Positions 1-64,000 of a DNA stretch of 64,000 bases are shown in pieces. Under the pieces are notes generated by a model that worked only from the letters and a program-made list of their open reading frames with translations, did no database searches and was not told the DNA's origin. The DNA lies in IMG/VR virus record IMGVR_UViG_3300028635_000005. One strand, written 5' to 3'. Position 1 is the stretch's first letter; each line of letters begins with the position of its first letter. A program made the translations under genes and the position numbers. The stretch comes from a virus.

Positions 1-436
1 ATAATGATGCTGAAAATATTCCCATTTCTACTGCTATCATCTCAGAAAATTGTTGGGCATAATCTGAATAATAAAACTTGTAAAATAAATCACGCCCTTC
101 TTCAATTTTTACAGCAGGAATGTTTTCAGTTATAAGATTTTTAGGGCTTTCCTCCTGTGTGTATTTTAGGGCCTTAGAAACATCTTTAGTTTGATGGTAA
201 TGGATTATAAAGTTTTCAATAAAAAGATGCATGGATGAACCCCGATTGGCCGCTACGGTCATTATCTGTTCGGCCTTTTCTTTTCCTATACGTAGAACCC
301 ATTGTTCAAAGTCTGGATCAGGAACCATTTCTGATAAAATAGTGCTAACACTTGGGATTTTTATTCTATAATAGCAAGATGGTAATCCACGTTCATCTTT
401 TATCCAACGTATATTTTCTTTATCAAACTGAAACAT
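1..436 (-). CDS. PD-(D/E)XK phage exonuclease (partial, runs off the window)
   Basis: Hand translation from the ATG at 436: MFQFDKENIRW...IPSVSTIL...NRGSSMHLFIENF...VEMGIF. The PSV(S/T)T(I/V)L and RG(S/T)xxH motifs are typical of phage exonuclease/Cas4-like proteins. Confidence 0.65.
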   Translation of the reverse strand, partial: MFQFDKENIRWIKDERGLPSCYYRIKIPSVSTILSEMVPDPDFEQWVLRIGKEKAEQIMTVAANRGSSMHLFIENFIIHYHQTKDVSKALKYTQEESPKNLITENIPAVKIEEGRDLFYKFYYSDYAQQFSEMIAVEMGIFSASL

Positions 437-439
437 TAT

Positions 440-949
440 TTAAAAAATACTTACGACCCAAGATATAAATTGTTGTATCAGATCAAATCTTACAATGAAG
501 AAAATTATAACGCCTAAAATAATTAATGATTTAATAATCCATTTTAAAGAAAATTTTTCAAATCTAAATCTATATAAAATAAGATAAGATAACGTTAATA
601 CACCCTTTTCGTCTTCAAATTGGTTAAATTCAATGTCTAAGCATTCAGCAAATCCTAAATCTTCATCTAAATATCTATTAATCGGAGATAATGATTCAAG
701 AATTTTTGTTCGTTTAACAACTTCTGGTAAATTATAATCTTCTTCCTCAAGATTAATGATCACATAAATGTCATAGAAGGCTGTTCGTTGCATATTCCAT
801 TTAGAAAATTTTGAATTAGGATTAGCCTCTTCTCTACGAACAGTTCTTTTCCAATCAGCAAAATTCTCAAGATCTCGATATACTTTAACGATACCCCAGT
901 TTTTTGGTTTTAAAAAATTAAACATATCAGTTTTAAGTTTCATTTCCAA
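440..949 (-). CDS. hypothetical protein with C-terminal transmembrane segment
   Basis: 169-aa ORF ending in a hydrophobic stretch (WIIKSLIILGVIIFFIV); packed between neighbours. Confidence 0.6.
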   Translation of the reverse strand: MEMKLKTDMFNFLKPKNWGIVKVYRDLENFADWKRTVRREEANPNSKFSKWNMQRTAFYDIYVIINLEEEDYNLPEVVKRTKILESLSPINRYLDEDLGFAECLDIEFNQFEDEKGVLTLSYLILYRFRFEKFSLKWIIKSLIILGVIIFFIVRFDLIQQFISWVVSIF

Positions 950-1556
950 GATACGAATCCACTAAATCAGGATATTTTTTATATAAAACTTCTGCTACAT
1001 CCTTTCGTCCTTTACGTAATCTTGTTTTAACAGTTGATAAATTCCATCCTAAATCATTTGCTATGTCATTAAGTTGTTTTTGCTTAATTTCTCTTTCTAA
1101 CATAACTGTACGATATGGCTCTTTTAATTCATTAATGACAGCTAATGAGGCGTCAAATAATTTTCGTGTAAGTTCTTCTCCAACCGGGCCTATTACTTCA
1201 GTATTCATGTTAAAAACGGGATTATATAACTGAAGTAAACGAGAATGATTATTCATGTACTTATCATAAGACAAAACTTTATTCTTTTGTCTTATAGCAC
1301 CTAACGATTCATTTTTTGCAATTGCATAAACCCATGTTGAAAAATTGTACTTATGATTGTATTGATCAATTTTTTGCCACATCAAAATGATAGTTTGCGA
1401 AACAACATCATTTGCAAGATCTTTATCTTTTACAAAATTGTACACAAAAGAAAAAAGACCGGGCTTAAGACGTTTAATAAGATTTGAAAAATTTTCGTTA
1501 TTTTTGTTTTTTATAAAATTCAATGCTAACGTTTGAATACTTGTGTCTTTAGCCAT
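933..1556 (-). CDS. RNA polymerase sigma factor, sigma70/ECF type
   Basis: Region 2 (DLANDVVSQTIILMWQKIDQY...FSTWVYAIAKN) and region 4 HTH (QLNDIANDLGWNLSTVKTRLRKGRK). Confidence 0.9.
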   Translation of the reverse strand: MAKDTSIQTLALNFIKNKNNENFSNLIKRLKPGLFSFVYNFVKDKDLANDVVSQTIILMWQKIDQYNHKYNFSTWVYAIAKNESLGAIRQKNKVLSYDKYMNNHSRLLQLYNPVFNMNTEVIGPVGEELTRKLFDASLAVINELKEPYRTVMLEREIKQKQLNDIANDLGWNLSTVKTRLRKGRKDVAEVLYKKYPDLVDSYLGNET

Positions 1557-1618
1557 AAATAAAAAATGTAAAAAATGTTTATTTTTGTTTATACGTGTTT
1601 TAATGTTTATATGTGTTT

Positions 1619-1927
1619 TTAATCGTCATCAATAACCTGTTGTACGTACGAACTGATGTTTTTCATAAGATTTTCTACTCTTACAAAGGGAAATTGCCCA
1701 AGTGCGTTAACAATTTGAGTCAATGTCTGATGATCTATTGTTTCAACATCAATTGCATTAATAAGGCCTGCAATCTGGTTAAAGGGCATATCCCCAATAG
1801 CTTGTAGGATAGCTTTTCTAAATTCGGGTTTAATTCGATACGTTGGAACGTATGCTTTAGTTTCAATTTTTTGCGTTGAATCAACTGTAAGTGCTTGATC
1901 CATAGGATTTGTAACGTTATTTGCCAT
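1619..1927 (-). CDS. hypothetical protein
   Basis: 102-aa ORF with an internal repeat (MPFNQIAGLI / FPFVRVENLM); preceded by the AAAACTT-N16-TATAAT motif. Confidence 0.6.
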   Translation of the reverse strand: MANNVTNPMDQALTVDSTQKIETKAYVPTYRIKPEFRKAILQAIGDMPFNQIAGLINAIDVETIDHQTLTQIVNALGQFPFVRVENLMKNISSYVQQVIDDD

Positions 1928-2045
1928 AAATTAACTTATTTTAGTTTAAAAAATTATTTAATTATATTTATTGAATATTCAAAAGTTTTTATATAAATAT
2001 AAACCAAAAAGACGTTTTTGATACTTTTTATCTGTTAAATAAAAA

Positions 2046-2342
2046 TTAATTAACAATTTTATATCCCAAAGATTCTAAATAGCTTATCCATGTCTTTAAA
2101 TCCGGTCGAATAATAGAATGCTTATCTACAATAACCCCTGTTCCTCGTTTATAGAATAAAATTTGAATAAACCAATTGTCAGAAATGTCTTCTATTATTT
2201 TTACATGATACGGCGAATGTTTTTTCATTAAATCATACAGAACTTTATTTTCTGCATAATCAGAAATATATTCATTGATTTTATTTTTTTCGGAGTTCGG
2301 TTTATTCGGGTACGTGTATGCCATACTCTTATTTTTAAACAT
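2046..2342 (-). CDS. hypothetical protein
   Basis: 98-aa ORF overlapping the tmk stop. Confidence 0.55.
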   Translation of the reverse strand: MFKNKSMAYTYPNKPNSEKNKINEYISDYAENKVLYDLMKKHSPYHVKIIEDISDNWFIQILFYKRGTGVIVDKHSIIRPDLKTWISYLESLGYKIVN

Positions 2343-3009
2343 TTAAAACAAATGATAAATAATTTTCATACTTATTAAAAATTTTATCAGGAGACAGCGT
2401 CTTTGTCGGTATTATCACATACTTACTGTAGCCCTTTAATGCTAAATAGTTATCTCTAACCTTTGATTGAAATTTTATGTCTTTTTCATGAATGTCTTCC
2501 TTTCCTTTAAGATATTCTCTATCAGTTCCGGTTCGCCGAGTTTCTAATCTTTGTTTGATAATTTTAATAGGAACATCAAAAAAGATAGTTAAATCGGGAT
2601 AAGGAAGTTTTAAAAAATTAAACTCAAAATTATATATCCAATCTCTTAATTCTTTTGTATGTGAATCAGTTTTTGCTTTCGCTCCTTGATATGCCATATT
2701 TGAAAATACGTATCTATCTAAAATTAAAACATCATATTTATCAAGTATGTCATTTATTTTTGAAAGATAAAGATATCTGTCCATTGCATAAATATTAGCC
2801 ACAAATACTGGGTCAACTTCGTTTATATCGCCGAGATCACCACAAAGAAAAGATGATATGACTTTTCCTGCAACGGTTTTATCATATGTAGGAAAATGAA
2901 TAAACCTATATGATAATCTATGTTTATCTAAATAATTAGTCAATAAAATAACTTGCGTAGATTTTCCGCTAGAGTCAAGTCCTTCTAGACAGATTATTTT
3001 TGCCGACAT
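2335..3009 (-). CDS. tmk: thymidylate (dTMP) kinase
   Basis: P-loop EGLDSSGKST, LDRYVFSNMAYQG and PDLTIFFDVP motifs. Confidence 0.93.
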   Translation of the reverse strand: MSAKIICLEGLDSSGKSTQVILLTNYLDKHRLSYRFIHFPTYDKTVAGKVISSFLCGDLGDINEVDPVFVANIYAMDRYLYLSKINDILDKYDVLILDRYVFSNMAYQGAKAKTDSHTKELRDWIYNFEFNFLKLPYPDLTIFFDVPIKIIKQRLETRRTGTDREYLKGKEDIHEKDIKFQSKVRDNYLALKGYSKYVIIPTKTLSPDKIFNKYENYLSFVLNV

Positions 3010-3013
3010 TTGT

Positions 3014-3295
3014 TTATTTTTTAAAGATTGATAAAATATTTGTTAAATAAGAAAATATAAATACAATTCCTAAACCTATACATATCGTTTCAATAAAAGC
3101 CCAGTTTGTGCCAAATAATATTTTTAATGAATAACCAAACACGACTGAACGAGTAACAAGCAATAAAAATGATGTTAAATTTAATGTTAAAAGTTCAGGC
3201 CACGTTTTTTCTGACATTTGAGCTATGTCTTCTTCAGGCAATGAATTTTCCTTAGCGTTATTCAAATAATCTGCTAATAGATTATCTTTCTTCAT
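3014..3295 (-). CDS. hypothetical membrane protein
   Basis: 93 aa with two hydrophobic segments. Confidence 0.55.
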   Translation of the reverse strand: MKKDNLLADYLNNAKENSLPEEDIAQMSEKTWPELLTLNLTSFLLLVTRSVVFGYSLKILFGTNWAFIETICIGLGIVFIFSYLTNILSIFKK

Positions 3296-3834
3296 TATTT
3301 TTTGGTTTTAAGATCAATCTTCTTAACTTTAGTATTATCATCCAAAGGTTGTTTCTTTTCTTCTTTTTCGTCTTTATTCTTATCTAATGATACAGATGAT
3401 TTTTTATTTATATTAGATTTATTTTCAACAGTTTCATCAGATTTATCTTTTTCGCCTTCTTCCTTTGTAAATGATGCGCTATTTTTCTTTGGGTCAAGAC
3501 TTGATTTTCCCGTAGAATTTTGATCTTTTGTATCAGGTGTGTCTTTAGTTTTAATTTCCCCATACATTCCAGGTTTAAATTCTTTTACGGAATCAAGGTC
3601 CGTTTGTAGGTCATATCTTGGATCAAACTTGGCATCACCCATTTTAATTTCAACTTTAATTTCTGTTTGGCTCTTTTGATATTCTTTTTTAAGCCAATCA
3701 TAAGATTTCTTATTTTCATCTGGAATAATAAGACCATCGGCATTTGTTAATCCTTCTCCCCCATCCATCATAGGAAGTGCATCTTCATAAAGTTTTTCTA
3801 AATAATCATTAATGTTGAAATTACCTGCTTTCAT
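3295..3834 (-). CDS. hypothetical late protein with charged low-complexity C-terminus
   Basis: 179-aa ORF; ATATATAAA motif upstream at 3848-3856. Confidence 0.6.
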   Translation of the reverse strand: MKAGNFNINDYLEKLYEDALPMMDGGEGLTNADGLIIPDENKKSYDWLKKEYQKSQTEIKVEIKMGDAKFDPRYDLQTDLDSVKEFKPGMYGEIKTKDTPDTKDQNSTGKSSLDPKKNSASFTKEEGEKDKSDETVENKSNINKKSSVSLDKNKDEKEEKKQPLDDNTKVKKIDLKTKK

Positions 3835-3879
3835 AAGTATGGTTTTATTTTATATATTCTTATGCTTTAATATTAATAT

Positions 3880-4161
3880 TTAAAGTTCGTCTTGTATATT
3901 TTCTATTATAGCTTCTAGACTTCGTTTTAATTCCTCTAGATCACCAACAAGATATTCTGCTGTTGTTCCGCTAATGCCGTAAGAACCTCTTCTAGCATTA
4001 AGAATTTCGTATTGAAGGCGCTGCACATTTTCCATCCAATCTATTAATCCTACTTCTTCAAGAGCATCTTCATCCCAGCCATCATCTTTGATAAAAGGGC
4101 CGTCTTCGCCTTCATATCTTTCATCGTCCCAGTCGTGTTCATTGATTGTTCTAGCCTTCAT
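3880..4161 (-). CDS. small acidic hypothetical protein (probable start MKARTINE)
   Basis: The ATATATAAA motif at 4181-4189 lies inside the longer ORF call, which points to the ATG at 4161. Confidence 0.6.
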   Translation of the reverse strand: MKARTINEHDWDDERYEGEDGPFIKDDGWDEDALEEVGLIDWMENVQRLQYEILNARRGSYGISGTTAEYLVGDLEELKRSLEAIIENIQDEL

Positions 4162-4227
4162 ATCTTTAACATTTATTTTATTTATATATTCTTTACTTCT
4201 ATGAAAAAAGATAAAAAAAGCCGGCAC

Positions 4228-4857
4228 TTAGGTAGCTTTAGTTTTTCTCCCTTTTACCCATCCCTTTAAAAGATATTCATCTAATAAAGTTTTATCTATT
4301 CTTTTTGTATAGTTTAAATCTTTATTGTATATCCAAATTGTATTATAATTCGGATTTTTTTCCTTAGTTTTATTAAACATGCCATTTTTATTTCCTGAAA
4401 CTAAATAGCCATTATTACGCATACCATTATTAAGACTAATCTTTCTTTTAGTAATGTCTGACATGCGCATACCCTTATTTTTTGATATTCCTTTTTCGCT
4501 ATTACTAATTTTTTTTCGAGTAATTTCAGAATGATGTTTATTTTTCATAGGAGAAATCCTGCCCTTTGCTGAGCCGCCTTTGCCTCCTATTTTTAAATTA
4601 TAACATTTGGGGTCGTTTAAAACATTATCATTTACAATTTTTGCTTCATAATCCAATGCTTCTTCAAATGTATTAAAAAATTTTAAAATTTCTCTTTTAA
4701 AATTTTCTTTTCCATATTTTTTAATTGCATTTTTAATGTATTTGCCCGAACCCATATACATGTCGTTTAAGTTCGAAGTTTTATGTACCCCATAATAAAA
4801 GTTTTCTGTAATTAAATTTACTACTCGATAGAAATAATTATAATAATGCTTAGACAT
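4228..4857 (-). CDS. free-standing GIY-YIG homing endonuclease (Seg-like, NUMOD3-type tail)
   Basis: YFYRVVNLITENFYYGVH...YMGSG...IKKYGKENFKREIL catalytic domain; HHSEITRKKIS and MSDITKRKIS repeats. Confidence 0.88.
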   Translation of the reverse strand: MSKHYYNYFYRVVNLITENFYYGVHKTSNLNDMYMGSGKYIKNAIKKYGKENFKREILKFFNTFEEALDYEAKIVNDNVLNDPKCYNLKIGGKGGSAKGRISPMKNKHHSEITRKKISNSEKGISKNKGMRMSDITKRKISLNNGMRNNGYLVSGNKNGMFNKTKEKNPNYNTIWIYNKDLNYTKRIDKTLLDEYLLKGWVKGRKTKAT

Positions 4858-4877
4858 ACATAAATTATGTTTAATTT

Positions 4878-4905
4878 AAAAGGGTGGAATTAATTCCACC
4901 CTTTT
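4878..4905 (-). terminator. intrinsic terminator (perfect 28-bp palindrome) closing the tmRNA transcript
   Basis: AAAAGGGTGGAATTAATTCCACCCTTTT, with T-runs on both strands. Confidence 0.75.
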
Positions 4906-5165
4906 TTTCATTTGTCGTATACAAACTTCTTAAGCTGCCATACGATACTCTTTAAACTGTTCGCCGTTTAATTGCGTCTTGAGATGTTCGCTATTACCCT
5001 TAGTATGCAATCAAAGCCAAGTCATCCCCATTTATGATTGATTAGCTGGCTCAATCATCAAAGCCTTTATAAGTTCCTTTCCAACGGAAAAGAATCGTGG
5101 AGATGGCGGGAATCGAACCCGCGTCTTACATACCTACTCTCTAACTATCCTTTCGGAGTGTCTCA
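4878..5165 (-). ncRNA. ssrA: circularly permuted (two-piece) tmRNA gene
   Basis: On the minus strand the T-arm GCGGG-TTCGATT-CCCGC (5122-5106) and 3' acceptor strand CATCTCC-A (5105-5098) come before the 5' acceptor strand GGGGATG (5029-5023). These give 7 bp including G3:U70. Helix TTGCATAC/GTATGTAA. Tag frame 4965-4930 reads GEQFKEYRMAA-stop. The outer ends are approximate. Confidence 0.9.
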
Positions 5166-5223
5166 ATATCTTAAATATAATACCAAAAATCAATTTTGAT
5201 ACTTTAACTTTGTTAATTTATAG

Positions 5224-5499
5224 TTAAATTTTATTCTTTTTTCTTTTTTCTTCAATAAAATTTTTCCATACTTTATCAAAGCCAAAAAATTTCCAGAAAA
5301 TGTAATAAGCTAAAAGAATAAATAACCAAAATCCTACAAGCGCTGCAACAGCAGGCAATGTATCATACAGTTTTCCATATGCTATAGCCACAATAATAAT
5401 GTTAACTAAATGCATCCAACCCTTCTTTAACCATGGCCATGCTGTTTCAATGGCCCAATTTTTAATTTTAGTCCAAAGTTTTTTAAAAAAATCTTTCAT
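5224..5499 (-). CDS. small membrane protein
   Basis: 91 aa with two hydrophobic helices and basic termini. Confidence 0.6.
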   Translation of the reverse strand: MKDFFKKLWTKIKNWAIETAWPWLKKGWMHLVNIIIVAIAYGKLYDTLPAVAALVGFWLFILLAYYIFWKFFGFDKVWKNFIEEKRKKNKI

Positions 5500-5512
5500 A
5501 ATTAATAGAATT

Positions 5513-5953
5513 TTATTTTTGTTTTGTTTGCGTCTTTTTTGCAGTAGTTGCTTTCTTTTCAGTAGAAGGCTTCTTAGGTGTAGTTTTCTTCACTGGAGCT
5601 TTTTTTGCTGGCACTTTTTCTGTTGACGTTTTTTTCGCCGGAGCCTTTTTCTTAGGTGCAGGCTTTTCCTTAGGAAGACTTTCATCAGTTTTTAAATCTT
5701 CTTTTTCAATATGAGGTTCTTCTTTAATTTTCATAGATACTTGTTCTTCTTCCGGTTTCTCGGGAGTAACTGGAAATTCATTTTGCGTAGGTTCATTACT
5801 GATTTGTGAACCTCCAAAATTAGTAGGATCTAAAATTTGCTTATCATTTATTGGTTCAGGTATAACGATTCTTTTTCTACGACTACGCTGAATTAACCCA
5901 ATAATAAGAATTAATGCTATTACTCCTAACGTAATAAATAGTACTGTTTTCAT
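5513..5953 (-). CDS. membrane-anchored protein with Lys/Pro/Ala-rich (histone H1-like) tail
   Basis: N-terminal TM (VLFITLGVIALILIIGLI); C-terminal KPAPKKKAPAKK...KKAPVKKTTPKK. Confidence 0.6.
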   Translation of the reverse strand: MKTVLFITLGVIALILIIGLIQRSRRKRIVIPEPINDKQILDPTNFGGSQISNEPTQNEFPVTPEKPEEEQVSMKIKEEPHIEKEDLKTDESLPKEKPAPKKKAPAKKTSTEKVPAKKAPVKKTTPKKPSTEKKATTAKKTQTKQK

Positions 5954-5989
5954 AGTGTTTGTTTTGATTTATTTAAGTTAAACATAAAA

Positions 5990-7753
5990 TTAAATTCCTA
6001 AGTCGCTATCTGCATCAGGCATTTCTTCCATTCCTGGTTCTTCAGGAGCTCCTCCTCCAAGATCCATGTCTGGGCCTCCTCCAAAATCAGAACCTCCTCC
6101 AAAGCCACCACCACTTTCGCCTTCATCGCTTTTATTTAATCTTTTAACTGCATCTGCAATACGAGAAAGTTGTTCTCTTCTTTCCTTTTTGTATTTTGCA
6201 TTAAGTTTAAGATCTTCTTCTGTAAAGTTCATATATTTCTCAACTAAGAATTTTGGATCAAAGTACATTCCATCCATTGTAATTTTTCCTTCATCATCTA
6301 CTTCAGGCTGTCTAATGTTCATAAGCTTTTCAACTATATCTGCGCCTTTTGAAATTATATCTCTTTTCTTAGCTTCAGTAAATAAGTTTTCTTCAATAAA
6401 TTGAATGCCTATTGCGCCTTTCAAGGCTTTATCTTTTGCAAATTCGGGATGTTTCAAACAAAATTGAATCCACATCGGTTTGTGTAATATTTCCTGTAAA
6501 ATTGTACGAATTCTATTAATAAAATAATTGAAACGTATTTCCTCTCTTGCAATACTATCTCCTCCGGAATTCCATGCTGATGTTGCATCTTCACCACTTA
6601 TAGAAGAAAACCTATCCTTTGGAATTTTCGTTTCAATGATAAACCGTTTCCAGAAATACCCCAACGCATTTGTATCTGAAAGATCATATCCCGCTGGGGC
6701 AAAAGAATCTATTTCAGTTTGGCTTCCTTCTTTAGAAGGAATAATATATTGTTTTGCAAATGAAAAGTTAGGTTGTCCATTTATAGTTATTTCACCGCTA
6801 TCATAATCGATGTTAACATCTTCTTTATATATTCCTCTAAGTTCTGATAATCTTGTACGAGCTTTAACTTCAGATTGTGTACCTATAGGAACAACTATTT
6901 TCATTCTGTGTTGTGAATTAATAATGTTCCATATAATACGGGAATTTTCCATTGTTCTTAGCATGTTAAAAGATCTAACCAATCTTTCTACGTAAGATAA
7001 TCTTGAAATAAAATTATTTCGTGCCCATGAGATATAAATTACATTACCATCAACTAATTCTCTTTGTCTTTTTGCGTCTCCTCTGAATTGAACCCAAACC
7101 CGATATTCATTTTCTTCTTCATCTATTCGTAATTCAGGTTCTAATGTAACGGGATCTAATTCTTTAAATCCTAAAATGTTTTTTGCATCTTCATCTCCTT
7201 CTCCGTCATAAATTATTTCAAAGGCAAGAAATCCGTCAATAAGAAATTTTTTACAATAGTGCCAAGCAGCATGTCCTTGATTAAATCCAAATGCATAATA
7301 AACTCTTTTAAATGATTCATTTAAATCATCTACAATTTCTTTAGCCTTTTCAGCTTTTAAAACAGATTTAAGCTTTTGCGTATTTGGATATGCAAAAAAG
7401 TTAGCATCATCTTGGATAATAGTTTCATCGGCAATAACATCTAAAACGTATTCTATTTCACCATTCATTGCAAATCTTCTTAAGAAGTCTCTTCTTGTCG
7501 GATATTCTTTGTCATAAAAAGCAATAAATTCTGTTTGTCCAATATCTCTGCCTGCGGCCATTTGAGGTTGACCATATAGGCTATACATTGAATCTTCTTG
7601 AATTTCAGATATTCCGATAGACTTGGATTGTTTAATGAGATTTTGATCCCATTTCATTCCTAGCACAGAAAGATAACGAATATTTCTTTGTAAATTATCT
7701 AAAAATCCTCGGGAGCCTCTATCTAAATTGCGTAATGAAAATATTCCAGCCAC
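5990..7753 (-). CDS. gp20: portal protein, T4 gp20-like
   Basis: EIEYVLDVIADETI, FLIDGFLAFE, SYVERLVRSFNMLRTMENSRIIW, SLGYF...PKDR-type motifs of gp20; GTG start; late motif at 7772-7780. Confidence 0.88.
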   Translation of the reverse strand: MAGIFSLRNLDRGSRGFLDNLQRNIRYLSVLGMKWDQNLIKQSKSIGISEIQEDSMYSLYGQPQMAAGRDIGQTEFIAFYDKEYPTRRDFLRRFAMNGEIEYVLDVIADETIIQDDANFFAYPNTQKLKSVLKAEKAKEIVDDLNESFKRVYYAFGFNQGHAAWHYCKKFLIDGFLAFEIIYDGEGDEDAKNILGFKELDPVTLEPELRIDEEENEYRVWVQFRGDAKRQRELVDGNVIYISWARNNFISRLSYVERLVRSFNMLRTMENSRIIWNIINSQHRMKIVVPIGTQSEVKARTRLSELRGIYKEDVNIDYDSGEITINGQPNFSFAKQYIIPSKEGSQTEIDSFAPAGYDLSDTNALGYFWKRFIIETKIPKDRFSSISGEDATSAWNSGGDSIAREEIRFNYFINRIRTILQEILHKPMWIQFCLKHPEFAKDKALKGAIGIQFIEENLFTEAKKRDIISKGADIVEKLMNIRQPEVDDEGKITMDGMYFDPKFLVEKYMNFTEEDLKLNAKYKKERREQLSRIADAVKRLNKSDEGESGGGFGGGSDFGGGPDMDLGGGAPEEPGMEEMPDADSDLGI

Positions 7754-7807
7754 AATAATTACTTTTATTTATTTATATATTTATATTTAACAATATAATT
7801 ATGGTTT

Positions 7808-8512
7808 TTATTCTTTGTTATTTCGATTGTCCCAATACATTTGATAAAGTATTTCTAAATTAATTCTTTTAAACGCATAAGAAGGTGTTAAGAACGGGAT
7901 ATATTTCCATTCCTCGTATTCAATCATTCTAAATTTTCTTACATTTCTTAAATAGTATGATCGATAACCAAACTCGAATAAAGTGTTATATTTTTTATTA
8001 AATATCTCAAAAAGTTGAGGATTCTTACCAAGTATTGTAGCCATAATATATGTATAATTAACAGCTAATTTATTGTTTTGAGTTTTTTCTTCTATTTTTT
8101 GAAAAAAGTTTTTATAATATTCATAATACACTTGAAGAAACTTTAATCTTTCTGAAGGTGGCAAAATATTCATGTTAATGCCTTTAATTAACTTTGTTGT
8201 CGGGTTAAAAGAAGTGCAAAAAACTATTGGAGTAAAATCATGAAAAGTAACTTGTTTTCCTGTTTTAAAATTTTCTAATTCAACTAGATTATTTTCATCA
8301 ACATTGATAAAAATATAAATCATTCCTGGGATAGGCAACCCACGATTAGCACGAGCTATTAAAGATTCTTGATCAGTTGAGTCTATATCAATTAATTTAT
8401 GATCACCCTTTAATTCAAGTCGTAAGTAATTTTCTATTAATCTTTCATAAGCAACTTTTTCGATATCATCGATTCGCTTATATATTTCATGTAATTCTTT
8501 AGGCGATTTCAT
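7808..8512 (-). CDS. DNA end-protector-like protein (T4 gp2-like)
   Basis: PGMIYIF...HDFTPIVFC...KGINMNILPPSER resembles the gp2 core; adjacent to the gp4-like gene. Confidence 0.6.
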   Translation of the reverse strand: MKSPKELHEIYKRIDDIEKVAYERLIENYLRLELKGDHKLIDIDSTDQESLIARANRGLPIPGMIYIFINVDENNLVELENFKTGKQVTFHDFTPIVFCTSFNPTTKLIKGINMNILPPSERLKFLQVYYEYYKNFFQKIEEKTQNNKLAVNYTYIMATILGKNPQLFEIFNKKYNTLFEFGYRSYYLRNVRKFRMIEYEEWKYIPFLTPSYAFKRINLEILYQMYWDNRNNKE

Positions 8513-9102
8513 TATCTGTTATTCGCTGGCCAAAATCGACCTATAAGTTTTTCTAACGTATGCTCTGTAAAGACATAAAATTTAGCATTACTTTTTTCTG
8601 CCCATGCATTCATTGCAGCCCATTTAGCTTCATTTATCAAGTATTCTTTAGCATCGTTGTTAAATTTTCTAATTTCTTTAAGAGGTGCATTTGCATTTGG
8701 TGGGATAGGTTTTTTTAATTTTCCTGAAGGTTTTATTTCAATAAACATTCTCTGTATTTCACCATCGCCTTTATCAACTTCAATCCAATAATCTGTATTA
8801 TAATATTTAACAACCCAATTTTTTGGATTGTTAGGATCTAAGCCTTGTTTTTTACATTCCTCAAGTTTGGAGATTCTATCATAATATGGAATTCTTATGG
8901 GTTCTGAACTCCAACGTAAAACAGAAGGAGAAAAATCACACCAACGGCAAAACGAATGTTCCCAAGAAGAACGATATATTACAAGAGATGGATTGCCCAG
9001 ATATTTTTGCGGGTTTTGAAGCTTATAATATCCTTGTTGTGTTTTAGCATTAGGAGACATATCCGGTTTATGCCAATGCTTATATGATTCATTAAAAGCC
9101 AT
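8512..9102 (-). CDS. gp4: head completion nuclease, T4 gp4-like
   Basis: YRSSWEHSFCRWCD...WSSEPIRIPY...YNTDYWI...IEIKP...NEAKWAAM. Confidence 0.88.
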   Translation of the reverse strand: MAFNESYKHWHKPDMSPNAKTQQGYYKLQNPQKYLGNPSLVIYRSSWEHSFCRWCDFSPSVLRWSSEPIRIPYYDRISKLEECKKQGLDPNNPKNWVVKYYNTDYWIEVDKGDGEIQRMFIEIKPSGKLKKPIPPNANAPLKEIRKFNNDAKEYLINEAKWAAMNAWAEKSNAKFYVFTEHTLEKLIGRFWPANNR

Positions 9103-9456
9103 TTATATGTTATATATATTGTTAGTTGAAAGAGATATTTTACGTGATTTAGGTAAATTCCCGTATAATCTACGCCAACCTTTAGCGAATCCATTTTTGA
9201 CTATTTGAGTGTAATAGGCAAATGCATTTTGTGATCTTTCAGGATCATAACCTCTCCAATAAAGATAACAGTCCATAACTGCAAATGAAATGCAATCTTC
9301 TCTATCTTCTTCATACATATATTGATATTTATTGGAGTATTTTTTAGCAAGGATTATAAACATGTTAATAGCTTCTTCTGATAAAACATCATTCTTTTTA
9401 CATCGTATTATTTCTTCCCGTAATTCAGAGTTTTTAACATAATGATTTGTTGCCAT
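9103..9456 (-). CDS. gp55: late-transcription sigma factor, T4 gp55-like (short)
   Basis: HYVKNSEL...EDCISFAVMDC...YDPERSQNAFAYYTQI pattern. Confidence 0.8.
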   Translation of the reverse strand: MATNHYVKNSELREEIIRCKKNDVLSEEAINMFIILAKKYSNKYQYMYEEDREDCISFAVMDCYLYWRGYDPERSQNAFAYYTQIVKNGFAKGWRRLYGNLPKSRKISLSTNNIYNI

Positions 9457-9542
9457 AAAGTTAAAATTTATATAATTTTTAATTTATATAACAAAAGCGT
9501 GATAAGTTTTAACACGCTTTTAATTTTTGTGAACTTAACTGA

Positions 9543-10025
9543 TTATTTTATATTAGAACCAGCCTTTTTAACTGTAATCTTTGGCTTATATTCTATTGTA
9601 TCGTTAGTCGATTTTGTAATCTCGGGAATATTTGGCATCTCAATTTGAAATTCAAGCCCTTGCATGTATTCCATAAAATCTTTTTTAGTTAATTTTGGAT
9701 CATTAACCAAATATTTTACATATGAATCCCGTAAAGAATTTTGTCCTTCAACTAAATTTGCCTGAGAACTTTTAATATCATTAATTATAATAATTAACGT
9801 ATCTATTTTTTTGCTGTTTTCTTTTAATGATTCTACAGCATTTTTAAGATTAGCAGTATCTACGCTTTTTCTTTCAGATTTAACTCCTAATGTCCAAACA
9901 AATGTTCCTATTGCAACAACAGTCATAAAATATCCCCATACGTTTTTAATATTATCTAAAAGCGATTTTATAGGTTTTAAAAACCCTGGCGATGACGTAG
10001 GTGTGATATTTTTCTTTGTTGCCAT
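9543..10025 (-). CDS. hypothetical membrane/coiled-coil protein
   Basis: Single TM (YFMTVVAIGTFVWTLGV) followed by a heptad-like segment. Confidence 0.55.
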   Translation of the reverse strand: MATKKNITPTSSPGFLKPIKSLLDNIKNVWGYFMTVVAIGTFVWTLGVKSERKSVDTANLKNAVESLKENSKKIDTLIIIINDIKSSQANLVEGQNSLRDSYVKYLVNDPKLTKKDFMEYMQGLEFQIEMPNIPEITKSTNDTIEYKPKITVKKAGSNIK

Positions 10026-10029
10026 AATT

Positions 10030-10791
10030 TTAAATTGATAACGTTCTTACCATTGATTTAGGAGCAGTTTGAAATTCTTGCTCTCCCATATCATTTTGTA
10101 TGATTATTCTTATACTATCAGCATCACCTAACGCAGATGTATAGTCAATAACATTAACTAAAATATTTTGTGTAGCTTCTTCTGTAACTTGATCAATCAA
10201 TACCCCAGGAACATAATTTTCAGGATTAGCAAAATCGTTAACATTTTCATATATTACGATTTTATTTTTAGGCACGTATGTAACTATGCCTTCAACGCTT
10301 ACTCTTACTTGCTGATCTTCTCTTGCATTTTCCCATTGATCATATCTAACAAAGCATCTGTTTGTTTTTACTGGAATGTTGCCCTGATGAATTCCGCATT
10401 TAACATACTGTTCAAAGAGAAGTTTTTGTGTTTCTTCATCAAATTTCATATGAGGTTTAGTTGTTATTTCGGGCTTAGGTGAATATTCCTTAAGTTCTTT
10501 GGGATCTACGAGGTAGGTTCTTCCCTGAATCATTACAATAAATTTTCCGTTTATTTCTCCTGTAATAAACCCGGTTTGCTTATCATATTTAACTTTGTCA
10601 TGTAATTGTAGCTCTTCATTAACTGATTCGGGAATTTTGAATGCATCTTGTCGAGAAGTATCAATTTTTCCGGTTTCAAGCATTTTATTTACTAGAGGCA
10701 TTATATCTTTATGTGAATATTTTTTAGTATTCATTAAACACTTAAGTCCTTCAAATATAAGGTATATTTCTTGTTTATTAAATTTTAACAT
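10030..10791 (-). CDS. hypothetical protein
   Basis: 253-aa ORF tightly packed in the structural gene block. Confidence 0.6.
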   Translation of the reverse strand: MLKFNKQEIYLIFEGLKCLMNTKKYSHKDIMPLVNKMLETGKIDTSRQDAFKIPESVNEELQLHDKVKYDKQTGFITGEINGKFIVMIQGRTYLVDPKELKEYSPKPEITTKPHMKFDEETQKLLFEQYVKCGIHQGNIPVKTNRCFVRYDQWENAREDQQVRVSVEGIVTYVPKNKIVIYENVNDFANPENYVPGVLIDQVTEEATQNILVNVIDYTSALGDADSIRIIIQNDMGEQEFQTAPKSMVRTLSI

Positions 10792-10810
10792 AACGGTAAA
10801 GATTTAGTTT

Positions 10811-12886
10811 TTATTTTGTTTGTTTGGGTCTCTTAAGAAATACTTTTTTAACTTTTTTAGGCTCATTTAAATCATTAGGATTCTTGTCTTTATCAAAAGC
10901 TGTTCTTTCTAAGTTTTTATTAGGTGCGCCTACAGTTTCTTCTTTCTTATCTTCTTCATCTTCAGCTGGAATTTCTTCTTCAGTTTCATTATCAAGTTCT
11001 AATTCTGTAGTTCCTTCTTCATCTCCGAATTCTTCCTCACCTTTAGGCATTTCGGGTTTTTCAAGTTCAGCTTCAGCATCAACTTTATCAGCATAAGCCT
11101 CCAATTCATCTGCATCAAGATCTACTTTGTCTTCTTCGGATGAAGGCATGTCACTTAGTAATTCAGTTTGATCATCATCAAATGTAACCGTAGAAGCTGG
11201 ACCTCCTGCAACAGGATCAGTTATACTTGATTTTCCTACTGTAGTCCCGAATTCATCCCCTTCAGCATCAGTTCCAGGTTCATTTTGAGTTCCAGAACCT
11301 TTAGCTGCCATAGCACCTGTAGGAACTACAACTGTATATGATTTTCCTGTTTGGTCATCTTGAACAGTTATGTTTAAATTTTCAGTTACGCTTGTAAATG
11401 ATTCTATTTCATTAAGATATTTTTTATATTCTTCTTTAACTTCTGTTAATTCTTCTTGAAGTGATTTAATTACTTCTGATGCAACAAAATGTTCAGGACC
11501 ATACGTTGAAAATAAATCTATCTTTCCTCGTAACTCAGAAATATAATTATTGTATTCTTGTTTGGTTTCATTGATTTCATTCAATATTTTTTCTTTGTTA
11601 GGAAGAATATCTTCAAACGTCTTAGAAACATCATATCTCATATGTTCCATCATGATCTTTTCAGCCTGAATAGGATTAATATTACGATAGAATGTTGTCT
11701 TATCATTAACAGGATCAAATGTGGTGATAAAAATGTTATCTCTTAATTTGAATATGTCAGCAGCATGATTTGCATTTTCTTTAAGATAAACTCTTTTAAC
11801 AAAATCAAGTTCTGCAATTTCATCAAAATTTTCTCTAAGTAAATTTATCATCTTAAAGAATTCAACATCGCCTGTCCATTCGGCAACTTTAACAGATTCA
11901 TTTATTTGTTTAGCTGAAAATTCTTGCCCGTCGATTATAGTTTTATTCTCAGTTAATTCTGCTTCTCTATTGCCAATATAAACTTTAATGTCTTTTTTAG
12001 AAATTTCTACGTTTGGAAGATTAATAATATCACAAAGTGCTCTGAAAGATTCATCAAGTTTATTTACATCAGCGTTTTTAATCTTGTGCACATTGTTTCC
12101 TTTTTTAACATAGTAAGAACCACGAACATTAAAAAGAGCTTCATTTTCACCTAAATAAAGAATAGGTGAAAAAAGTTTATCATCAATATCACACTGTGCG
12201 TTATTATATTCTAATTGTAGCTGTGTAGCATCAAGAGTTACAATGTTTAAAATGTCTCTAATAAAAGGATCATAACTAAATTTAATAAGAGTTTCTTTAA
12301 GAGAACTCTTATTTTGTTCAGTTTTCTTATTAAGATAGTTTTCAACTACATCCTCAATAACAGGAAGTAAATAACTGCTTCTTGTTTCTGCCATAGTAGC
12401 AATTATCTTTGAAATATCAACATCATTCTTATACTGATCAACACGGCTAGCAACAGCATTTAATTCTGTGTTAACTGCTGGTAAGTAATTAAAGCCCGAT
12501 AATGCAGAAATAAATTCTTCATAAAGAAGAACTTCCGGTATATTTTGTTCAACCTTATTTCGAAAATTTTCAAGAACTATTGATAATGTTGGGTCAAAAC
12601 GAGATTCATTTTCGATTAATCTATTTACTGCAGTTCTAACGCCTAAATTTTTAACACTATATATTCGTTTTTGGTTATCAACCCATTCTTTAATATAAGA
12701 ATTGGAAGCATATTTATTTAATCCTTCAAATAGGTTATATAATGCAACTCTTTCAATTTCATGTTGAGCGTCAAATGTAACTCCATTATAAATTGCGGAA
12801 CTAATTGCGCTAATTGCTGTTTCGCATAATGTTTTAACTTCATTTATAGACGTTTTTGTCTTTAATTCATTAATTTTTGCTATCAT
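10811..12886 (-). CDS. large hypothetical late protein with acidic disordered C-terminus (probable start MIAKINE)
   Basis: About 690 aa; the late motif at 12924-12932 lies inside the longer ORF call, which points to the ATG at 12886. Confidence 0.65.
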   Translation of the reverse strand: MIAKINELKTKTSINEVKTLCETAISAISSAIYNGVTFDAQHEIERVALYNLFEGLNKYASNSYIKEWVDNQKRIYSVKNLGVRTAVNRLIENESRFDPTLSIVLENFRNKVEQNIPEVLLYEEFISALSGFNYLPAVNTELNAVASRVDQYKNDVDISKIIATMAETRSSYLLPVIEDVVENYLNKKTEQNKSSLKETLIKFSYDPFIRDILNIVTLDATQLQLEYNNAQCDIDDKLFSPILYLGENEALFNVRGSYYVKKGNNVHKIKNADVNKLDESFRALCDIINLPNVEISKKDIKVYIGNREAELTENKTIIDGQEFSAKQINESVKVAEWTGDVEFFKMINLLRENFDEIAELDFVKRVYLKENANHAADIFKLRDNIFITTFDPVNDKTTFYRNINPIQAEKIMMEHMRYDVSKTFEDILPNKEKILNEINETKQEYNNYISELRGKIDLFSTYGPEHFVASEVIKSLQEELTEVKEEYKKYLNEIESFTSVTENLNITVQDDQTGKSYTVVVPTGAMAAKGSGTQNEPGTDAEGDEFGTTVGKSSITDPVAGGPASTVTFDDDQTELLSDMPSSEEDKVDLDADELEAYADKVDAEAELEKPEMPKGEEEFGDEEGTTELELDNETEEEIPAEDEEDKKEETVGAPNKNLERTAFDKDKNPNDLNEPKKVKKVFLKRPKQTK

Positions 12887-12962
12887 AGCCACATAATTAT
12901 TTGATTTAATGATATTAATTTTATTTATATATTTTAATATTTTCGAAAATTTTATCCAAATC

Positions 12963-14318
12963 TTATACAATAGTTAAATTCGTTATAACCCCGTAAGGTT
13001 GCGTATTATCAGAAGGGGATAATGATACGCTATGCCCCACTACTGAATTAATTACATATAAGTTAATTGTCTTGTAATCAATATTCCCCGGATAAATAAT
13101 GTTCCCATAAGGTAACGTAACAGGATCATTTTCATCTATCTGGTAATCAACAATATTAAAATATAATGATGCATCTCCTGAATACACAACTCTGTTATTC
13201 GTGTCTCTCATTTCTAATATAGCATTTATAGAAGTATCTGCCATTGGAGATACAAAATAGCCACTATCAACAACATAAAATGATAAAGTATCAATTTCTC
13301 CTGTAGATATATTAGGCGCTATTCTAATTACAGGTTCTCTATATGCTTTAACTGCTGATTCCGTGTCCCATATTATTTGAGGAGGCTTAAAACTTGTAAA
13401 TGTATCAGGGATATTCCAGACATAATATTCATGATTAATTACACCCTTTTCGATATTGGTTTTTACATTGTCCGTTGTTAAAGTCCATGCAACATCTACT
13501 CTATTAATGACAGCATTCTCTTGTTTATAGTCCCATTCAATTACAAGTGGTATGCCTTTAGGAACAATCTTATTGTTGTAATCTGTAGTAATAATTATTT
13601 CGCCATCATTATCTAAGTCTTTTTTATCTACTAATCTGTATCCAATTCCTTTCATGTAAGAATCTGCTTCAACTTCAGTTGTGTTGTCAAACACCGGTTG
13701 ATAGGCTTCAACTTGTAAATTAAATGTAAGTTTTATTTTGTTATCTTGTTCAAACGAATAATTAATATTTTTCTCAAGTGTAACACTTTCTGGGAATCCT
13801 ACTGAACAACCCATTCTTAGTCCTTTATAGAAAATATAAAATGTGATAGTTTTGTAGAAAACCTCTCTTATCATTTGTTCGACTTTTAATCCGGTTATTT
13901 GCGTATCTAGCCAAATCTCACAATCAAAATTTACGTTAAGAGGGATAAGATAAAGAAATGCCCTAAAAGATTGTAATTGTCCATTAACTTCTTTAAGGAA
14001 ATTTGCCTGAACATAACGAGAAGTTGTTCGAGCAGAATCAATCTCAGAACCAGTATAAGTGATTACACCTCGAGGTATCATGTCAAAATTTCCATCTGCG
14101 GGTTTAGGGGCTATACAATCTCCATAATGTGTATAAAAATCTTGCATGAATCTTTCATCGCCTGACATGTTATAATACCATGGAACTTCTACTGTTTCAA
14201 TATCTTCATTAGACCACACTTGTTCATATGTAATCTTGTTATTAAGAATATTAAGCAATCCGGCAATAACTGCACGAACAAGTATATTTTCGTTATTATA
14301 TCTGTTATGTAATGCCAT
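12963..14318 (-). CDS. tail completion/sheath stabiliser (T4 gp15-like) with C-terminal extension
   Basis: N-terminal ~210 aa: IAGLLNILNN...VEVPWYY...IPRGVITY...IPLNVNFDCEI...EQMIREVF. Confidence 0.6.
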   Translation of the reverse strand: MALHNRYNNENILVRAVIAGLLNILNNKITYEQVWSNEDIETVEVPWYYNMSGDERFMQDFYTHYGDCIAPKPADGNFDMIPRGVITYTGSEIDSARTTSRYVQANFLKEVNGQLQSFRAFLYLIPLNVNFDCEIWLDTQITGLKVEQMIREVFYKTITFYIFYKGLRMGCSVGFPESVTLEKNINYSFEQDNKIKLTFNLQVEAYQPVFDNTTEVEADSYMKGIGYRLVDKKDLDNDGEIIITTDYNNKIVPKGIPLVIEWDYKQENAVINRVDVAWTLTTDNVKTNIEKGVINHEYYVWNIPDTFTSFKPPQIIWDTESAVKAYREPVIRIAPNISTGEIDTLSFYVVDSGYFVSPMADTSINAILEMRDTNNRVVYSGDASLYFNIVDYQIDENDPVTLPYGNIIYPGNIDYKTINLYVINSVVGHSVSLSPSDNTQPYGVITNLTIV

Positions 14319-14353
14319 GAATTTATTTTAGCGTTTATTTTATTTATTCATTA

Positions 14354-16075
14354 CTATTCAACAACCACTATTCTTTTCATGAATTCGGGAGGAAAGGCTT
14401 TTCTATTATTATGAATTAAATCTGCTAATGCACCATCAAGCATATATGTAATAGCCCAATCTGTTTCACTTCTTACAGAACGACCGCTGCCCTGGAGTAC
14501 GTTAATTATCGCTTTCCACCGGTACCAATCGGGATCAATTTTAAGTTTTGTAGCAACAAATTTATCGCTTAAAGATAAATAAGGAACTTTAGCAAATATT
14601 TGAAAACGAGACCAATCATCTTTTAAATCTAATCCCTCAAGTAATGATGGACCCATTATTACTTTATTTTTATTTCTTTTTAATATTTCAAGTACTTGCC
14701 TTTTTTCTTCAGAACCATTATACACAAGTATTCTTTTCTTATTTTTATTACTGAGTCCTACAAATATTTTAAGCGCTAAGTCATAAGATGCAGTATGTAT
14801 AACACCATTTTGATTATGATGATGTTCAAGAATTTCATTTATTTTACTGAATAACCAAGGAAGATTTTCGTCTATTTGATTATAAGTCATTCTTCTTTGA
14901 TTATAAAAATATATTGGTGATTTTGAGAAGTCAAAAGTCGATTCCATTTTTATATACTTAGCATCTTTAAGCGCAATGCTTTTTAAATATTTTGTAGGGT
15001 CTGCAAATGTAGCACTCATTAAAATTGTAAAACCCGTCCATTGGTGAAAATACTTATGCATCATATAAGATTCCTGAAGACAATTAAATGTTAATTCATT
15101 TTCACCTGTAGGGTTTTTAACAATATTTCTTACTGAAGTTTTGTCTATAATTTCATTAAAGTCTTCAACTTTACAATGCAAATCTTTTAACCAGTCTGAT
15201 AACCAAAGGGCTTCTCTCCATTCCTTTGGAGGATCAGTATCAGGATAATCATCATTAACCTTTGTCTTTAATGTTTCTATGGATGGAAGATATTCTTCAA
15301 ATGATTCTTCTATTTCTAAAAGTATCTCGTGAAGTTTATCTTGATTTTCTGTTTTAAATAATTTTTCAATACATCGTTGAATATTTCTATAATCTATATA
15401 ATGATCTTTAACTTTAAAAACTGCAAAAAATTCGGTTAATTTCTCAAGTTTTTCAGTTGTTTTAGGATCAAATCTTGGGGAATAATGGTTTTGAATTATG
15501 TCAAGAATTTTATGCCCTTCATCACATATCGTAAAATGTCTTGGCGGAAATAAAGGCTCATCAATAGTTTTATTAACATAATTTTGCATGATCAACCAAT
15601 ATGCATAATTTAATAATGCTGTAGGCGATTTTGAGGCTAAATCTCTAACCACAAAATAGGGACATGAATCATAACAAGGCATAGTGCGTGGGGGTTTATT
15701 TCGAATTCTACAAGTTCCTAAGGAATTTTTTTCCATATTGTCAATGCAGAGATAATTATCCACACCTTTTATTGAACCCCAGTGTAAATTAAAACGATCA
15801 AAATCTTTTTCATATTGTTCTTGAAGAGATAAATCAGATGCAAGAATGTATCCTTTAAGCTTTTGTTCGTTAAGAATCCAAGCAACAGCCATACCAATTA
15901 ATGATTTACCACTACCCACTGGGGCATCTATTATTACAACATTCTTGGATTTATCAAAGTAAGTCTTAATAACTTCTATTATTACATCTTGTTGTCCTTT
16001 TCGCCAAACAAAATTTTTACCAAGAAAAATTGTTCGAAATTCTTCAAGTTTTAGCTTAATTTGTTCAATTGTCAT
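14354..16075 (-). CDS. dinG: DinG/XPD-family SF2 helicase
   Basis: DAPVGSGKS, four-Cys cluster region (C..C..C...C), DEGH, MSATF, EGLDL, LQGSGRSVRSETD. Confidence 0.85.
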   Translation of the reverse strand: MTIEQIKLKLEEFRTIFLGKNFVWRKGQQDVIIEVIKTYFDKSKNVVIIDAPVGSGKSLIGMAVAWILNEQKLKGYILASDLSLQEQYEKDFDRFNLHWGSIKGVDNYLCIDNMEKNSLGTCRIRNKPPRTMPCYDSCPYFVVRDLASKSPTALLNYAYWLIMQNYVNKTIDEPLFPPRHFTICDEGHKILDIIQNHYSPRFDPKTTEKLEKLTEFFAVFKVKDHYIDYRNIQRCIEKLFKTENQDKLHEILLEIEESFEEYLPSIETLKTKVNDDYPDTDPPKEWREALWLSDWLKDLHCKVEDFNEIIDKTSVRNIVKNPTGENELTFNCLQESYMMHKYFHQWTGFTILMSATFADPTKYLKSIALKDAKYIKMESTFDFSKSPIYFYNQRRMTYNQIDENLPWLFSKINEILEHHHNQNGVIHTASYDLALKIFVGLSNKNKKRILVYNGSEEKRQVLEILKRNKNKVIMGPSLLEGLDLKDDWSRFQIFAKVPYLSLSDKFVATKLKIDPDWYRWKAIINVLQGSGRSVRSETDWAITYMLDGALADLIHNNRKAFPPEFMKRIVVVE

Positions 16076-16146
16076 TTATATTTTATTTTAAATTTTATGA
16101 CAACAAAAGGCTTAAGTTTTCTTAAGCCTTTTTAATTTCATATTCT

Positions 16147-16425
16147 TTAAAGTATTTTTGGGACTCTTTGGATTGAGTAATAGTATTGTACTGAATAATT
16201 ACGTCTTTTGTTTCTGTTTTCTAATTCTTTTTTAAAATTTACAATATCTTCTCTTGAACCCATTGCTTCTATAGAAACTTTAGGTTTATTTCCAGTACTA
16301 TAATCTTGTATTTTTAAAAGTGCATACACTTGATCATCATATCCTTCTTTTCTTGCTGCTTCAAATCCATAATCGGCAGGCGTCATTCTATCATAAGAAT
16401 TCTCATTTACAAATTTTGCTTTCAT
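16147..16425 (-). CDS. small hypothetical protein (probable start MKAKFVNE)
   Basis: The ATG at 16425 directly follows the upstream stop at 16427-16429. Confidence 0.55.
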   Translation of the reverse strand: MKAKFVNENSYDRMTPADYGFEAARKEGYDDQVYALLKIQDYSTGNKPKVSIEAMGSREDIVNFKKELENRNKRRNYSVQYYYSIQRVPKIL

Positions 16426-16426
16426 T

Positions 16427-16636
16427 TTATATCCATTTATTTTCAATTCGTTTAATTACAGCTTTCATAAGATCCGTTAAATAATTTTGATTTATTTTTT
16501 TCTTTTCGAGAAATTTAATGAAAAGATTATCCATTGTTCCTAATTTAAGAATATCGGTAATGAATTCATACGAAAGATCATCCATCGTATATGATTCTTG
16601 TTTCTTTTCATTCAAATGTTCTCTGACTAATTTCAT
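16427..16636 (-). CDS. small hypothetical protein (MKLVREHLNE...)
   Basis: 69-aa ORF sharing the N-terminal motif family. Confidence 0.55.
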   Translation of the reverse strand: MKLVREHLNEKKQESYTMDDLSYEFITDILKLGTMDNLFIKFLEKKKINQNYLTDLMKAVIKRIENKWI

Positions 16637-16902
16637 ATGAAAAATAATTCAATAATTTTCCAAAGAAATATCGTGGCCCAACCCCCACATATAGTGTAGA
16701 AAAAATCATAGTAATCGGGAGTTCCTCTTTTAAGCCATTTATCCCATATAACTTCCTTTCCTGCACCTGCAGCAACAGTAAGTATTGCAGCTACTCCAGC
16801 ATCCCATCCATAGACAGGAACATGAACAAATAATACAAAAAATACAAGAGTAATTAAAGATATAATTGCTCCAGCAATAAAATGTTTTAAGTAGTGATTC
16901 AT
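16633..16902 (-). CDS. small membrane protein
   Basis: 89 aa with three hydrophobic segments; KHFIAG...GKEV.WD. Confidence 0.6.
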   Translation of the reverse strand: MNHYLKHFIAGAIISLITLVFFVLFVHVPVYGWDAGVAAILTVAAGAGKEVIWDKWLKRGTPDYYDFFYTICGGWATIFLWKIIELFFI

Positions 16903-16917
16903 GCTTATATTTTTATT

Positions 16918-17538
16918 TTAAATTTCAAAATCTTCATCCTCAGATTCAACCCATTTTCCACAGTACATACATTGCCCATGTCTATTTATGTATCTTGAAC
17001 AGTCATGTTCAGGAATTTCTTCATCTGTTTGAGGATCAAACCTACGAGATTCTTTTACGTCTGTATCATCATAATCTTCAAATACCATACGAGCTCTATT
17101 AGAAATATTTTTGTTTTCAAGAATAATGTCTTTAAGAAAGATCTTTTTTAATTTGCCATCTTTAAGCTTAAATAAAAATGCATTATCTCCAATTTTTGCC
17201 ATAGGAACACCATTTTGAATTTTTGAAAGATCTCCTTTTAGCCTAAATACAAGAGTTCTTCTTGAAAATTCAGGCGCTTTAATCTCATTACTCAATGCTC
17301 TAAATAAATTATTATCAAATGCATCTTCATCTTCAACTGCTATTTCCTCTGCATTTTCCATATCAGATGTATCAACATCTATATCATCCATGTCAATTGT
17401 TTCATCGTCTTCAATATCGTCCCATGCATCAGTTGTATCAATACCATAAGATTTTCTTATAGGTCCCTTTGCATTTTTTCTGGGTCTTCCACGTTTAGCG
17501 AATTCATATAAAGATTCTTCAATCATTATTCTTTTCAT
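16918..17538 (-). CDS. hypothetical protein with AT-hook and C-terminal Cys/His cluster
   Basis: KRGRPRK at residues 15-21; acidic linker; HDC...HGQCMYC. Confidence 0.6.
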   Translation of the reverse strand: MKRIMIEESLYEFAKRGRPRKNAKGPIRKSYGIDTTDAWDDIEDDETIDMDDIDVDTSDMENAEEIAVEDEDAFDNNLFRALSNEIKAPEFSRRTLVFRLKGDLSKIQNGVPMAKIGDNAFLFKLKDGKLKKIFLKDIILENKNISNRARMVFEDYDDTDVKESRRFDPQTDEEIPEHDCSRYINRHGQCMYCGKWVESEDEDFEI

Positions 17539-17546
17539 ATATTCTT

Positions 17547-17846
17547 TTATTTTTTAGATTCATATTGTTTAACAGGTCTAATTCTGCTTCTATAGTTATG
17601 AACTCTTCCGAATTTATCAAGCCAAAATCCTTGTTCTGCACATTTATAACAAACACCTCTTTCGTATTCTCCATGAGTATCTCTTCCACATGCTGGACAA
17701 GGCATTGGTATATCCCAATCCCAATCATCTGAATTTTCGTATTGGATACGACTTAGCGGATAATGCGCTGTTCTTTCATTATTTCTAAGATCGCTATGAG
17801 TTGCAAATGGTGTATCGTTATTTCTATCTACGAATTTAGCTCTCAT
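17547..17846 (-). CDS. small Zn-ribbon protein
   Basis: CPAC...CYKC; late motif at 17858-17866. Confidence 0.55.
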   Translation of the reverse strand: MRAKFVDRNNDTPFATHSDLRNNERTAHYPLSRIQYENSDDWDWDIPMPCPACGRDTHGEYERGVCYKCAEQGFWLDKFGRVHNYRSRIRPVKQYESKK

Positions 17847-17886
17847 TAACTATTTTATTTTATATATCAAAAATGAAAAAGGAGAA

Positions 17887-19587
17887 TTAATCTCCTTCGT
17901 TTAATTTTTCAATTGTTAAGTCGCTAAATCCTGCATTTTTATGTATTTCAATTTTATAGTCAAATTGTTCAATCGGGAGTGGGCTAAAATTAATAACAAA
18001 TATGTTCATGGCCATTTCTCTCGAAAGTTTTTGAAGTAATCCTATAATATCATATATGCCATCACCATCAATAGAGGAAAGAACCTCGTCTAACATAAAT
18101 ATATTTAGTCCAGGATATTTATGTTTAAGCATTCTAATGATTGAAATTAAAACTGCAAGATCTACTCTTTTCTTTTCACCCGTACTCAATGTATCAACAC
18201 TAATATCAACTCCTAAATGTGACATATTAGGCTCAAAATCTGAATCAAATATTAGACGATATGGGAAATGAAGTTCATTAAGAGTATATTCTATTTCTTT
18301 ATTCAATGTTGGCAAATAACTTTCAAGAATTTTCTTTTTAACACCGGCATCAGAGTACAATTGTTCTAACACTGTAAGATACTTGTATTCTTCATCGTAT
18401 TTTAATTTGTCATCTGATTTTTTGATTAATGATTCTTTATTTTCAGATATAATATTTTGTATGCTTTCAAATTCTGCAGATTTATTTAATTTTAATTTTG
18501 TTAACTCAGCCTCAACAAGTTTATATGATGTTTGAATTTGAATAATAAAATTATCTATTTTAACAAGTCCTTGATTAACATTTTCAAGAGCCATGTTGTA
18601 TTTCTGTTCATTTTCTTTTATTAATTCGATTTCTTTTTCCTCGGTTTTAATATTTTCTTGAAGTTGTTCTTTAATTAAATCGAATCTTGCATCATCAAAA
18701 GGAGTAGCACAAGTTGGGCACTTATCTTGGTTATAAAGATTTATTTGATTTCGAAGATGCTGTAGTTCTTGAGAAACTTTTGCCTTTTGCCTAACAAACA
18801 CAGTTTGAGATTTTAATATGTCTGCTTTCTTTGATTCCCATTCTTTCTTTTTATCATAACCTTCTTGAAGTTTAGGCTTGTATTCTTCAAGTTTTGCCGC
18901 TAATTCTAAAATCTTTGAACTGTTATCTTCGTTTAATTTAACTTGAAGTTTTTGAAGTTCTTTAACAGCAACGTCTATATTATTTTTTATTGTAATAATA
19001 TCTCTGTCAAAAGCATCCATATTAAATTTCATATCTCTTAAATCGGATTTAACAAGCTGATTCATCTTGTTAATAATATCCATTGCGAACAATTTATCTA
19101 TAATGATTCTCTTATCATTAGGGGTCATTGAAATAAAAGATTTAAAATCATTAATACTTAATGATATGATGTTCGAGAAGATATGATAGGGCAATCCAGT
19201 GACCTCTGTGTCTATATATGTCTGGTAATCTACAATGCCAGCTTTTCCAATATCATTATTATCATTGGGTTCCTCGTCTTCTGTATGTTTCCACACAGTA
19301 AGGCTTGAAGGTGATAAATTTCGTTCAATTGTAACATAAGTTCCGGGCGATGTTTCATTAAGCCCTTTAATGTATCCATGTTTATTTAAGCGATTTGCAA
19401 TTTCATCTTTCTTGAATTTGTCTAGTTTTCCATAATAAAGAATTTTTGGGAGGTTAACGAAAAATGATTTCCCATTTCCATTCTTCCCTAACACCATCCA
19501 GAGCCCACCTTCATCTGGAAGTTCAAGTGTCTGAAGTTTATTACCGAATGGCCCGATATTTCTCCAAGAAATTTTATGCAAACGCAT
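17887..19587 (-). CDS. gp46: recombination exonuclease ATPase subunit (gp46/SbcC/Rad50)
   Basis: Walker A GKNGNGKS, CPTC zinc hook within coiled coil, LSTGE signature, MLDEV Walker B. Confidence 0.93.
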   Translation of the reverse strand: MRLHKISWRNIGPFGNKLQTLELPDEGGLWMVLGKNGNGKSFFVNLPKILYYGKLDKFKKDEIANRLNKHGYIKGLNETSPGTYVTIERNLSPSSLTVWKHTEDEEPNDNNDIGKAGIVDYQTYIDTEVTGLPYHIFSNIISLSINDFKSFISMTPNDKRIIIDKLFAMDIINKMNQLVKSDLRDMKFNMDAFDRDIITIKNNIDVAVKELQKLQVKLNEDNSSKILELAAKLEEYKPKLQEGYDKKKEWESKKADILKSQTVFVRQKAKVSQELQHLRNQINLYNQDKCPTCATPFDDARFDLIKEQLQENIKTEEKEIELIKENEQKYNMALENVNQGLVKIDNFIIQIQTSYKLVEAELTKLKLNKSAEFESIQNIISENKESLIKKSDDKLKYDEEYKYLTVLEQLYSDAGVKKKILESYLPTLNKEIEYTLNELHFPYRLIFDSDFEPNMSHLGVDISVDTLSTGEKKRVDLAVLISIIRMLKHKYPGLNIFMLDEVLSSIDGDGIYDIIGLLQKLSREMAMNIFVINFSPLPIEQFDYKIEIHKNAGFSDLTIEKLNEGD

Positions 19588-19604
19588 ATTTTACAATTTT
19601 TATT

Positions 19605-19748
19605 TTAACTTCTTTTTTGAAAAATTTTAGACAATTTTATTGAAGAAGTTTTCTTTTTCTTTTTAATTTCTTCAGGAATATAAAGACCTCCGAATTGTGC
19701 TAAATCTTCATCGTGAAAAATTACATATTTTTTAGATGTTATTTTCAT
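19605..19748 (-). CDS. possible small basic protein (47 aa)
   Basis: Hand translation MKITSKKYVIFHDEDLAQFGGLYIPEEIKKKKK...; fills the gap between two genes. Confidence 0.4.
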   Translation of the reverse strand: MKITSKKYVIFHDEDLAQFGGLYIPEEIKKKKKTSSIKLSKIFQKRS

Positions 19749-19762
19749 TGATTTTCTTTGTC

Positions 19763-20254
19763 TCACTCTTCTTCCTCCTCTGTAAAAATATTTGTAAAAA
19801 GATAAGTTACTTCTTCGATCATTTTTTCTAATGAATCGAAAAATACTGCACGAGGTCTTGCAAGTTTTGTTTGAATGATAACGTCTTGTTTTCTTTCATA
19901 TTCAGGATCAATTCCTATTAAAGCAAGTTTTTTACCTGAATTACACCACATTCCCAATTCATATAAAACAATGGGATTCAATGAACCTCTAGAAAACCAA
20001 AAGAAAAGAATATCTGCCTCTTTTAGGTGCTGAAATTCCCACGCAATTTGTTCTTCAGCAGCATTAGGATCATTTATAGGAAAATTCTTTCTTCGAGGCG
20101 TATAAACCGTAAGATTTTCTATGTCTTTTAGTTCATTGACAACATAACTTTGCCAATCTGGGCAATTTGTTATCCCGCCGGCCAAAAACATTTTAACATT
20201 TTTGTTATTTTGCACCGAATATATTTCTTCGGGAGCAGTAATTATTAGTGCCAT
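19763..20254 (-). CDS. nucleoside 2-deoxyribosyltransferase-like protein (probable start MALIITAPEE)
   Basis: FLAGGITNCPDWQ...PRR...QIAWEFQHL..AD.LFFWF...PIVLYELG. Confidence 0.75.
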   Translation of the reverse strand: MALIITAPEEIYSVQNNKNVKMFLAGGITNCPDWQSYVVNELKDIENLTVYTPRRKNFPINDPNAAEEQIAWEFQHLKEADILFFWFSRGSLNPIVLYELGMWCNSGKKLALIGIDPEYERKQDVIIQTKLARPRAVFFDSLEKMIEEVTYLFTNIFTEEEEE

Positions 20255-20258
20255 ACTT

Positions 20259-20690
20259 TTACGATTTTTTTGTTTTCTTTTTAGAGTTTTTATTGTCTTC
20301 TTCTGTTTTAACCTTACAGCGAATAACAGCCTTAGCTTTAGCAATTAATTCATCTATAGGTGCATTTTCATAACCAAATCGAGCATCGCCTTCCATTAAA
20401 ATATATAAATCCTCTCCTATAGTATCTGCTACATTTTTTAAGTTATCAAAATCTAAATTTACATTTAAGTCGCCATACCAAACCTTCCCATGAGTTTTAG
20501 TTATAACATTTGCATTAAATATAACAAGATCTCCTTGATGTTCTACGCAATATTGCCCTTTAGAAGCTGCAATCATTCTTCCTAACATTAACCCATTAGT
20601 TGCAAATATTACATAACAATCTGGGTCAGATTCAAATTCAGAAGGAAAGACTGGACGACCAACAGGTTCATTTATTTTCTTTTTCTTCAT
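20259..20690 (-). CDS. hypothetical protein
   Basis: 143-aa ORF preceded by the AAAACTG-N16-TATAAA motif. Confidence 0.6.
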   Translation of the reverse strand: MKKKKINEPVGRPVFPSEFESDPDCYVIFATNGLMLGRMIAASKGQYCVEHQGDLVIFNANVITKTHGKVWYGDLNVNLDFDNLKNVADTIGEDLYILMEGDARFGYENAPIDELIAKAKAVIRCKVKTEEDNKNSKKKTKKS

Positions 20691-20746
20691 TACAATATCC
20701 TTTTTATTTTATATAATTAATTTAAACCCCAGTTTTATCGATCTTG

Positions 20747-21859
20747 TTATTCGACATCTTCACGACTGGCTCTTTCATAATAGCGTCTATTCATTAATTT
20801 CAATTTAACAAGAATCTCAGCTTGATGTCCCAAATCTTCAATGCTTAATTCAAGCAATGAAAGTATGTCTCTTATGTCTACTCCTTCTGCAAGTTCAGTA
20901 ATTTCATCTTCAAACTTTTTTCTTTCAGTTGCAGCTTCAATTTTCTTATATTTACATTCTTTTATTATATCTAAGAATCGAGTAAGATTAAATGTATGAA
21001 CATATTTATCAGGAACTATAATATCAGTGTAATTATTGTTTAGTAGTTTTACAGTATTATTTAAAGAAAGATCTAAAATATACTCAAGAGTAACACGTTG
21101 AAATAAGGGAGAATAATTATTTTCAATAAATTCAAAAGTATTTTCATTTGGGTTAAAAATATATATGCCCTTAGTATTTCCAATATCACTGCGTTTCATA
21201 TGATACGGAGATCCTATATACACGATATTGGCTAATTCTTGTCTTTTATGTATATGTCCTGAAAAAACTCTTTTAATGTTTCGAAATTTTCTAAAGTCTA
21301 CTGAAGTTGATTTAATTTCACGTCCATTATCATATTTAAAACCCATTATTTCAGAATGTGCAAATATATAATCAAATTTGTTTGCCCGAGCATAGTTTTC
21401 TTCAGATTCTTTATTTCCTATCCAAGGCAATATTAATATTTTGTTGTTATTGTTTGTAAGAATAGTAGGTTTTTGATAAATACTTACGTTAGGAATATGA
21501 CGAAATGCCACTATCGAGTTAACATCTGTGTTATATTTTTTATAAATATCATGATTCCCTGTTAAAAAATACACTGGCAATATCTCCGATAATTCGATAA
21601 CAATATCTATGGATGTATTCATTACGTAAATATCCAGCAATTGCCTATTATCGAACCAGTCACCAAGAATAAAAAGTATGTCCCCTTCTTTATAATTTTT
21701 CTTAAGATAGGGAATATAAAAATCTTGAAAAAATGATTTTTGATTTTGAAGCCACTCTAGTGAATTTGCACGAACGCCAAAGTGTAAGTCTGATAATAAA
21801 AATATTCGGTTGTATGGTATGTATTCTGTATCAAGTTTATATTGTTTTAAATTACTCAT
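20747..21859 (-). CDS. gp47: recombination nuclease subunit (gp47/SbcD/Mre11)
   Basis: SDLHFG, GDWFD, GNHD and GHIH phosphoesterase motifs; close to gp46. Confidence 0.92.
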   Translation of the reverse strand: MSNLKQYKLDTEYIPYNRIFLLSDLHFGVRANSLEWLQNQKSFFQDFYIPYLKKNYKEGDILFILGDWFDNRQLLDIYVMNTSIDIVIELSEILPVYFLTGNHDIYKKYNTDVNSIVAFRHIPNVSIYQKPTILTNNNNKILILPWIGNKESEENYARANKFDYIFAHSEIMGFKYDNGREIKSTSVDFRKFRNIKRVFSGHIHKRQELANIVYIGSPYHMKRSDIGNTKGIYIFNPNENTFEFIENNYSPLFQRVTLEYILDLSLNNTVKLLNNNYTDIIVPDKYVHTFNLTRFLDIIKECKYKKIEAATERKKFEDEITELAEGVDIRDILSLLELSIEDLGHQAEILVKLKLMNRRYYERASREDVE

Positions 21860-21874
21860 AAAAATATTTTATTT

Positions 21875-22327
21875 TTAAAATAATCTTTTTGTTTTAATTT
21901 TATTTGCCAATCCGTATTTATCGTTTAATTCACGAAGCAAACCTTCTTTATCTAAAACTCCAATCTCAGAATACAATTGTGTGTAATTAATATCAAAAAA
22001 TTCGGCAAAGGCAATAAAAATTTCCATGTTTGTAAATTGCCGTCTCTTTAAAAGTTCTTCCTTAAAGTAGTAATACATTTTTACTCTGTCATTACTATCA
22101 GCTTTTTTACGTTTACGATATTTTTCATAATAGATAGACGATTTAAAAATGTCAAACATTTCATTGTCTAACATTTTTATGATCCTATTTTCAACAATGT
22201 TATCTCCTAATTGATCTTCGTATAAATGAAAAACACTGCCTTCTACTTTAATCGTTGAGCCAAAATCTTCTCCTACGTGTTCATCTTCAATAAACGACAT
22301 TTCGGCTTTAGTTCCTTCCTTTTTCAT
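21875..22327 (-). CDS. hypothetical protein, possibly gp33-like late transcription co-activator
   Basis: The C-terminal half (FTNMEIFIAFAEFFDINYTQLYSEI...KTKRLF) loosely parallels T4 gp33; the similarity is weak and judged by eye. Confidence 0.4.
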   Translation of the reverse strand: MKKEGTKAEMSFIEDEHVGEDFGSTIKVEGSVFHLYEDQLGDNIVENRIIKMLDNEMFDIFKSSIYYEKYRKRKKADSNDRVKMYYYFKEELLKRRQFTNMEIFIAFAEFFDINYTQLYSEIGVLDKEGLLRELNDKYGLANKIKTKRLF

Positions 22328-22338
22328 GTTTTATATAT

Positions 22339-23829
22339 TTAAAATAAATTAGATCCTGTAACGTTTATATTTTTAAAATCGGGATTTTCTGAAGCCTGAG
22401 GTTCAAGTGCTGATATATTGGCATTTATAGCAGAATGAATGTCTATAGATCGTTCTTTGTTTTGTTCTTGACCTCTTGGTTGTTTTTGTCCTGAGCGAAA
22501 GTTATTTATAAAAAATTCCAAATCTTCAATACGTGCATTACTATCTTCTTCAATTCGAGCATACGGCCATTCCATTATAAACTTTTTTCGTGTATTTTCA
22601 TATCCTGCGACACGATTTGCTAAACATTTAAGATAATATTCACCGGCCGCTTTCATTTCAGCAGTTGTAATAATTCCAAAAAGAATATCTGTTGTATGTA
22701 ATAGTCCTGCAGATTCAGCAATTGAGCCTAATCCCAAATCGTCATTTTCCCAGCCTGACCGATTCGTCTGGGTCACGGTTATAATCGCCCAATCATTTTC
22801 TTGACCCATTGCACGTATATCTTCAGAAATTTGTTTTATCTTAAGATACGTATTTTCTGAATTAGGATTTCTCCAATTTCTCATGATATTAATGTAATCA
22901 ATATAAACATTATCAAACTTAAGTCCTAAAGTTTCTTGGGCTTTTTTCAAGTATGCTGAAATATCATTGGCTGAAGCAGATGCTGTTGGGAATTCTTTAA
23001 CATGCAATTCACCTAATGGTTGTAAATAATGGCGTTGTTTAAGTGTTCCCAGTTTCTGTTTTAATAATGCCTGATCTTTTGTAAAGTTCTCATAATTATC
23101 TAATTGCACGTTTAAAAGATTTGCACCAATACGCATATGAACCAATTCTTCTTGAAGTTCTAATGTTATATATGCTGTATTATACCCATTTAACACTGAT
23201 TTTGCGGCTAAGTTACACAACCACATCGATTTTCCAGCTTTTGGCATCCCAAAAAGGACCATCAGCATTCCTTTCCAATATCCGCCTTTAGTACATATAT
23301 CAATGTAATTATATCCCGAAGTTGTCCTTGCCAATCGAGTTTGTAAGTGAGATGTTGGGTCAAAGAAACTTGTTCCGAGATTAAACGAAAAGTCAATAGC
23401 AGTTTCTGTCGAAAGCATATGACGTATTTTCTCAACAACTTCACCGGCATTATCAGCTGTAACTGCAGTTGTCTTCATATACGCAATTGCTTTACGCATA
23501 ACGTTATCCAAGTTACGAACCTGGATCCAGGGACCTACGTTATCTTCTAACCATTCATCTCCGTATTGTGTTAAAAGTTGTTTTGCATTGTATAATGATG
23601 ATATAAGGTCATCAGGATATTTTTCACTTAGTCCTTGTAACTGAACCAATTGAATCATTTGTTCCTTTGAAGGAGCTTCTTTATATCTTAAGGCATGTGT
23701 TTTAGCAATTTTAAAAAGTTCTCTAATGTTTGCATTCATAAAGAACTCCGGCTTTGTCGTATTAAGAAAAATTTGATTGCCTAAGATATAATGATAAAAA
23801 ACTTGTTCCTGAAATGAAGTAACACTCAT
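22339..23829 (-). CDS. gp41: replicative DNA helicase (gp41/DnaB family)
   Basis: Walker A GMPKAGKS, ITLELQEE, YIDYINI, TVTQTNRSG, IAESAG. Confidence 0.92.
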   Translation of the reverse strand: MSVTSFQEQVFYHYILGNQIFLNTTKPEFFMNANIRELFKIAKTHALRYKEAPSKEQMIQLVQLQGLSEKYPDDLISSLYNAKQLLTQYGDEWLEDNVGPWIQVRNLDNVMRKAIAYMKTTAVTADNAGEVVEKIRHMLSTETAIDFSFNLGTSFFDPTSHLQTRLARTTSGYNYIDICTKGGYWKGMLMVLFGMPKAGKSMWLCNLAAKSVLNGYNTAYITLELQEELVHMRIGANLLNVQLDNYENFTKDQALLKQKLGTLKQRHYLQPLGELHVKEFPTASASANDISAYLKKAQETLGLKFDNVYIDYINIMRNWRNPNSENTYLKIKQISEDIRAMGQENDWAIITVTQTNRSGWENDDLGLGSIAESAGLLHTTDILFGIITTAEMKAAGEYYLKCLANRVAGYENTRKKFIMEWPYARIEEDSNARIEDLEFFINNFRSGQKQPRGQEQNKERSIDIHSAINANISALEPQASENPDFKNINVTGSNLF

Positions 23830-23848
23830 TGTTTAAAATAATTTTGTT

Positions 23849-24139
23849 TTATATCTCTTTTTCCCATAAATGTTTTACTACACGATAATTTGAGTACTTT
23901 ACTCGTTCTAAGTATCCCATTTCAACCAACCTATCCAAATCATCTGAAAGGGATTTTAAAATTCTTGTTCGTGTTTTAAAATATGCTTCCTTGGGCTTAA
24001 ATTGTGATGTTTCTGGATCATATCTTCGTTCTTCGTCTAAAAAATAAACAATTTCAAATAAAAGATCTTCGTGGGTTGGTTCTTCGATAATTCCCATAAG
24101 ATTTTTAATTTTTACATTTGATATATCAAGGGGCTTCAT
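23849..24139 (-). CDS. hypothetical protein
   Basis: 96-aa ORF preceded by the AAAACTT-N16-TATAAA motif. Confidence 0.55.
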   Translation of the reverse strand: MKPLDISNVKIKNLMGIIEEPTHEDLLFEIVYFLDEERRYDPETSQFKPKEAYFKTRTRILKSLSDDLDRLVEMGYLERVKYSNYRVVKHLWEKEI

Positions 24140-24220
24140 ATAAAAATGGTTTATTTTTATAAATCAAAAAGGGTCTGAAGTTTTATTCCAGACCTTAAAT
24201 AACTGTTAAATAGAAGATGT

Positions 24221-26104
24221 TTATATCTCCGGAACTTCGAAATTATCAAGTTCAGAAATATCAACTTCATTATCAATGTTAGGATCTCCCATTTCAGCCC
24301 CGTCTAAAAGATCTCCAGATACCTCTGCTAAGTCCTCAAGAGATTCTATGCTTGGAAGCATGAATGTTTTCTTTATAATATTGTCATCAAGTTGTTTAAG
24401 AATTTCAGGTGTAAAGACTTTATCAGTATAAAGTTCTGAGATAGGAATTTCACCCTTAAGATGTTTGCATACAAGTTTTCTGGCAGTGTCTTTAGGCATT
24501 GCATATGCAATTTTTCCATCTTCAGTTTCAAATTCATAACATTTTTTCTTATCCACATCTGAAAGTTTTGCGTAATCTTTTTCAGATATCATGTTACCGC
24601 GTATAATGCCACAGGTTTCCCAGTTAACAAATTTTTCAAGACCCACATAAGGGTTTGGTTTTTTATAGAATGGGATATGAATCTGAACTTTAATAGGACG
24701 AGCAAATCTTTGTTTATAGGGAGTAACTGTAATAACAACACCTATTCTTGTGGCATCAATACCGCGTTTTTTAACATGTTCCTCAGAGTCTTTATCAGTT
24801 AACTTTGATTTTGTAAGCATAAATATGATAGATGCATTAAATTGAGCACCACCTCCACCAGATATGGTTTGCCCAGGAATATAAGAGCCTATCGATGAAT
24901 ACGTGTGATTCGCTATTATGAACGGGATTCCGTTTTTAGCAAAATCATTTCCAATAACTCTAAACATTCTACGAATAGATTGTTGTTTAGTCATGTCTCT
25001 TTTGTCAGAGCCAGATGTTGTATCAGTTTTTTCCTTTATTGAAGATAAGTTTCCAAGCGAATCAAGAACAACTATAATTTTAGGAGGAATTTTCCCTTGA
25101 TTACGAATTTCGTTTATAGATTCATTTAATTTTGCAGTTAATGTGGCAAATTCTTCAACAGTGTTTACGTTTTCAATACGAAATTTTGAAGTATCAATTC
25201 CCAGGCGTTTAACAAAATCAACATCTATTGAACCTTCTGAATCATAATAAATAGGAAAATAATCCATTGCTTGAGCATTACGAACAATGGAACATGCTAA
25301 ATACGTTTTTCCTGTGTTATGACTGCTTAGTCCATTGCCCGACCAATAACGATGATTATCGTGAAGTACCTCAAAATCATATACTTCCTCTAATTTTTTG
25401 TATTTCTTAATTTTATTAACTTTTCTATACCCCTCCTTTGTAAGAATATAATCTTCCTTTGTTATGTCTTTTGCAAATTTCCATCCTAAAGAAGTTTCAA
25501 ACTTATGATCCTCAGAACATTTTGTTCTATAATTACTTTTAGTTTTAATTAAATAAATTTGTCTTGGCGATTTAATATAAAATTCGCCAACCTCGTTAAA
25601 ACCGTCGGGGGTATTTATCAAAAATGCTATATCACCATAATTATCAATTAATTCTTTAATTTTAATTTTTTGAGAATTTGTTTTTGCGTATTCATTAAAT
25701 TTCTTTAAAAGATATTCATCTGTACATTCATTCAACGGTTTTTCTAAAAATGCATCCAATTTATCTTTAAATACATATTTTAACTCTTGGACAATATCTA
25801 AATTGTTTGTTTGAGATACATTGCTCTTAAAAACATATATCTCAACTTCTTCATTTTTGTGTAAACAACCAGTTTCTCCAGCCAACATTAACGATCTTCT
25901 GTTTGGCATTCCTCCGAATAAAGATCCACTTAAAGCTGCATTAAGAATATAAGAACCTGTGGGTATCCACTCATCAATTTTTGCATATATACTATCTTCT
26001 ATAATTGCTCCATCGGGACTAAATTTAGAGAGCATATCATTAAGTTCTAAAAATGAACTTCTTTTATCGTCAGAAGACTTCTTAGGTGACATTTTTTTAG
26101 CCAT
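24221..26104 (-). CDS. uvsX: RecA-like recombinase UvsX containing an intein
   Basis: IPTGSYILNAALSG, P-loop AGETG|TGKT after intein removal, YYDSEGS, VLDSLGNL, IIANHTY, ISGGGG. Confidence 0.92.
   Translation of the reverse strand: MAKKMSPKKSSDDKRSSFLELNDMLSKFSPDGAIIEDSIYAKIDEWIPTGSYILNAALSGSLFGGMPNRRSLMLAGETGCLHKNEEVEIYVFKSNVSQTNNLDIVQELKYVFKDKLDAFLEKPLNECTDEYLLKKFNEYAKTNSQKIKIKELIDNYGDIAFLINTPDGFNEVGEFYIKSPRQIYLIKTKSNYRTKCSEDHKFETSLGWKFAKDITKEDYILTKEGYRKVNKIKKYKKLEEVYDFEVLHDNHRYWSGNGLSSHNTGKTYLACSIVRNAQAMDYFPIYYDSEGSIDVDFVKRLGIDTSKFRIENVNTVEEFATLTAKLNESINEIRNQGKIPPKIIVVLDSLGNLSSIKEKTDTTSGSDKRDMTKQQSIRRMFRVIGNDFAKNGIPFIIANHTYSSIGSYIPGQTISGGGGAQFNASIIFMLTKSKLTDKDSEEHVKKRGIDATRIGVVITVTPYKQRFARPIKVQIHIPFYKKPNPYVGLEKFVNWETCGIIRGNMISEKDYAKLSDVDKKKCYEFETEDGKIAYAMPKDTARKLVCKHLKGEIPISELYTDKVFTPEILKQLDDNIIKKTFMLPSIESLEDLAEVSGDLLDGAEMGDPNIDNEVDISELDNFEVPEI
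25316..25867 (-). mobile_element. mini-intein (184 aa) in the UvsX P-loop
   Basis: Begins Cys (CLHKNEEV), block B CSEDHKF, block F VYDFEV, ends SSHN followed by Thr; no LAGLIDADG motif. Confidence 0.9.
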
Positions 26105-26181
26105 AAACGAATATTTTATTTTTATTTATTTTATTCGAATATGGCTAAAAAGTTTTCAAATAGTGTCTATAAATAATTATA

Positions 26182-26580
26182 TCAATCTAAATAGTTTAAC
26201 AATGTTTGGAATCTCCAGAAAATTCTCTTTTCTGCCTCTTTCTTTGTTAAAAATCCTGCCCAATCAATCTCGGATTTATCAAGCTTAGTTATCTTAATAG
26301 GCTTAGATAATTTTATGACAAAAAAGTAAACTCTTTTATAAAGTTTTCCTCTTTCATCTATATAATTTATGTATCCTTCATCTGAAATAGGGGTTTTCTC
26401 AATATCTATAAAAACACCAATTTCTTCTTTTGTTTCTCGGATAGCAGCATCAAGAATTTCTTCGTCTTTTTCGACATGTCCTTTTGGAAATGAATAAGAG
26501 TTCCACCATTTTTGACCAGTTGGGTGGCATAAAAGAATTTTGTTGTCTGCAATAAGAACAAGACCAGCTGAAATAGTCAT
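26182..26580 (-). CDS. NUDIX hydrolase
   Basis: Nudix box PKGHVEKDEEILDAAIRETKEEIG. Confidence 0.9.
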   Translation of the reverse strand: MTISAGLVLIADNKILLCHPTGQKWWNSYSFPKGHVEKDEEILDAAIRETKEEIGVFIDIEKTPISDEGYINYIDERGKLYKRVYFFVIKLSKPIKITKLDKSEIDWAGFLTKKEAEKRIFWRFQTLLNYLD

Positions 26581-26638
26581 TCTATATAATCATTTTAGTT
26601 AAATATAAACAAAATTTTTGAGAAATAAAAACATATTT

Positions 26639-28339
26639 TTAAATTATAATATCTCCGTATACATCAGTTAGTATCGTTGAAAATTTAGCAGTATTTGTCC
26701 ATGGCTCTATATCATACCCTGATGTGATTGGAGGTGTATGTAAAACAGCTGTTGGATTATCATCAAATGAATCAGCTGCAACTGTTGGTGCAATTGGGGG
26801 ATACATATTTATTGTGTTAAGAGAAGGACAATCTGCAAACGCAGCATTTCCGATACTTGTAACAGCGAAAGGAATATCTATCAAGGCTAAAGATTCACAG
26901 CCAATGAACGCAACATCCCTAATACTTAATAATGATGTAAAGCTAGCACTTTCAAGATTTCTACAGAAATTCATTATTGCTTCTGGCATGCTAAAATGAG
27001 CAAATGGTGAAATTTCTATACCATTTTCCATATCATCTAAACATACCATATCAATTACGCATCCAGTATCTTTAAAGTGTATCAAACTCGTTGCACACGT
27101 TGAATCAGCAAATAAGCCTCCCCTTAATGTTATATCTTTGCCACCTCTTAATGTTACTTCGTTTCCATTGACTAAAACTGATGTAAACGGCGTTCCATAA
27201 GTTGGCAAATCAAAGAACGTGTTCCAGTTACTTATTGAGGTAGCATCGGCAACTGGTGCATTAGAAATATTGTCAAATGTCAATGTTAATTGCATAAGGT
27301 CAGGAATTATCTGTACAAACTTAGCAGCATTTGTCCAAGGTGCAACATCATATCCCGAAGCATCGTAAGAGATATGAAGAGTAGCAGCATAATCGCCAAA
27401 AGTATTATCCGCATTAACTGTTGGGGCAATTGCAGGATACATGTTTACTGTATTAAGGGAAGAACAATTTGCAAACGCATCAGTTCCAATACTTGTAACA
27501 TTAATAGGTATAGTTATAGAAGTAAGGGCAGTGCACCCTTCAAACGCATTATTTCCGATACTTATGATATTATTGGGCATAACTATAGAAGTAAGGGCCT
27601 GACACCAGGCAAATGTATAGGATCCAATCGTTGTAACATCGTCAGGTATAATTATAGAAGTAAGGACTTTACAGGCTGCAAATGCACTATTTCCAATACT
27701 TGTAACACTATTTGGCAAAGTTATAGAAGTAAGGGACTCACAACTAGCAAATGCACTATTTCCAATACTTGTAACATTATTGCCTAATGTTACTGCGGAA
27801 AGAGAAAAACAATAATGAAATGCTTCGTTTTCAATACTTGTAACACTGTTTGACAAAGTTATAGAAGTAAGGATTATACAACTTGTAAATGCACTATTTC
27901 CAATACTTAATAATGATGTGAAGCTAGCACTTTCAAGATTTCTGCAGATCTTTGAATCTTCTGGTGGTATTATATAAACAAATGGCGTAATTGTTAAATA
28001 ATTTTCTGGCTCATTGATACATATCATATCAACTATACATCCCATGTCTTTAAGATGTATGAGACTTGTTTCACATATCGAATTAGCGAATAAACCTCCC
28101 CTTAATGTTATATTTTTACCACCTTTTAATGTTACTTCATTTCCTTCAACTGAAACTGACGTAAAAGGTGTTCCGTAGGTTGGCAGATCAAAAAATGTGT
28201 TCCATTCATTGACACTCATTGCGTTTGTAACAGGAACATTGGATATATCATCGAAAGTTAATATTAAATTAGAAGCCGGCATCCATCCGTACTTGTTATT
28301 TAATTGGGCGTATTTTCCCTGATAAATTGCTAGGGGCAT
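26639..28339 (-). CDS. BspA/TpLRR-type leucine-rich repeat protein with a duplicated module
   Basis: 23-aa repeats SITLPNSVTSIGNSAFxxCxSLT; two copies of the module WNTFFDLPTYGTPFTSV...ITLRGGLFA; late motif at 28355-28363. Confidence 0.85.
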   Translation of the reverse strand: MPLAIYQGKYAQLNNKYGWMPASNLILTFDDISNVPVTNAMSVNEWNTFFDLPTYGTPFTSVSVEGNEVTLKGGKNITLRGGLFANSICETSLIHLKDMGCIVDMICINEPENYLTITPFVYIIPPEDSKICRNLESASFTSLLSIGNSAFTSCIILTSITLSNSVTSIENEAFHYCFSLSAVTLGNNVTSIGNSAFASCESLTSITLPNSVTSIGNSAFAACKVLTSIIIPDDVTTIGSYTFAWCQALTSIVMPNNIISIGNNAFEGCTALTSITIPINVTSIGTDAFANCSSLNTVNMYPAIAPTVNADNTFGDYAATLHISYDASGYDVAPWTNAAKFVQIIPDLMQLTLTFDNISNAPVADATSISNWNTFFDLPTYGTPFTSVLVNGNEVTLRGGKDITLRGGLFADSTCATSLIHFKDTGCVIDMVCLDDMENGIEISPFAHFSMPEAIMNFCRNLESASFTSLLSIRDVAFIGCESLALIDIPFAVTSIGNAAFADCPSLNTINMYPPIAPTVAADSFDDNPTAVLHTPPITSGYDIEPWTNTAKFSTILTDVYGDIII

Positions 28340-28373
28340 TTATTTATTTTTTATTTTATATATTTAAAAAAGA

Positions 28374-28398
28374 AGAGGAGCATTATTATTGCTCCTCT
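28374..28398 (-). terminator. intrinsic terminator
   Basis: GAGGAGCA-N7-TGCTCCTC followed by a T-rich run on the minus strand. Confidence 0.6.
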
Positions 28399-29029
28399 AA
28401 ATTGATATTTCTGCACCATCTTTTTCAAATCCATCTTTTTGTCGTTGGTTCATAATTAAAACGACTTCATACAAATTTATTGGACGACACCAGCCAAAAA
28501 TTCCTGCATAATTTTCACGATTATCAATACCACAGTCCCATGATAACCCAGTATTTTGAAATCTCCCATGTGTATGGCCGTACAGATGCCATGACCCATG
28601 AATTTTTCTATTCCAACTTGCAATAGGATAATGACACAACACAATATGGATATTCAAATTTTCTCGAGAGAACGTGAAATCTTTAAGCTGTTTCACCTCT
28701 AACCAATTCCCAAGATTAACAACACTTTTATCATGATTGCCAACGATTAAATGCTTATTTCCGTTCAATCTAGCAACCCATTTTTCAGCATCTTTTCTCT
28801 TAGCAAATGATACGTCCCCAAGTATGTAGACCTCATCTTTCTTTTGGACATATTTATTGAACACTTCTTTGAGAAGCCATTCATCATGTTCTTCTTTTGA
28901 GACTGGGCGATTACAGATATCGATAATTTTCAAGTGAGAATGATGAAGATCTGCAGTAAACCATATTTTTTGCATTTCAGCAATAAGTTGGCTATCAAGC
29001 TTATCTACTATGTCTTTCTGAATGTTCAT
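28397..29029 (-). CDS. calcineurin-like metallophosphoesterase
   Basis: ADLHH, LGDVS, VGNHD, CHYP and LYGHTHG motifs. Confidence 0.88.
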   Translation of the reverse strand: MNIQKDIVDKLDSQLIAEMQKIWFTADLHHSHLKIIDICNRPVSKEEHDEWLLKEVFNKYVQKKDEVYILGDVSFAKRKDAEKWVARLNGNKHLIVGNHDKSVVNLGNWLEVKQLKDFTFSRENLNIHIVLCHYPIASWNRKIHGSWHLYGHTHGRFQNTGLSWDCGIDNRENYAGIFGWCRPINLYEVVLIMNQRQKDGFEKDGAEISI

Positions 29030-29327
29030 CTAACATTTCTTTAAAATCTTTTTCTATTAATTCCCAGTTTAAATCGGGATGCCACAAAAACACCGTAAAA
29101 AGATCTACCCAATCGTTATTTCTAGGGTTTTCAAAATTGTCAAATCCCAACCTATAATCTTGATTTAAAACAATTTTACGCATTTCTTCTGGGATATCTT
29201 CAAGAAATGTTTCTTTATTGTTTTTCACATACATATATAAAAAATGTATCATTTCGGCAGACAAAATGAAACATGACTCATATTCGTTGTGATACTTGTC
29301 ATTGAAAAATTCTATAAACTTGCTCAT
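29001..29327 (-). CDS. hypothetical protein
   Basis: 108-aa ORF downstream of a host-type promoter motif (29355-29362). Confidence 0.55.
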   Translation of the reverse strand: MSKFIEFFNDKYHNEYESCFILSAEMIHFLYMYVKNNKETFLEDIPEEMRKIVLNQDYRLGFDNFENPRNNDWVDLFTVFLWHPDLNWELIEKDFKEMLDEHSERHSR

Positions 29328-29423
29328 ATTTTATAACAGATTATACTTAAATTATAAATATAAACAAAAAAACCGAAATAAAAAAATTATTTCGGTCTTT
29401 ATTTTCTGAGAACAAAAGATATT

Positions 29424-30251
29424 TTATCTTCCGTTCCATCCAGCTAACCTTGCCCACATATTCCAAGCCGCATAAGCTTTTAAATTTGCGTTTAATGGTT
29501 GGCTATGTGCTGAATTGCAATGATACCAATGTACATTTTGTTCATGAGAATTTTGCCACTCGATAGCCCAATTTCCGCCATTATAGTCGCAATTATCGTT
29601 TGCCCCTCTGTTTAAAAAATAATTGCCATCTGGGTCATATGATTCAATTGCTGCAAAATCATAGAGTACTTTCTTATTTAACTTACAATAATCTCTTATT
29701 TGTTCATTTCGAATATTCAAGTTACCTGATTCTCCAGTTCCATCTAAATGCCCGGTCATATATACGAATATTACATTAGGAAATTCTGACTCAAGAGTTG
29801 TCATTTTCTGTAAATACGTATTAATGTACTCCTGTGATGCATTGCTCACTTGACCGCACCATGACCACATGACAACGTTAATTTCAGGATGTGCACTCAA
29901 ATAATTTCGAGTATCTGTATCCCATGATCCACTTCCTAAATCAGACCATCCAGTTATTGCATGATCATTTAGATTTAGACCCTTATACATATCGCCTTTC
30001 CATTTTGACAAACCGTTCATTCCATCCACTATCTGACTTCCATGGGATGTATGCTCATACGCTATACGTAACTTTAATTTTGCAGAATCTATCCAAATCA
30101 CAGGAATCGAATCCAATTTTGTGCACGTATTGTCTATAATAAGACTTTTAGGTTCCACAGGATCTGGGTCTGGTTCAGGAACATCGATTGGTTCGCAAGA
30201 AGTAAATAACATTATCGCAAATGTTATCATAATCATAAATAGCTTTCTCAT
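29424..30251 (-). CDS. lipoprotein with a putative SGNH-like hydrolase fold
   Basis: Signal peptide with lipobox LFTS-C and an acidic Pro linker; domain HTSHGSQ...VMWSWCGQ...YMTGHLDG...YDFAAIESYDPDG...HSQPLN. Confidence 0.6.
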   Translation of the reverse strand: MRKLFMIMITFAIMLFTSCEPIDVPEPDPDPVEPKSLIIDNTCTKLDSIPVIWIDSAKLKLRIAYEHTSHGSQIVDGMNGLSKWKGDMYKGLNLNDHAITGWSDLGSGSWDTDTRNYLSAHPEINVVMWSWCGQVSNASQEYINTYLQKMTTLESEFPNVIFVYMTGHLDGTGESGNLNIRNEQIRDYCKLNKKVLYDFAAIESYDPDGNYFLNRGANDNCDYNGGNWAIEWQNSHEQNVHWYHCNSAHSQPLNANLKAYAAWNMWARLAGWNGR

Positions 30252-30321
30252 AATACTTTAGATTATTTTTTTATTTTTATATATCTAAAGTATTATGAGA
30301 AAAATAGTTACATTATGTATC

Positions 30322-31962
30322 TTAAAATAGTGCTTTAGCGTATATTAAATTTCCAGGCACAGGATTAAATCCTATAGTTGTTAGAATTCGATTAAATGGT
30401 TCAATGATTGTTTTTTCAAACTGAAGATCATAATCTACTTCGGGTGCAAATTCGTAAGGAAAATTACCGGGCAAAAACCCAAAGACTTCATTGCCATCTT
30501 TTGAATAATAGAATTTAACCTTATCTCCAGTTTTAATAATGTTATATTTAGTCTTCCATTTTTTACTGTTAAGAACCTGATGATTATACATTGCTGAGGC
30601 TCTTACGTTCTGGGGACATTTTTCTGCTAACACCACTTCTCTTTTATCCTCTAAGCAATATTTTTCATAATTTCCTAATGCTTGTGTTTTTGCAATGTCT
30701 TCAGGATTTTGTAAAACATACTCTTTTTTATACTCTTTTAGTCGGTTAACAACATCTGCGTATTGTGTCTTTTTTCCTTTAGAACAAGTCATTTTGATTA
30801 ATTCTTTAAGAACTTGTCTTGCATACTTTGGCGTTGAACCTTGAACAATTTCAATGCCCACAAACTTGATATTTTCTTGAGGTTCAATATGAACTCCAGG
30901 ATCTTTCCACGCTAAATCAAGAACATATTTCTTTTTTGCGACCATAATTGCTGAATAAGAAATTTTTTCCAATTCCAAATCCTGAATATTTTTAGTGTTA
31001 TGTCGTTTTGCGTATTCTTCGTATTTCTTTTTAATAAATGATGTTAGACGAAGCTCTTTAACTTTAAGAATAAAATCAACAGGATTACCTTGATAATCAC
31101 AAGACTTAAGCATTGGATCAAAAGTGACATAACAGCTATTATGAACTAAAATATCATTTGCTATAAATGTATGCGTATCATCATCTACTTCAACATCATA
31201 AACGTATTCATTATCAAATGTTCCCATTTCTTCGCAAGATTCTATTTCATCAAAATAAAATTTTGTTCCTAAACATAACACTTTATCTTGATAAATTACA
31301 CCTTGCGGTTTTATTTCAAGTTTTTCATTATTACGAAAAACAATTAATGAATGATCATTTGTTATAATTATTTCCTTTCCAGATTTAGTTTTAATTTTCC
31401 ATTTTGGTTTTGTAACTTTATGACGTATAATACGTTTAACTGGCGCAAAATATAACTCGTTATCCCAGTTCAATATTTTATCATTAGTTAATACTGATTC
31501 ATGTCCTTCAAGAGTTGTTCCGCCGTTTGTTTTGTTTTTATTGTACCAATCTTCAATTTTAATCGAACCTTTATCCGTATGAACAATAGAGTCAGAATGA
31601 ACAGAATCAGTATCCATATAGACAGTTACCGTTTGTTCATTAATCTTGTTTGCATACGTTAACCCTAAAGCCTTATGAAGTTCAGCATCATTATGCCAGT
31701 AATCCATGAAATAGTCATCAATACATCTACTTGCAAATTTTGCGATATCTTGGCCTTGAAGTGTAACTGCTTCTGCAACATTAACGTTATATCCAACAAA
31801 AAAGACAGAAGCCGTGGCTCCATAAACAGAGTTTATAAAAATTTTAATTGATTGCTCAAGATTATAATATTCTTCTTTAATAGACTTAAGTCGATCAATC
31901 TCGGCCTTAAGTTCTTCTATAGAGCAATTATATGGATCAATGTTAGTTAGTTTAAATTCCAT
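30322..31962 (-). CDS. gp43: family B DNA polymerase, C-terminal half (split gp43), containing an intein
   Basis: Motif B QSIKIFINSVYG, motif C YMDTD|SCY after splicing, KKKYV, GIEIVQGSTP; no exonuclease domain and no motif A. Confidence 0.9.
   Translation of the reverse strand: MEFKLTNIDPYNCSIEELKAEIDRLKSIKEEYYNLEQSIKIFINSVYGATASVFFVGYNVNVAEAVTLQGQDIAKFASRCIDDYFMDYWHNDAELHKALGLTYANKINEQTVTVYMDTDSVHSDSIVHTDKGSIKIEDWYNKNKTNGGTTLEGHESVLTNDKILNWDNELYFAPVKRIIRHKVTKPKWKIKTKSGKEIIITNDHSLIVFRNNEKLEIKPQGVIYQDKVLCLGTKFYFDEIESCEEMGTFDNEYVYDVEVDDDTHTFIANDILVHNSCYVTFDPMLKSCDYQGNPVDFILKVKELRLTSFIKKKYEEYAKRHNTKNIQDLELEKISYSAIMVAKKKYVLDLAWKDPGVHIEPQENIKFVGIEIVQGSTPKYARQVLKELIKMTCSKGKKTQYADVVNRLKEYKKEYVLQNPEDIAKTQALGNYEKYCLEDKREVVLAEKCPQNVRASAMYNHQVLNSKKWKTKYNIIKTGDKVKFYYSKDGNEVFGFLPGNFPYEFAPEVDYDLQFEKTIIEPFNRILTTIGFNPVPGNLIYAKALF
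31138..31605 (-). mobile_element. mini-intein (156 aa) in polymerase motif C
   Basis: Starts Ser after YMDTD (SVHSDS), block B TNDHSL, block F VYDVEV, ends LVHN followed by Ser. Confidence 0.9.
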
Positions 31963-32027
31963 ATAGTTTTTGTTTTTATATGTTTATAACTATATAGAGT
32001 TTTCTGTTTAACAGTTATTTAATTGTC

Positions 32028-35000
32028 TTATCGTTTCACCATTTTAATCCCAATATTTGCAATAAATGGCACATTTATAGAACCTTTTTGTTCAAACATA
32101 AAATTTGAGTTTTGAAAGGAATGTGTTTCAAAGGCAAATTGTCCACGTTTAACATATACCTTTAAGTACACTTGTTTTATGTTGATTACTTTTTGAGTAT
32201 ACGTAGTTAATATATCAGCGTATTTACCATTAAGAGTTTTTACAATTTCAACCATAATAGGATAAAAGATTAATCCAAAACGACTGTCATTTCCAATTTC
32301 TAGTTTTTTGATATATTGCTGTCTATATTTCTCAGGATTAAACTGTGTTCTTGACATTTGTGATCTTCTAATGTATTCATTAATAAATAACTCATATTTT
32401 TCTTTATTATGTATTAATGCATCAAGAAATTTTAGCATTGATTCTTTTTTAAGATATTCATCTGAAGAAATTTGCAAATTTCTTAGTAAATATGAATAAG
32501 CAGAATCAGGATTATTTGATAAATGTATCTTTGCTAATGTCATAACAGTATTATAAATAACACTTCTGGGATCTATTTGTTCAGGATTTACCCAGGGCTT
32601 AACAACGTTTTCAATAAAATCGATTTCATTTTCATCTGTTGCTGTAATCTCGCCATTCTTGTAATTGTTATAAATTGCACGAATAATAACATCTCCACTA
32701 GGAGTTGCTCCTGTTCCAGCTTTTGATGAAATTTTATAATCATCAAAATAAAAATCAATTAACCTTTGATTAGATGCAGTAGGATATCTTAGCCCTTTTC
32801 CAGTTTTCTTAAGTATATTAAAGAACATTAAAGCACCCATTACTTCCCCATAATCATTTGCGATATTATTTATTGATTTTGGATCTATCCCGTTAAACCA
32901 TTCAATCGGCACATTATAGACAATAGGCGTTGTTACTTTAGCATATGCTGAAAAGTCTTCAAATTTATTTTTATTATTTGGGTCATTAATTATAATCTTT
33001 GAAGATTCTATGATAAATTTTTTATAATGTTCAGGGTATTTAGTTTCATTAATAACTTTTATAATTTTATCTAAAATTTGTTTTGAATTTAAATATGATT
33101 CAGTTGTTAACCCTAATTTATCAGGAGTTAACTCTTTACCCTTTATAACACTTTCTTCTCCTGTTTTTTTATCAAACTCAAATCTATTAGTTATTATAAT
33201 AAAATCGTCCTTTTTGTATTGTTGACCAAAGACGTCGGTCGTAGGTTCAGAGAATACAATTTTATATGCATCAAATTTCCCAGATATTTCTTTTCCTGCA
33301 TGTTTATCATTTTTGCCTTTAGGGACAATTTCCATTTGATATGTACGTGGTTCTATTTTAATAGAATTTTTTAAAAAATTTATTATGTTTTTTTCTGCAG
33401 TGCCATCATTTTCTCCAAAGTTTGCACGAATAGTTTCTCGTCCAGAAGGAGCAACAATGTCATCTGAATTCATGTCTTTAACATACAAATTTTTCCATAA
33501 TTCTTGTCTTTTGTTGAATCCTTCAAATAATCTTGGATAATGAGGTTCTTGAACACTTTCATCACCTACAATTGCCATTTGCCATTGTCTTTTTCTTCTA
33601 TAGCGCTCACTGTTTGAGCCCCAGCCTGGTTCTACTTTTTTCTTAGGCTTAAGAAGAGGAGATAAAACATGTTGCCTTGCAAGATCATCCTCAGAGGTTA
33701 TATATTCACCTGCATAATCTTTAATAGGAATTTGTAAATAATGAGAACCATATCCACCCATGCCTCCTTGTTTATCATCTTTCATGTCTGCAGGAATATC
33801 AATTTTCCATTGAGGGTCATTTAATATTGAAATCTTGAGTTTATCTTCGAGATCTTTAATAATTTGAATTAACTTTTCTTTTGGGGGATAATACCAGAAC
33901 GAAATATATTTTTCTTTTAGCCATATTCTTCCTGCATATTCTAAGTCTCTTCCGGGATGAATACGATTATAACCTCGTCCTATTCCAATGTCTCCGTGTG
34001 TTTTACTAGGTTTACTTATATAAAGTTTTCCTTTATGGTATCCGAACGCTCGGGTCCCTCTTCTCATCCAAAGAATTTCTTCGTCTGTTCCTTGAGGATT
34101 AACCCAATCAGGGTGTTCAAATAATCTTGGATATGGCATTTCTTGTTTGCTTTCATCGCCTACTGTGGCCATTTGCCATTGTCTTTTTCTTTTATATCTT
34201 TCACTGTTTGAGCCCCAGCCTGGTTCTACTTTCTTTTTTGGCTTTAACAAAGGCGATAAAACATGTTGTCGTGCCAAATCTTCTTCAGATGTTATATATT
34301 TGCCAGCATAATCTTTAATAGGGATTTGTGTATAATTACGTTCATCGGCATATCCACCTTCTGTACTATTTTTCATATCGACTGGAACGTCAATTTTCCA
34401 TTCTGGATCATTTATTATAGTAATCTTAAGTTTATTTTCAAGATCTTTAAGAACTTTTACAAGTTCTTTCTTCGGCGGATAATACCAAAATGAAATATAT
34501 TTATTTTTGGGCCATATTCTTCCTGCGTATTTTAACTCTCTACCAGGTCTGTCACGATACTGCCCTCTACCTACTATCATGTCTCCGTGGGTTTGACGTG
34601 TTTTGCCAACATATAATTTGTCTCTATAATAACCAAATGCCCGCGCACCTTTACGCATCCAAGGTATTTCTTCGTCCGTTCCTTCAACTTCTATCCAATC
34701 AGGACTTTCAAATAGTCGAGGATAAATTTCTTCTTTTTTACTTTCATCGGTCATGGAAGCCATTTGCCACGCTCTTTTTCTTTTATATCTTTCACTGTTT
34801 GAGCCCCAACCCGGTAATACTTTTCTCTTAGGTTTTAATAAAGGTGATACAACGTGTTGTTGTGCCAATTCTTCTGCTGATCTTTCAGTACCCTTTTCAT
34901 AATCTTTAACTTTAACATATTCTTGGTTTTCTTCTTCAGGACGCCATGTGCCCCAGTTAGGCATAGGATACGTAAAAAAATCATATTCTTTAGTTGTAGG

Positions 35001-35408
35001 ATATTTTTTATACTCTTCAACTTCTGATGGCACTTCTATCATCCATTCGCCATCATAAAAATCATATTTATAATGATCTTTTTCATAGGAATCATTTTCA
35101 TCCGCATAAATTTTTTTACGTAAATCATCTAAAACTTTTTTAAGAGTTTTTTGATCTTCGGGAAAATGCCAAAATGCAATTATTTTATAATCAGCAAATA
35201 TTCTTCCGCTATATTGCCCTCGTGTATCTCCTTTATAATCCTGAGGAGTTTTTATATTAAGGTGTGTATCACCCCATTTACCTAAATATAACTCGCCATT
35301 ATAATAAGAAAAAGGAAATGTTTTTGATTCACTCCACTCGACGATTTTTTCAATATCTGGCATATATAAAGCATTGGGATTTTCAAAAAGACGTGGATAA
35401 AATTTCAT
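32028..35408 (-). CDS. 1126-aa protein: three tandem ~200-aa repeats plus a C-terminal putative PD-(D/E)XK-like domain
   Basis: YPRLFE at aa 4, 229, 426 and 624; repeats share TH.D...Y.GRI.....I.FW..P and QHV.SPLLKPK..V.PGWGSNSERY; C-terminal DYGEVMG...LIDFY...ISSK; late motif at 35422-35430. Confidence 0.75.
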   Translation of the reverse strand: MKFYPRLFENPNALYMPDIEKIVEWSESKTFPFSYYNGELYLGKWGDTHLNIKTPQDYKGDTRGQYSGRIFADYKIIAFWHFPEDQKTLKKVLDDLRKKIYADENDSYEKDHYKYDFYDGEWMIEVPSEVEEYKKYPTTKEYDFFTYPMPNWGTWRPEEENQEYVKVKDYEKGTERSAEELAQQHVVSPLLKPKRKVLPGWGSNSERYKRKRAWQMASMTDESKKEEIYPRLFESPDWIEVEGTDEEIPWMRKGARAFGYYRDKLYVGKTRQTHGDMIVGRGQYRDRPGRELKYAGRIWPKNKYISFWYYPPKKELVKVLKDLENKLKITIINDPEWKIDVPVDMKNSTEGGYADERNYTQIPIKDYAGKYITSEEDLARQHVLSPLLKPKKKVEPGWGSNSERYKRKRQWQMATVGDESKQEMPYPRLFEHPDWVNPQGTDEEILWMRRGTRAFGYHKGKLYISKPSKTHGDIGIGRGYNRIHPGRDLEYAGRIWLKEKYISFWYYPPKEKLIQIIKDLEDKLKISILNDPQWKIDIPADMKDDKQGGMGGYGSHYLQIPIKDYAGEYITSEDDLARQHVLSPLLKPKKKVEPGWGSNSERYRRKRQWQMAIVGDESVQEPHYPRLFEGFNKRQELWKNLYVKDMNSDDIVAPSGRETIRANFGENDGTAEKNIINFLKNSIKIEPRTYQMEIVPKGKNDKHAGKEISGKFDAYKIVFSEPTTDVFGQQYKKDDFIIITNRFEFDKKTGEESVIKGKELTPDKLGLTTESYLNSKQILDKIIKVINETKYPEHYKKFIIESSKIIINDPNNKNKFEDFSAYAKVTTPIVYNVPIEWFNGIDPKSINNIANDYGEVMGALMFFNILKKTGKGLRYPTASNQRLIDFYFDDYKISSKAGTGATPSGDVIIRAIYNNYKNGEITATDENEIDFIENVVKPWVNPEQIDPRSVIYNTVMTLAKIHLSNNPDSAYSYLLRNLQISSDEYLKKESMLKFLDALIHNKEKYELFINEYIRRSQMSRTQFNPEKYRQQYIKKLEIGNDSRFGLIFYPIMVEIVKTLNGKYADILTTYTQKVINIKQVYLKVYVKRGQFAFETHSFQNSNFMFEQKGSINVPFIANIGIKMVKR

Positions 35409-35497
35409 AGCTATATTTTATTTTATATATTTATGATTTAAAAATAAAAAAACCCAAATATTAAAATCTGGGCTTTCTCAAAAAACACAAGAAATTT

Positions 35498-36280
35498 CTA
35501 CATTTCATCTTCCGCTTTTGAAATTACTGTTACAGTATCGCTATCTGTTGAAGTAAAAACAAGTCTATCTTCACCCATTTCAACATTATAATTCTCAACG
35601 TCTATTGTTGCATATTGATCTTTAAATATGGATAAAGTTACATTTGCTTTTTCTTTACCCTCATGTATAAGAAGTTCAAATGCTTTTCCGGATACAAATG
35701 TCTTCTTATCAGAAAGCTTGAATTCTATAAGCTTATGATCAACGTCCAATGCGTTAAGAGTGTTAATTTTCTCAAGCATAGTCTTTGATAACTCGAACTT
35801 GCCTAGGCTATCAACGTTTGCTATGTTATTTTTAAATACATCGTCTGAAATATATTTGAATATATTTAACGATGTACAATCAACACTCATTTTTAGCATT
35901 TTACTTTTCAACAAAATCTTTTCAGCTGCAAATTGAGTTTCGCCTTCACCCACGAGTTCCTGATATTCTATAGTTAACGTGAACTCAGCATCTTGGAACT
36001 GATCAATAATTTTAATTAAACGAGGAATGTTAAAAATTCCAACTTTAACTCGTTTTGATTCTGTTCCATCTTTAACGGTAAAGCCGGCTTCATCAAACTT
36101 AATAGAACTCATTTTGACAACTGAATGTTCTTCATTATAAGTTTTTGCTATGAAAATAGAATTTGAACGATCAACCTCTAATAAAAGAGTGTTATCGATT
36201 GATGAAAATCTTTTAATCCAAGCTGTAAAAGCTTTGGCATTTTTAGCAGTAAATTCAAGTGTTTTTTTAGATATAGCCAT
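35498..36280 (-). CDS. gp45: sliding clamp, T4 gp45-like (probable start MAISKK)
   Basis: KRFSSIDNTLLL and VGIFNIPRLIKII parallel gp45 KNFATINSGIML and VAIYDLNGFLGIL; clamp-like length. Confidence 0.7.
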   Translation of the reverse strand: MAISKKTLEFTAKNAKAFTAWIKRFSSIDNTLLLEVDRSNSIFIAKTYNEEHSVVKMSSIKFDEAGFTVKDGTESKRVKVGIFNIPRLIKIIDQFQDAEFTLTIEYQELVGEGETQFAAEKILLKSKMLKMSVDCTSLNIFKYISDDVFKNNIANVDSLGKFELSKTMLEKINTLNALDVDHKLIEFKLSDKKTFVSGKAFELLIHEGKEKANVTLSIFKDQYATIDVENYNVEMGEDRLVFTSTDSDTVTVISKAEDEM

Positions 36281-36377
36281 AATTAAGAAACTTTTTATAT
36301 GATTTATCAAGATTTATAAAAACAAAAAGGAACAAAGTTTTGTTTGTTCCTATCTTTAATTGTTTTTTAACACTTAG

Positions 36378-36806
36378 TTATCTTTGCTCATCTTTCTTAT
36401 ATGTTGAATTATATCCTATAAAATCATTGCACGAATTGTATCGATTATAAAAATATATTTCTGTTAATTGTTTAAATTCTTCATCTGTAACATCTAAATA
36501 TTTTTGTATTTTTATAAATCTTCTTCTCTTTTGTATTAAAACTGTTGACCATAAAACTCCTACTACGCTACTTATAATTGCATATATTAAGCTGGGTATC
36601 ATTTGACAAAACTGAGAAAGTCCTGTACTTATTGCAAAAATTTCAAATGCTAAAGGTAATAAAAGCAAAGAGATCACAAAAATGACATACCTATATGAAT
36701 CATAGACACCACGTAGTGAAATGTATTTTAAGAAAAATTTTTCGAGTTTACATGGTTTAAATTTCTTATAAGCTTTTTCAAATTCTGTTTTAGTTATTCT
36801 ACACAT
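36378..36806 (-). CDS. hypothetical membrane protein
   Basis: Two hydrophobic segments. Confidence 0.5.
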   Translation of the reverse strand: MCRITKTEFEKAYKKFKPCKLEKFFLKYISLRGVYDSYRYVIFVISLLLLPLAFEIFAISTGLSQFCQMIPSLIYAIISSVVGVLWSTVLIQKRRRFIKIQKYLDVTDEEFKQLTEIYFYNRYNSCNDFIGYNSTYKKDEQR

Positions 36807-36836
36807 TATTAGATCAAAGAGTTCATCTTTATCTAT

Positions 36837-38288
36837 TTATTCATCATCATTTAAAAATTTTTTAACAGTTTCATTTTCATCATATACGTCCTCTCCGCTC
36901 CATACTGCTATGTCATTAATTATCTCAACATCATCAGTATCAAAAAGGTTAACTGAATGTTTTTGCGATACTACTCCTCTTGCAATTGTTGGGTCAGGAT
37001 AATTATCAAATGCTTTCTGGGCTTCTTTCAATTCTTTTTCTTTATCTTTTAATTCTTGAGTAAGAACTTTTATTTTTTCTCGTGTTGCTGTTAATTCATC
37101 TTTTGTGAATTTTTTAGCTGTCATATTTTCAAGACGAGAAGATATTTCCTTTTCATGGGGTTTAAGCCATGTATCAACTTCATCTATAGTTCTTTGCTTT
37201 TGAAGCATAAATACTATAAATTTTTCTTTTGCAATATTAAATTTTAATTCAAATGAAAGTTTATCTCTTTCAAATAAAGTATTCTTAAGTCTAAGGCGAC
37301 AAATTTGCCACTTATAATCTTCAAGATAATCTTCTACAGAATCATATGAAAGTACTGTCCCATCTTTTACAAAAATAAGAGTCTCAGTAACAAGAACTGA
37401 AAATGTTTTTTTGACAAAATTCTGAATATCTTGCCATTCTTCAGCATTTTTACCAGAGTATATAATGTCAATATTTACTTTAATGTTCGAGTTATTAATT
37501 ATTCGTATGTTGCTTTCATATTTATTGATAAGATAATCAAGCTTCTTTAAAACAGAATTAAATTTAACGATTGGAGGAATTTCTCTAACCATTATTTTTT
37601 GGCCTTCAACAATAATATTGGATGAAATTAACCACGTCTTATCAAAACCTTTGTATTTTTCAATAGTTCCATTAAATCCTTCAAAATAAGGTTTAACACT
37701 TTTACGCTTTCCATCTAAAAAGTCTTGTATATCTTTTAATTTACGAGGAAGAACTGTTGATTTGTATCCTACTGCTATTCCTACGATAGGGACAACAAGA
37801 CCAAGAGGTGCATCCATCCACAAAGGATCATAGGGGCCCTCAGGGTCTCTTGTAGTGAGGTGATTGTATTTGTTTAGGATACCATTAGCTAAAGAAGAAA
37901 GTTTAACTCCAGTGTATCTAGCAGCCGCAGGAGAAGGAGATACTTCTGTTCCAAAGAAGCCATCACCTTCAAGAATTTGTGTTGCATTTCCAAAAGGACG
38001 AGCAAGTTTATTTATTGCGCTTTCAAGTGAACTATTCCCATGATGATAACCGTCCTGAATTGCCTTGCCGACAACCGTTAAAGTTTTAACAAATGACGTT
38101 GGTGTGTTTTTGAGAATAAAGCGTTGAACAGGTGTTAATGCATCATAAAAATTAGGTATGCCTCTTTGTTCAAGGACATACACCGCATAATCTCGAAATT
38201 TCGTATCAATGAACTTTGAAATTGGGAGTCTTATGATTTTTTCCTTGCGTCTTGGCTTTGTTAGATCTTTTGCTCTTTTCTTAGACAT
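36837..38288 (-). CDS. gp52: DNA topoisomerase II, DNA-cleavage subunit (gp52/GyrA-like)
   Basis: DALTPVQRFIL, YHHGNSS, GDGFFG, active-site AAARYT. Confidence 0.92.
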   Translation of the reverse strand: MSKKRAKDLTKPRRKEKIIRLPISKFIDTKFRDYAVYVLEQRGIPNFYDALTPVQRFILKNTPTSFVKTLTVVGKAIQDGYHHGNSSLESAINKLARPFGNATQILEGDGFFGTEVSPSPAAARYTGVKLSSLANGILNKYNHLTTRDPEGPYDPLWMDAPLGLVVPIVGIAVGYKSTVLPRKLKDIQDFLDGKRKSVKPYFEGFNGTIEKYKGFDKTWLISSNIIVEGQKIMVREIPPIVKFNSVLKKLDYLINKYESNIRIINNSNIKVNIDIIYSGKNAEEWQDIQNFVKKTFSVLVTETLIFVKDGTVLSYDSVEDYLEDYKWQICRLRLKNTLFERDKLSFELKFNIAKEKFIVFMLQKQRTIDEVDTWLKPHEKEISSRLENMTAKKFTKDELTATREKIKVLTQELKDKEKELKEAQKAFDNYPDPTIARGVVSQKHSVNLFDTDDVEIINDIAVWSGEDVYDENETVKKFLNDDE

Positions 38289-38289
38289 C

Positions 38290-38559
38290 CTAATTGTTCA
38301 CAAAATCTGTTAATTTTTTAATGTCATTTTTCACTGAATAAAAACTTGCTAAAATATCATTCAATTGTTTTAAGGAATGAATTTCATAAAGTTTTTCACA
38401 TTGAGAATATAGGTCGTTAAATTTATCTATAAAATCCTTAATAGCTTCTTTATTTAACGCTACAGGTGTTTCAATGCTATTTTCATTTTTTGATATTTTT
38501 TTCTTACGAGATAATTCTTGTGGAGTTGCATAATCTGCGTTTCCCGAAAGATTTTTCAT
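38290..38559 (-). CDS. hypothetical protein
   Basis: 89-aa ORF. Confidence 0.5.
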   Translation of the reverse strand: MKNLSGNADYATPQELSRKKKISKNENSIETPVALNKEAIKDFIDKFNDLYSQCEKLYEIHSLKQLNDILASFYSVKNDIKKLTDFVNN

Positions 38560-38561
38560 AA

Positions 38562-39122
38562 TTACGCTAATTTTTTATCAGATATAAGTTCACGCAAAAA
38601 TACGTTTTTTTCACCACCAATAAATTCAACCCATTCTTTATAGTATTCAGGAAACATTTTTTTAAGTTCATCTAACTCTTTAATCTTAAGAGCAAAATAA
38701 TTTTCTAAGGGTATAGATTCTTTGGCATCATCCCGCATTTTAATATTTATGATATAATCTATAAAATCAGGATACTGTTCTTTATCCCAAACCCTGTCAT
38801 CTGCCAAGAAACAAATGGCTGTCATAGCATTATTGATGTCGGGTTCATAGAAATTAGCACAAGGAATTCCACTATGATAAAGAGATCTATAAGTCTCTTC
38901 CATCGAACCTTTAGGATTTCCAAGATGTCCATCATTAGATGTTCCACCGTTTAAAATGATCCACGTTTTATCCCAAAATGCAAAGTCTTTAAATTCCTGA
39001 TTTTTACTATACTTATATGCATATTCAATCGCAGCATGTCCTGCTTGTATTCCTTGCTGAATAGGGGATAAATTATAAGGCACAAAAAAGTACATTCGAT
39101 ATGTTCTCTCTGGGTGTGGCAT
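38562..39122 (-). CDS. peptidyl-tRNA hydrolase PTH2-like protein
   Basis: MYFFVPYNLS..QQGIQAGHAA...KTWIIL...FYEPDINNAMTAICF matches the PTH2-fold QxxHA motif family. Confidence 0.7.
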   Translation of the reverse strand: MPHPERTYRMYFFVPYNLSPIQQGIQAGHAAIEYAYKYSKNQEFKDFAFWDKTWIILNGGTSNDGHLGNPKGSMEETYRSLYHSGIPCANFYEPDINNAMTAICFLADDRVWDKEQYPDFIDYIINIKMRDDAKESIPLENYFALKIKELDELKKMFPEYYKEWVEFIGGEKNVFLRELISDKKLA

Positions 39123-39139
39123 AATTCTTATTTTAGTTT

Positions 39140-39328
39140 TTATTCAACCCAAGAATATCCCGGGACATATTTTTCCAATTCTTCTTTTGTATCAGCAGTC
39201 ATTGTACGAAACGTGAAATTTCCATCACAATAAACCTCTATGATAATTTCCCAGCCGCATCTATCATTACCCGCATAATAATATGGGCCTCTAACAATTT
39301 CTTTTACATAAATGTCTTGTGTGTCCAT
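39140..39328 (-). CDS. small hypothetical protein
   Basis: 62-aa ORF. Confidence 0.45.
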   Translation of the reverse strand: MDTQDIYVKEIVRGPYYYAGNDRCGWEIIIEVYCDGNFTFRTMTADTKEELEKYVPGYSWVE

Positions 39329-39333
39329 AGTAC

Positions 39334-39711
39334 TTAAAATAAAGGGTTAGTATTACTTTTCTTTTTTAATTCATCTGAATGATCCCATTCAGGAACTTCA
39401 ATTCCAAGATTTTCTTGGATCCATGCTGCTACAATACGACGATGACAAAATTTTCCAGGTTCCTCCCAACATAATAATACATTATGCTTAAACATTTCAT
39501 ATATAGCCTTAGGATCAAGTTTTGCTAACACATTTTCTCGATACAATTTTTCATATTGTTCCTTAGTTATGGCACCTTCCTTAATAGCATAAAATGTTTG
39601 TCTATCAGGCGCTAATGCAGGATATTGCAAACCCGTCCAATCTACGGGCGGATAAATACAAATCGCTACGCCCTTATCTCCCGTGTATCTTCTAAAATTA
39701 CTCGTTTTCAT
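39334..39711 (-). CDS. DUF488-like protein
   Basis: LAP...YEKLY...LLCWEEPGKFCHRRIVAAW. Confidence 0.7.
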   Translation of the reverse strand: MKTSNFRRYTGDKGVAICIYPPVDWTGLQYPALAPDRQTFYAIKEGAITKEQYEKLYRENVLAKLDPKAIYEMFKHNVLLCWEEPGKFCHRRIVAAWIQENLGIEVPEWDHSDELKKKSNTNPLF

Positions 39712-40207
39712 TCACAGGTTCCCATTTCATATTATTTGTCTGAGAATTACTTTGCCAGCAATCTTTGCATATCGTAGTTATCCAACCCTTTGTATAACCA
39801 ATGTTTTTAGTTGTTCCGCAATATTCACAAATTTTATATGATAGTGATTCTGCCATTCTTACCATGCCATCAATGTAATCATCTCCGCCATCATAATAAA
39901 AACGTAATCCTCCAAATTTTTCTTTTATCTGAGTAATATTTATTGTTAATTCTTGCTTGCCTTCTCTAAGATTAAACTTATTTTTATTTTCAAGATGATT
40001 AACAATATTGCCCATAAGTTCATCTAGAAGCATAAACCAGCCATCTCCACACTCAAACCCAAATTGAATAGGGGATACTATTTCTTTCTGATTTAAGAGT
40101 TCCTGAATCTCTTCTTTCATCGGCTTTTCGCCAATATAAATTTTTTGCTTAGTCTGAAATAACTGAGGATATGTATCTAATAATTTTCGTTGTAATTCAG
40201 TTTTCAT
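39698..40207 (-). CDS. conserved phage hypothetical protein
   Basis: FECGDGW...QIKEKFGGLRFY...CEYCG...GWI.T.C. Confidence 0.65.
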   Translation of the reverse strand: MKTELQRKLLDTYPQLFQTKQKIYIGEKPMKEEIQELLNQKEIVSPIQFGFECGDGWFMLLDELMGNIVNHLENKNKFNLREGKQELTINITQIKEKFGGLRFYYDGGDDYIDGMVRMAESLSYKICEYCGTTKNIGYTKGWITTICKDCWQSNSQTNNMKWEPVNENE

Positions 40208-40209
40208 TT

Positions 40210-41541
40210 TTAAAATCCTAATTTACGTGGTTCATTTATTTTAGAGTTATTATCTATTCCATAAAAATATATGTCTGCAAGTGTCATAGGTTCTGTCACT
40301 TCTACATCTCCATGTCCATTTTTTTCAAGAAGTTTCTTTGATTTTTCAACTGAAAGTTTTTCAAATTTATAGTTCATCAAAAGCCTTCCTTTACGTGTAA
40401 GTGCTTCATCTATATTCTTTATCCCTGTATTAAATGTTGCAACTATTGAAATATTAAGACAATCCGAAAGAAGCCCATCAGTTAAATTAAGAACATTTGA
40501 AACCGCAGAACTTCTTCCTCCTGTTCCTCTTTTCTCAAGTGCAGGTTCAGCATCTTCAATAATTAAAATTGAATCATTATTTTGCATAAGGAATGGAATA
40601 AACGCCGGATCTGTTATGGAATCAACCATATCAGGAGATATAAATATAATGTTCTTTTTAAGCCTTGAGGTTAAGTATCGGATATACGTTGTTTTTCCAA
40701 CACCTGGGCTTCCACTTAATATCACAAGATTTGTTTTATTCTTACTGTTAAGTCCATTAATTATTTTTTCAGACATTTCGGGAAAATCATCGTTATAATT
40801 TTCTTCCAAATTAACATTTATCTTTTTTACATTAAAGCCCATTTTATCAAAACCAGTTGATCCACGATATACGATAAATATTTGATTTTTAGCAACTGAA
40901 GGTTTTTTGAACCCCTTTAATAATCCAAGAAGATTATAAAAATGTGAATCGGGATTGTTTTCATCCTTCTGTTGATAAAAAATTGATCCTTTGTCTTCAC
41001 CATCTATATACATGTATAGTCCTTCATCAAGGCAAAATAGTATTGAAGTTATTCTTGGTTCTTTAGTGTCTTGATAAGATATTTTTATATATGAATAGTC
41101 TGGAATATTAAAATGTTTTAACAATTTTTTAACAAATATATTTAAGTCAAAATGATTGACACGATATACGCTTGGATAAATTTTATATTTCCTATAATAT
41201 GCATATGCAAAATAATAAAGCTCTGAATATGAATTTAAATAACCATCATTTCCATCATTAAAGGTAAAAAGCTCATGTACATCTCCAAAAGGAAATGGCT
41301 TAACCTCAGAAAACTTTTTAGTCGAAATTTTAGAAATATCTATGACAACATCTTTCCAATCATATTTTTCTTCTACAACGTTACCTTCTTCGTCGTATCT
41401 CTCATATTGTTCCAGATTCATATATTCTTTAGTAATTAAATTTGTTATAACGTCAATTTCTTCTTTTGATAATTTATCTATAGGAAAAAATACTATTTCA
41501 TCTTCTCCGTCTGGTCTTATTTTTATTTGCCTGCCAGCCAT
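40210..41541 (-). CDS. AAA+ ATPase
   Basis: GSPGVGKT, LIIEDAE, LNLTDGLL, TFN...DEALTRKGR. Confidence 0.85.
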   Translation of the reverse strand: MAGRQIKIRPDGEDEIVFFPIDKLSKEEIDVITNLITKEYMNLEQYERYDEEGNVVEEKYDWKDVVIDISKISTKKFSEVKPFPFGDVHELFTFNDGNDGYLNSYSELYYFAYAYYRKYKIYPSVYRVNHFDLNIFVKKLLKHFNIPDYSYIKISYQDTKEPRITSILFCLDEGLYMYIDGEDKGSIFYQQKDENNPDSHFYNLLGLLKGFKKPSVAKNQIFIVYRGSTGFDKMGFNVKKINVNLEENYNDDFPEMSEKIINGLNSKNKTNLVILSGSPGVGKTTYIRYLTSRLKKNIIFISPDMVDSITDPAFIPFLMQNNDSILIIEDAEPALEKRGTGGRSSAVSNVLNLTDGLLSDCLNISIVATFNTGIKNIDEALTRKGRLLMNYKFEKLSVEKSKKLLEKNGHGDVEVTEPMTLADIYFYGIDNNSKINEPRKLGF

Positions 41542-43334
41542 GATTTTCGTCGATTTGTGTTATCGCCAAACGCTATTTCAAGAAATTTATTGGCACTTCT
41601 ATCATTAATAATCGAGAAAAATGTTTTATGTTCCATAACATATTCCCAATCTTTAAGCGATAACGAACCAAGTCCCTTTAAGTATTTAACATTTGAAACT
41701 TTTGTAGTTTTAGCAAATTCATTAAATTCTTCAAGCGTATTAAAATATTTTCTTTCTTTTCCAGCATCACAGGCTACAAGGGGCGTAATTATTCTATATA
41801 GCATTTTATTCTCTATAATATGTGGAAACCAACGATAAAAGAAATTTATTATAAGAGAACTTATATGTTGCCCATCGCTGTCCTCATCTGCTGCTATAAT
41901 AATTTTTTCATAAGACGGAAGTTTTTTACTTCCTGGTTCTATTTCAAGTATACTCATTACATCCATCCATTCTACGTTTGTAGCTAATTCAGATAACTTA
42001 CGTACATTTTTAACCTTACCCTTAAGAGCATATATAGCCTCAGTTTCTGAATCTCTAGCTTGTCGAATTGACCCTGCTGCTGATGCGCCTTCAGTTAAAT
42101 AAAGATGTTGTTTATATTTAGATGAAGGGCTAAATTTATCAGAAATCTTTCGTTTAGATTGTCGTTGAGCACGTTTAATCTTATTTATATTTTCATTCTT
42201 TAGTCTATCTTCGATTGATTTTTCAATGTTTTTAGCAATATCAGATTTTCCTAAAAGACGAATAAGTCTGGTATGAAAAGCTTCTTTCATAGGTTCTTCA
42301 ATTTCCCCTCGTCCTGTTGCAAACTTTGTTTTATTTTGGTCTGCAAATTTCATGAGAGTTGAAGGAACATTCAAGATAATAAGTGTCTCATAAAAATGAT
42401 GGGCAAAATTATATTTAAAATACTCATTAACCCAATCATTAACAATCTTTTGATGTATTCCAGTGCATTGAGACCCGTTCACAAATGACAAAGAACACGA
42501 ATTTTCATATGATTCCCAAAGATATATTGTTCCAAAAGTATTTGAAACAATTATATGATTTGAAGGGATAAAGTCTGCTGTAACAGGTATTGGAATCTCT
42601 TTACTATTTTCGATAAAAAACGCTTTAAGATTAAGCTTATTAATAATAGGATCATTTTTAATCAAAAAGGCTTTAAAAGAAAGATAAGTTGTCATAAGAT
42701 CTTTATCCCATTTATAATTAGGAAACATTTCCTTTGATGGAATAAAACTTATCGTGGTTCCAAGTTTATCTCCTGGAGTCTTCTTCCTAATCTCTTCTTT
42801 AACAACTTTAAAATCTTCCCATACAAAACTCACATAATGCGTTTTATTTATAGTTTCAACTGTGAAACGTTCCGAAAGAATATTTGTTACCGCTGAACCT
42901 ACGCCATGAGTTCCTAAAATATGAGTTTCCGTATCAATAAAATTAGATCCAGCGTGAAGTTCTTCAAGTGCAGTACGTACAACATTTTTCTTTGTCTTAG
43001 GATGTTTTTTAGCTGCATTATAAAATCCTTGCCCCTCATCAATTACAGTTATTTCATTATTATCGAGATTAACTTTAACTGTAATGTTTTTCATTTTTCC
43101 TTTGCAACGTTTCGCTTCATCTAATGCATTCTCAAGAATTTCAACGATAAGATGCATAAAACCTTCAGACCAGCTTTTTTGTACATCTGTAAGAGAACCA
43201 TTTATAATAAGAGGAAGTTTTTCATCCACATGCGCAACTTGCCCAATATACATTGTTGGACGCAATCGAACAGCGTCAAATGTATCCAGAGCAATAATTT
43301 CTTTTATGTTTTTCTGGTCTATCTTAATAGCCAT
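41523..43334 (-). CDS. gp39: DNA topoisomerase II, ATPase/TOPRIM subunit (gp39+60/GyrB-like)
   Basis: VRLRPTMYIG, EILENALDE, GTHGVGS, LTEGASA, LKGK, AADEDSDG, YLKGLGSL. Confidence 0.92.
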   Translation of the reverse strand: MAIKIDQKNIKEIIALDTFDAVRLRPTMYIGQVAHVDEKLPLIINGSLTDVQKSWSEGFMHLIVEILENALDEAKRCKGKMKNITVKVNLDNNEITVIDEGQGFYNAAKKHPKTKKNVVRTALEELHAGSNFIDTETHILGTHGVGSAVTNILSERFTVETINKTHYVSFVWEDFKVVKEEIRKKTPGDKLGTTISFIPSKEMFPNYKWDKDLMTTYLSFKAFLIKNDPIINKLNLKAFFIENSKEIPIPVTADFIPSNHIIVSNTFGTIYLWESYENSCSLSFVNGSQCTGIHQKIVNDWVNEYFKYNFAHHFYETLIILNVPSTLMKFADQNKTKFATGRGEIEEPMKEAFHTRLIRLLGKSDIAKNIEKSIEDRLKNENINKIKRAQRQSKRKISDKFSPSSKYKQHLYLTEGASAAGSIRQARDSETEAIYALKGKVKNVRKLSELATNVEWMDVMSILEIEPGSKKLPSYEKIIIAADEDSDGQHISSLIINFFYRWFPHIIENKMLYRIITPLVACDAGKERKYFNTLEEFNEFAKTTKVSNVKYLKGLGSLSLKDWEYVMEHKTFFSIINDRSANKFLEIAFGDNTNRRKSWLAGK

Positions 43335-43373
43335 ATAAGTTTTGTATTTTATATGAACTTTATTTTAAAAGTT

Positions 43374-44123
43374 TTAAATGATGAATGGCAACATTTTTAT
43401 GTTATCGTCTTCGGATAATTGATTATTTACAGTATATTCATTAATATTGCCTATTTGTCTATTATCCATAATCACAGTTAAAGGATTAATGTCAGGCTTA
43501 ATATACGTTATTATAATTATATCATTAGCCTGTACAGAAGTTGTTAAATAAACATATACTAAATTTCGATTAATGTTTATATGTTCTATACCCACAACTT
43601 TATCGTTTATTATCACAGTGAATGCAGATATATCTGGTATAATTGGTAACAACGACATATTAAAAATTATTTCTAACCTATTAGGAGTATTCTTATGTAC
43701 TATAACTCCTACGCACCATATTGGAGTATAAGCTTCACCTGTTGTCGTAAAACTTATAGTTGGCCCGTAATTAGTTCCGTAGCCGTATGTAGTATAAGAA
43801 CGTACATGGTATGTTGTATTAGGCATTAGTTCGACCATTGTACTAACATAGGTTCCATCTCCTACACCATCTTTCGTGAAATTATTAATGCCTAATGTTG
43901 GTAGCGTATCAGTAGAACTCCAACATATTCCTCGTGCAACGTTAGATGTACCACCATCAGAACTATTTACAGTTGCTCCACTGATTGCTGATATAGCTGT
44001 AATGTATTCTACTTTATTTGTGGATTTTATTGTTAAATGAGAAACACTGGGTGGAGAATTAGGTTGGGAATACATATTAAAAAATAGACCCAACATAATT
44101 ATAACTATTAAAAAATGTTTCAT
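43374..44123 (-). CDS. secreted protein with FN3-like and SwmB-like domains
   Basis: Signal peptide; RGICWS...LMPNTTYHVRSY...YG..ISFTT (FN3-like); LEIIFN...FTVIIN...VYLT..V...DIIIITY.KP (SwmB-like). Confidence 0.6.
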   Translation of the reverse strand: MKHFLIVIIMLGLFFNMYSQPNSPPSVSHLTIKSTNKVEYITAISAISGATVNSSDGGTSNVARGICWSSTDTLPTLGINNFTKDGVGDGTYVSTMVELMPNTTYHVRSYTTYGYGTNYGPTISFTTTGEAYTPIWCVGVIVHKNTPNRLEIIFNMSLLPIIPDISAFTVIINDKVVGIEHININRNLVYVYLTTSVQANDIIIITYIKPDINPLTVIMDNRQIGNINEYTVNNQLSEDDNIKMLPFII

Positions 44124-44422
44124 CGTATCAATTCCTTAGTTTTCTCAAGTTCTTTTTCCAATTGTTCTATATATTCTTCTTTTTCTTCTTCACTTAAAGA
44201 ACGAAAATATTCTGCTCTTCTGCTCCTAAGTTGACGATTATGCGTAGTTGAAGCGTTCCAATGGGGGTTATTTGCTATAATATCAAAATAGTTAAGAATT
44301 CCTCCAATAGCAACAGCACTAGAAAGAACACCGAAATATATCCAATGAAGTGAAAACGCAAATGCCGAGAATATCACAAGAGCAATTATAGCAACCCAAT
44401 AAATTATTTTCCAAAATTTCAT
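44120..44422 (-). CDS. membrane protein (probable start MKFWK)
   Basis: Two TM segments and a charged C-terminus; a 26-codon ORF (44425-44505) ends just upstream. Confidence 0.55.
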   Translation of the reverse strand: MKFWKIIYWVAIIALVIFSAFAFSLHWIYFGVLSSAVAIGGILNYFDIIANNPHWNASTTHNRQLRSRRAEYFRSLSEEEKEEYIEQLEKELEKTKELIR

Positions 44423-44545
44423 ATCTAAAAAATTAAGATAAACAACATCGTTATGATCATAAGTATGATCCATATCGTTTCGCCTCGCGTAAAGATTCTT
44501 TTCATTTAAGACAATATGTTAATGATTAATAGGTACCTATTAAAA

Positions 44546-44563
44546 AGAGGCCCGAAGGCCTCT
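44546..44563 (-). terminator. intrinsic terminator with cUUCGg tetraloop
   Basis: Minus strand AGAGGCC-TTCG-GGCCTCT-TTTT. Confidence 0.8.
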
Positions 44564-44567
44564 CGTG

Positions 44568-45440
44568 TTATGCTATGACTTCTACGTCCACTTCCGGGGT
44601 AGCCATGTATTCTTCGGCAATTTCCCAAAGTTTGATGTTAAAGTCAAGGTGACGTGAGGCGTTGTTTATGCCGCGAGGCTTAGTGCGCCTGCCGTTCATC
44701 GTTTGACGGTCGAACATTCCTTTTACAAGGCGTTCCTGAATGATGTTGAATGTTGACCAAAGATCGTTATTCTTATCTTCACCGCGAACCGGCTCAATTA
44801 TACGGGAAGGATTAACGATAGTCGTGGCCTTCTTCATATCGATTGTGCCATCATCCCTAATGAAAACCATCGGTTCACGGGCAGCAAAGGCTCTAATAAC
44901 GAATTCTTCCTGCTGATCTTTGTTGAGAACAACTTGTTGCATGTCACCAATATGAGAACCAATAATGTTGTACTGGTTTGCTACAACCTCAACAAGTTCC
45001 TTAAGCTCCTTCATATCGATTCCAATATGGCGAAGTCTTACAGAAGTAAACATCCCGGGCATTGCAACTACAAGGCCATTGGTGCACACAAGACGAAAGA
45101 GTCCCATGTGAATTTGCGCCGGAGAAATACCGTTATGAGAGTTATCAAGAACGATCTGGGGACGAACCTTGTCACGATGAAGAGGCATAAATCCAAGATC
45201 GGGATTGTTAAGACGCACCATGTGACGGGAATAATTGGACGATCCCTGTTGACGAACATAAGTGGGACTCCAACCAAGCTTATCAAACGCTTCAAGCAAT
45301 TCGTATGTAGGAACATAGGAATAACGATCCGAAACATGAGGACTTTTATGCTCAGTAAGAACCGCCGGAGCATGGTTACGAATATCTTCAAGTGTGGTTA
45401 CACGATAACCGATGCTAGTAAGAGGATTATTTCGTGTCAT
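44568..45440 (-). CDS. DUF932/DUF945-family protein
   Basis: VSDRYSYVPT..LLEAF...HMVRL...LDNSHNG.S......GLFRLVCTNGLV...DLWSTFNIIQE. Confidence 0.85.
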   Translation of the reverse strand: MTRNNPLTSIGYRVTTLEDIRNHAPAVLTEHKSPHVSDRYSYVPTYELLEAFDKLGWSPTYVRQQGSSNYSRHMVRLNNPDLGFMPLHRDKVRPQIVLDNSHNGISPAQIHMGLFRLVCTNGLVVAMPGMFTSVRLRHIGIDMKELKELVEVVANQYNIIGSHIGDMQQVVLNKDQQEEFVIRAFAAREPMVFIRDDGTIDMKKATTIVNPSRIIEPVRGEDKNNDLWSTFNIIQERLVKGMFDRQTMNGRRTKPRGINNASRHLDFNIKLWEIAEEYMATPEVDVEVIA

Positions 45441-45458
45441 GATGTTATGTGTATTTAG

Positions 45459-45560
45459 TTAAACAATCGGGTTCATCTGCAATGCCACAAAAACGATTGC
45501 GGCAAAGAGAGCCAAAACAGCCAAGGTAGAAATCAATTCAGTTTTTGTTTCAGTTTTCAT
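45459..45560 (-). CDS. possible small membrane peptide (33 aa)
   Basis: Hand translation MKTETKTELISTLAVLALFAAIVFVALQMNPIV. Confidence 0.45.
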   Translation of the reverse strand: MKTETKTELISTLAVLALFAAIVFVALQMNPIV

Positions 45561-45590
45561 AGTGTTAGGTATTAGGTGTAATTATGTAAC

Positions 45591-45962
45591 TTATTTCTTG
45601 TTGCATTTACGAGAGTTTATTACGATAGGAACAATACGAGCAGCCATTACTTCATACTGTCCAGGGATAAGAATACGTTCAATGCTATAATTAGCGCCAT
45701 AAGAAGTTTTAAACCAACGTTTCATAACTTTGTTGAGTTGATAATTGTCATATCTGTTTGCCCAAGGATAACTACTAAAAACCAGTTTACGATAATAGCC
45801 ATTCTTATGAAGAGTATACTTTACGGGATATCCACTACGAATATCCTGAAGATCTGCAAATTCAAGAGTACCATTTTTACGCTGGCGCTCACTGGTCGTA
45901 TTTACAAGTCCAATGGATGTAAGAGTCTTGATTGCCTGATTCATTTCTTTTGTCATGTTCAT
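45591..45962 (-). CDS. hypothetical early protein (probable start MNMTKE)
   Basis: The host-type promoter motif at 45986-45993 lies inside the longer ORF call. Confidence 0.55.
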   Translation of the reverse strand: MNMTKEMNQAIKTLTSIGLVNTTSERQRKNGTLEFADLQDIRSGYPVKYTLHKNGYYRKLVFSSYPWANRYDNYQLNKVMKRWFKTSYGANYSIERILIPGQYEVMAARIVPIVINSRKCNKK

Positions 45963-46064
45963 AGCTATATTTTTTAATTCTATTGTAAATATAAACAAAA
46001 AACTTGAAATAAAAAAATATTTAACCGATTTTTTTCAGTTAAAGTTAAAAATAATGATTAAAAA

Positions 46065-46086
46065 AGCCGGAAATTATTTTCCGGCT
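46065..46086 (-). terminator. intrinsic terminator
   Basis: AGCCGGAAA-N4-TTTCCGGCT followed by TTTTT on the minus strand. Confidence 0.65.
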
Positions 46087-46091
46087 AAATT

Positions 46092-46370
46092 TTAAATATT
46101 GATATGCTGTGAATATCGAAAATCTAAGAAATATCTTCGCTTATCCAAAAGCTTATTCAATAAAATTGGACAAATTTTATTTGACAAATATTCTTTTATT
46201 TCTTCGTTTGTAGAATCTTCATCATTAGTTAAAGTGTCGACAACTATGGGCCAATCTGTATCTTCATATTGAGGATCCTCATATAAATTATAAAACCAAT
46301 CGGTAAACTGATCAGGGGACATTTTATCACTTAAATTTTCATAAAGTTTTTCACGCACAAGTTTTTTCAT
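46092..46370 (-). CDS. small acidic protein (MKKLVREKLYE...)
   Basis: 92 aa; late motif at 46386-46394. Confidence 0.6.
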   Translation of the reverse strand: MKKLVREKLYENLSDKMSPDQFTDWFYNLYEDPQYEDTDWPIVVDTLTNDEDSTNEEIKEYLSNKICPILLNKLLDKRRYFLDFRYSQHINI

Positions 46371-46394
46371 AACAACATATTTTATTTTATATAT

Positions 46395-46925
46395 TTAAAA
46401 AAGTTTCACGTTGTTTGGAAGATTCTCAACCTCATTTCCCCATGCGTCCCACCCTTCTTTTTTATTTCTCGCAAAAAGTTCAATATAGGGCGGATAACTA
46501 ATTTTCTCTATAACATCATAAAATTCCTTAGGTTTTTCTGAATGCCTGCCTTTAGGCGCATACAAAACTGATGAAATATTTTTCTTATGTTTATAAGGCA
46601 ATGGGGCTCCTTTTCTCCCAAATAAAAGTATCTCATGTTGTCCACGAAAATAATGCCCAAGCCCAATTAAGTTTTTAACCCAAATAATGTTGGTGATATA
46701 ATGAAATCCCCAATGTTTCATAACTTGAAGCCCAGTTGCAAGGAAGTTATTGGTGACCCACATGTACATATGACATTGATCATCAGCAAGGCTATCAATA
46801 AAATCTTTCATGGCAAAAATTTCCTCTGTTTTCATAAGAGGATAATGTTTTTGAGCACCACGACAAATTTTGCCACCACCAGTAAGATTCCAAGGAGGGT
46901 CTACGTATATTGTCTTGTATTTCAT
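46395..46925 (-). CDS. MT-A70 family adenine methyltransferase
   Basis: YVDPPW, YPLM, MYMWVTN, WGF.Y...IWVK, GHYFR..HE.LLFG, HSEKP, ELFAR. Confidence 0.9.
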   Translation of the reverse strand: MKYKTIYVDPPWNLTGGGKICRGAQKHYPLMKTEEIFAMKDFIDSLADDQCHMYMWVTNNFLATGLQVMKHWGFHYITNIIWVKNLIGLGHYFRGQHEILLFGRKGAPLPYKHKKNISSVLYAPKGRHSEKPKEFYDVIEKISYPPYIELFARNKKEGWDAWGNEVENLPNNVKLF

Positions 46926-47362
46926 TAAAAAAGAGCTTTAGGTTTAAGATTCGCAGGTGCTTTCCAGTTATCATAATCCCATGCAAGAGCATCGTAACAT
47001 ACGATATTGTAATCGAGAATTTTCTTTGCCTCAGTTATTTGGGTGTTATCAAGGTCTGGGCAATGCTCTAGAAGAACCTGAAGCATACGGCCTCTCATTT
47101 CCTCTACGTTATCAGCCATAAGCTCGACACCATAAACAGATGCGAGCGCTTGAAGAGGTGGGTGCCCTGCTTCGAGTTTACGGGCAAGAACACGCACAAG
47201 AAAGTTGCCGTTACCAGCTGAGTTGTCGAGGAACGTTTTAGAAGGGTCTGAGAAAACTTCGGACGGAAGCTTGTCGAGCATCTCATCTACGAGAGCAAGA
47301 GGTGTAAAGTCCTCAGCAGTTTGTTTACGGCGGGCCTTGCGTTTATGTTCGAGAGAGGTCAT
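46925..47362 (-). CDS. short N6-methyltransferase-like protein (SAM-binding half only)
   Basis: EDFTP..LVDEML, motif I DNSAGNGNFL, YGVEL, YDAL; no NPPY catalytic motif. Confidence 0.75.
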   Translation of the reverse strand: MTSLEHKRKARRKQTAEDFTPLALVDEMLDKLPSEVFSDPSKTFLDNSAGNGNFLVRVLARKLEAGHPPLQALASVYGVELMADNVEEMRGRMLQVLLEHCPDLDNTQITEAKKILDYNIVCYDALAWDYDNWKAPANLKPKALF

Positions 47363-48642
47363 TATTTAACTTGGGATTCGATGTAATCAATTTCTTCCTG
47401 CGTAAGGCCATAAAATTTATATATATTATTAATATTAAATATATCACATAGTATAGGTTTTTTAAACCATTGTAGGGCGTAATAGTATTTGTTTTGGATT
47501 TGATTAAAGCAATATTGCATTACAAATGTAACTAACTTACTATCAAGAAATTTTATTATATTATTTGATTCGTTTTCATCCTTAGTAATAACATATGCAC
47601 AAGCAGATGATCCATTCATAATATTTTCATTTTCTTTTACTATCAAATATTTATTTCCTGATATTCCGAAAATAATTTTAGATTTTTTTGAATCTTCGTG
47701 AAATATATCTGTATATGCAAAAATAAAATTGTTATTAGTTAATTTTTGAATTATTTTTGTAGTTCCGTGTTTTTTATCATCTATTATTCTTGAAACAGAT
47801 CTTTGAAATTCATTATTGTTTGATAATAATTTATGCAAAATACTATTTATTATTGAATTATTTACCTGAGAAACAAACGAGTTTTTACGTAAAACTGTAT
47901 TAAAATTAATAATAGATTTATTTATATCATAACATTCTATTATCGTATCAGATTCCTTTACATTTTCATTTTTAACTACAAAATAACAAAATGTATCTCC
48001 TACGTTAAAGTATTTTTTAGGTGTGCCGACGGCTAAATATTTAATATTTTTAAAATTATGTTTAAAAGATACTTGGCTGGCGGTTCTGCCCAATAACATA
48101 TCTATAGCCGGCAATGGCGAAATAAGACTTACGTAGCCATTATCTTTGCATACATCAAATGATTTATTTATAAAAGCTGGATATATTTTGTGTTTGCTCT
48201 CAGTACTTTTTTGAAATGGCGGGTTACCTACAACTACGTCAAATTTAGGCATTTCTTCTATTTTTATTTTATTTATATCTTTAATTATTCCTACTCTGTT
48301 AACGCTATCCTTACTCCCGTAAACCATTTTGCTTACTAACCACTTATTTCTTTCCACGTTAACATAAGCCTTAACCATATTATTTATAATATGCTTATAT
48401 CTTTCAGTTTCGTTCTCTATCGCTATATTTTTCATTAGACGCAACACAACTTCAAGCATAAAGACTCCACTCTTAGCGCATGGATCACACCATAAAAGAT
48501 TTGGATCTGTCCAAATCTCCTTGGGTAGTTTGTCTAACATTTCTTCAACAAGCTTAACCGGAGTAAATATTTCCTCATTGCTTGGGGAATTTAAGTATGC
48601 TAACAGTTTCTTTCTTTTTTCAAGTTGTTCTATTATGGTCAT
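47362..48642 (-). CDS. Eco57I-like N6-adenine methyltransferase/TRD protein (paralog A)
   Basis: EIFTP, degenerate motif I DPCAKSG, FDVVVGNPPFQ, followed by a TRD-like region. Confidence 0.8.
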   Translation of the reverse strand: MTIIEQLEKRKKLLAYLNSPSNEEIFTPVKLVEEMLDKLPKEIWTDPNLLWCDPCAKSGVFMLEVVLRLMKNIAIENETERYKHIINNMVKAYVNVERNKWLVSKMVYGSKDSVNRVGIIKDINKIKIEEMPKFDVVVGNPPFQKSTESKHKIYPAFINKSFDVCKDNGYVSLISPLPAIDMLLGRTASQVSFKHNFKNIKYLAVGTPKKYFNVGDTFCYFVVKNENVKESDTIIECYDINKSIINFNTVLRKNSFVSQVNNSIINSILHKLLSNNNEFQRSVSRIIDDKKHGTTKIIQKLTNNNFIFAYTDIFHEDSKKSKIIFGISGNKYLIVKENENIMNGSSACAYVITKDENESNNIIKFLDSKLVTFVMQYCFNQIQNKYYYALQWFKKPILCDIFNINNIYKFYGLTQEEIDYIESQVK

Positions 48643-48710
48643 AACTATATCTGTTGTTTTACAAATATAATCAAAATTCTTGAAATATAAAAATATTTAT
48701 TAAATTTTTG

Positions 48711-50912
48711 TTAAAATTTTTCCATAAGGTGAAAACTTTCAATAGCTTTATTCATTTTATATTTGTTAATAAAACCACTTTCAACTAAATATTTAAAGTC
48801 TTCTATGTTAACCCCACATATATTAAAAAACATTTCCTTATCTTTTGTTTTAAAAATATCTTCTACTTTTTCTTCGGCTTCATCGGATACTACTAAAAAA
48901 TTAGGAATAGCGCTTGTTATTGTTCGGGCTTTATTAATCAATTCATTTATTAAAATCTTTCTTTCCTTTTTGTTTCTTTCTCCTTCAATAGTTGTTTTAA
49001 ATGTTTTTCCTTTGCCACAATCATCTTCTGATACATTCAAATCTTCTATTTTTCCGTTCGGTGTTTTTTCTACATTAGACAATATGTCTATCATTTTTGA
49101 ATCTATGTCAACTCTTTTATTAAACATCCAATCACGATTAAATTTGGCAATGGTGTTTGTTGCATCAGCACCAATCTTTACAATTTTACTAAGTAACTCT
49201 TCGACGTTTGATTCAATAAGTTGATTTCCTTCATATGCCATAACTCTCATTGTATCAAGAAGCCTACGAATTATTTGCAAGTTTGATGTTTCAGTGCTAC
49301 CGTTTTCTTCGGCAAAGTTATACATCATGTTCAATGCCCTGTTGGGATTAAAGTCAAAAATATAAGCATCTGTTTTAGCCGCTTCTTTATTAGGGGTTTT
49401 CCCGCGAAATGCTGCTTGCCAGTATGTTTGTACACTTTCAAGTTCATTAAGAAAAAAGACACTATTCCATTCCTTAACAGTTACACCAGTATTTAATTTT
49501 CCACAAGAGATTGTAATAGTTCCAACATAATTTTTGCCATTTGCTATTTGATTATCAACTTTAAAAATGGCATCACGTACAAGATTTAATGTGTCATTAC
49601 TTTCACCATCATTATCTCCGGCTGCAACCACTATTTTATATTTTGAGAAAAAAGAATGATTATTAAGCATACGAGCCATGGCTTTAACTGAGTTAACAGA
49701 AGTCATGTACCAATACATATGCTTAAGGTGCTTTTTAATTTTATCATCATTAAAAGGTGATCTCAAAAAACGAGGTTCTGGTGTTGCAAGATTATCAAGA
49801 AAAGTTTGTACTGATGCCTCATGTTCAAATACGAATTCATCGTTGGCCGCAAAAAATTTGTTTAAAGTAAGGCGTTCATTTTCATCAAAGGCATCAATAT
49901 ATTTAAGAATTTCATCTGAAATTTTGTATGTATATAAATTTATACGGGGAAGCCACTTATATGCTTCATTTTCAGGATCAGCTTTCTTTGTATGCTGTTC
50001 ATCTATATAACTCCAAGAATAAATTTGATCTTCATCATAATATCCTGATGATATAAGATTAATAGGAGTACCTGAAAGATCAAGACGATAAGAATAATTT
50101 AACGTTTTAATAAAAGCCTGTGCTTTATCTGAAGGAAATCCGAAATGAACTTCATCAATGATTACAAGATCAAAATGTTCATGCAATGCTTTATTCCATT
50201 TTTCTTTGGGTTTTCCATTTAAGTTTTTCCCTAAAATATCTTGGAATGAAGAAAATAAAACAAAATTTTCTTTGTCGGTGATATTTATGGGTTCATTTTT
50301 TGAAAAATCAAGAGAATGTAAAAATTCATAGCCTTCAAATTTAACTTCATTAAGAAGATCTGTTTCCCATGAGTCTCCTACCGCAGGTTTGTACGTAAGA
50401 ATAAGGACTCTTTTTGCATTCATTTTTTTCATGAGACTATATGCAGCAAAAGTTTTTCCAAAACGCATTATAGCATTAAAGAGAAAAACGTTTCCTTTTT
50501 TATTGGAAAAATAATCATAAGCCTTATTAACTGCATCTCCCTGTTCCGTACGTAGTGTATAATTATTAGGTCTTTGTATATTAGTCGTAAGCTTATTGTA
50601 TGCAGCAAAAATAGGTTTAGGCGTTATAGTCTCAAACCATTCACCTCCTACTCGATAGGGACGCAATATTTTATGGAGTTTACTCTCAAGGTCTGATGAA
50701 TTCATGTTAATATCATCGGCGTTAAAAACATGAATAAGTTCTACCTTTTCATCTCTATTACCGGCAGTAAATTGTTCACGTATGCGAATCATTGCAGCTT
50801 CTTCAATAGTTTCAGCTTTTCTATCAGCTTTACCCACTTTAAATCGACCAAGAGATTTCTTTACATCTGTGGTGTATACATAGACACTACGCCACAATTT
50901 TGTGTTTTCCAT
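48711..50912 (-). CDS. restriction-type SF2 helicase (ResIII-like) with N-terminal T5orf172/GIY-YIG-like nuclease domain
   Basis: VYVY...FKVGKA...RIREQ...ESKLH...EWF; NAIMRFGKT, DEVH, LSGTP, QAAFRGKTP. Confidence 0.8.
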   Translation of the reverse strand: MENTKLWRSVYVYTTDVKKSLGRFKVGKADRKAETIEEAAMIRIREQFTAGNRDEKVELIHVFNADDINMNSSDLESKLHKILRPYRVGGEWFETITPKPIFAAYNKLTTNIQRPNNYTLRTEQGDAVNKAYDYFSNKKGNVFLFNAIMRFGKTFAAYSLMKKMNAKRVLILTYKPAVGDSWETDLLNEVKFEGYEFLHSLDFSKNEPINITDKENFVLFSSFQDILGKNLNGKPKEKWNKALHEHFDLVIIDEVHFGFPSDKAQAFIKTLNYSYRLDLSGTPINLISSGYYDEDQIYSWSYIDEQHTKKADPENEAYKWLPRINLYTYKISDEILKYIDAFDENERLTLNKFFAANDEFVFEHEASVQTFLDNLATPEPRFLRSPFNDDKIKKHLKHMYWYMTSVNSVKAMARMLNNHSFFSKYKIVVAAGDNDGESNDTLNLVRDAIFKVDNQIANGKNYVGTITISCGKLNTGVTVKEWNSVFFLNELESVQTYWQAAFRGKTPNKEAAKTDAYIFDFNPNRALNMMYNFAEENGSTETSNLQIIRRLLDTMRVMAYEGNQLIESNVEELLSKIVKIGADATNTIAKFNRDWMFNKRVDIDSKMIDILSNVEKTPNGKIEDLNVSEDDCGKGKTFKTTIEGERNKKERKILINELINKARTITSAIPNFLVVSDEAEEKVEDIFKTKDKEMFFNICGVNIEDFKYLVESGFINKYKMNKAIESFHLMEKF

Positions 50913-51022
50913 ATTATTTTTAACTTATATTGCAAATATAAACAAAAATTTTAAGATATGAAAATATTTAGCTAACTTTTTACGGTTAAAGTTAAAATTT
51001 TGACGTTTTATAACAAAGGATT

Positions 51023-52354
51023 TTAGTTAACGTGGGATTCAATATAATTAATTTCTTCTGACGTAAGATTAAAATATTTATAGATATCTTTATCCGTCCA
51101 ATTTTTTGTAAAATCGACCTTTGGGATATTTTTTGCAACTATAGTTGTAACAAATCCACTATATCGATTATTTTGTATTAAAAATTTTATCAATTTTGAA
51201 TTCATATAACTGATAACAGATTCTTTGTTATCATTTTTATCCAATTTTACTATCCAATTTTGATTATTTGCAATACCCAATTTATCAAAATCTACATAAG
51301 GTCTAAATTTATCAGCGCCACCTTTAGGGATTATAATTTTGTTAAATCTATAATTATCTGGTTTTTCATAATACGCATAGTGTGCTTTATCTAAATTTCC
51401 GCCTATAACATAAGCTTTATATTTATGCGTTGCCGTTTTTACATTTGATCTATCTTCGGGTTTATAAAATATTCCTACAGATTTTATCTGTAATTTAGGA
51501 ATATTTTTATTAAATAATGTTTTATTATTAATTAATATTGCTAAAGAATTAAAGTCCCTTGGCATCATGTCTATGTCTTTAATATCTATTATCATTTTTC
51601 CTTCATCTGTAATTAATTCAGTACCATTATAATTTTTTGATTTTTTCATAAGAAATACACTAAATGAAGATGCGACAGAAAAATATTTTTTAATATCTTT
51701 TGAGACATTCAAATATTTTAGATTATATTTTTTAAAAATATCTATTAATTTTACGCGTCCTTTTCTAATGTCATATGTTCCGGCTAACCATGTCGGAGGA
51801 GTTATTAACATTAAATAGGCATCATTTTTAATAAGTTCTATTCCCTTTTGTATAAAAAGGGCCCATAAAGGTTGTTTATAAGCTTTAACTTTATTTCCTT
51901 TACTTTGTCGATTTTCTAAACTTTGATATGGAGGGTTTCCTACTATTACATCAAACTTAGGCATATCTTCTATTTTTATTTTATTTATATCTTCGATTAT
52001 TCCCACCTTGTTAACATCGTCTTTGCTTCCATAGATCATCTTGCTTACTAGCCATTTGTTTCTTTCCACGTTAACATAAGCCTTAACCATATTATTTATA
52101 ATATGCTTATATCTTTCAGTTTCATCTTTTATAGGTAAGCTTCTCATTAGTCGTATTATCACCTCGAGAATAAAGACTCCACTTTTAGCACAAGGATCAC
52201 ACCATAAGAGATTTGGGTTAGACCAAACTTCGGGCGGAAGTCTGTCAAGCATTTCTTCAACAAGTTTAGCAGGAGTAAATACTTCCTCATTGCTTGGGGA
52301 ATTCAAATATGATAGCAGTTTTTTTCTTTTTTCAAGCTGTTCTATTATGGACAT
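51023..52354 (-). CDS. Eco57I-like N6-adenine methyltransferase/TRD protein (paralog B)
   Basis: N-terminal ~145 aa nearly identical to paralog A; FDVIVGNPPYQ; divergent TRD region. Confidence 0.8.
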   Translation of the reverse strand: MSIIEQLEKRKKLLSYLNSPSNEEVFTPAKLVEEMLDRLPPEVWSNPNLLWCDPCAKSGVFILEVIIRLMRSLPIKDETERYKHIINNMVKAYVNVERNKWLVSKMIYGSKDDVNKVGIIEDINKIKIEDMPKFDVIVGNPPYQSLENRQSKGNKVKAYKQPLWALFIQKGIELIKNDAYLMLITPPTWLAGTYDIRKGRVKLIDIFKKYNLKYLNVSKDIKKYFSVASSFSVFLMKKSKNYNGTELITDEGKMIIDIKDIDMMPRDFNSLAILINNKTLFNKNIPKLQIKSVGIFYKPEDRSNVKTATHKYKAYVIGGNLDKAHYAYYEKPDNYRFNKIIIPKGGADKFRPYVDFDKLGIANNQNWIVKLDKNDNKESVISYMNSKLIKFLIQNNRYSGFVTTIVAKNIPKVDFTKNWTDKDIYKYFNLTSEEINYIESHVN

Positions 52355-52460
52355 AACTATATCTGTTGTTTTATAAATATAAACAAAAATCCTGAAATAA
52401 AAAAATTTCAGGATACTTTTTTTAACAAAATTTTAAAAGAATATATAAATAAAAAGAATT

Positions 52461-52847
52461 ATGATACTTCCGGGCAACTTAACTAATACTCTTCCTAAAG
52501 TTATCTATGAAGAGTTTGAAGGAACTTTAAGCATTAGTGGTCGTTCAACTTCTCCCGAGGTTGAAGAGTACTTTGAAGAATTTATCCCATACCTTAAAGA
52601 TAATTTAATCAAAGATCCTATCGACATAGTTGCTTCTTTTGATTTTGATTTTTTTAACACCAAAACATCTCGTATCATTATGAAAATTCTTTATATTCTT
52701 AAGAAACATGTCTATGATGCAGGCAAAAACTTAAAAATTTCATGGGCGTATGAAGAAGGTGATGAGGATTTATTTGAGGCCGGCAAAGATTACGAAGATA
52801 TTATAAAAATCCCGTTTGAGTTTATCGAAAAACCAATGCCCGAATAA
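52461..52847 (+). CDS. siaC: SiaC/DUF1987 family regulatory phosphoprotein
   Basis: LPKV...GTLSISGRS..PE...YF...FDFFNTKTS...L...ISWAYEEGDEDLFEAGKDY; the only well-supported plus-strand gene; late motif at 52441-52449. Confidence 0.82.
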   Translation: MILPGNLTNTLPKVIYEEFEGTLSISGRSTSPEVEEYFEEFIPYLKDNLIKDPIDIVASFDFDFFNTKTSRIIMKILYILKKHVYDAGKNLKISWAYEEGDEDLFEAGKDYEDIIKIPFEFIEKPMPE

Positions 52848-52850
52848 TTT

Positions 52851-53348
52851 TTATACTGAAGGAACTTCTACTTCCATGGCAGCTTTTCCAAAGAAATTTT
52901 TATGCTTTTCTACATAATCAAAAATGTATATAAATTTGCTGTTATTCCCAGGTTCAAATGAATCATATAGTTTGGGCGCATGTAGTTTAATACATTCTCT
53001 AAGTTTTTCAACACTTAGCCAAAGTAACTTATTCGTATAAGAGGGATGATTCAAAATGATATATCTGGCTCTTGATTCTTCTAAAACATTTGTTTGATTA
53101 TGAGAAATTATTGTATACGTTTTAGCATATTTAACATCTATGGGTACAATAAATTTTCCCAAAAATGGAGTAGAACTATCAAAATTTAAAAAATAATCAA
53201 TTTTGCCTCTTGTATCTTGTTCAAATGTTGCAGGCGTGGCATTAACAATATAGCCCTTTGACGTAAGAAATTTTAGAACTTTTTCCAATACTGAAGATTG
53301 TTGATATATGCCTCTAGCTTTAAATACAGTGCTTCCGTATCCCACCAT
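52851..53348 (-). CDS. putative PD-(D/E)XK-fold nuclease
   Basis: EQDTRGKIDYFL...PIDVKY pattern. Confidence 0.4.
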   Translation of the reverse strand: MVGYGSTVFKARGIYQQSSVLEKVLKFLTSKGYIVNATPATFEQDTRGKIDYFLNFDSSTPFLGKFIVPIDVKYAKTYTIISHNQTNVLEESRARYIILNHPSYTNKLLWLSVEKLRECIKLHAPKLYDSFEPGNNSKFIYIFDYVEKHKNFFGKAAMEVEVPSV

Positions 53349-53625
53349 TACAATTACATTTTTTAGAAGTTAATGACATGTTTGCGCCCGCCAAATAAAT
53401 ATTGGTTAAAAACATTTGCATTCTGGGCAAAGCATGTATGTGTTTCACGGCATCCAAATAAGAAATTTTCTTTTTAAAAGACACCACTGTTTTAGGATTT
53501 TCAAGTATGTTCACGAATATAGCCTTTAATTCCTCAAGACTATATTTTGAAAAATTCATGATAATATACTCAAGTTGGGCACTAACCACGTTAAATGTCT
53601 TAGAATTTCGCGTTAAGTCTATCAT
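53320..53625 (-). CDS. hypothetical protein
   Basis: 101-aa ORF packed with neighbours. Confidence 0.5.
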   Translation of the reverse strand: MIDLTRNSKTFNVVSAQLEYIIMNFSKYSLEELKAIFVNILENPKTVVSFKKKISYLDAVKHIHALPRMQMFLTNIYLAGANMSLTSKKCNCNGGIRKHCI

Positions 53626-53627
53626 CT

Positions 53628-54281
53628 TTATTCGTTATCTATAATTTTCTTGATATTTGCCAATGCCTGCTCAATATCATTATAAACATTGATAAGATTG
53701 TTCTTAAGTTCTTCAGATTCCTCCTTACGTTCAAATGCTTCCCCAACAGACCCAAGATGATTACATTCTTTTCCGCAATTGAATGCTTCTTTAATAGCCG
53801 TATATATTGAATATACAAGTTCTTCGTCTTCAAGTTCTTTAGTATATTTTTCAAAAAATTCTTTAAAAGAAATCAATTCACCAGTTTCATGGAATGATTC
53901 ACTTCTAAATTCAAAAAATAATTGTGGAATAGCTGATAATTTGCAAGGAACTTTCCAATCATTTTTCTTATAAACTATTTGTTTTAAGTCATCAATTCTT
54001 CCCATAACTTTATCTACAATAGCATCCATAGACATGTCGAAAATTTCGTCTCTTAGCATCCACGTATATTTAGGATGTTTAAAATTGTCTAGAGAACGAC
54101 GCTCAAACATTACATCTTTTATTGCACGGATTTCTATTTTATTCCAATACTGCGGAATAATAGTCGTAATCGGATCTCCAAACTTATATTTTGTTGAATA
54201 TAATTTATGAATACGTCGCCACTGATGTTTAAGATCTTCACGATAATTGTCTCTCAGTTCTTTCTGTTTCTTGTAGTTCAT
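53628..54281 (-). CDS. hypothetical protein
   Basis: 217-aa ORF. Confidence 0.55.
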   Translation of the reverse strand: MNYKKQKELRDNYREDLKHQWRRIHKLYSTKYKFGDPITTIIPQYWNKIEIRAIKDVMFERRSLDNFKHPKYTWMLRDEIFDMSMDAIVDKVMGRIDDLKQIVYKKNDWKVPCKLSAIPQLFFEFRSESFHETGELISFKEFFEKYTKELEDEELVYSIYTAIKEAFNCGKECNHLGSVGEAFERKEESEELKNNLINVYNDIEQALANIKKIIDNE

Positions 54282-54495
54282 AATGCGTATTTTTAAATAT
54301 TTTCATAAGCATGTTTACTGCACAAGATAAGCAAAATACGTTAACGCCTATACCAAACCATTCTTTTAACGAAAGGTTTTGCTTAAGAATTTTGCCACAT
54401 TTGCGACATATGATAGCGCCACGCCCTTTGTTAAATCTTATCTTTGGACGTAAGCGTTTTCTTAATTCGGGCAAATATCTAAATCGGCGATACAT
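54238..54495 (-). CDS. small basic Zn-ribbon protein
   Basis: CRKC...CLSC. Confidence 0.5.
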   Translation of the reverse strand: MYRRFRYLPELRKRLRPKIRFNKGRGAIICRKCGKILKQNLSLKEWFGIGVNVFCLSCAVNMLMKIFKNTHYELQETERTERQLS

Positions 54496-54501
54496 AGTAT
54501 T

Positions 54502-54963
54502 TCAAAATCCTTTAGATGATTCAGGTTCTTTAATTATATGTTGTTTTTTTAATGCATCTATAGCAATATTAAGTATCTCGTTGAAAACGTTGTCATTTAT
54601 TTCCATACTTCTTTGTAGATTATCTTCCCAAATTGTTTCCTCAAATCCAATTGCATAAGGTGTATCATCTATTATTGTAATTCCTATTCCCTGAGGAATA
54701 TTTGCATCACGAAATCCTGTTACTTTGTAGTACACGTGTATTGTATCAGAATCGTATCTTATGAAACATTTATTAATGTATTTTTGACGAAAATCAATAT
54801 CATTAAGCGCGTCAATTTTTTCAATTGCTCTACGATATATAAGATATTCATTATACACCTGATCCATCACTTCACGAATTTCAGCACGTTTTTTATTTAG
54901 GTCTTCAAGTGAAGCATTCCAGTTAATTTCAAGGTTTCCTATTTTTTCAATATTTTTTTTCAT
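54502..54963 (-). CDS. hypothetical protein
   Basis: 153-aa ORF with an N-terminal coiled coil. Confidence 0.55.
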   Translation of the reverse strand: MKKNIEKIGNLEINWNASLEDLNKKRAEIREVMDQVYNEYLIYRRAIEKIDALNDIDFRQKYINKCFIRYDSDTIHVYYKVTGFRDANIPQGIGITIIDDTPYAIGFEETIWEDNLQRSMEINDNVFNEILNIAIDALKKQHIIKEPESSKGF

Positions 54964-55073
54964 AACAGTATAAATTTTCGCTAAATAACTTTACCCTTGA
55001 ATTATATGTACTATTTTTAATTTGTTTTGCACGAGATGCAATAAAATAAGCTTCTTTTCTATCAATAAATCGG

Positions 55074-56306
55074 TTACTTATTCATATCATACGTTCTTGA
55101 CTTCACTTTAAATGAAAGACGATTATAATCAGAACGTGTTATTCGAGCTTTTCCTGGGATTACATCCTTTGCGACAAAAACAAATCCTTCAATAAGCTGT
55201 TTAGGGTTATTCCCAAAAACAGTTGTAGTTACATCAGCCTCCTTAAGAACATCTTCAGCTTTTTCTGGAAAAACAAAGTTTTCATCAAGAATAGGAACAG
55301 TCATAAGTCCCATTTCATTAATTGCATTAATAAAATTGTCATATTTCATGTACTCCTGTTGATCAATAAGGAATGCATTATAAAAGCAAACAGTTTGGCC
55401 TTTAAGTTTATAGATATTTTTTTGAATACCTTCACCTACAAGTTCACCTTGGATTGCAAAGTTATCAATAGAATGCTTTTCTATAAATATGCGCATCTTT
55501 TTCTCAAGCTCAAGCTTCTTAGCTACTTTCCAGTATACATTCATTTTATCAAATGGAATGTCATCATCAGGTTCCTTATAATCAATAGTACGACCACAGA
55601 CTCCAAACTTTCCATCTTTGATATAAGCTGCAAAAGATGTCCCTTCAAGTTTTTCAGATTTATAGTATACAAATTGTTTAATCTGTTCATACTTATCAGA
55701 AAGATTCTCAATTCGTTCTTCATCAGAAACAAGAATTCCTATCGCCTGAAGCATACCTTTAGCATCACCTCCCATAACAGCTGGGTCAGGAGCAATATAC
55801 TGAGTGATTCCAAGAATATCAGTTACATCAGTTCCTTCAATTCCCTCTGGGTTTTGTGTAACAAGGATCGATTGCCATTCGTTTGGGATAATAGAAATCG
55901 GGAAGCATATCCCCTGGGAAATTTCTCCAAAAATTTTTCGTGTTTTAATGTGGAATTTTTTATCACGAAGAAATTCGAATTCAGGACGAGTATTTTCCTT
56001 AATGATTTCTGCCATTTTTGCACGAAGTTCATTTTTTTCTTCTTCAGTTACTATTTTTGACATTTGCTTGTTAAGTGCTTTCCACTCTTCTCTCTTTTCT
56101 TCGGACAAACCATCAGGCATTATTGAATCAACTTCAACATAGACGCAAAGATCGCCGGGTTTGTATTCTCCCTTCTTTGCTACGCATTGCCAACCACGCA
56201 CAAACACCTTTTCAATGTTGTCTGCACCTTCAATGGACTTAACATCAAGGATTTTTGCAATAGTTGCAAGTTTTCTTACATTATCTAGTTCATTTATCTT
56301 TTCCAT
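55074..56306 (-). CDS. ATP-dependent RNA ligase, DRB0094/Rnl2-like (probable start MEKINE)
   Basis: RKLATIAKI...IEGADNIE...GWQCV..KGEY..GDLCVY.EVDS; motif I EKLEGTS; QGELVG; EGFV; SFKVKS. Confidence 0.88.
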   Translation of the reverse strand: MEKINELDNVRKLATIAKILDVKSIEGADNIEKVFVRGWQCVAKKGEYKPGDLCVYVEVDSIMPDGLSEEKREEWKALNKQMSKIVTEEEKNELRAKMAEIIKENTRPEFEFLRDKKFHIKTRKIFGEISQGICFPISIIPNEWQSILVTQNPEGIEGTDVTDILGITQYIAPDPAVMGGDAKGMLQAIGILVSDEERIENLSDKYEQIKQFVYYKSEKLEGTSFAAYIKDGKFGVCGRTIDYKEPDDDIPFDKMNVYWKVAKKLELEKKMRIFIEKHSIDNFAIQGELVGEGIQKNIYKLKGQTVCFYNAFLIDQQEYMKYDNFINAINEMGLMTVPILDENFVFPEKAEDVLKEADVTTTVFGNNPKQLIEGFVFVAKDVIPGKARITRSDYNRLSFKVKSRTYDMNK

Positions 56307-56500
56307 AATTTTCTTTCTTATTTTTTCTATGTATATAGATAGACATTGCATTAAATTCATTCATTTCTATTCTTTCAGAAGCTGCAGCTGGAACTGCCCT
56401 CATTAAATAATTTTCATAAGCTTCAACGCTTGTAAGACCAGTTTCTCTTACAAATGATTGTCTTTTTAAAATATCATTTTTTATTCTTAATGATTACTTT

Positions 56501-57418
56501 TTATATCACTTTACTGTAAAGATGTTTCACTTTAACATTAGAAAGACGATTCCATTTTTTGCCAACAATTTCACTATTATATTTCACTTTTCCTGAAATT
56601 TCGAGGCTTTTAGTATTCTTAAGTGTTGCAGTAACTTGATTTATTAGTTCAGGTGCAGGAATGAAATCATTATTTTCTTTATTGTATTTTGTTTGATATT
56701 CAAGATTAAGAGCTTTTGACAATTCCTTCACAGATAAGTTAAACATAAATCTATACATATCAGTTTCAGCTTTTACTTTAAAAGCTGTCATAGATGGAAC
56801 ATAGCCCATGTCCGCATATACTGTCGGGTTGGATCTTTTAAAACTTATTAAGTTAACAATGCCTTCAAACTTAGAGCCAATTTCAAGATAATTTTTTGTT
56901 TCAATAGTTCGGTTTTTTTCGCCAAGAGCCCTAAAGTAATCATCAGTAAGAGTTTTTACAAGTTCATACTGTTTCATTTGTTTTTGATTTTTAGGAAACA
57001 TGTTCTTTGACAACCAAATAATATATTGAGGGTCTTCAGCATAAATTTCACCGATTGTACTACCACGATATTTTCCAAAAGTAATCACTTCGGGCTGTAC
57101 GCCTTGCATTCCTTTAAGTGTTTCGTAATTCTCGAAATATATGGGTTGACATCCAGCCCTCTGTTTAGCTTTTTTAGCAGCCTCAACAATATTGGTTGAA
57201 AGATTGCCCAAATATATCATAGGATTCGTAAGAACTTTTGGCGAATATTTCCATAAAGTATAAAATACTTGATGGCGTCCAGTAACTCCAATATACATTT
57301 CGCCAAAGGAAGAGTCCCAATTAGGATCAACGCCGCTATTTATAATTTTTTCGGCTTCTTCAAGTTGTTCACTTGTAACTTCTTTTAAAGCAATCGAACG
57401 TATATTGTCCCTTTTCAT
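56501..57418 (-). CDS. hypothetical early protein with FGKYRG...PQYIIWL motif
   Basis: Internal ITFGKYRGSTIGEIYAEDPQYIIWL (DUF3820/exonuclease-X-C-like motif); host-type promoter at 57444-57451. Confidence 0.6.
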   Translation of the reverse strand: MKRDNIRSIALKEVTSEQLEEAEKIINSGVDPNWDSSFGEMYIGVTGRHQVFYTLWKYSPKVLTNPMIYLGNLSTNIVEAAKKAKQRAGCQPIYFENYETLKGMQGVQPEVITFGKYRGSTIGEIYAEDPQYIIWLSKNMFPKNQKQMKQYELVKTLTDDYFRALGEKNRTIETKNYLEIGSKFEGIVNLISFKRSNPTVYADMGYVPSMTAFKVKAETDMYRFMFNLSVKELSKALNLEYQTKYNKENNDFIPAPELINQVTATLKNTKSLEISGKVKYNSEIVGKKWNRLSNVKVKHLYSKVI

Positions 57419-57593
57419 AAAATATAAAATTTTAATTACAAGACAAATATAATCAAAATTCTTGACAAATAAAAATTTTTCTTTAAATAAAAATATAAAA
57501 AAGCCTGACTTTAAAAAATCAGGCGTGTTAAAAACTCGTTAAAAAATTATTTGAGATAAATCGATAACTTCACTAGTATAAAACAGTACAACA

Positions 57594-58544
57594 TTAATCA
57601 TCATCCTCGTATTCTTGCTCAAGATAATCTCTTATTAGATCGAAACCTTCTATGTCTTCATCGAGAACTTCAGATGCTAATTCATCAATATATTCTTGCG
57701 CTTCATCATCTTCGGCCTCTATTCTTTCATCGTCATCGAACAATTCATCATTAATTGTTTCAAGTAATTCTCCTTCCATAGCAGAATCTTCATAAGATTC
57801 TTCATCAAATTCACCCTTATGGATAAAATTTTCAAAGTATTCTCTAATAACATCTTTAACTTCTTCTTTTATGTTTTCTAGTCGATGTTTTGCAGAATAA
57901 TTGGCTATATCATCTTCATCATCATAATCTTTAATAGACTTAAAACTTTCATTCGTTTTCATATATTGCTTAAGTAATTCAACAATTTCTGTGTGACCCT
58001 TATATTTTGCCCAACGTAAAGCCTCATTATCTTTAGCATGAACATCAGCACCTGCATCTAATAAGATTTTAACTACCTCAAGATGGCCATATCTGCTTGC
58101 TAAACGTAAAGCTATATCATTATCAGTATGAACATCGGCACCAGCATCTAACAATTTTTTAACCGTATTTGCATAACCATATATACTTACAACTGTTAGA
58201 ATCCTATCCTTTTCTTCCTGAGACATATTTTCAAAATCTTGTTCTCGTATTTTTTTCGACAAATTCATTGTTGATTCGTTAAGTGATTCTCTAACGTATT
58301 TTACTGTTTGAAGGCGTCTTATCGGTTTTCTTAATTCAAATTCTCCGGTTTTAACATATTTTTTAAGTGCTTCTCCAAAACGTTGATCGACATCTAAATA
58401 TCCAGTGTCTTCTAATTCTTCTAATTCTTCAGAAGTTAAAAACTTTTGAACGGCTTCATCTTTTAAAAAACCTAATTTATTTTCCCCATAATAAAAAGTA
58501 ATATTATTTTCCGGATATGACATTTTTAACCAGTAGTTGCTCAT
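57594..58544 (-). CDS. ankyrin-repeat protein with extra N-terminal and acidic C-terminal domains
   Basis: Three 30-aa ankyrin-like units (LLDAGADVHxxxxxALRxASxxGHxEVV). Confidence 0.85.
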   Translation of the reverse strand: MSNYWLKMSYPENNITFYYGENKLGFLKDEAVQKFLTSEELEELEDTGYLDVDQRFGEALKKYVKTGEFELRKPIRRLQTVKYVRESLNESTMNLSKKIREQDFENMSQEEKDRILTVVSIYGYANTVKKLLDAGADVHTDNDIALRLASRYGHLEVVKILLDAGADVHAKDNEALRWAKYKGHTEIVELLKQYMKTNESFKSIKDYDDEDDIANYSAKHRLENIKEEVKDVIREYFENFIHKGEFDEESYEDSAMEGELLETINDELFDDDERIEAEDDEAQEYIDELASEVLDEDIEGFDLIRDYLEQEYEDDD

Positions 58545-58584
58545 AATATTTTATTATTTTAATTTAGTTCTTAGATTTTATCTT

Positions 58585-59565
58585 TTAACGTTTATTCATA
58601 TATTGCTTAAGTAACTTAACAATTTCTGTGTGACCCTTATATTTTGCCCAACGTAAAGCCAAGCCCTTTTCAGCATAAACATTAGCACCAGCATCTAGTA
58701 ATAACTTAACTACTTCTATATGTCCATAGTAACTTGCCCATTGTAAAGCCCAATCATCTTCAGCGTGGACATCCGCTCCAGCATCTAATAAAAGTTTGAC
58801 CACTTCTGCATGACCATTTCGACTTGCTAATTTCAATGCCTCACCATCTTCAGCGTGGACATCCGCTCCAGCATCCAATAAGAGTTTAACTATTTCTGTA
58901 TGATCATTTTTACTTGCCCACCGTAAAGCCCAATCATCATTAGCATGAACATCGGCTCCGGCATCCAATAAGAGTTTAACTATTTCTGTATGATCATTTT
59001 TACTTGCCCACCGTAAAGCCCAATCATCATTAGCATGAACATCGGCTCCGGCATCCAATAAGAGTTTAACTATTTCTGTATGACCATTATCACTTGCCCA
59101 CCGTAAAGCCCAATCATTATCAGCATGAACATCGGCTCCAGCATCCAATAAGAGTTTAACTACTTCTGTATGACCATATTCACTTGCTATTCGTAAGGCA
59201 TAATCATTATATGCATGAACATTAGCACCTGCATCTAATAAAACTTTAACTACTTCTGTATGACCACGTCTACTTGCATATCGTAAAGCGTAATCATCAT
59301 TAGCATGAACATCGGCTCCGGCATCCAATAAGAGTTTAACTATTTCTGTATGACCATTATCACTTGCCCACCGTAAAGCCCAATCATTATATGTATGAAC
59401 ATCGGCTCCGGCATCCAATAAGAGTTTAACTTCTTTTATATTACCGTTTTTGCTTGCCTGTATTAGAGCTTCGTCCCTTTCTTTCTGGGACATATTTTTA
59501 AAATTTCTCGAGGATTTTTTTCTCGACATATCCTCGAACAAAGATTCTTTAACTAACTTTTTCAT
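58585..59565 (-). CDS. ankyrin-repeat protein (about 10 repeats)
   Basis: Tandem 30-aa units; starts MKKLVKESLFE. Confidence 0.92.
   Translation of the reverse strand: MKKLVKESLFEDMSRKKSSRNFKNMSQKERDEALIQASKNGNIKEVKLLLDAGADVHTYNDWALRWASDNGHTEIVKLLLDAGADVHANDDYALRYASRRGHTEVVKVLLDAGANVHAYNDYALRIASEYGHTEVVKLLLDAGADVHADNDWALRWASDNGHTEIVKLLLDAGADVHANDDWALRWASKNDHTEIVKLLLDAGADVHANDDWALRWASKNDHTEIVKLLLDAGADVHAEDGEALKLASRNGHAEVVKLLLDAGADVHAEDDWALQWASYYGHIEVVKLLLDAGANVYAEKGLALRWAKYKGHTEIVKLLKQYMNKR
58871..59083. repeat. perfect 90-bp-period tandem repeat inside the ankyrin gene
   Basis: 58871-58960 is identical to 58961-59050, and the match continues to 59083. Confidence 0.85.
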
Positions 59566-59580
59566 ATAACTTTATTTATT

Positions 59581-60015
59581 TTATTTGTTCATATATTGCT
59601 TAAGTAACTTAACCACTTTAGTATGTTCATTAAAACTTGCGTGTCGTAAAGCGTAATCATCTTTAGCATGAACATTAGCACCTGCATCTAATAAAACTTT
59701 AACTACTTTTACGTGACCATTTACACTTGCATATCGTAAAGCCTCATCATTATATGCATGAACATCAGCACCTACATCTAATAAAACTTTAACCACTTCT
59801 GTATGGCCATTATGACTTGCATATCTTAAGGCATAATCATTATATGCATGAACATTAGCACCTGCATCTAATAAAACTTTAACTACTTCTGTATGACCAC
59901 GTCTACTTGCATTTATTAAGGCTTTATCTTTTTTTTCCTGAGACATGTCTTCAAAATATTCTATAAAATTTTGTGACATATTCTCAAATAATGATTCTTT
60001 AACTAGTTTTTTCAT
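59581..60015 (-). CDS. ankyrin-repeat protein (about 4 repeats)
   Basis: Same 30-aa units; starts MKKLVKESLFE. Confidence 0.9.
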   Translation of the reverse strand: MKKLVKESLFENMSQNFIEYFEDMSQEKKDKALINASRRGHTEVVKVLLDAGANVHAYNDYALRYASHNGHTEVVKVLLDVGADVHAYNDEALRYASVNGHVKVVKVLLDAGANVHAKDDYALRHASFNEHTKVVKLLKQYMNK

Positions 60016-60031
60016 AATGATAGCTTATTTT

Positions 60032-61225
60032 TTATAGCGATTTCAAGTATTTTATTGTTTCGTTTCTACTCTTCCAATTATATTTATTCAATAACGCATC
60101 ATAATAAATACGGTTTTTAATTTTTCCGACTTCTTCATTTTTTACATTTAATAATTCCATAATGTCATTGCCGTTTACAGGAATATCTCCATCTTTCATA
60201 GGAATTTTTCCAGCTTTCATTATTTTTATAACATCATGGACTGATTTAGGAAGTACTCTGGCATTTATTGTCATAGGAGATACTCTAAGCATTTGAAATA
60301 CATTCCAACGAAGTTGGCCGGGATTGTTTTCATCAAACTTATCAAAATGTTTTTCAAGTGTTAAAAGAGCTTTAAAAACATTGTATTCACCTTTAAGTCT
60401 ATTCTTATAAAAAGTGGATGCTGTTACATGTCCAAGATTTCCTAAAACATAATAAAAAGATACGAGATCAAGGTTATCAAAATATTCAAACCCGTCTTTA
60501 GAAAATTTTTGCCCGAACATAGCTTTATCAAGATCACTTTTTTCTATTAAATCAAAGGCAATACGAGTAGAGCCTCCCTTTAAAAGAAGCTTATCAAATT
60601 CTTCTTTGATACGTTCTCCTGAAATTTCTTTAATTAAAGGAGCATTTTTTCTCATTAAAGAAAGCGTCTTAAGGTCTATGTTGAAACGAAAACGAGAAGC
60701 AAATTGGATTGCACGAATCATGCGCAAAGGGTCTTCATTGAATGCTGTTATATCTGTTGCTCTAAGAACTTTTGAAGAAAGATCTTTTTTGCCGTCAAAG
60801 GGATCAAGAAGTTTACCAGTTGCTACGTTAACTGCCATGGAATTAACTGTAAAGTCTCTGCGCTTAAGATCATCATTAATGTTTACTCCTTCAGTTTCAG
60901 TTTTAATTCCTTTATGCCCAGCACCAATTTTCCTATCTTTACGAGGAACTGCAATATCATAATCTTCACCAATATATCCCTTTGGTCTAAATTTAATGAC
61001 TGAAAAAGATTCACCGACTATGTTTAGTTTTCCAAACGTCTTTAACAGTTCTTTAACATTGTTCAAAGTTGTCCCTTCAATAACAATGTCAATGTCTTTT
61101 GGTTGCTTACCCATAAATGCATCTCTTACACACCCGCCAACAATGTAAATGCTTAGGTTCTTTTGACGAAGCAAATGTTGAATCCAAGATTGGTTTTGGA
61201 GATCAGATATAAGTGCGTTAAGCAT
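60032..61225 (-). CDS. cca: class II tRNA nucleotidyltransferase (CCA-adding enzyme family)
   Basis: VGGCVRD...DIDI, DLKRRDFTVNSMA, DPFDG..DL, EDPLRMIRAIQFASRF, ISGERIKEEFDK. Confidence 0.9.
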   Translation of the reverse strand: MLNALISDLQNQSWIQHLLRQKNLSIYIVGGCVRDAFMGKQPKDIDIVIEGTTLNNVKELLKTFGKLNIVGESFSVIKFRPKGYIGEDYDIAVPRKDRKIGAGHKGIKTETEGVNINDDLKRRDFTVNSMAVNVATGKLLDPFDGKKDLSSKVLRATDITAFNEDPLRMIRAIQFASRFRFNIDLKTLSLMRKNAPLIKEISGERIKEEFDKLLLKGGSTRIAFDLIEKSDLDKAMFGQKFSKDGFEYFDNLDLVSFYYVLGNLGHVTASTFYKNRLKGEYNVFKALLTLEKHFDKFDENNPGQLRWNVFQMLRVSPMTINARVLPKSVHDVIKIMKAGKIPMKDGDIPVNGNDIMELLNVKNEEVGKIKNRIYYDALLNKYNWKSRNETIKYLKSL

Positions 61226-61236
61226 TAAGGTTTTAT

Positions 61237-61431
61237 TTATATATTATTTTTGCGGGGAAGGTTATTCCAATATTTTATAGCATTCTCATGATCCACATAA
61301 TCTGCATGTGCGTTATTTTTGCCCCCATTAGTCTTTGGCCCTTCCATCAGACAATTATTGCATTTGATAAAAACGTAGCAATCAGTTAAATCATTGCTGT
61401 TGCAATTTGGGCAAGGTTTTAGATTTTTCAT
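61237..61431 (-). CDS. Lar-like (restriction alleviation) Zn-ribbon protein (probable start MKNLKPC)
   Basis: LKPCPNC...IKCNNC..EGP...AIKYWN; host-type promoter at 61456-61463. Confidence 0.65.
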   Translation of the reverse strand: MKNLKPCPNCNSNDLTDCYVFIKCNNCLMEGPKTNGGKNNAHADYVDHENAIKYWNNLPRKNNI

Positions 61432-61531
61432 AATAGTTACTATTAAGTTATATTGCAAATATAACAAAAAAAGTTGACAGAAAAAAATTAATTGCCAACT
61501 TTTTAAATAAAAATGAAAAGAAATGAAAAGA

Positions 61532-61921
61532 CTATTCAATAAATCCTTGCTCTAAAAGCACATTTTCAACTTTTTCCCAATCTATAAAAGGCCTATTAAG
61601 AATAAAACCCGGGTAATCATATTTAAGTGGAGCGCCTAACGCGCTATCATCAATATATAAATGTGCAAAAGGTTTAGGGCTTAACGTCCATGATTTTTGT
61701 TCAGGATTTTCATTAATTCCGTACAAAGGAATATCATTATTCGCGAACCAATGTATAGCATCATCAAGAGTATTCTTTTCGGAACGCATTGTATAAAGAA
61801 TAAGTTGATGTCCAGCTTTCACCAATTTTTTAAGAACTGGAACAGCTCCTATATCTTTTCCTACGTCAGGAAATTCATGCGTAACACATGTCCCGTCAAA
61901 ATCAATACAAATTATAGCCAT
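61532..61921 (-). CDS. HAD-superfamily hydrolase
   Basis: IDFDGT, LILYTMR, KPFAHLYIDD. Confidence 0.85.
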   Translation of the reverse strand: MAIICIDFDGTCVTHEFPDVGKDIGAVPVLKKLVKAGHQLILYTMRSEKNTLDDAIHWFANNDIPLYGINENPEQKSWTLSPKPFAHLYIDDSALGAPLKYDYPGFILNRPFIDWEKVENVLLEQGFIE

Positions 61922-62268
61922 TATCCCAACAATATTTCACGAAAAGCTTCAGCAGAACTCCATTGAGGATATTTAGCTTCCCATGCCTGTTTTCCTTCAT
62001 CATATTCCCATGTATACTTAATTTCATCGAAAGTATCGTAATCATACTCTGGGTATGTCTCAAAGAAACGACAATCTTCGGGATGATACTTAAACTTATT
62101 CACTATTTGCGATGCAATAAGTTCTGAGGCATTTGTCACCGACATGCCTATATTCATATCCTCAAAAAGAATAAGCTTATCGCCATCATCTTCAATAACA
62201 CAAACTCTGCATTTCGAATTAACTCTGTTAGGAGCTATAAACTCATGTTCAAAATCTTGTGTTTTCAT
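61921..62268 (-). CDS. hypothetical protein
   Basis: 115 aa; GMSVTNASE.IA motif. Confidence 0.55.
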   Translation of the reverse strand: MKTQDFEHEFIAPNRVNSKCRVCVIEDDGDKLILFEDMNIGMSVTNASELIASQIVNKFKYHPEDCRFFETYPEYDYDTFDEIKYTWEYDEGKQAWEAKYPQWSSAEAFREILLG

Positions 62269-62304
62269 AATTCTTAGTATTTAGTTGTTGGACAACGTTA
62301 AGCA

Positions 62305-62559
62305 TCATATAGTGTTCTTTATTATGTCGGCATCAACTGATGTAGCATAAAGCCAAAGTTTTAAATATTCGTCAATAGTTAAATCTGAGAGCCTTATTTT
62401 TTGAAATTCCTTCATCATAAAGTCCCATTCGTTTCTATCATTAAACTCAAGTAAATAGTACCAGGTTCGTGAACTTACTTCAGTTCCATCGGCTAAAAAT
62501 TTCATAGTACGTGCGTATTTTTTAATTTCAATGAAATTGAATTGTGTTTGGTCTATCAT
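62305..62559 (-). CDS. hypothetical protein
   Basis: 84-aa ORF. Confidence 0.5.
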   Translation of the reverse strand: MIDQTQFNFIEIKKYARTMKFLADGTEVSSRTWYYLLEFNDRNEWDFMMKEFQKIRLSDLTIDEYLKLWLYATSVDADIIKNTI

Positions 62560-62561
62560 AC

Positions 62562-64000
62562 TTATGCCTTAAATTCTCCGTAAGTTACTATTTTTACGCC
62601 TTTTTTCTGGGCATTCTTCATTTTGCTGCTGGTTGAGTTCAAACTATCAGTTATAAGATAATTACACCTTGCATCTGTAACTGAGACCTGTTCAACATTA
62701 GGAAAACGAGAAATAAATTCTTCTTTTGTCTTAAAACCAAAATCCCGAGGTGATCCTGTCATACAAACATAAATCGTATTCATATTGTTCTTGTTTATTG
62801 GTTTATCTATTGTTATGCCGCGTGATTCAAGAACACTTACTGCGTTAAGGATATAATTCTTTACATTTTCGTCTTTAAACATCTCTACAAGTGCTTTTTC
62901 ATGTCCCTTATAATCAGGTTCAACTCCACAATAATCTTTAGCAACCTGATCTGCAAGTTTTCTACCTACACCATCATAACCCATCATTAGAATAACCTGA
63001 GCAAATGTAAGTGATTTAACATTTAAAAAAGCATCCTGGAATATTTGATGTGAACGAGAATTATATTTTATTCCATATTTTTCGATATCGAATTCTTTAC
63101 GATAAGTACCATTGAGAACAGCCACAAAAAGTTCAAACATATTGTTATAATCCTCTGCGAAAGGCTCGATAGTTTTTCCACCTATGCCTTTAAGATCAAG
63201 CATTCCACACGCAACTGCAAGTTTCTTTGCAGTTTTTCCCTTACAATTATCATTGATGCACATGAGATGTATGCCATCGAATTTAAGATGTTCTCCACAT
63301 ACTGGGCAAACTTCAGGAAGCATTTCTTCATGAAGCGCAGGGTTATGTATTTTTTGCACTTCAGGAATAATATCACCTGCTTTTGCTATAGTTACAAAAG
63401 CGCCTTCGCCTATTTTATTGTTAACTATATAACCTGCATTATATCCTGAGGCTCTTTTTACAGTTGTACCCGCAAGTGTTACAGGCTTAACGCAAATAAC
63501 GGGTATCATTTCACCGGTTTTGCCAAGATTCCATTGAACGCCTATAACCGGTGTAACAACTTCCTCGGGAACAAATTTAATGGCGATTGACCATTCAGGA
63601 TCATGTTCATTTTCCCCAAGAATTTCACGAACAGTTACTGGAAGAGCAAAAACGATTCCATCTAACGGATATTCAAAATTGTCTCTTTCTTTTTCCATAA
63701 ATTTTACAGAATGAAGGTAATCTTCAACTATTGGACGTATCATAACCGATTGCGGATTACCAAATATAGGAGCATTGCCAAGTGCGTTGTTCGCAAACTG
63801 AATGCGTACATGCTGGCCATTAGCAATGTAATGAATAGGAATAAGAGTAATGTCAGCAACCATTTCAACGTCAATATCATCTTTACCTATAATGCCTGCA
63901 ACAAGATTACGGGCGTTAGCAAATTTTTCAGCGTATTTCTTTTCAAATACTGACTTTCTCATAACTGCTTCGCAGCGTATCTGTATAAGTGAATCAGGCA
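62562..64000 (-). CDS. ligA: NAD-dependent DNA ligase (5' end outside the window)
   Basis: The frame stays open to the window edge (QIRCEAVM); NARN..AG, YPLDGIV, AIKF, GKTG...P, AGDIIPEV, CPVC Zn finger, C-terminal BRCT (VCMTGS). Confidence 0.9.
   Translation of the reverse strand, partial: PDSLIQIRCEAVMRKSVFEKKYAEKFANARNLVAGIIGKDDIDVEMVADITLIPIHYIANGQHVRIQFANNALGNAPIFGNPQSVMIRPIVEDYLHSVKFMEKERDNFEYPLDGIVFALPVTVREILGENEHDPEWSIAIKFVPEEVVTPVIGVQWNLGKTGEMIPVICVKPVTLAGTTVKRASGYNAGYIVNNKIGEGAFVTIAKAGDIIPEVQKIHNPALHEEMLPEVCPVCGEHLKFDGIHLMCINDNCKGKTAKKLAVACGMLDLKGIGGKTIEPFAEDYNNMFELFVAVLNGTYRKEFDIEKYGIKYNSRSHQIFQDAFLNVKSLTFAQVILMMGYDGVGRKLADQVAKDYCGVEPDYKGHEKALVEMFKDENVKNYILNAVSVLESRGITIDKPINKNNMNTIYVCMTGSPRDFGFKTKEEFISRFPNVEQVSVTDARCNYLITDSLNSTSSKMKNAQKKGVKIVTYGEFKA

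What the first reader, a model, noticed from the sequence alone, without database searches (positions are those of the whole stretch)
4878..5165. Compact circularly permuted two-piece tmRNA gene in a phage, with its own tag GEQFKEYRMAA
Seen in the sequence (minus strand): the acceptor piece (...GTATGTAA-GAC-GCGGG TTCGATT CCCGC-CATCTCC-A, ending at 5098) comes first. A 68-nt spacer follows, containing the hairpin ATGATTGA/TCAATCAT. Then comes the coding piece, starting GGGGATG at 5029. The two pieces form a 7-bp acceptor stem with the G3:U70 alanine identity pair, plus a TTGCATAC/GTATGTAA helix. The tag frame is GGC GAA CAG TTT AAA GAG TAT CGT ATG GCA GCT TAA, ending in AA like ssrA tags and starting GE like Bacteroidota tags. 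The coding piece is only about 150 nt up to the terminator, leaving no room for pk2-pk4. Established: two-piece tmRNAs with this order occur in alphaproteobacteria, some betaproteobacteria, some cyanobacteria and some mitochondria, while Bacteroidota ssrA is normally one-piece. Inference: this may be an independent permutation in a phage lineage, giving a minimal tmRNA that tags with a phage-specific degron.
Basis: partly seen in the sequence, partly recalled or inferred. Interest (0 to 1): 0.9.

Follow-up and report, generated by a model that had tools for sequence, protein, structure and literature searches.

The report
Two-piece tmRNA gene of huge phages
A large phage carries a real, strongly conserved "split and reordered" ribosome-rescue RNA (tmRNA) with its own protein-degradation tag, and comparison with related phages suggests that the reordering arose inside this phage lineage rather than being borrowed from the bacteria known to have it.

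Summary
Window 4878-~5172 (minus strand) is a circularly permuted tmRNA gene. Rfam RF04321 scores 61.2 bits against a cut-off of 47. ARAGORN at relaxed threshold gives the tag GEQFKEYRMAA.

At least 33 related huge-phage contigs (portal 61-91% identical) carry the same gene downstream of the portal gene. Across 29 aligned copies, 42 of 51 base pairs show compensatory changes and G3:U70 is kept. The tag frame is conserved: 27 distinct tags, 22 ending MAA.

Comparative analysis adds two intermolecular helices, P2b and P2c. They fill the space where pseudoknot 1 normally sits, so the RNA appears to lack all four pseudoknots.

The gene fails the alpha/beta/cyano lineage models (best is beta, 37 bits against 84). 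Outgroup megaphages (Lak-B4, LR756500 and three IMG/VR genomes) carry one-piece tmRNAs. Lak-B4 and LR756500 share the E[MF]RMAA tag ending. The portal tree needs only one change of gene form. No relative examined encodes SmpB, including a complete 405-kb genome.

Permuted tmRNAs in phages are already documented, so the call itself is not new. The separate phage-born origin and the pseudoknot-free architecture seem undescribed. The same stretch was noted twice more by this scan.

The parts
5098..5172 (-). Acceptor piece of the two-piece tmRNA. The 5' end is approximate. The 3' end is the discriminator A at 5098. CCA is not encoded.
   Evidence: Rfam RF04321 alignment. Conserved block AAGATATTGAG...TCCAC in 29 homologs. 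The bases after the discriminator are C then a variable base, so CCA must be added.
5161..5166 (-). P2c strand UUGAG(A). It pairs with 4984-4979 of the coding piece.
   Evidence: Column-pair scan. 5 of 5 pairs show double changes and 86.9% of cells are paired. The single-sequence MFE fold finds the same helix.
5148..5157 (-). Small 5' hairpin of the acceptor piece: UCC-GAAA-GGA.
   Evidence: The hairpin is present with different sequences in all homologs. 4 of 4 pairs covary. It also appears in the MFE fold.
5142..5145 (-). P2b strand GUUA. It pairs with UAGC at 4993-4990.
   Evidence: Helix at columns 70-74/314-319 of A4. 91% of cells are paired and 5 of 5 pairs show double changes.
5126..5133 (-). 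P2a 3' strand GUAUGUAA.
   Evidence: Pairs with 5010-5003. RNAalifold recovers the helix. 8 of 8 pairs covary.
5106..5122 (-). T arm: GCGGG, loop UUCGAUU, CCCGC.
   Evidence: 100% of cells are paired and all 5 pairs show compensatory changes across 29 homologs.
5099..5105 (-). Acceptor stem 3' strand CAUCUCC. U5101 is U70 of the G3:U70 pair.
   Evidence: The 7-bp stem covaries at pairs 4-7. G3:U70 is kept in 28 of 29 aligned rows, and the exception is a misaligned row.
5030..5097 (-). Intervening spacer removed during maturation. It holds two hairpins, at 5094-5074 and 5058-5034.
   Evidence: Spacer length ranges from 15 to 141 nt among homologs. Both hairpins appear in the MFE fold. Hairpin 2 covaries in 10 homologs.
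4878..5029 (-). Coding piece, 152 nt, from G1 to the terminator U tract.
   Evidence: Rfam alignment. Near-identity to L049 across this stretch while the flanks are about 80% identical.
5023..5029 (-). Acceptor stem 5' strand GGGGAUG. G5027 is G3.
5003..5010 (-). P2a 5' strand UUGCAUAC.
4979..4993 (-). P2b strand (UAGC, 4993-4990) and P2c strand ((U)CUCAA, 4984-4979). They occupy the place of pseudoknot 1.
   Evidence: The PK1 hairpin of the RF04321 model is unpaired or deleted in the alignment. The resume codon lies at offset 65, against about 95 in Bacteroidota tmRNAs.
4930..4965 (-). Tag reading frame: GGC resume codon (4965-4963), peptide GEQFKEYRMAA, stop TAA (4932-4930).
   Evidence: ARAGORN -ps. 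The same frame is open in all homologs, giving 27 distinct tags of 10-14 aa, 22 of them ending MAA. UAAAC precedes the resume codon in 26 of 30.
4915..4945 (-). Helix 5. The 3' half of the tag ORF pairs with downstream sequence, with the stop codon in and next to the loop.
   Evidence: RNAalifold. 87.7% of cells are paired with compensatory changes. Also present in the MFE fold.
4878..4902 (-). Terminal hairpin plus U tract, a likely intrinsic terminator and the 3' end of the coding piece.
   Evidence: the scan lists it on the + strand; the hairpin is palindromic. The equivalent hairpin covaries in homologs.
5990..7753 (-). Portal protein gene. It marks the syntenic position and served as the phylogenetic marker.
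   Evidence: phrog_213, E 4e-52. Used to find relatives and to build the tree.

Best explanation
This is a functional two-piece (circularly permuted) tmRNA gene of a huge lytic phage.

**Proposed mechanism (inferred by analogy with Caulobacter two-piece tmRNA).**
- One transcript starts near 5172 and ends at the hairpin and U tract at 4878.
- RNase P cuts 5' of G5029.
- The 68-nt spacer is trimmed back to the discriminator A5098, and CCA is added.
- The resulting ~75-nt acceptor piece and 152-nt coding piece stay together through the 7-bp acceptor stem and three helices: P2a, P2b and P2c.
- Host AlaRS charges the RNA through G3:U70 and A73.
- Host SmpB and EF-Tu deliver it to stalled ribosomes. 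The phage clade encodes no SmpB.
- Translation resumes at GGC (4965) and appends Ala-GEQFKEYRMAA, a degron ending in AA.

**Evolutionary reading.** The permutation arose once at the base of this clade, from a one-piece tmRNA already carried by Lak-related megaphages. PK2-PK4 were lost, and PK1 was replaced by intermolecular helices.

**Shown:** gene anatomy, covariation, tag-frame conservation, distribution among phages, absence of SmpB.
**Inferred:** processing sites, charging, tagging, host, direction of evolution.
For: **Family assignment**
- Rfam RF04321 scores 61.2 bits against 47.
- ARAGORN -ps calls a permuted tmRNA with this tag.

**Selection on the RNA**
- The gene is about 96% identical to L049, where the flanks are about 80% identical.

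**Presence in relatives**
- Relatives with portal identity of 61% or more carry the gene 0.6-4 kb downstream of the portal gene.

**Covariation, 29 sequences and 51 pairs**
- 86.9% of cells are paired, against 71% after shuffling and about 45% when partners are slid.
- 42 pairs show double changes.
- None of 500 shuffles reaches the observed values.
- G3:U70 and the discriminator A are invariant while neighbouring pairs covary.

**Tag frame**
- The frame is always open.
- Both Ala codons vary at synonymous third positions.
- 22 of 27 tags end MAA.

**SmpB**
- No SmpB in five relatives, including a complete 405-kb genome.

**Origin**
- beta_tmRNA is the best lineage-specific model, at 37.4 bits against 84.
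- One-piece tmRNAs occur in Lak-B4, LR756500, G115, G117 and G118, and none of these has a permuted hit.
- The one-piece tags are DDEIEFRMAA (Lak-B4) and GNNAEMRMAA (LR756500).
- The portal tree puts all carriers of the permuted form on one side of a branch, with Lak-B4 as sister.
Against: - No expression, processing or charging data exist.
- ARAGORN's default threshold rejects the window's copy.
- The close relative L049 has a non-canonical T loop, AUCGUAC. A few others have GGCGGAA-type loops. Some copies may therefore be impaired.
- Three fragmentary clade members show no tmRNA.
- P2b and P2c were discovered on the same alignment that was used to score them.
- Profile scores do not place the family clearly closer to Bacteroidota or outgroup-phage tmRNAs than to alpha-like phage tmRNAs.
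- Other compact permuted tmRNAs exist in unrelated viral contigs. Transfer between phages cannot be excluded.
- The Lak-B4 branch in the portal tree is long, and the split has only 88% SH-aLRT support.
Confidence: 0.82

Rival explanations
1. A functional two-piece tmRNA, but the permuted form was acquired by horizontal transfer and then adapted its tag. The donor would be a bacterium of a known two-piece lineage (alpha, beta or cyano) or another phage. It did not arise in this phage lineage.
For: Permuted tmRNAs are common in marine phages and match their hosts' lineages (PMC9004378). The window's T arm and acceptor 3' strand (28 nt) are identical to many alpha-like phage tmRNAs. Other compact permuted tmRNAs occur in unrelated phages, one of them a complete 51-kb genome. 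Profile scores are undecided.
Against: The alpha, beta and cyano Rfam models are far below their cut-offs. The D-loop analogue reads UUUGA as in Bacteroidota, not UUCGA as in the alpha-like set. The GGC resume codon and GE(N)xY tag start resemble the Bacteroidota type. Outgroup megaphages hold one-piece tmRNAs, two of them with the same E[MF]RMAA ending. The portal tree needs only one change.
Confidence: 0.2
2. A tmRNA-derived RNA that no longer tags proteins. Its tRNA-like domain would act as a decoy that binds host SmpB and blocks host trans-translation, as proposed for the TLD-only RNA of mycobacteriophage DS6A.
For: All pseudoknots are lost. The phage has no SmpB. Some relatives have degenerate T loops. 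A TLD-only phage tmRNA that inhibits tmRNA is on record (PMC4131195 and PMC11915505).
Against: The tag frame is always open across 27 distinct tags, keeps the ...AA stop ending, and shows synonymous variation in the Ala codons. The UAAAC resume context and helix 5 are also conserved. A decoy would not need any of these.
Confidence: 0.08
3. A decaying remnant or an attachment-site fragment of a host tmRNA gene, with no function.
For: tmRNA 3' fragments are common in temperate phages as attP sites (general knowledge). ARAGORN flags the window's copy as sub-threshold.
Against: Both halves are present together with a complete tag frame. The gene is conserved far above its flanks. Compensatory changes run through 42 of 51 pairs across a clade whose portals are only 61-91% identical. 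No integrase lies nearby, and the neighbours are the portal gene and a GIY-YIG endonuclease.
Confidence: 0.02

Closest known systems
Two-piece tmRNA of Alphaproteobacteria (Caulobacter ssrA; Rfam alpha_tmRNA RF01849), plus the beta (RF01850) and cyanobacterial (RF01851) forms
   Same: The gene order is the same: acceptor piece, spacer, coding piece. The tRNA-like domain is assembled from two RNAs, pseudoknots are reduced, and the tag ends in AA. It matches the merged model RF04321 above the cut-off.
   Different: It fails the lineage-specific models (best is beta, 37.4 bits against 84). The PK1 hairpin of the model is absent, and two intermolecular helices, P2b and P2c, sit in its place. The resume codon is Gly/GGC and the D-loop analogue reads UUUGA. 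It is carried by a phage, not a chromosome.
Permuted tmRNAs of marine phages (OM43 phage Melnitz, pelagimyophages, cyanophages; PMC9004378)
   Same: Both are phage-borne two-piece tmRNAs. In both cases no SmpB gene is reported nearby.
   Different: The marine ones resemble their hosts' alpha or cyano lineages, have A-N-D-type tags and resume offsets of about 85-90 nt, which leaves room for PK1. This family has offsets of 56-69 nt, GE...MAA tags, and relatives with one-piece genes.
One-piece tmRNAs of Lak megaphages (Prevotella phage Lak-B4) and the huge phage LR756500
   Same: The portal proteins are related (38-43% identity). The tags have the same ending, E[MF]RMAA, and a UAAA(U/C) resume context. 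Lak-B4 has the identical acceptor stem, GGGGAUG/CAUCUCC. The Lak-B4 gene also lies next to the portal gene.
   Different: These are standard one-piece genes of about 410 nt with the pseudoknot region (RF00023 scores 47-95 bits). In Lak-B4 the gene lies upstream of the portal gene, not downstream.
Bacteroidota chromosomal tmRNA (tag GENNYALAA)
   Same: GGC resume codon and a tag starting GE(N)xY. UUUGAC in the D-loop analogue. The CUGUUUGGAC motif before the T arm in part of the family. UAAAC-GGC-GAA-AAU as in some Flavobacteriia. CCA is mostly not encoded.
   Different: The bacterial gene is one-piece, about 397 nt, with the resume codon at about 95 nt and a tag ending ALAA. Profile similarity to the phage family is weak.
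TLD-only tmRNA of mycobacteriophage DS6A
   Same: Both are reduced phage tmRNA derivatives that depend on host SmpB.
   Different: DS6A lacks a tag frame. This gene keeps a conserved one.

Membership tests
tmRNA (any form) | tRNA-Ala-like domain: 7-bp acceptor stem with G3:U70, discriminator A, and a T arm with a 5-bp stem and 7-nt loop | tested here: met
   Sequence reading. The stem and T arm covary, and G3:U70 and A73 are invariant in 29 homologs.
tmRNA (any form) | A short internal reading frame without a start codon that ends in hydrophobic-A-A plus a stop, and is conserved as a frame | tested here: met
   GEQFKEYRMAA*. 27 distinct in-frame tags among homologs, 22 ending MAA.
tmRNA (any form) | Helix 5 enclosing the end of the tag frame and the stop codon | tested here: met
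   RNAalifold and pair counts. MFE fold.
tmRNA (any form) | Pseudoknot PK1 between helix 2 and the resume codon | tested here: not met
   Only 37 nt separate P2a from the resume codon, and the covarying helices P2b and P2c use that stretch. The model's PK1 hairpin is unpaired. PK1 is typical of tmRNA but not universal.
tmRNA (any form) | Alanylation, SmpB binding and trans-translation activity | not testable with these tools
   Requires experiments. No SmpB gene was found in relatives, so host SmpB would be needed.
Rfam RF04321 tmRNA_permuted | Score at or above the curated gathering score (47 bits), with the acceptor piece upstream of the coding piece | tested here: met
   61.2 bits over the full model, positions 1-213. 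Homologs score 47.6-77.7 bits.
Rfam RF01850 beta_tmRNA / RF01849 alpha_tmRNA / RF01851 cyano_tmRNA | Score at or above the lineage model's gathering score | tested here: not met
   beta_tmRNA is the best of the clan at 37.4 bits against 84. The alpha and cyano models scored lower and were suppressed as overlapping clan hits.
Rfam RF00023 standard one-piece tmRNA | Collinear gene running from the 5' acceptor strand to the 3' acceptor strand | tested here: not met
   The gene order is permuted. No RF00023 hit reaches the gathering score in the window.

The most novel reading that the evidence does not exclude
A further, independent origin of two-piece tmRNA that took place inside a virus lineage. 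A one-piece tmRNA already resident in Lak-related megaphages became circularly permuted at the base of this clade. It lost all four pseudoknots, with PK1 replaced by two helices formed between the two RNA pieces. It kept a phage-lineage degron, ...E[MYF][KR]MAA, distinct from the host's ...YALAA. If true, phages would evolve their own trans-translation RNAs over long periods rather than merely sampling host genes.
Probability: 0.55. Interest if true: 0.7.

Novelty: new variant of a known kind. Interest (0 to 1): 0.6.

Why it matters
Circular permutation of tmRNA is recorded for three bacterial lineages and for mitochondria. A separate event inside a phage lineage, with one-piece relatives still extant, would give a natural before-and-after pair for asking how permutation happens and what it costs.

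The family is also a natural minimal tmRNA. It has a tRNA-like domain, three intermolecular helices, a tag frame and helix 5, and no pseudoknots. This bears on the long-running question of what the pseudoknots, PK1 above all, are needed for.

The tag ending is conserved among phages and differs from the presumed host's tag. That raises a testable question: do these phages redirect tagged proteins to a different fate during infection?

In practical terms, default ARAGORN misses the window's copy and at least two relatives, so such genes are under-annotated in huge-phage genomes.

Tried and rejected
- **ARAGORN at default settings:** no call in the window. It needed -ps.
- **Whole-genome look-ups:** no genome is held for this window.
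- **megablast of 20 kb against GenBank phages:** no match. blastn of the gene found only the T-arm match to mycobacteriophage tmRNAs.
- **Exact T-arm pattern in IMG/VR:** 48 loci, none a true relative, because the T arm is conserved across tmRNAs.
- **nhmmer group-against-group profiles to decide the origin:** undecided. The viral comparison set was also biased by how it was collected.
- **Bacteroidota -7 promoter box TAnnTTTG:** not enriched in the window, 108 found against 104 expected. The TATATTTG seen upstream in some relatives remains only a lead.
- **Phylum-wide RF04321 search around a genome reached through a locus:** 0 of 101 genomes above the cut-off, but the phylum is not named, so the result is of little use.
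- **Tenacibaculum phage PTm1 and Sphingomonas phage PAU:** no tmRNA of either form. No cultured anchor for the host was found.
- **Classic two-piece tmRNA papers (PMC516066, PMC16621):** not held. Statements about their structures rest on my own knowledge and on PMC11915505.
- **Attachment-site fragment reading:** rejected, because both halves and a conserved tag frame are present.
- **A tmRNA sequence tree:** not built. Too few unbiased columns were available.

Full report
**1. Observation**

- T arm GCGGG/TTCGATT/CCCGC, 5122-5106.
- Acceptor 3' strand CATCTCC, 5105-5099, and discriminator A at 5098.
- A 68-nt spacer, 5097-5030, with two hairpins.
- GGGGATG at 5029-5023.
- The TTGCATAC/GTATGTAA helix.
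- The frame GGC GAA CAG TTT AAA GAG TAT CGT ATG GCA GCT TAA, 4965-4930.
- A terminal hairpin with a U tract ending at 4878.

Rfam 15 matches 4930-5149 to RF04321 (tmRNA_permuted) at 61.2 bits. The gathering score is 47, and E is 2e-9 for the whole window. ARAGORN at default finds nothing in the window. At relaxed threshold it reports a permuted tmRNA with the tag GEQFKEYRMAA*. The 298-nt precursor folds at -78.8 kcal/mol with z = -3.1. The fold contains the T arm, acceptor stem, both spacer hairpins, helix 5 and the terminator.

**2. Context**

The window is part of a large phage genome.
- PHROGs matches include the portal protein (5990-7753), DNA polymerase, UvsX-like recombinase, DnaB-like helicase, topoisomerase II subunits and a gp46/SbcC-like protein.
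- A GIY-YIG homing endonuclease lies directly downstream of the tmRNA.
- No genome is held for the window, and no GenBank phage record is close at the DNA level.
- The portal is most similar to those of the Prevotella megaphages Lak (about 43%) and to uncultured huge phages such as LR756500 (38%). It is more distantly similar to Tenacibaculum phage PTm1 and Sphingomonas phage PAU.

**3. Relatives**

A DNA pattern from the coding piece found one close relative, L049. It is about 80% identical over 6.8 kb but about 96% identical in the tmRNA. The coding piece differs at a single base.

Portal-based searches of IMG/VR gave 9 and then 80 loci. Among relatives with portal identity of 61% or more, nearly all have a permuted tmRNA 0.6-4 kb downstream of the portal gene on the same strand.
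- Rfam scores range from 47.6 to 77.7 bits.
- ARAGORN -ps of them.
- Two that ARAGORN missed are found by Rfam.
- Three fragmentary contigs show none.
- Contigs of this clade reach 405 kb, and that one is complete with terminal repeats.

**4. Structure and covariation**

RNAalifold on nine short-spacer members independently recovers P2a, the T arm, the acceptor stem, helix 5 and the terminator. Compensatory changes occur in 27 of 37 pairs.

A scan of all column pairs in the 29-sequence alignment A4 revealed two further helices.
- P2b: acceptor-piece GUUAU with coding-piece AUAAU. In the window this is 5145-5142 with 4993-4990.
- P2c: the conserved UUGAG just upstream of the small 5' hairpin, paired with CUCAA. 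In the window this is 5166-5161 with 4984-4979.
- The window's single-sequence fold finds P2c on its own.

Pair counts for the full 51-pair structure:
- 86.9% of cells are paired, against 71.0% after shuffling and 42-47% when partners are slid.
- 42 pairs show changes on both sides.
- The covariation score is 0.46 against 0.19.
- None of 500 shuffles reaches the observed values.

G3:U70 is U:G in 28 of 29 rows, and the exception is a misaligned row that I checked by eye against the sequences. The discriminator A is invariant, while acceptor pairs 4-7 covary (for example GGGCCAU/AUGGUCC in L083).

One caveat applies. P2b and P2c were found on the alignment used to score them. The slid-partner control and the single-sequence fold reduce that circularity but do not remove it.

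**5. Consequences of the structure**

The acceptor piece must begin at or before 5166, probably near 5172, at the conserved AAGAUAUUGAG.

Only 37 nt separate P2a from the resume codon, and P2b and P2c use them. The PK1 hairpin of the Rfam model is unpaired in the alignment. The resume codon lies at offset 56-69 nt in the family. The offset is about 95 nt in Bacteroidota tmRNAs and about 88 nt in other viral permuted tmRNAs. The RNA therefore appears to lack PK1 as well as PK2-PK4. A three-way junction (P2b, the 5' hairpin and P2c) stands 13 nt upstream of the resume codon, where PK1 normally is.

From my own knowledge, not checked here: PK1 of E. coli tmRNA can be replaced by a simple hairpin (Tanner et al. 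2006). That would make such a substitution plausible.

**6. Tag**

All homologs keep an open frame in the same register. There are 27 distinct tags of 10-14 residues. Twenty-two end MAA, and the others end IAA, LAA, VAA or MVA. Fifteen start GE. The two Ala codons vary at their third positions. UAAAC precedes the resume codon in 26 of 30. The resume codon is GGC in 22, GCA in 5 and GAC in 3. The 3' half of the frame and the stop codon lie in helix 5, with compensatory changes. This pattern is what a translated tag predicts, and it argues against a non-coding decoy.

**7. Host and partner proteins**

A scan of one genome per prokaryotic species for DNA encoding GENNYALAA hit almost only Bacteroidota. 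All 67 tmRNAs recovered there are one-piece, about 397 nt.

The phage family shares several features with them:
- the GGC resume codon;
- the GE(N)xY tag start;
- UUUGA rather than UUCGA in the D-loop analogue;
- in part of the family, CUGUUUGGAC before the T arm;
- mostly no encoded CCA.

Together with the kinship to Lak phages, this points to a Bacteroidota host. The link is indirect. The Bacteroidota promoter box TAnnTTTG is not enriched in the window.

No SmpB (PF01668) is encoded in five relatives, including the complete 405-kb genome. Host SmpB would therefore be required.

**8. Origin of the permuted form**

The lineage-specific Rfam models are not met. beta_tmRNA is the best, at 37.4 bits against 84.

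The outgroup megaphages carry one-piece tmRNAs:

| Genome | RF00023 score |
|---|---|
| LR756500 | 95.5 bits |
| Lak-B4 | 47.3 bits |
| G115 and G118 | 64.3 bits |
| G117 | 85.5 bits |

None of them has a permuted hit. The tags of the two nearer outgroups are GNNAEMRMAA (LR756500) and DDEIEFRMAA (Lak-B4). They share the E[MF]RMAA ending of the permuted family, for example GETVNEMRMAA and GEQFKEYRMAA. The more distant group has long tags ending EFAVAA or ELAVAA. Lak-B4 has the same acceptor stem as the window, and its tmRNA lies about 400 nt upstream of its portal gene.

A maximum-likelihood portal tree puts all 30 scored carriers of the permuted form, plus 11 unscored rows, on one side of a branch.
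- Lak-B4 is sister to that group. SH-aLRT is 99 for the joint clade and 88 for the split.
- The other scored one-piece carriers lie across the root.
- One change of gene form suffices.

The simplest reading is that a phage-resident one-piece tmRNA became permuted once at the base of this clade.

Weaknesses:
- Profile similarity between the family and the outgroup tmRNAs is modest, 14.5 bits, and confined to the tag region. It is no better than the similarity to other groups.
- Lak-B4 sits on a long branch.
- Compact permuted tmRNAs also occur in unrelated viral contigs, one of them a complete 51-kb phage without a related portal. Transfer among phages remains possible.

**9. What is known already**
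- Permuted two-piece tmRNAs in phages are documented. Fifty-three of 133 unique tmRNAs in isolate phage genomes were two-piece, mostly marine and matching alpha or cyano host lineages (PMC9004378).
- Huge-phage surveys list tmRNAs found by ARAGORN without describing them (PMC7162821; PMC9723777).
- The current tmRNA database holds 79 phage sequences. It lists 48 permuted genes in Bacteroidota genomes against 24,380 standard ones, without comment (PMC11915505).
- Full-text searches found no description of this lineage, its architecture or its tag.

The identification as a permuted tmRNA is therefore routine. The separate origin, the pseudoknot-free design and the phage-lineage tag appear to be new.

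**10. Verdict**

This is a real, selected, probably functional two-piece tmRNA (confidence about 0.8). I rate an independent, phage-born permutation at about 0.55-0.65. Novelty class: new variant of a known kind. Interest: 0.6.

Noticed in passing
window 5030-5097 (minus); A4 columns about 219-271; L066, L072, L075, L081, L082, L086, L087, L090: The spacer is not random filler. Ten homologs share a structured module. It consists of a stem CCUUKG...CMAAGG around a GUAGGGA-containing loop, followed 3-4 nt before G1 by a covarying hairpin NNNNUUGA-(G/A)CC(A/C)GCUAA-UCAANNNN. Other homologs have spacers of only 15-21 nt and lack the module. No Rfam family matches it. Its role is unknown; it could aid processing, be a separate small RNA, or be an inserted element.
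   Followed up: partly
window 4228-4857 (minus): A GIY-YIG homing-endonuclease gene (phrog_314, E 1e-39) starts 21 nt after the tmRNA terminator. Similar GIY-YIG genes follow the tmRNA in the L081/L086 group but not in other relatives. These are mobile endonucleases next to a gene that has been rearranged.
   Followed up: partly
L049:11130-11150 (minus); L068, L072 and L097 in A4 columns 99-105: Some family members have non-canonical T loops. L049 has AUCGUAC, which swaps the 54 and 58 positions relative to the window's UUCGAUU. L068 and L072 have GGCGGAA, and L097 has GGCAGAA. ARAGORN flags these as sub-threshold.
   Followed up: no
L060 / MK250023.1 416686-418860: In Prevotella phage Lak-B4 a one-piece tmRNA (tag DDEIEFRMAA) lies immediately upstream of the portal gene. 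The Lak portal frame contains 10 in-frame stops under table 11, which fits the known TAG recoding of Lak phages.
   Followed up: partly
A4 columns about 455-500; relatives L082, L083, L090, L092, L094, L095, L099: A conserved GATATATAAATAAAA-like motif follows the tmRNA terminator in many relatives. It resembles a T4-type late promoter (TATAAATA) for the next gene. The window's copy lacks it.
   Followed up: no
L031 (IMGVR_UViG_3300002219_000058, 51 kb, complete); L029 and L043: Other compact permuted tmRNAs sit in viral contigs with no related portal. Their resume offsets are 57-63 nt, their D-loop analogue is of the UUUUGAC type, and their tags are GKTFEMFHAPLRAVA and ANDNFALAA. Pseudoknot-poor two-piece tmRNAs may be more widespread in phages than this one clade.
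   Followed up: partly
window 5173-5200 (minus); L066, L070 upstream regions: Several relatives have TATATTTG about 9 nt upstream of the conserved AAGATATTGAG. This is a perfect match to the Bacteroidota -7 box TAnnTTTG. The window has TATATTTA. The motif is not enriched window-wide.
   Followed up: partly
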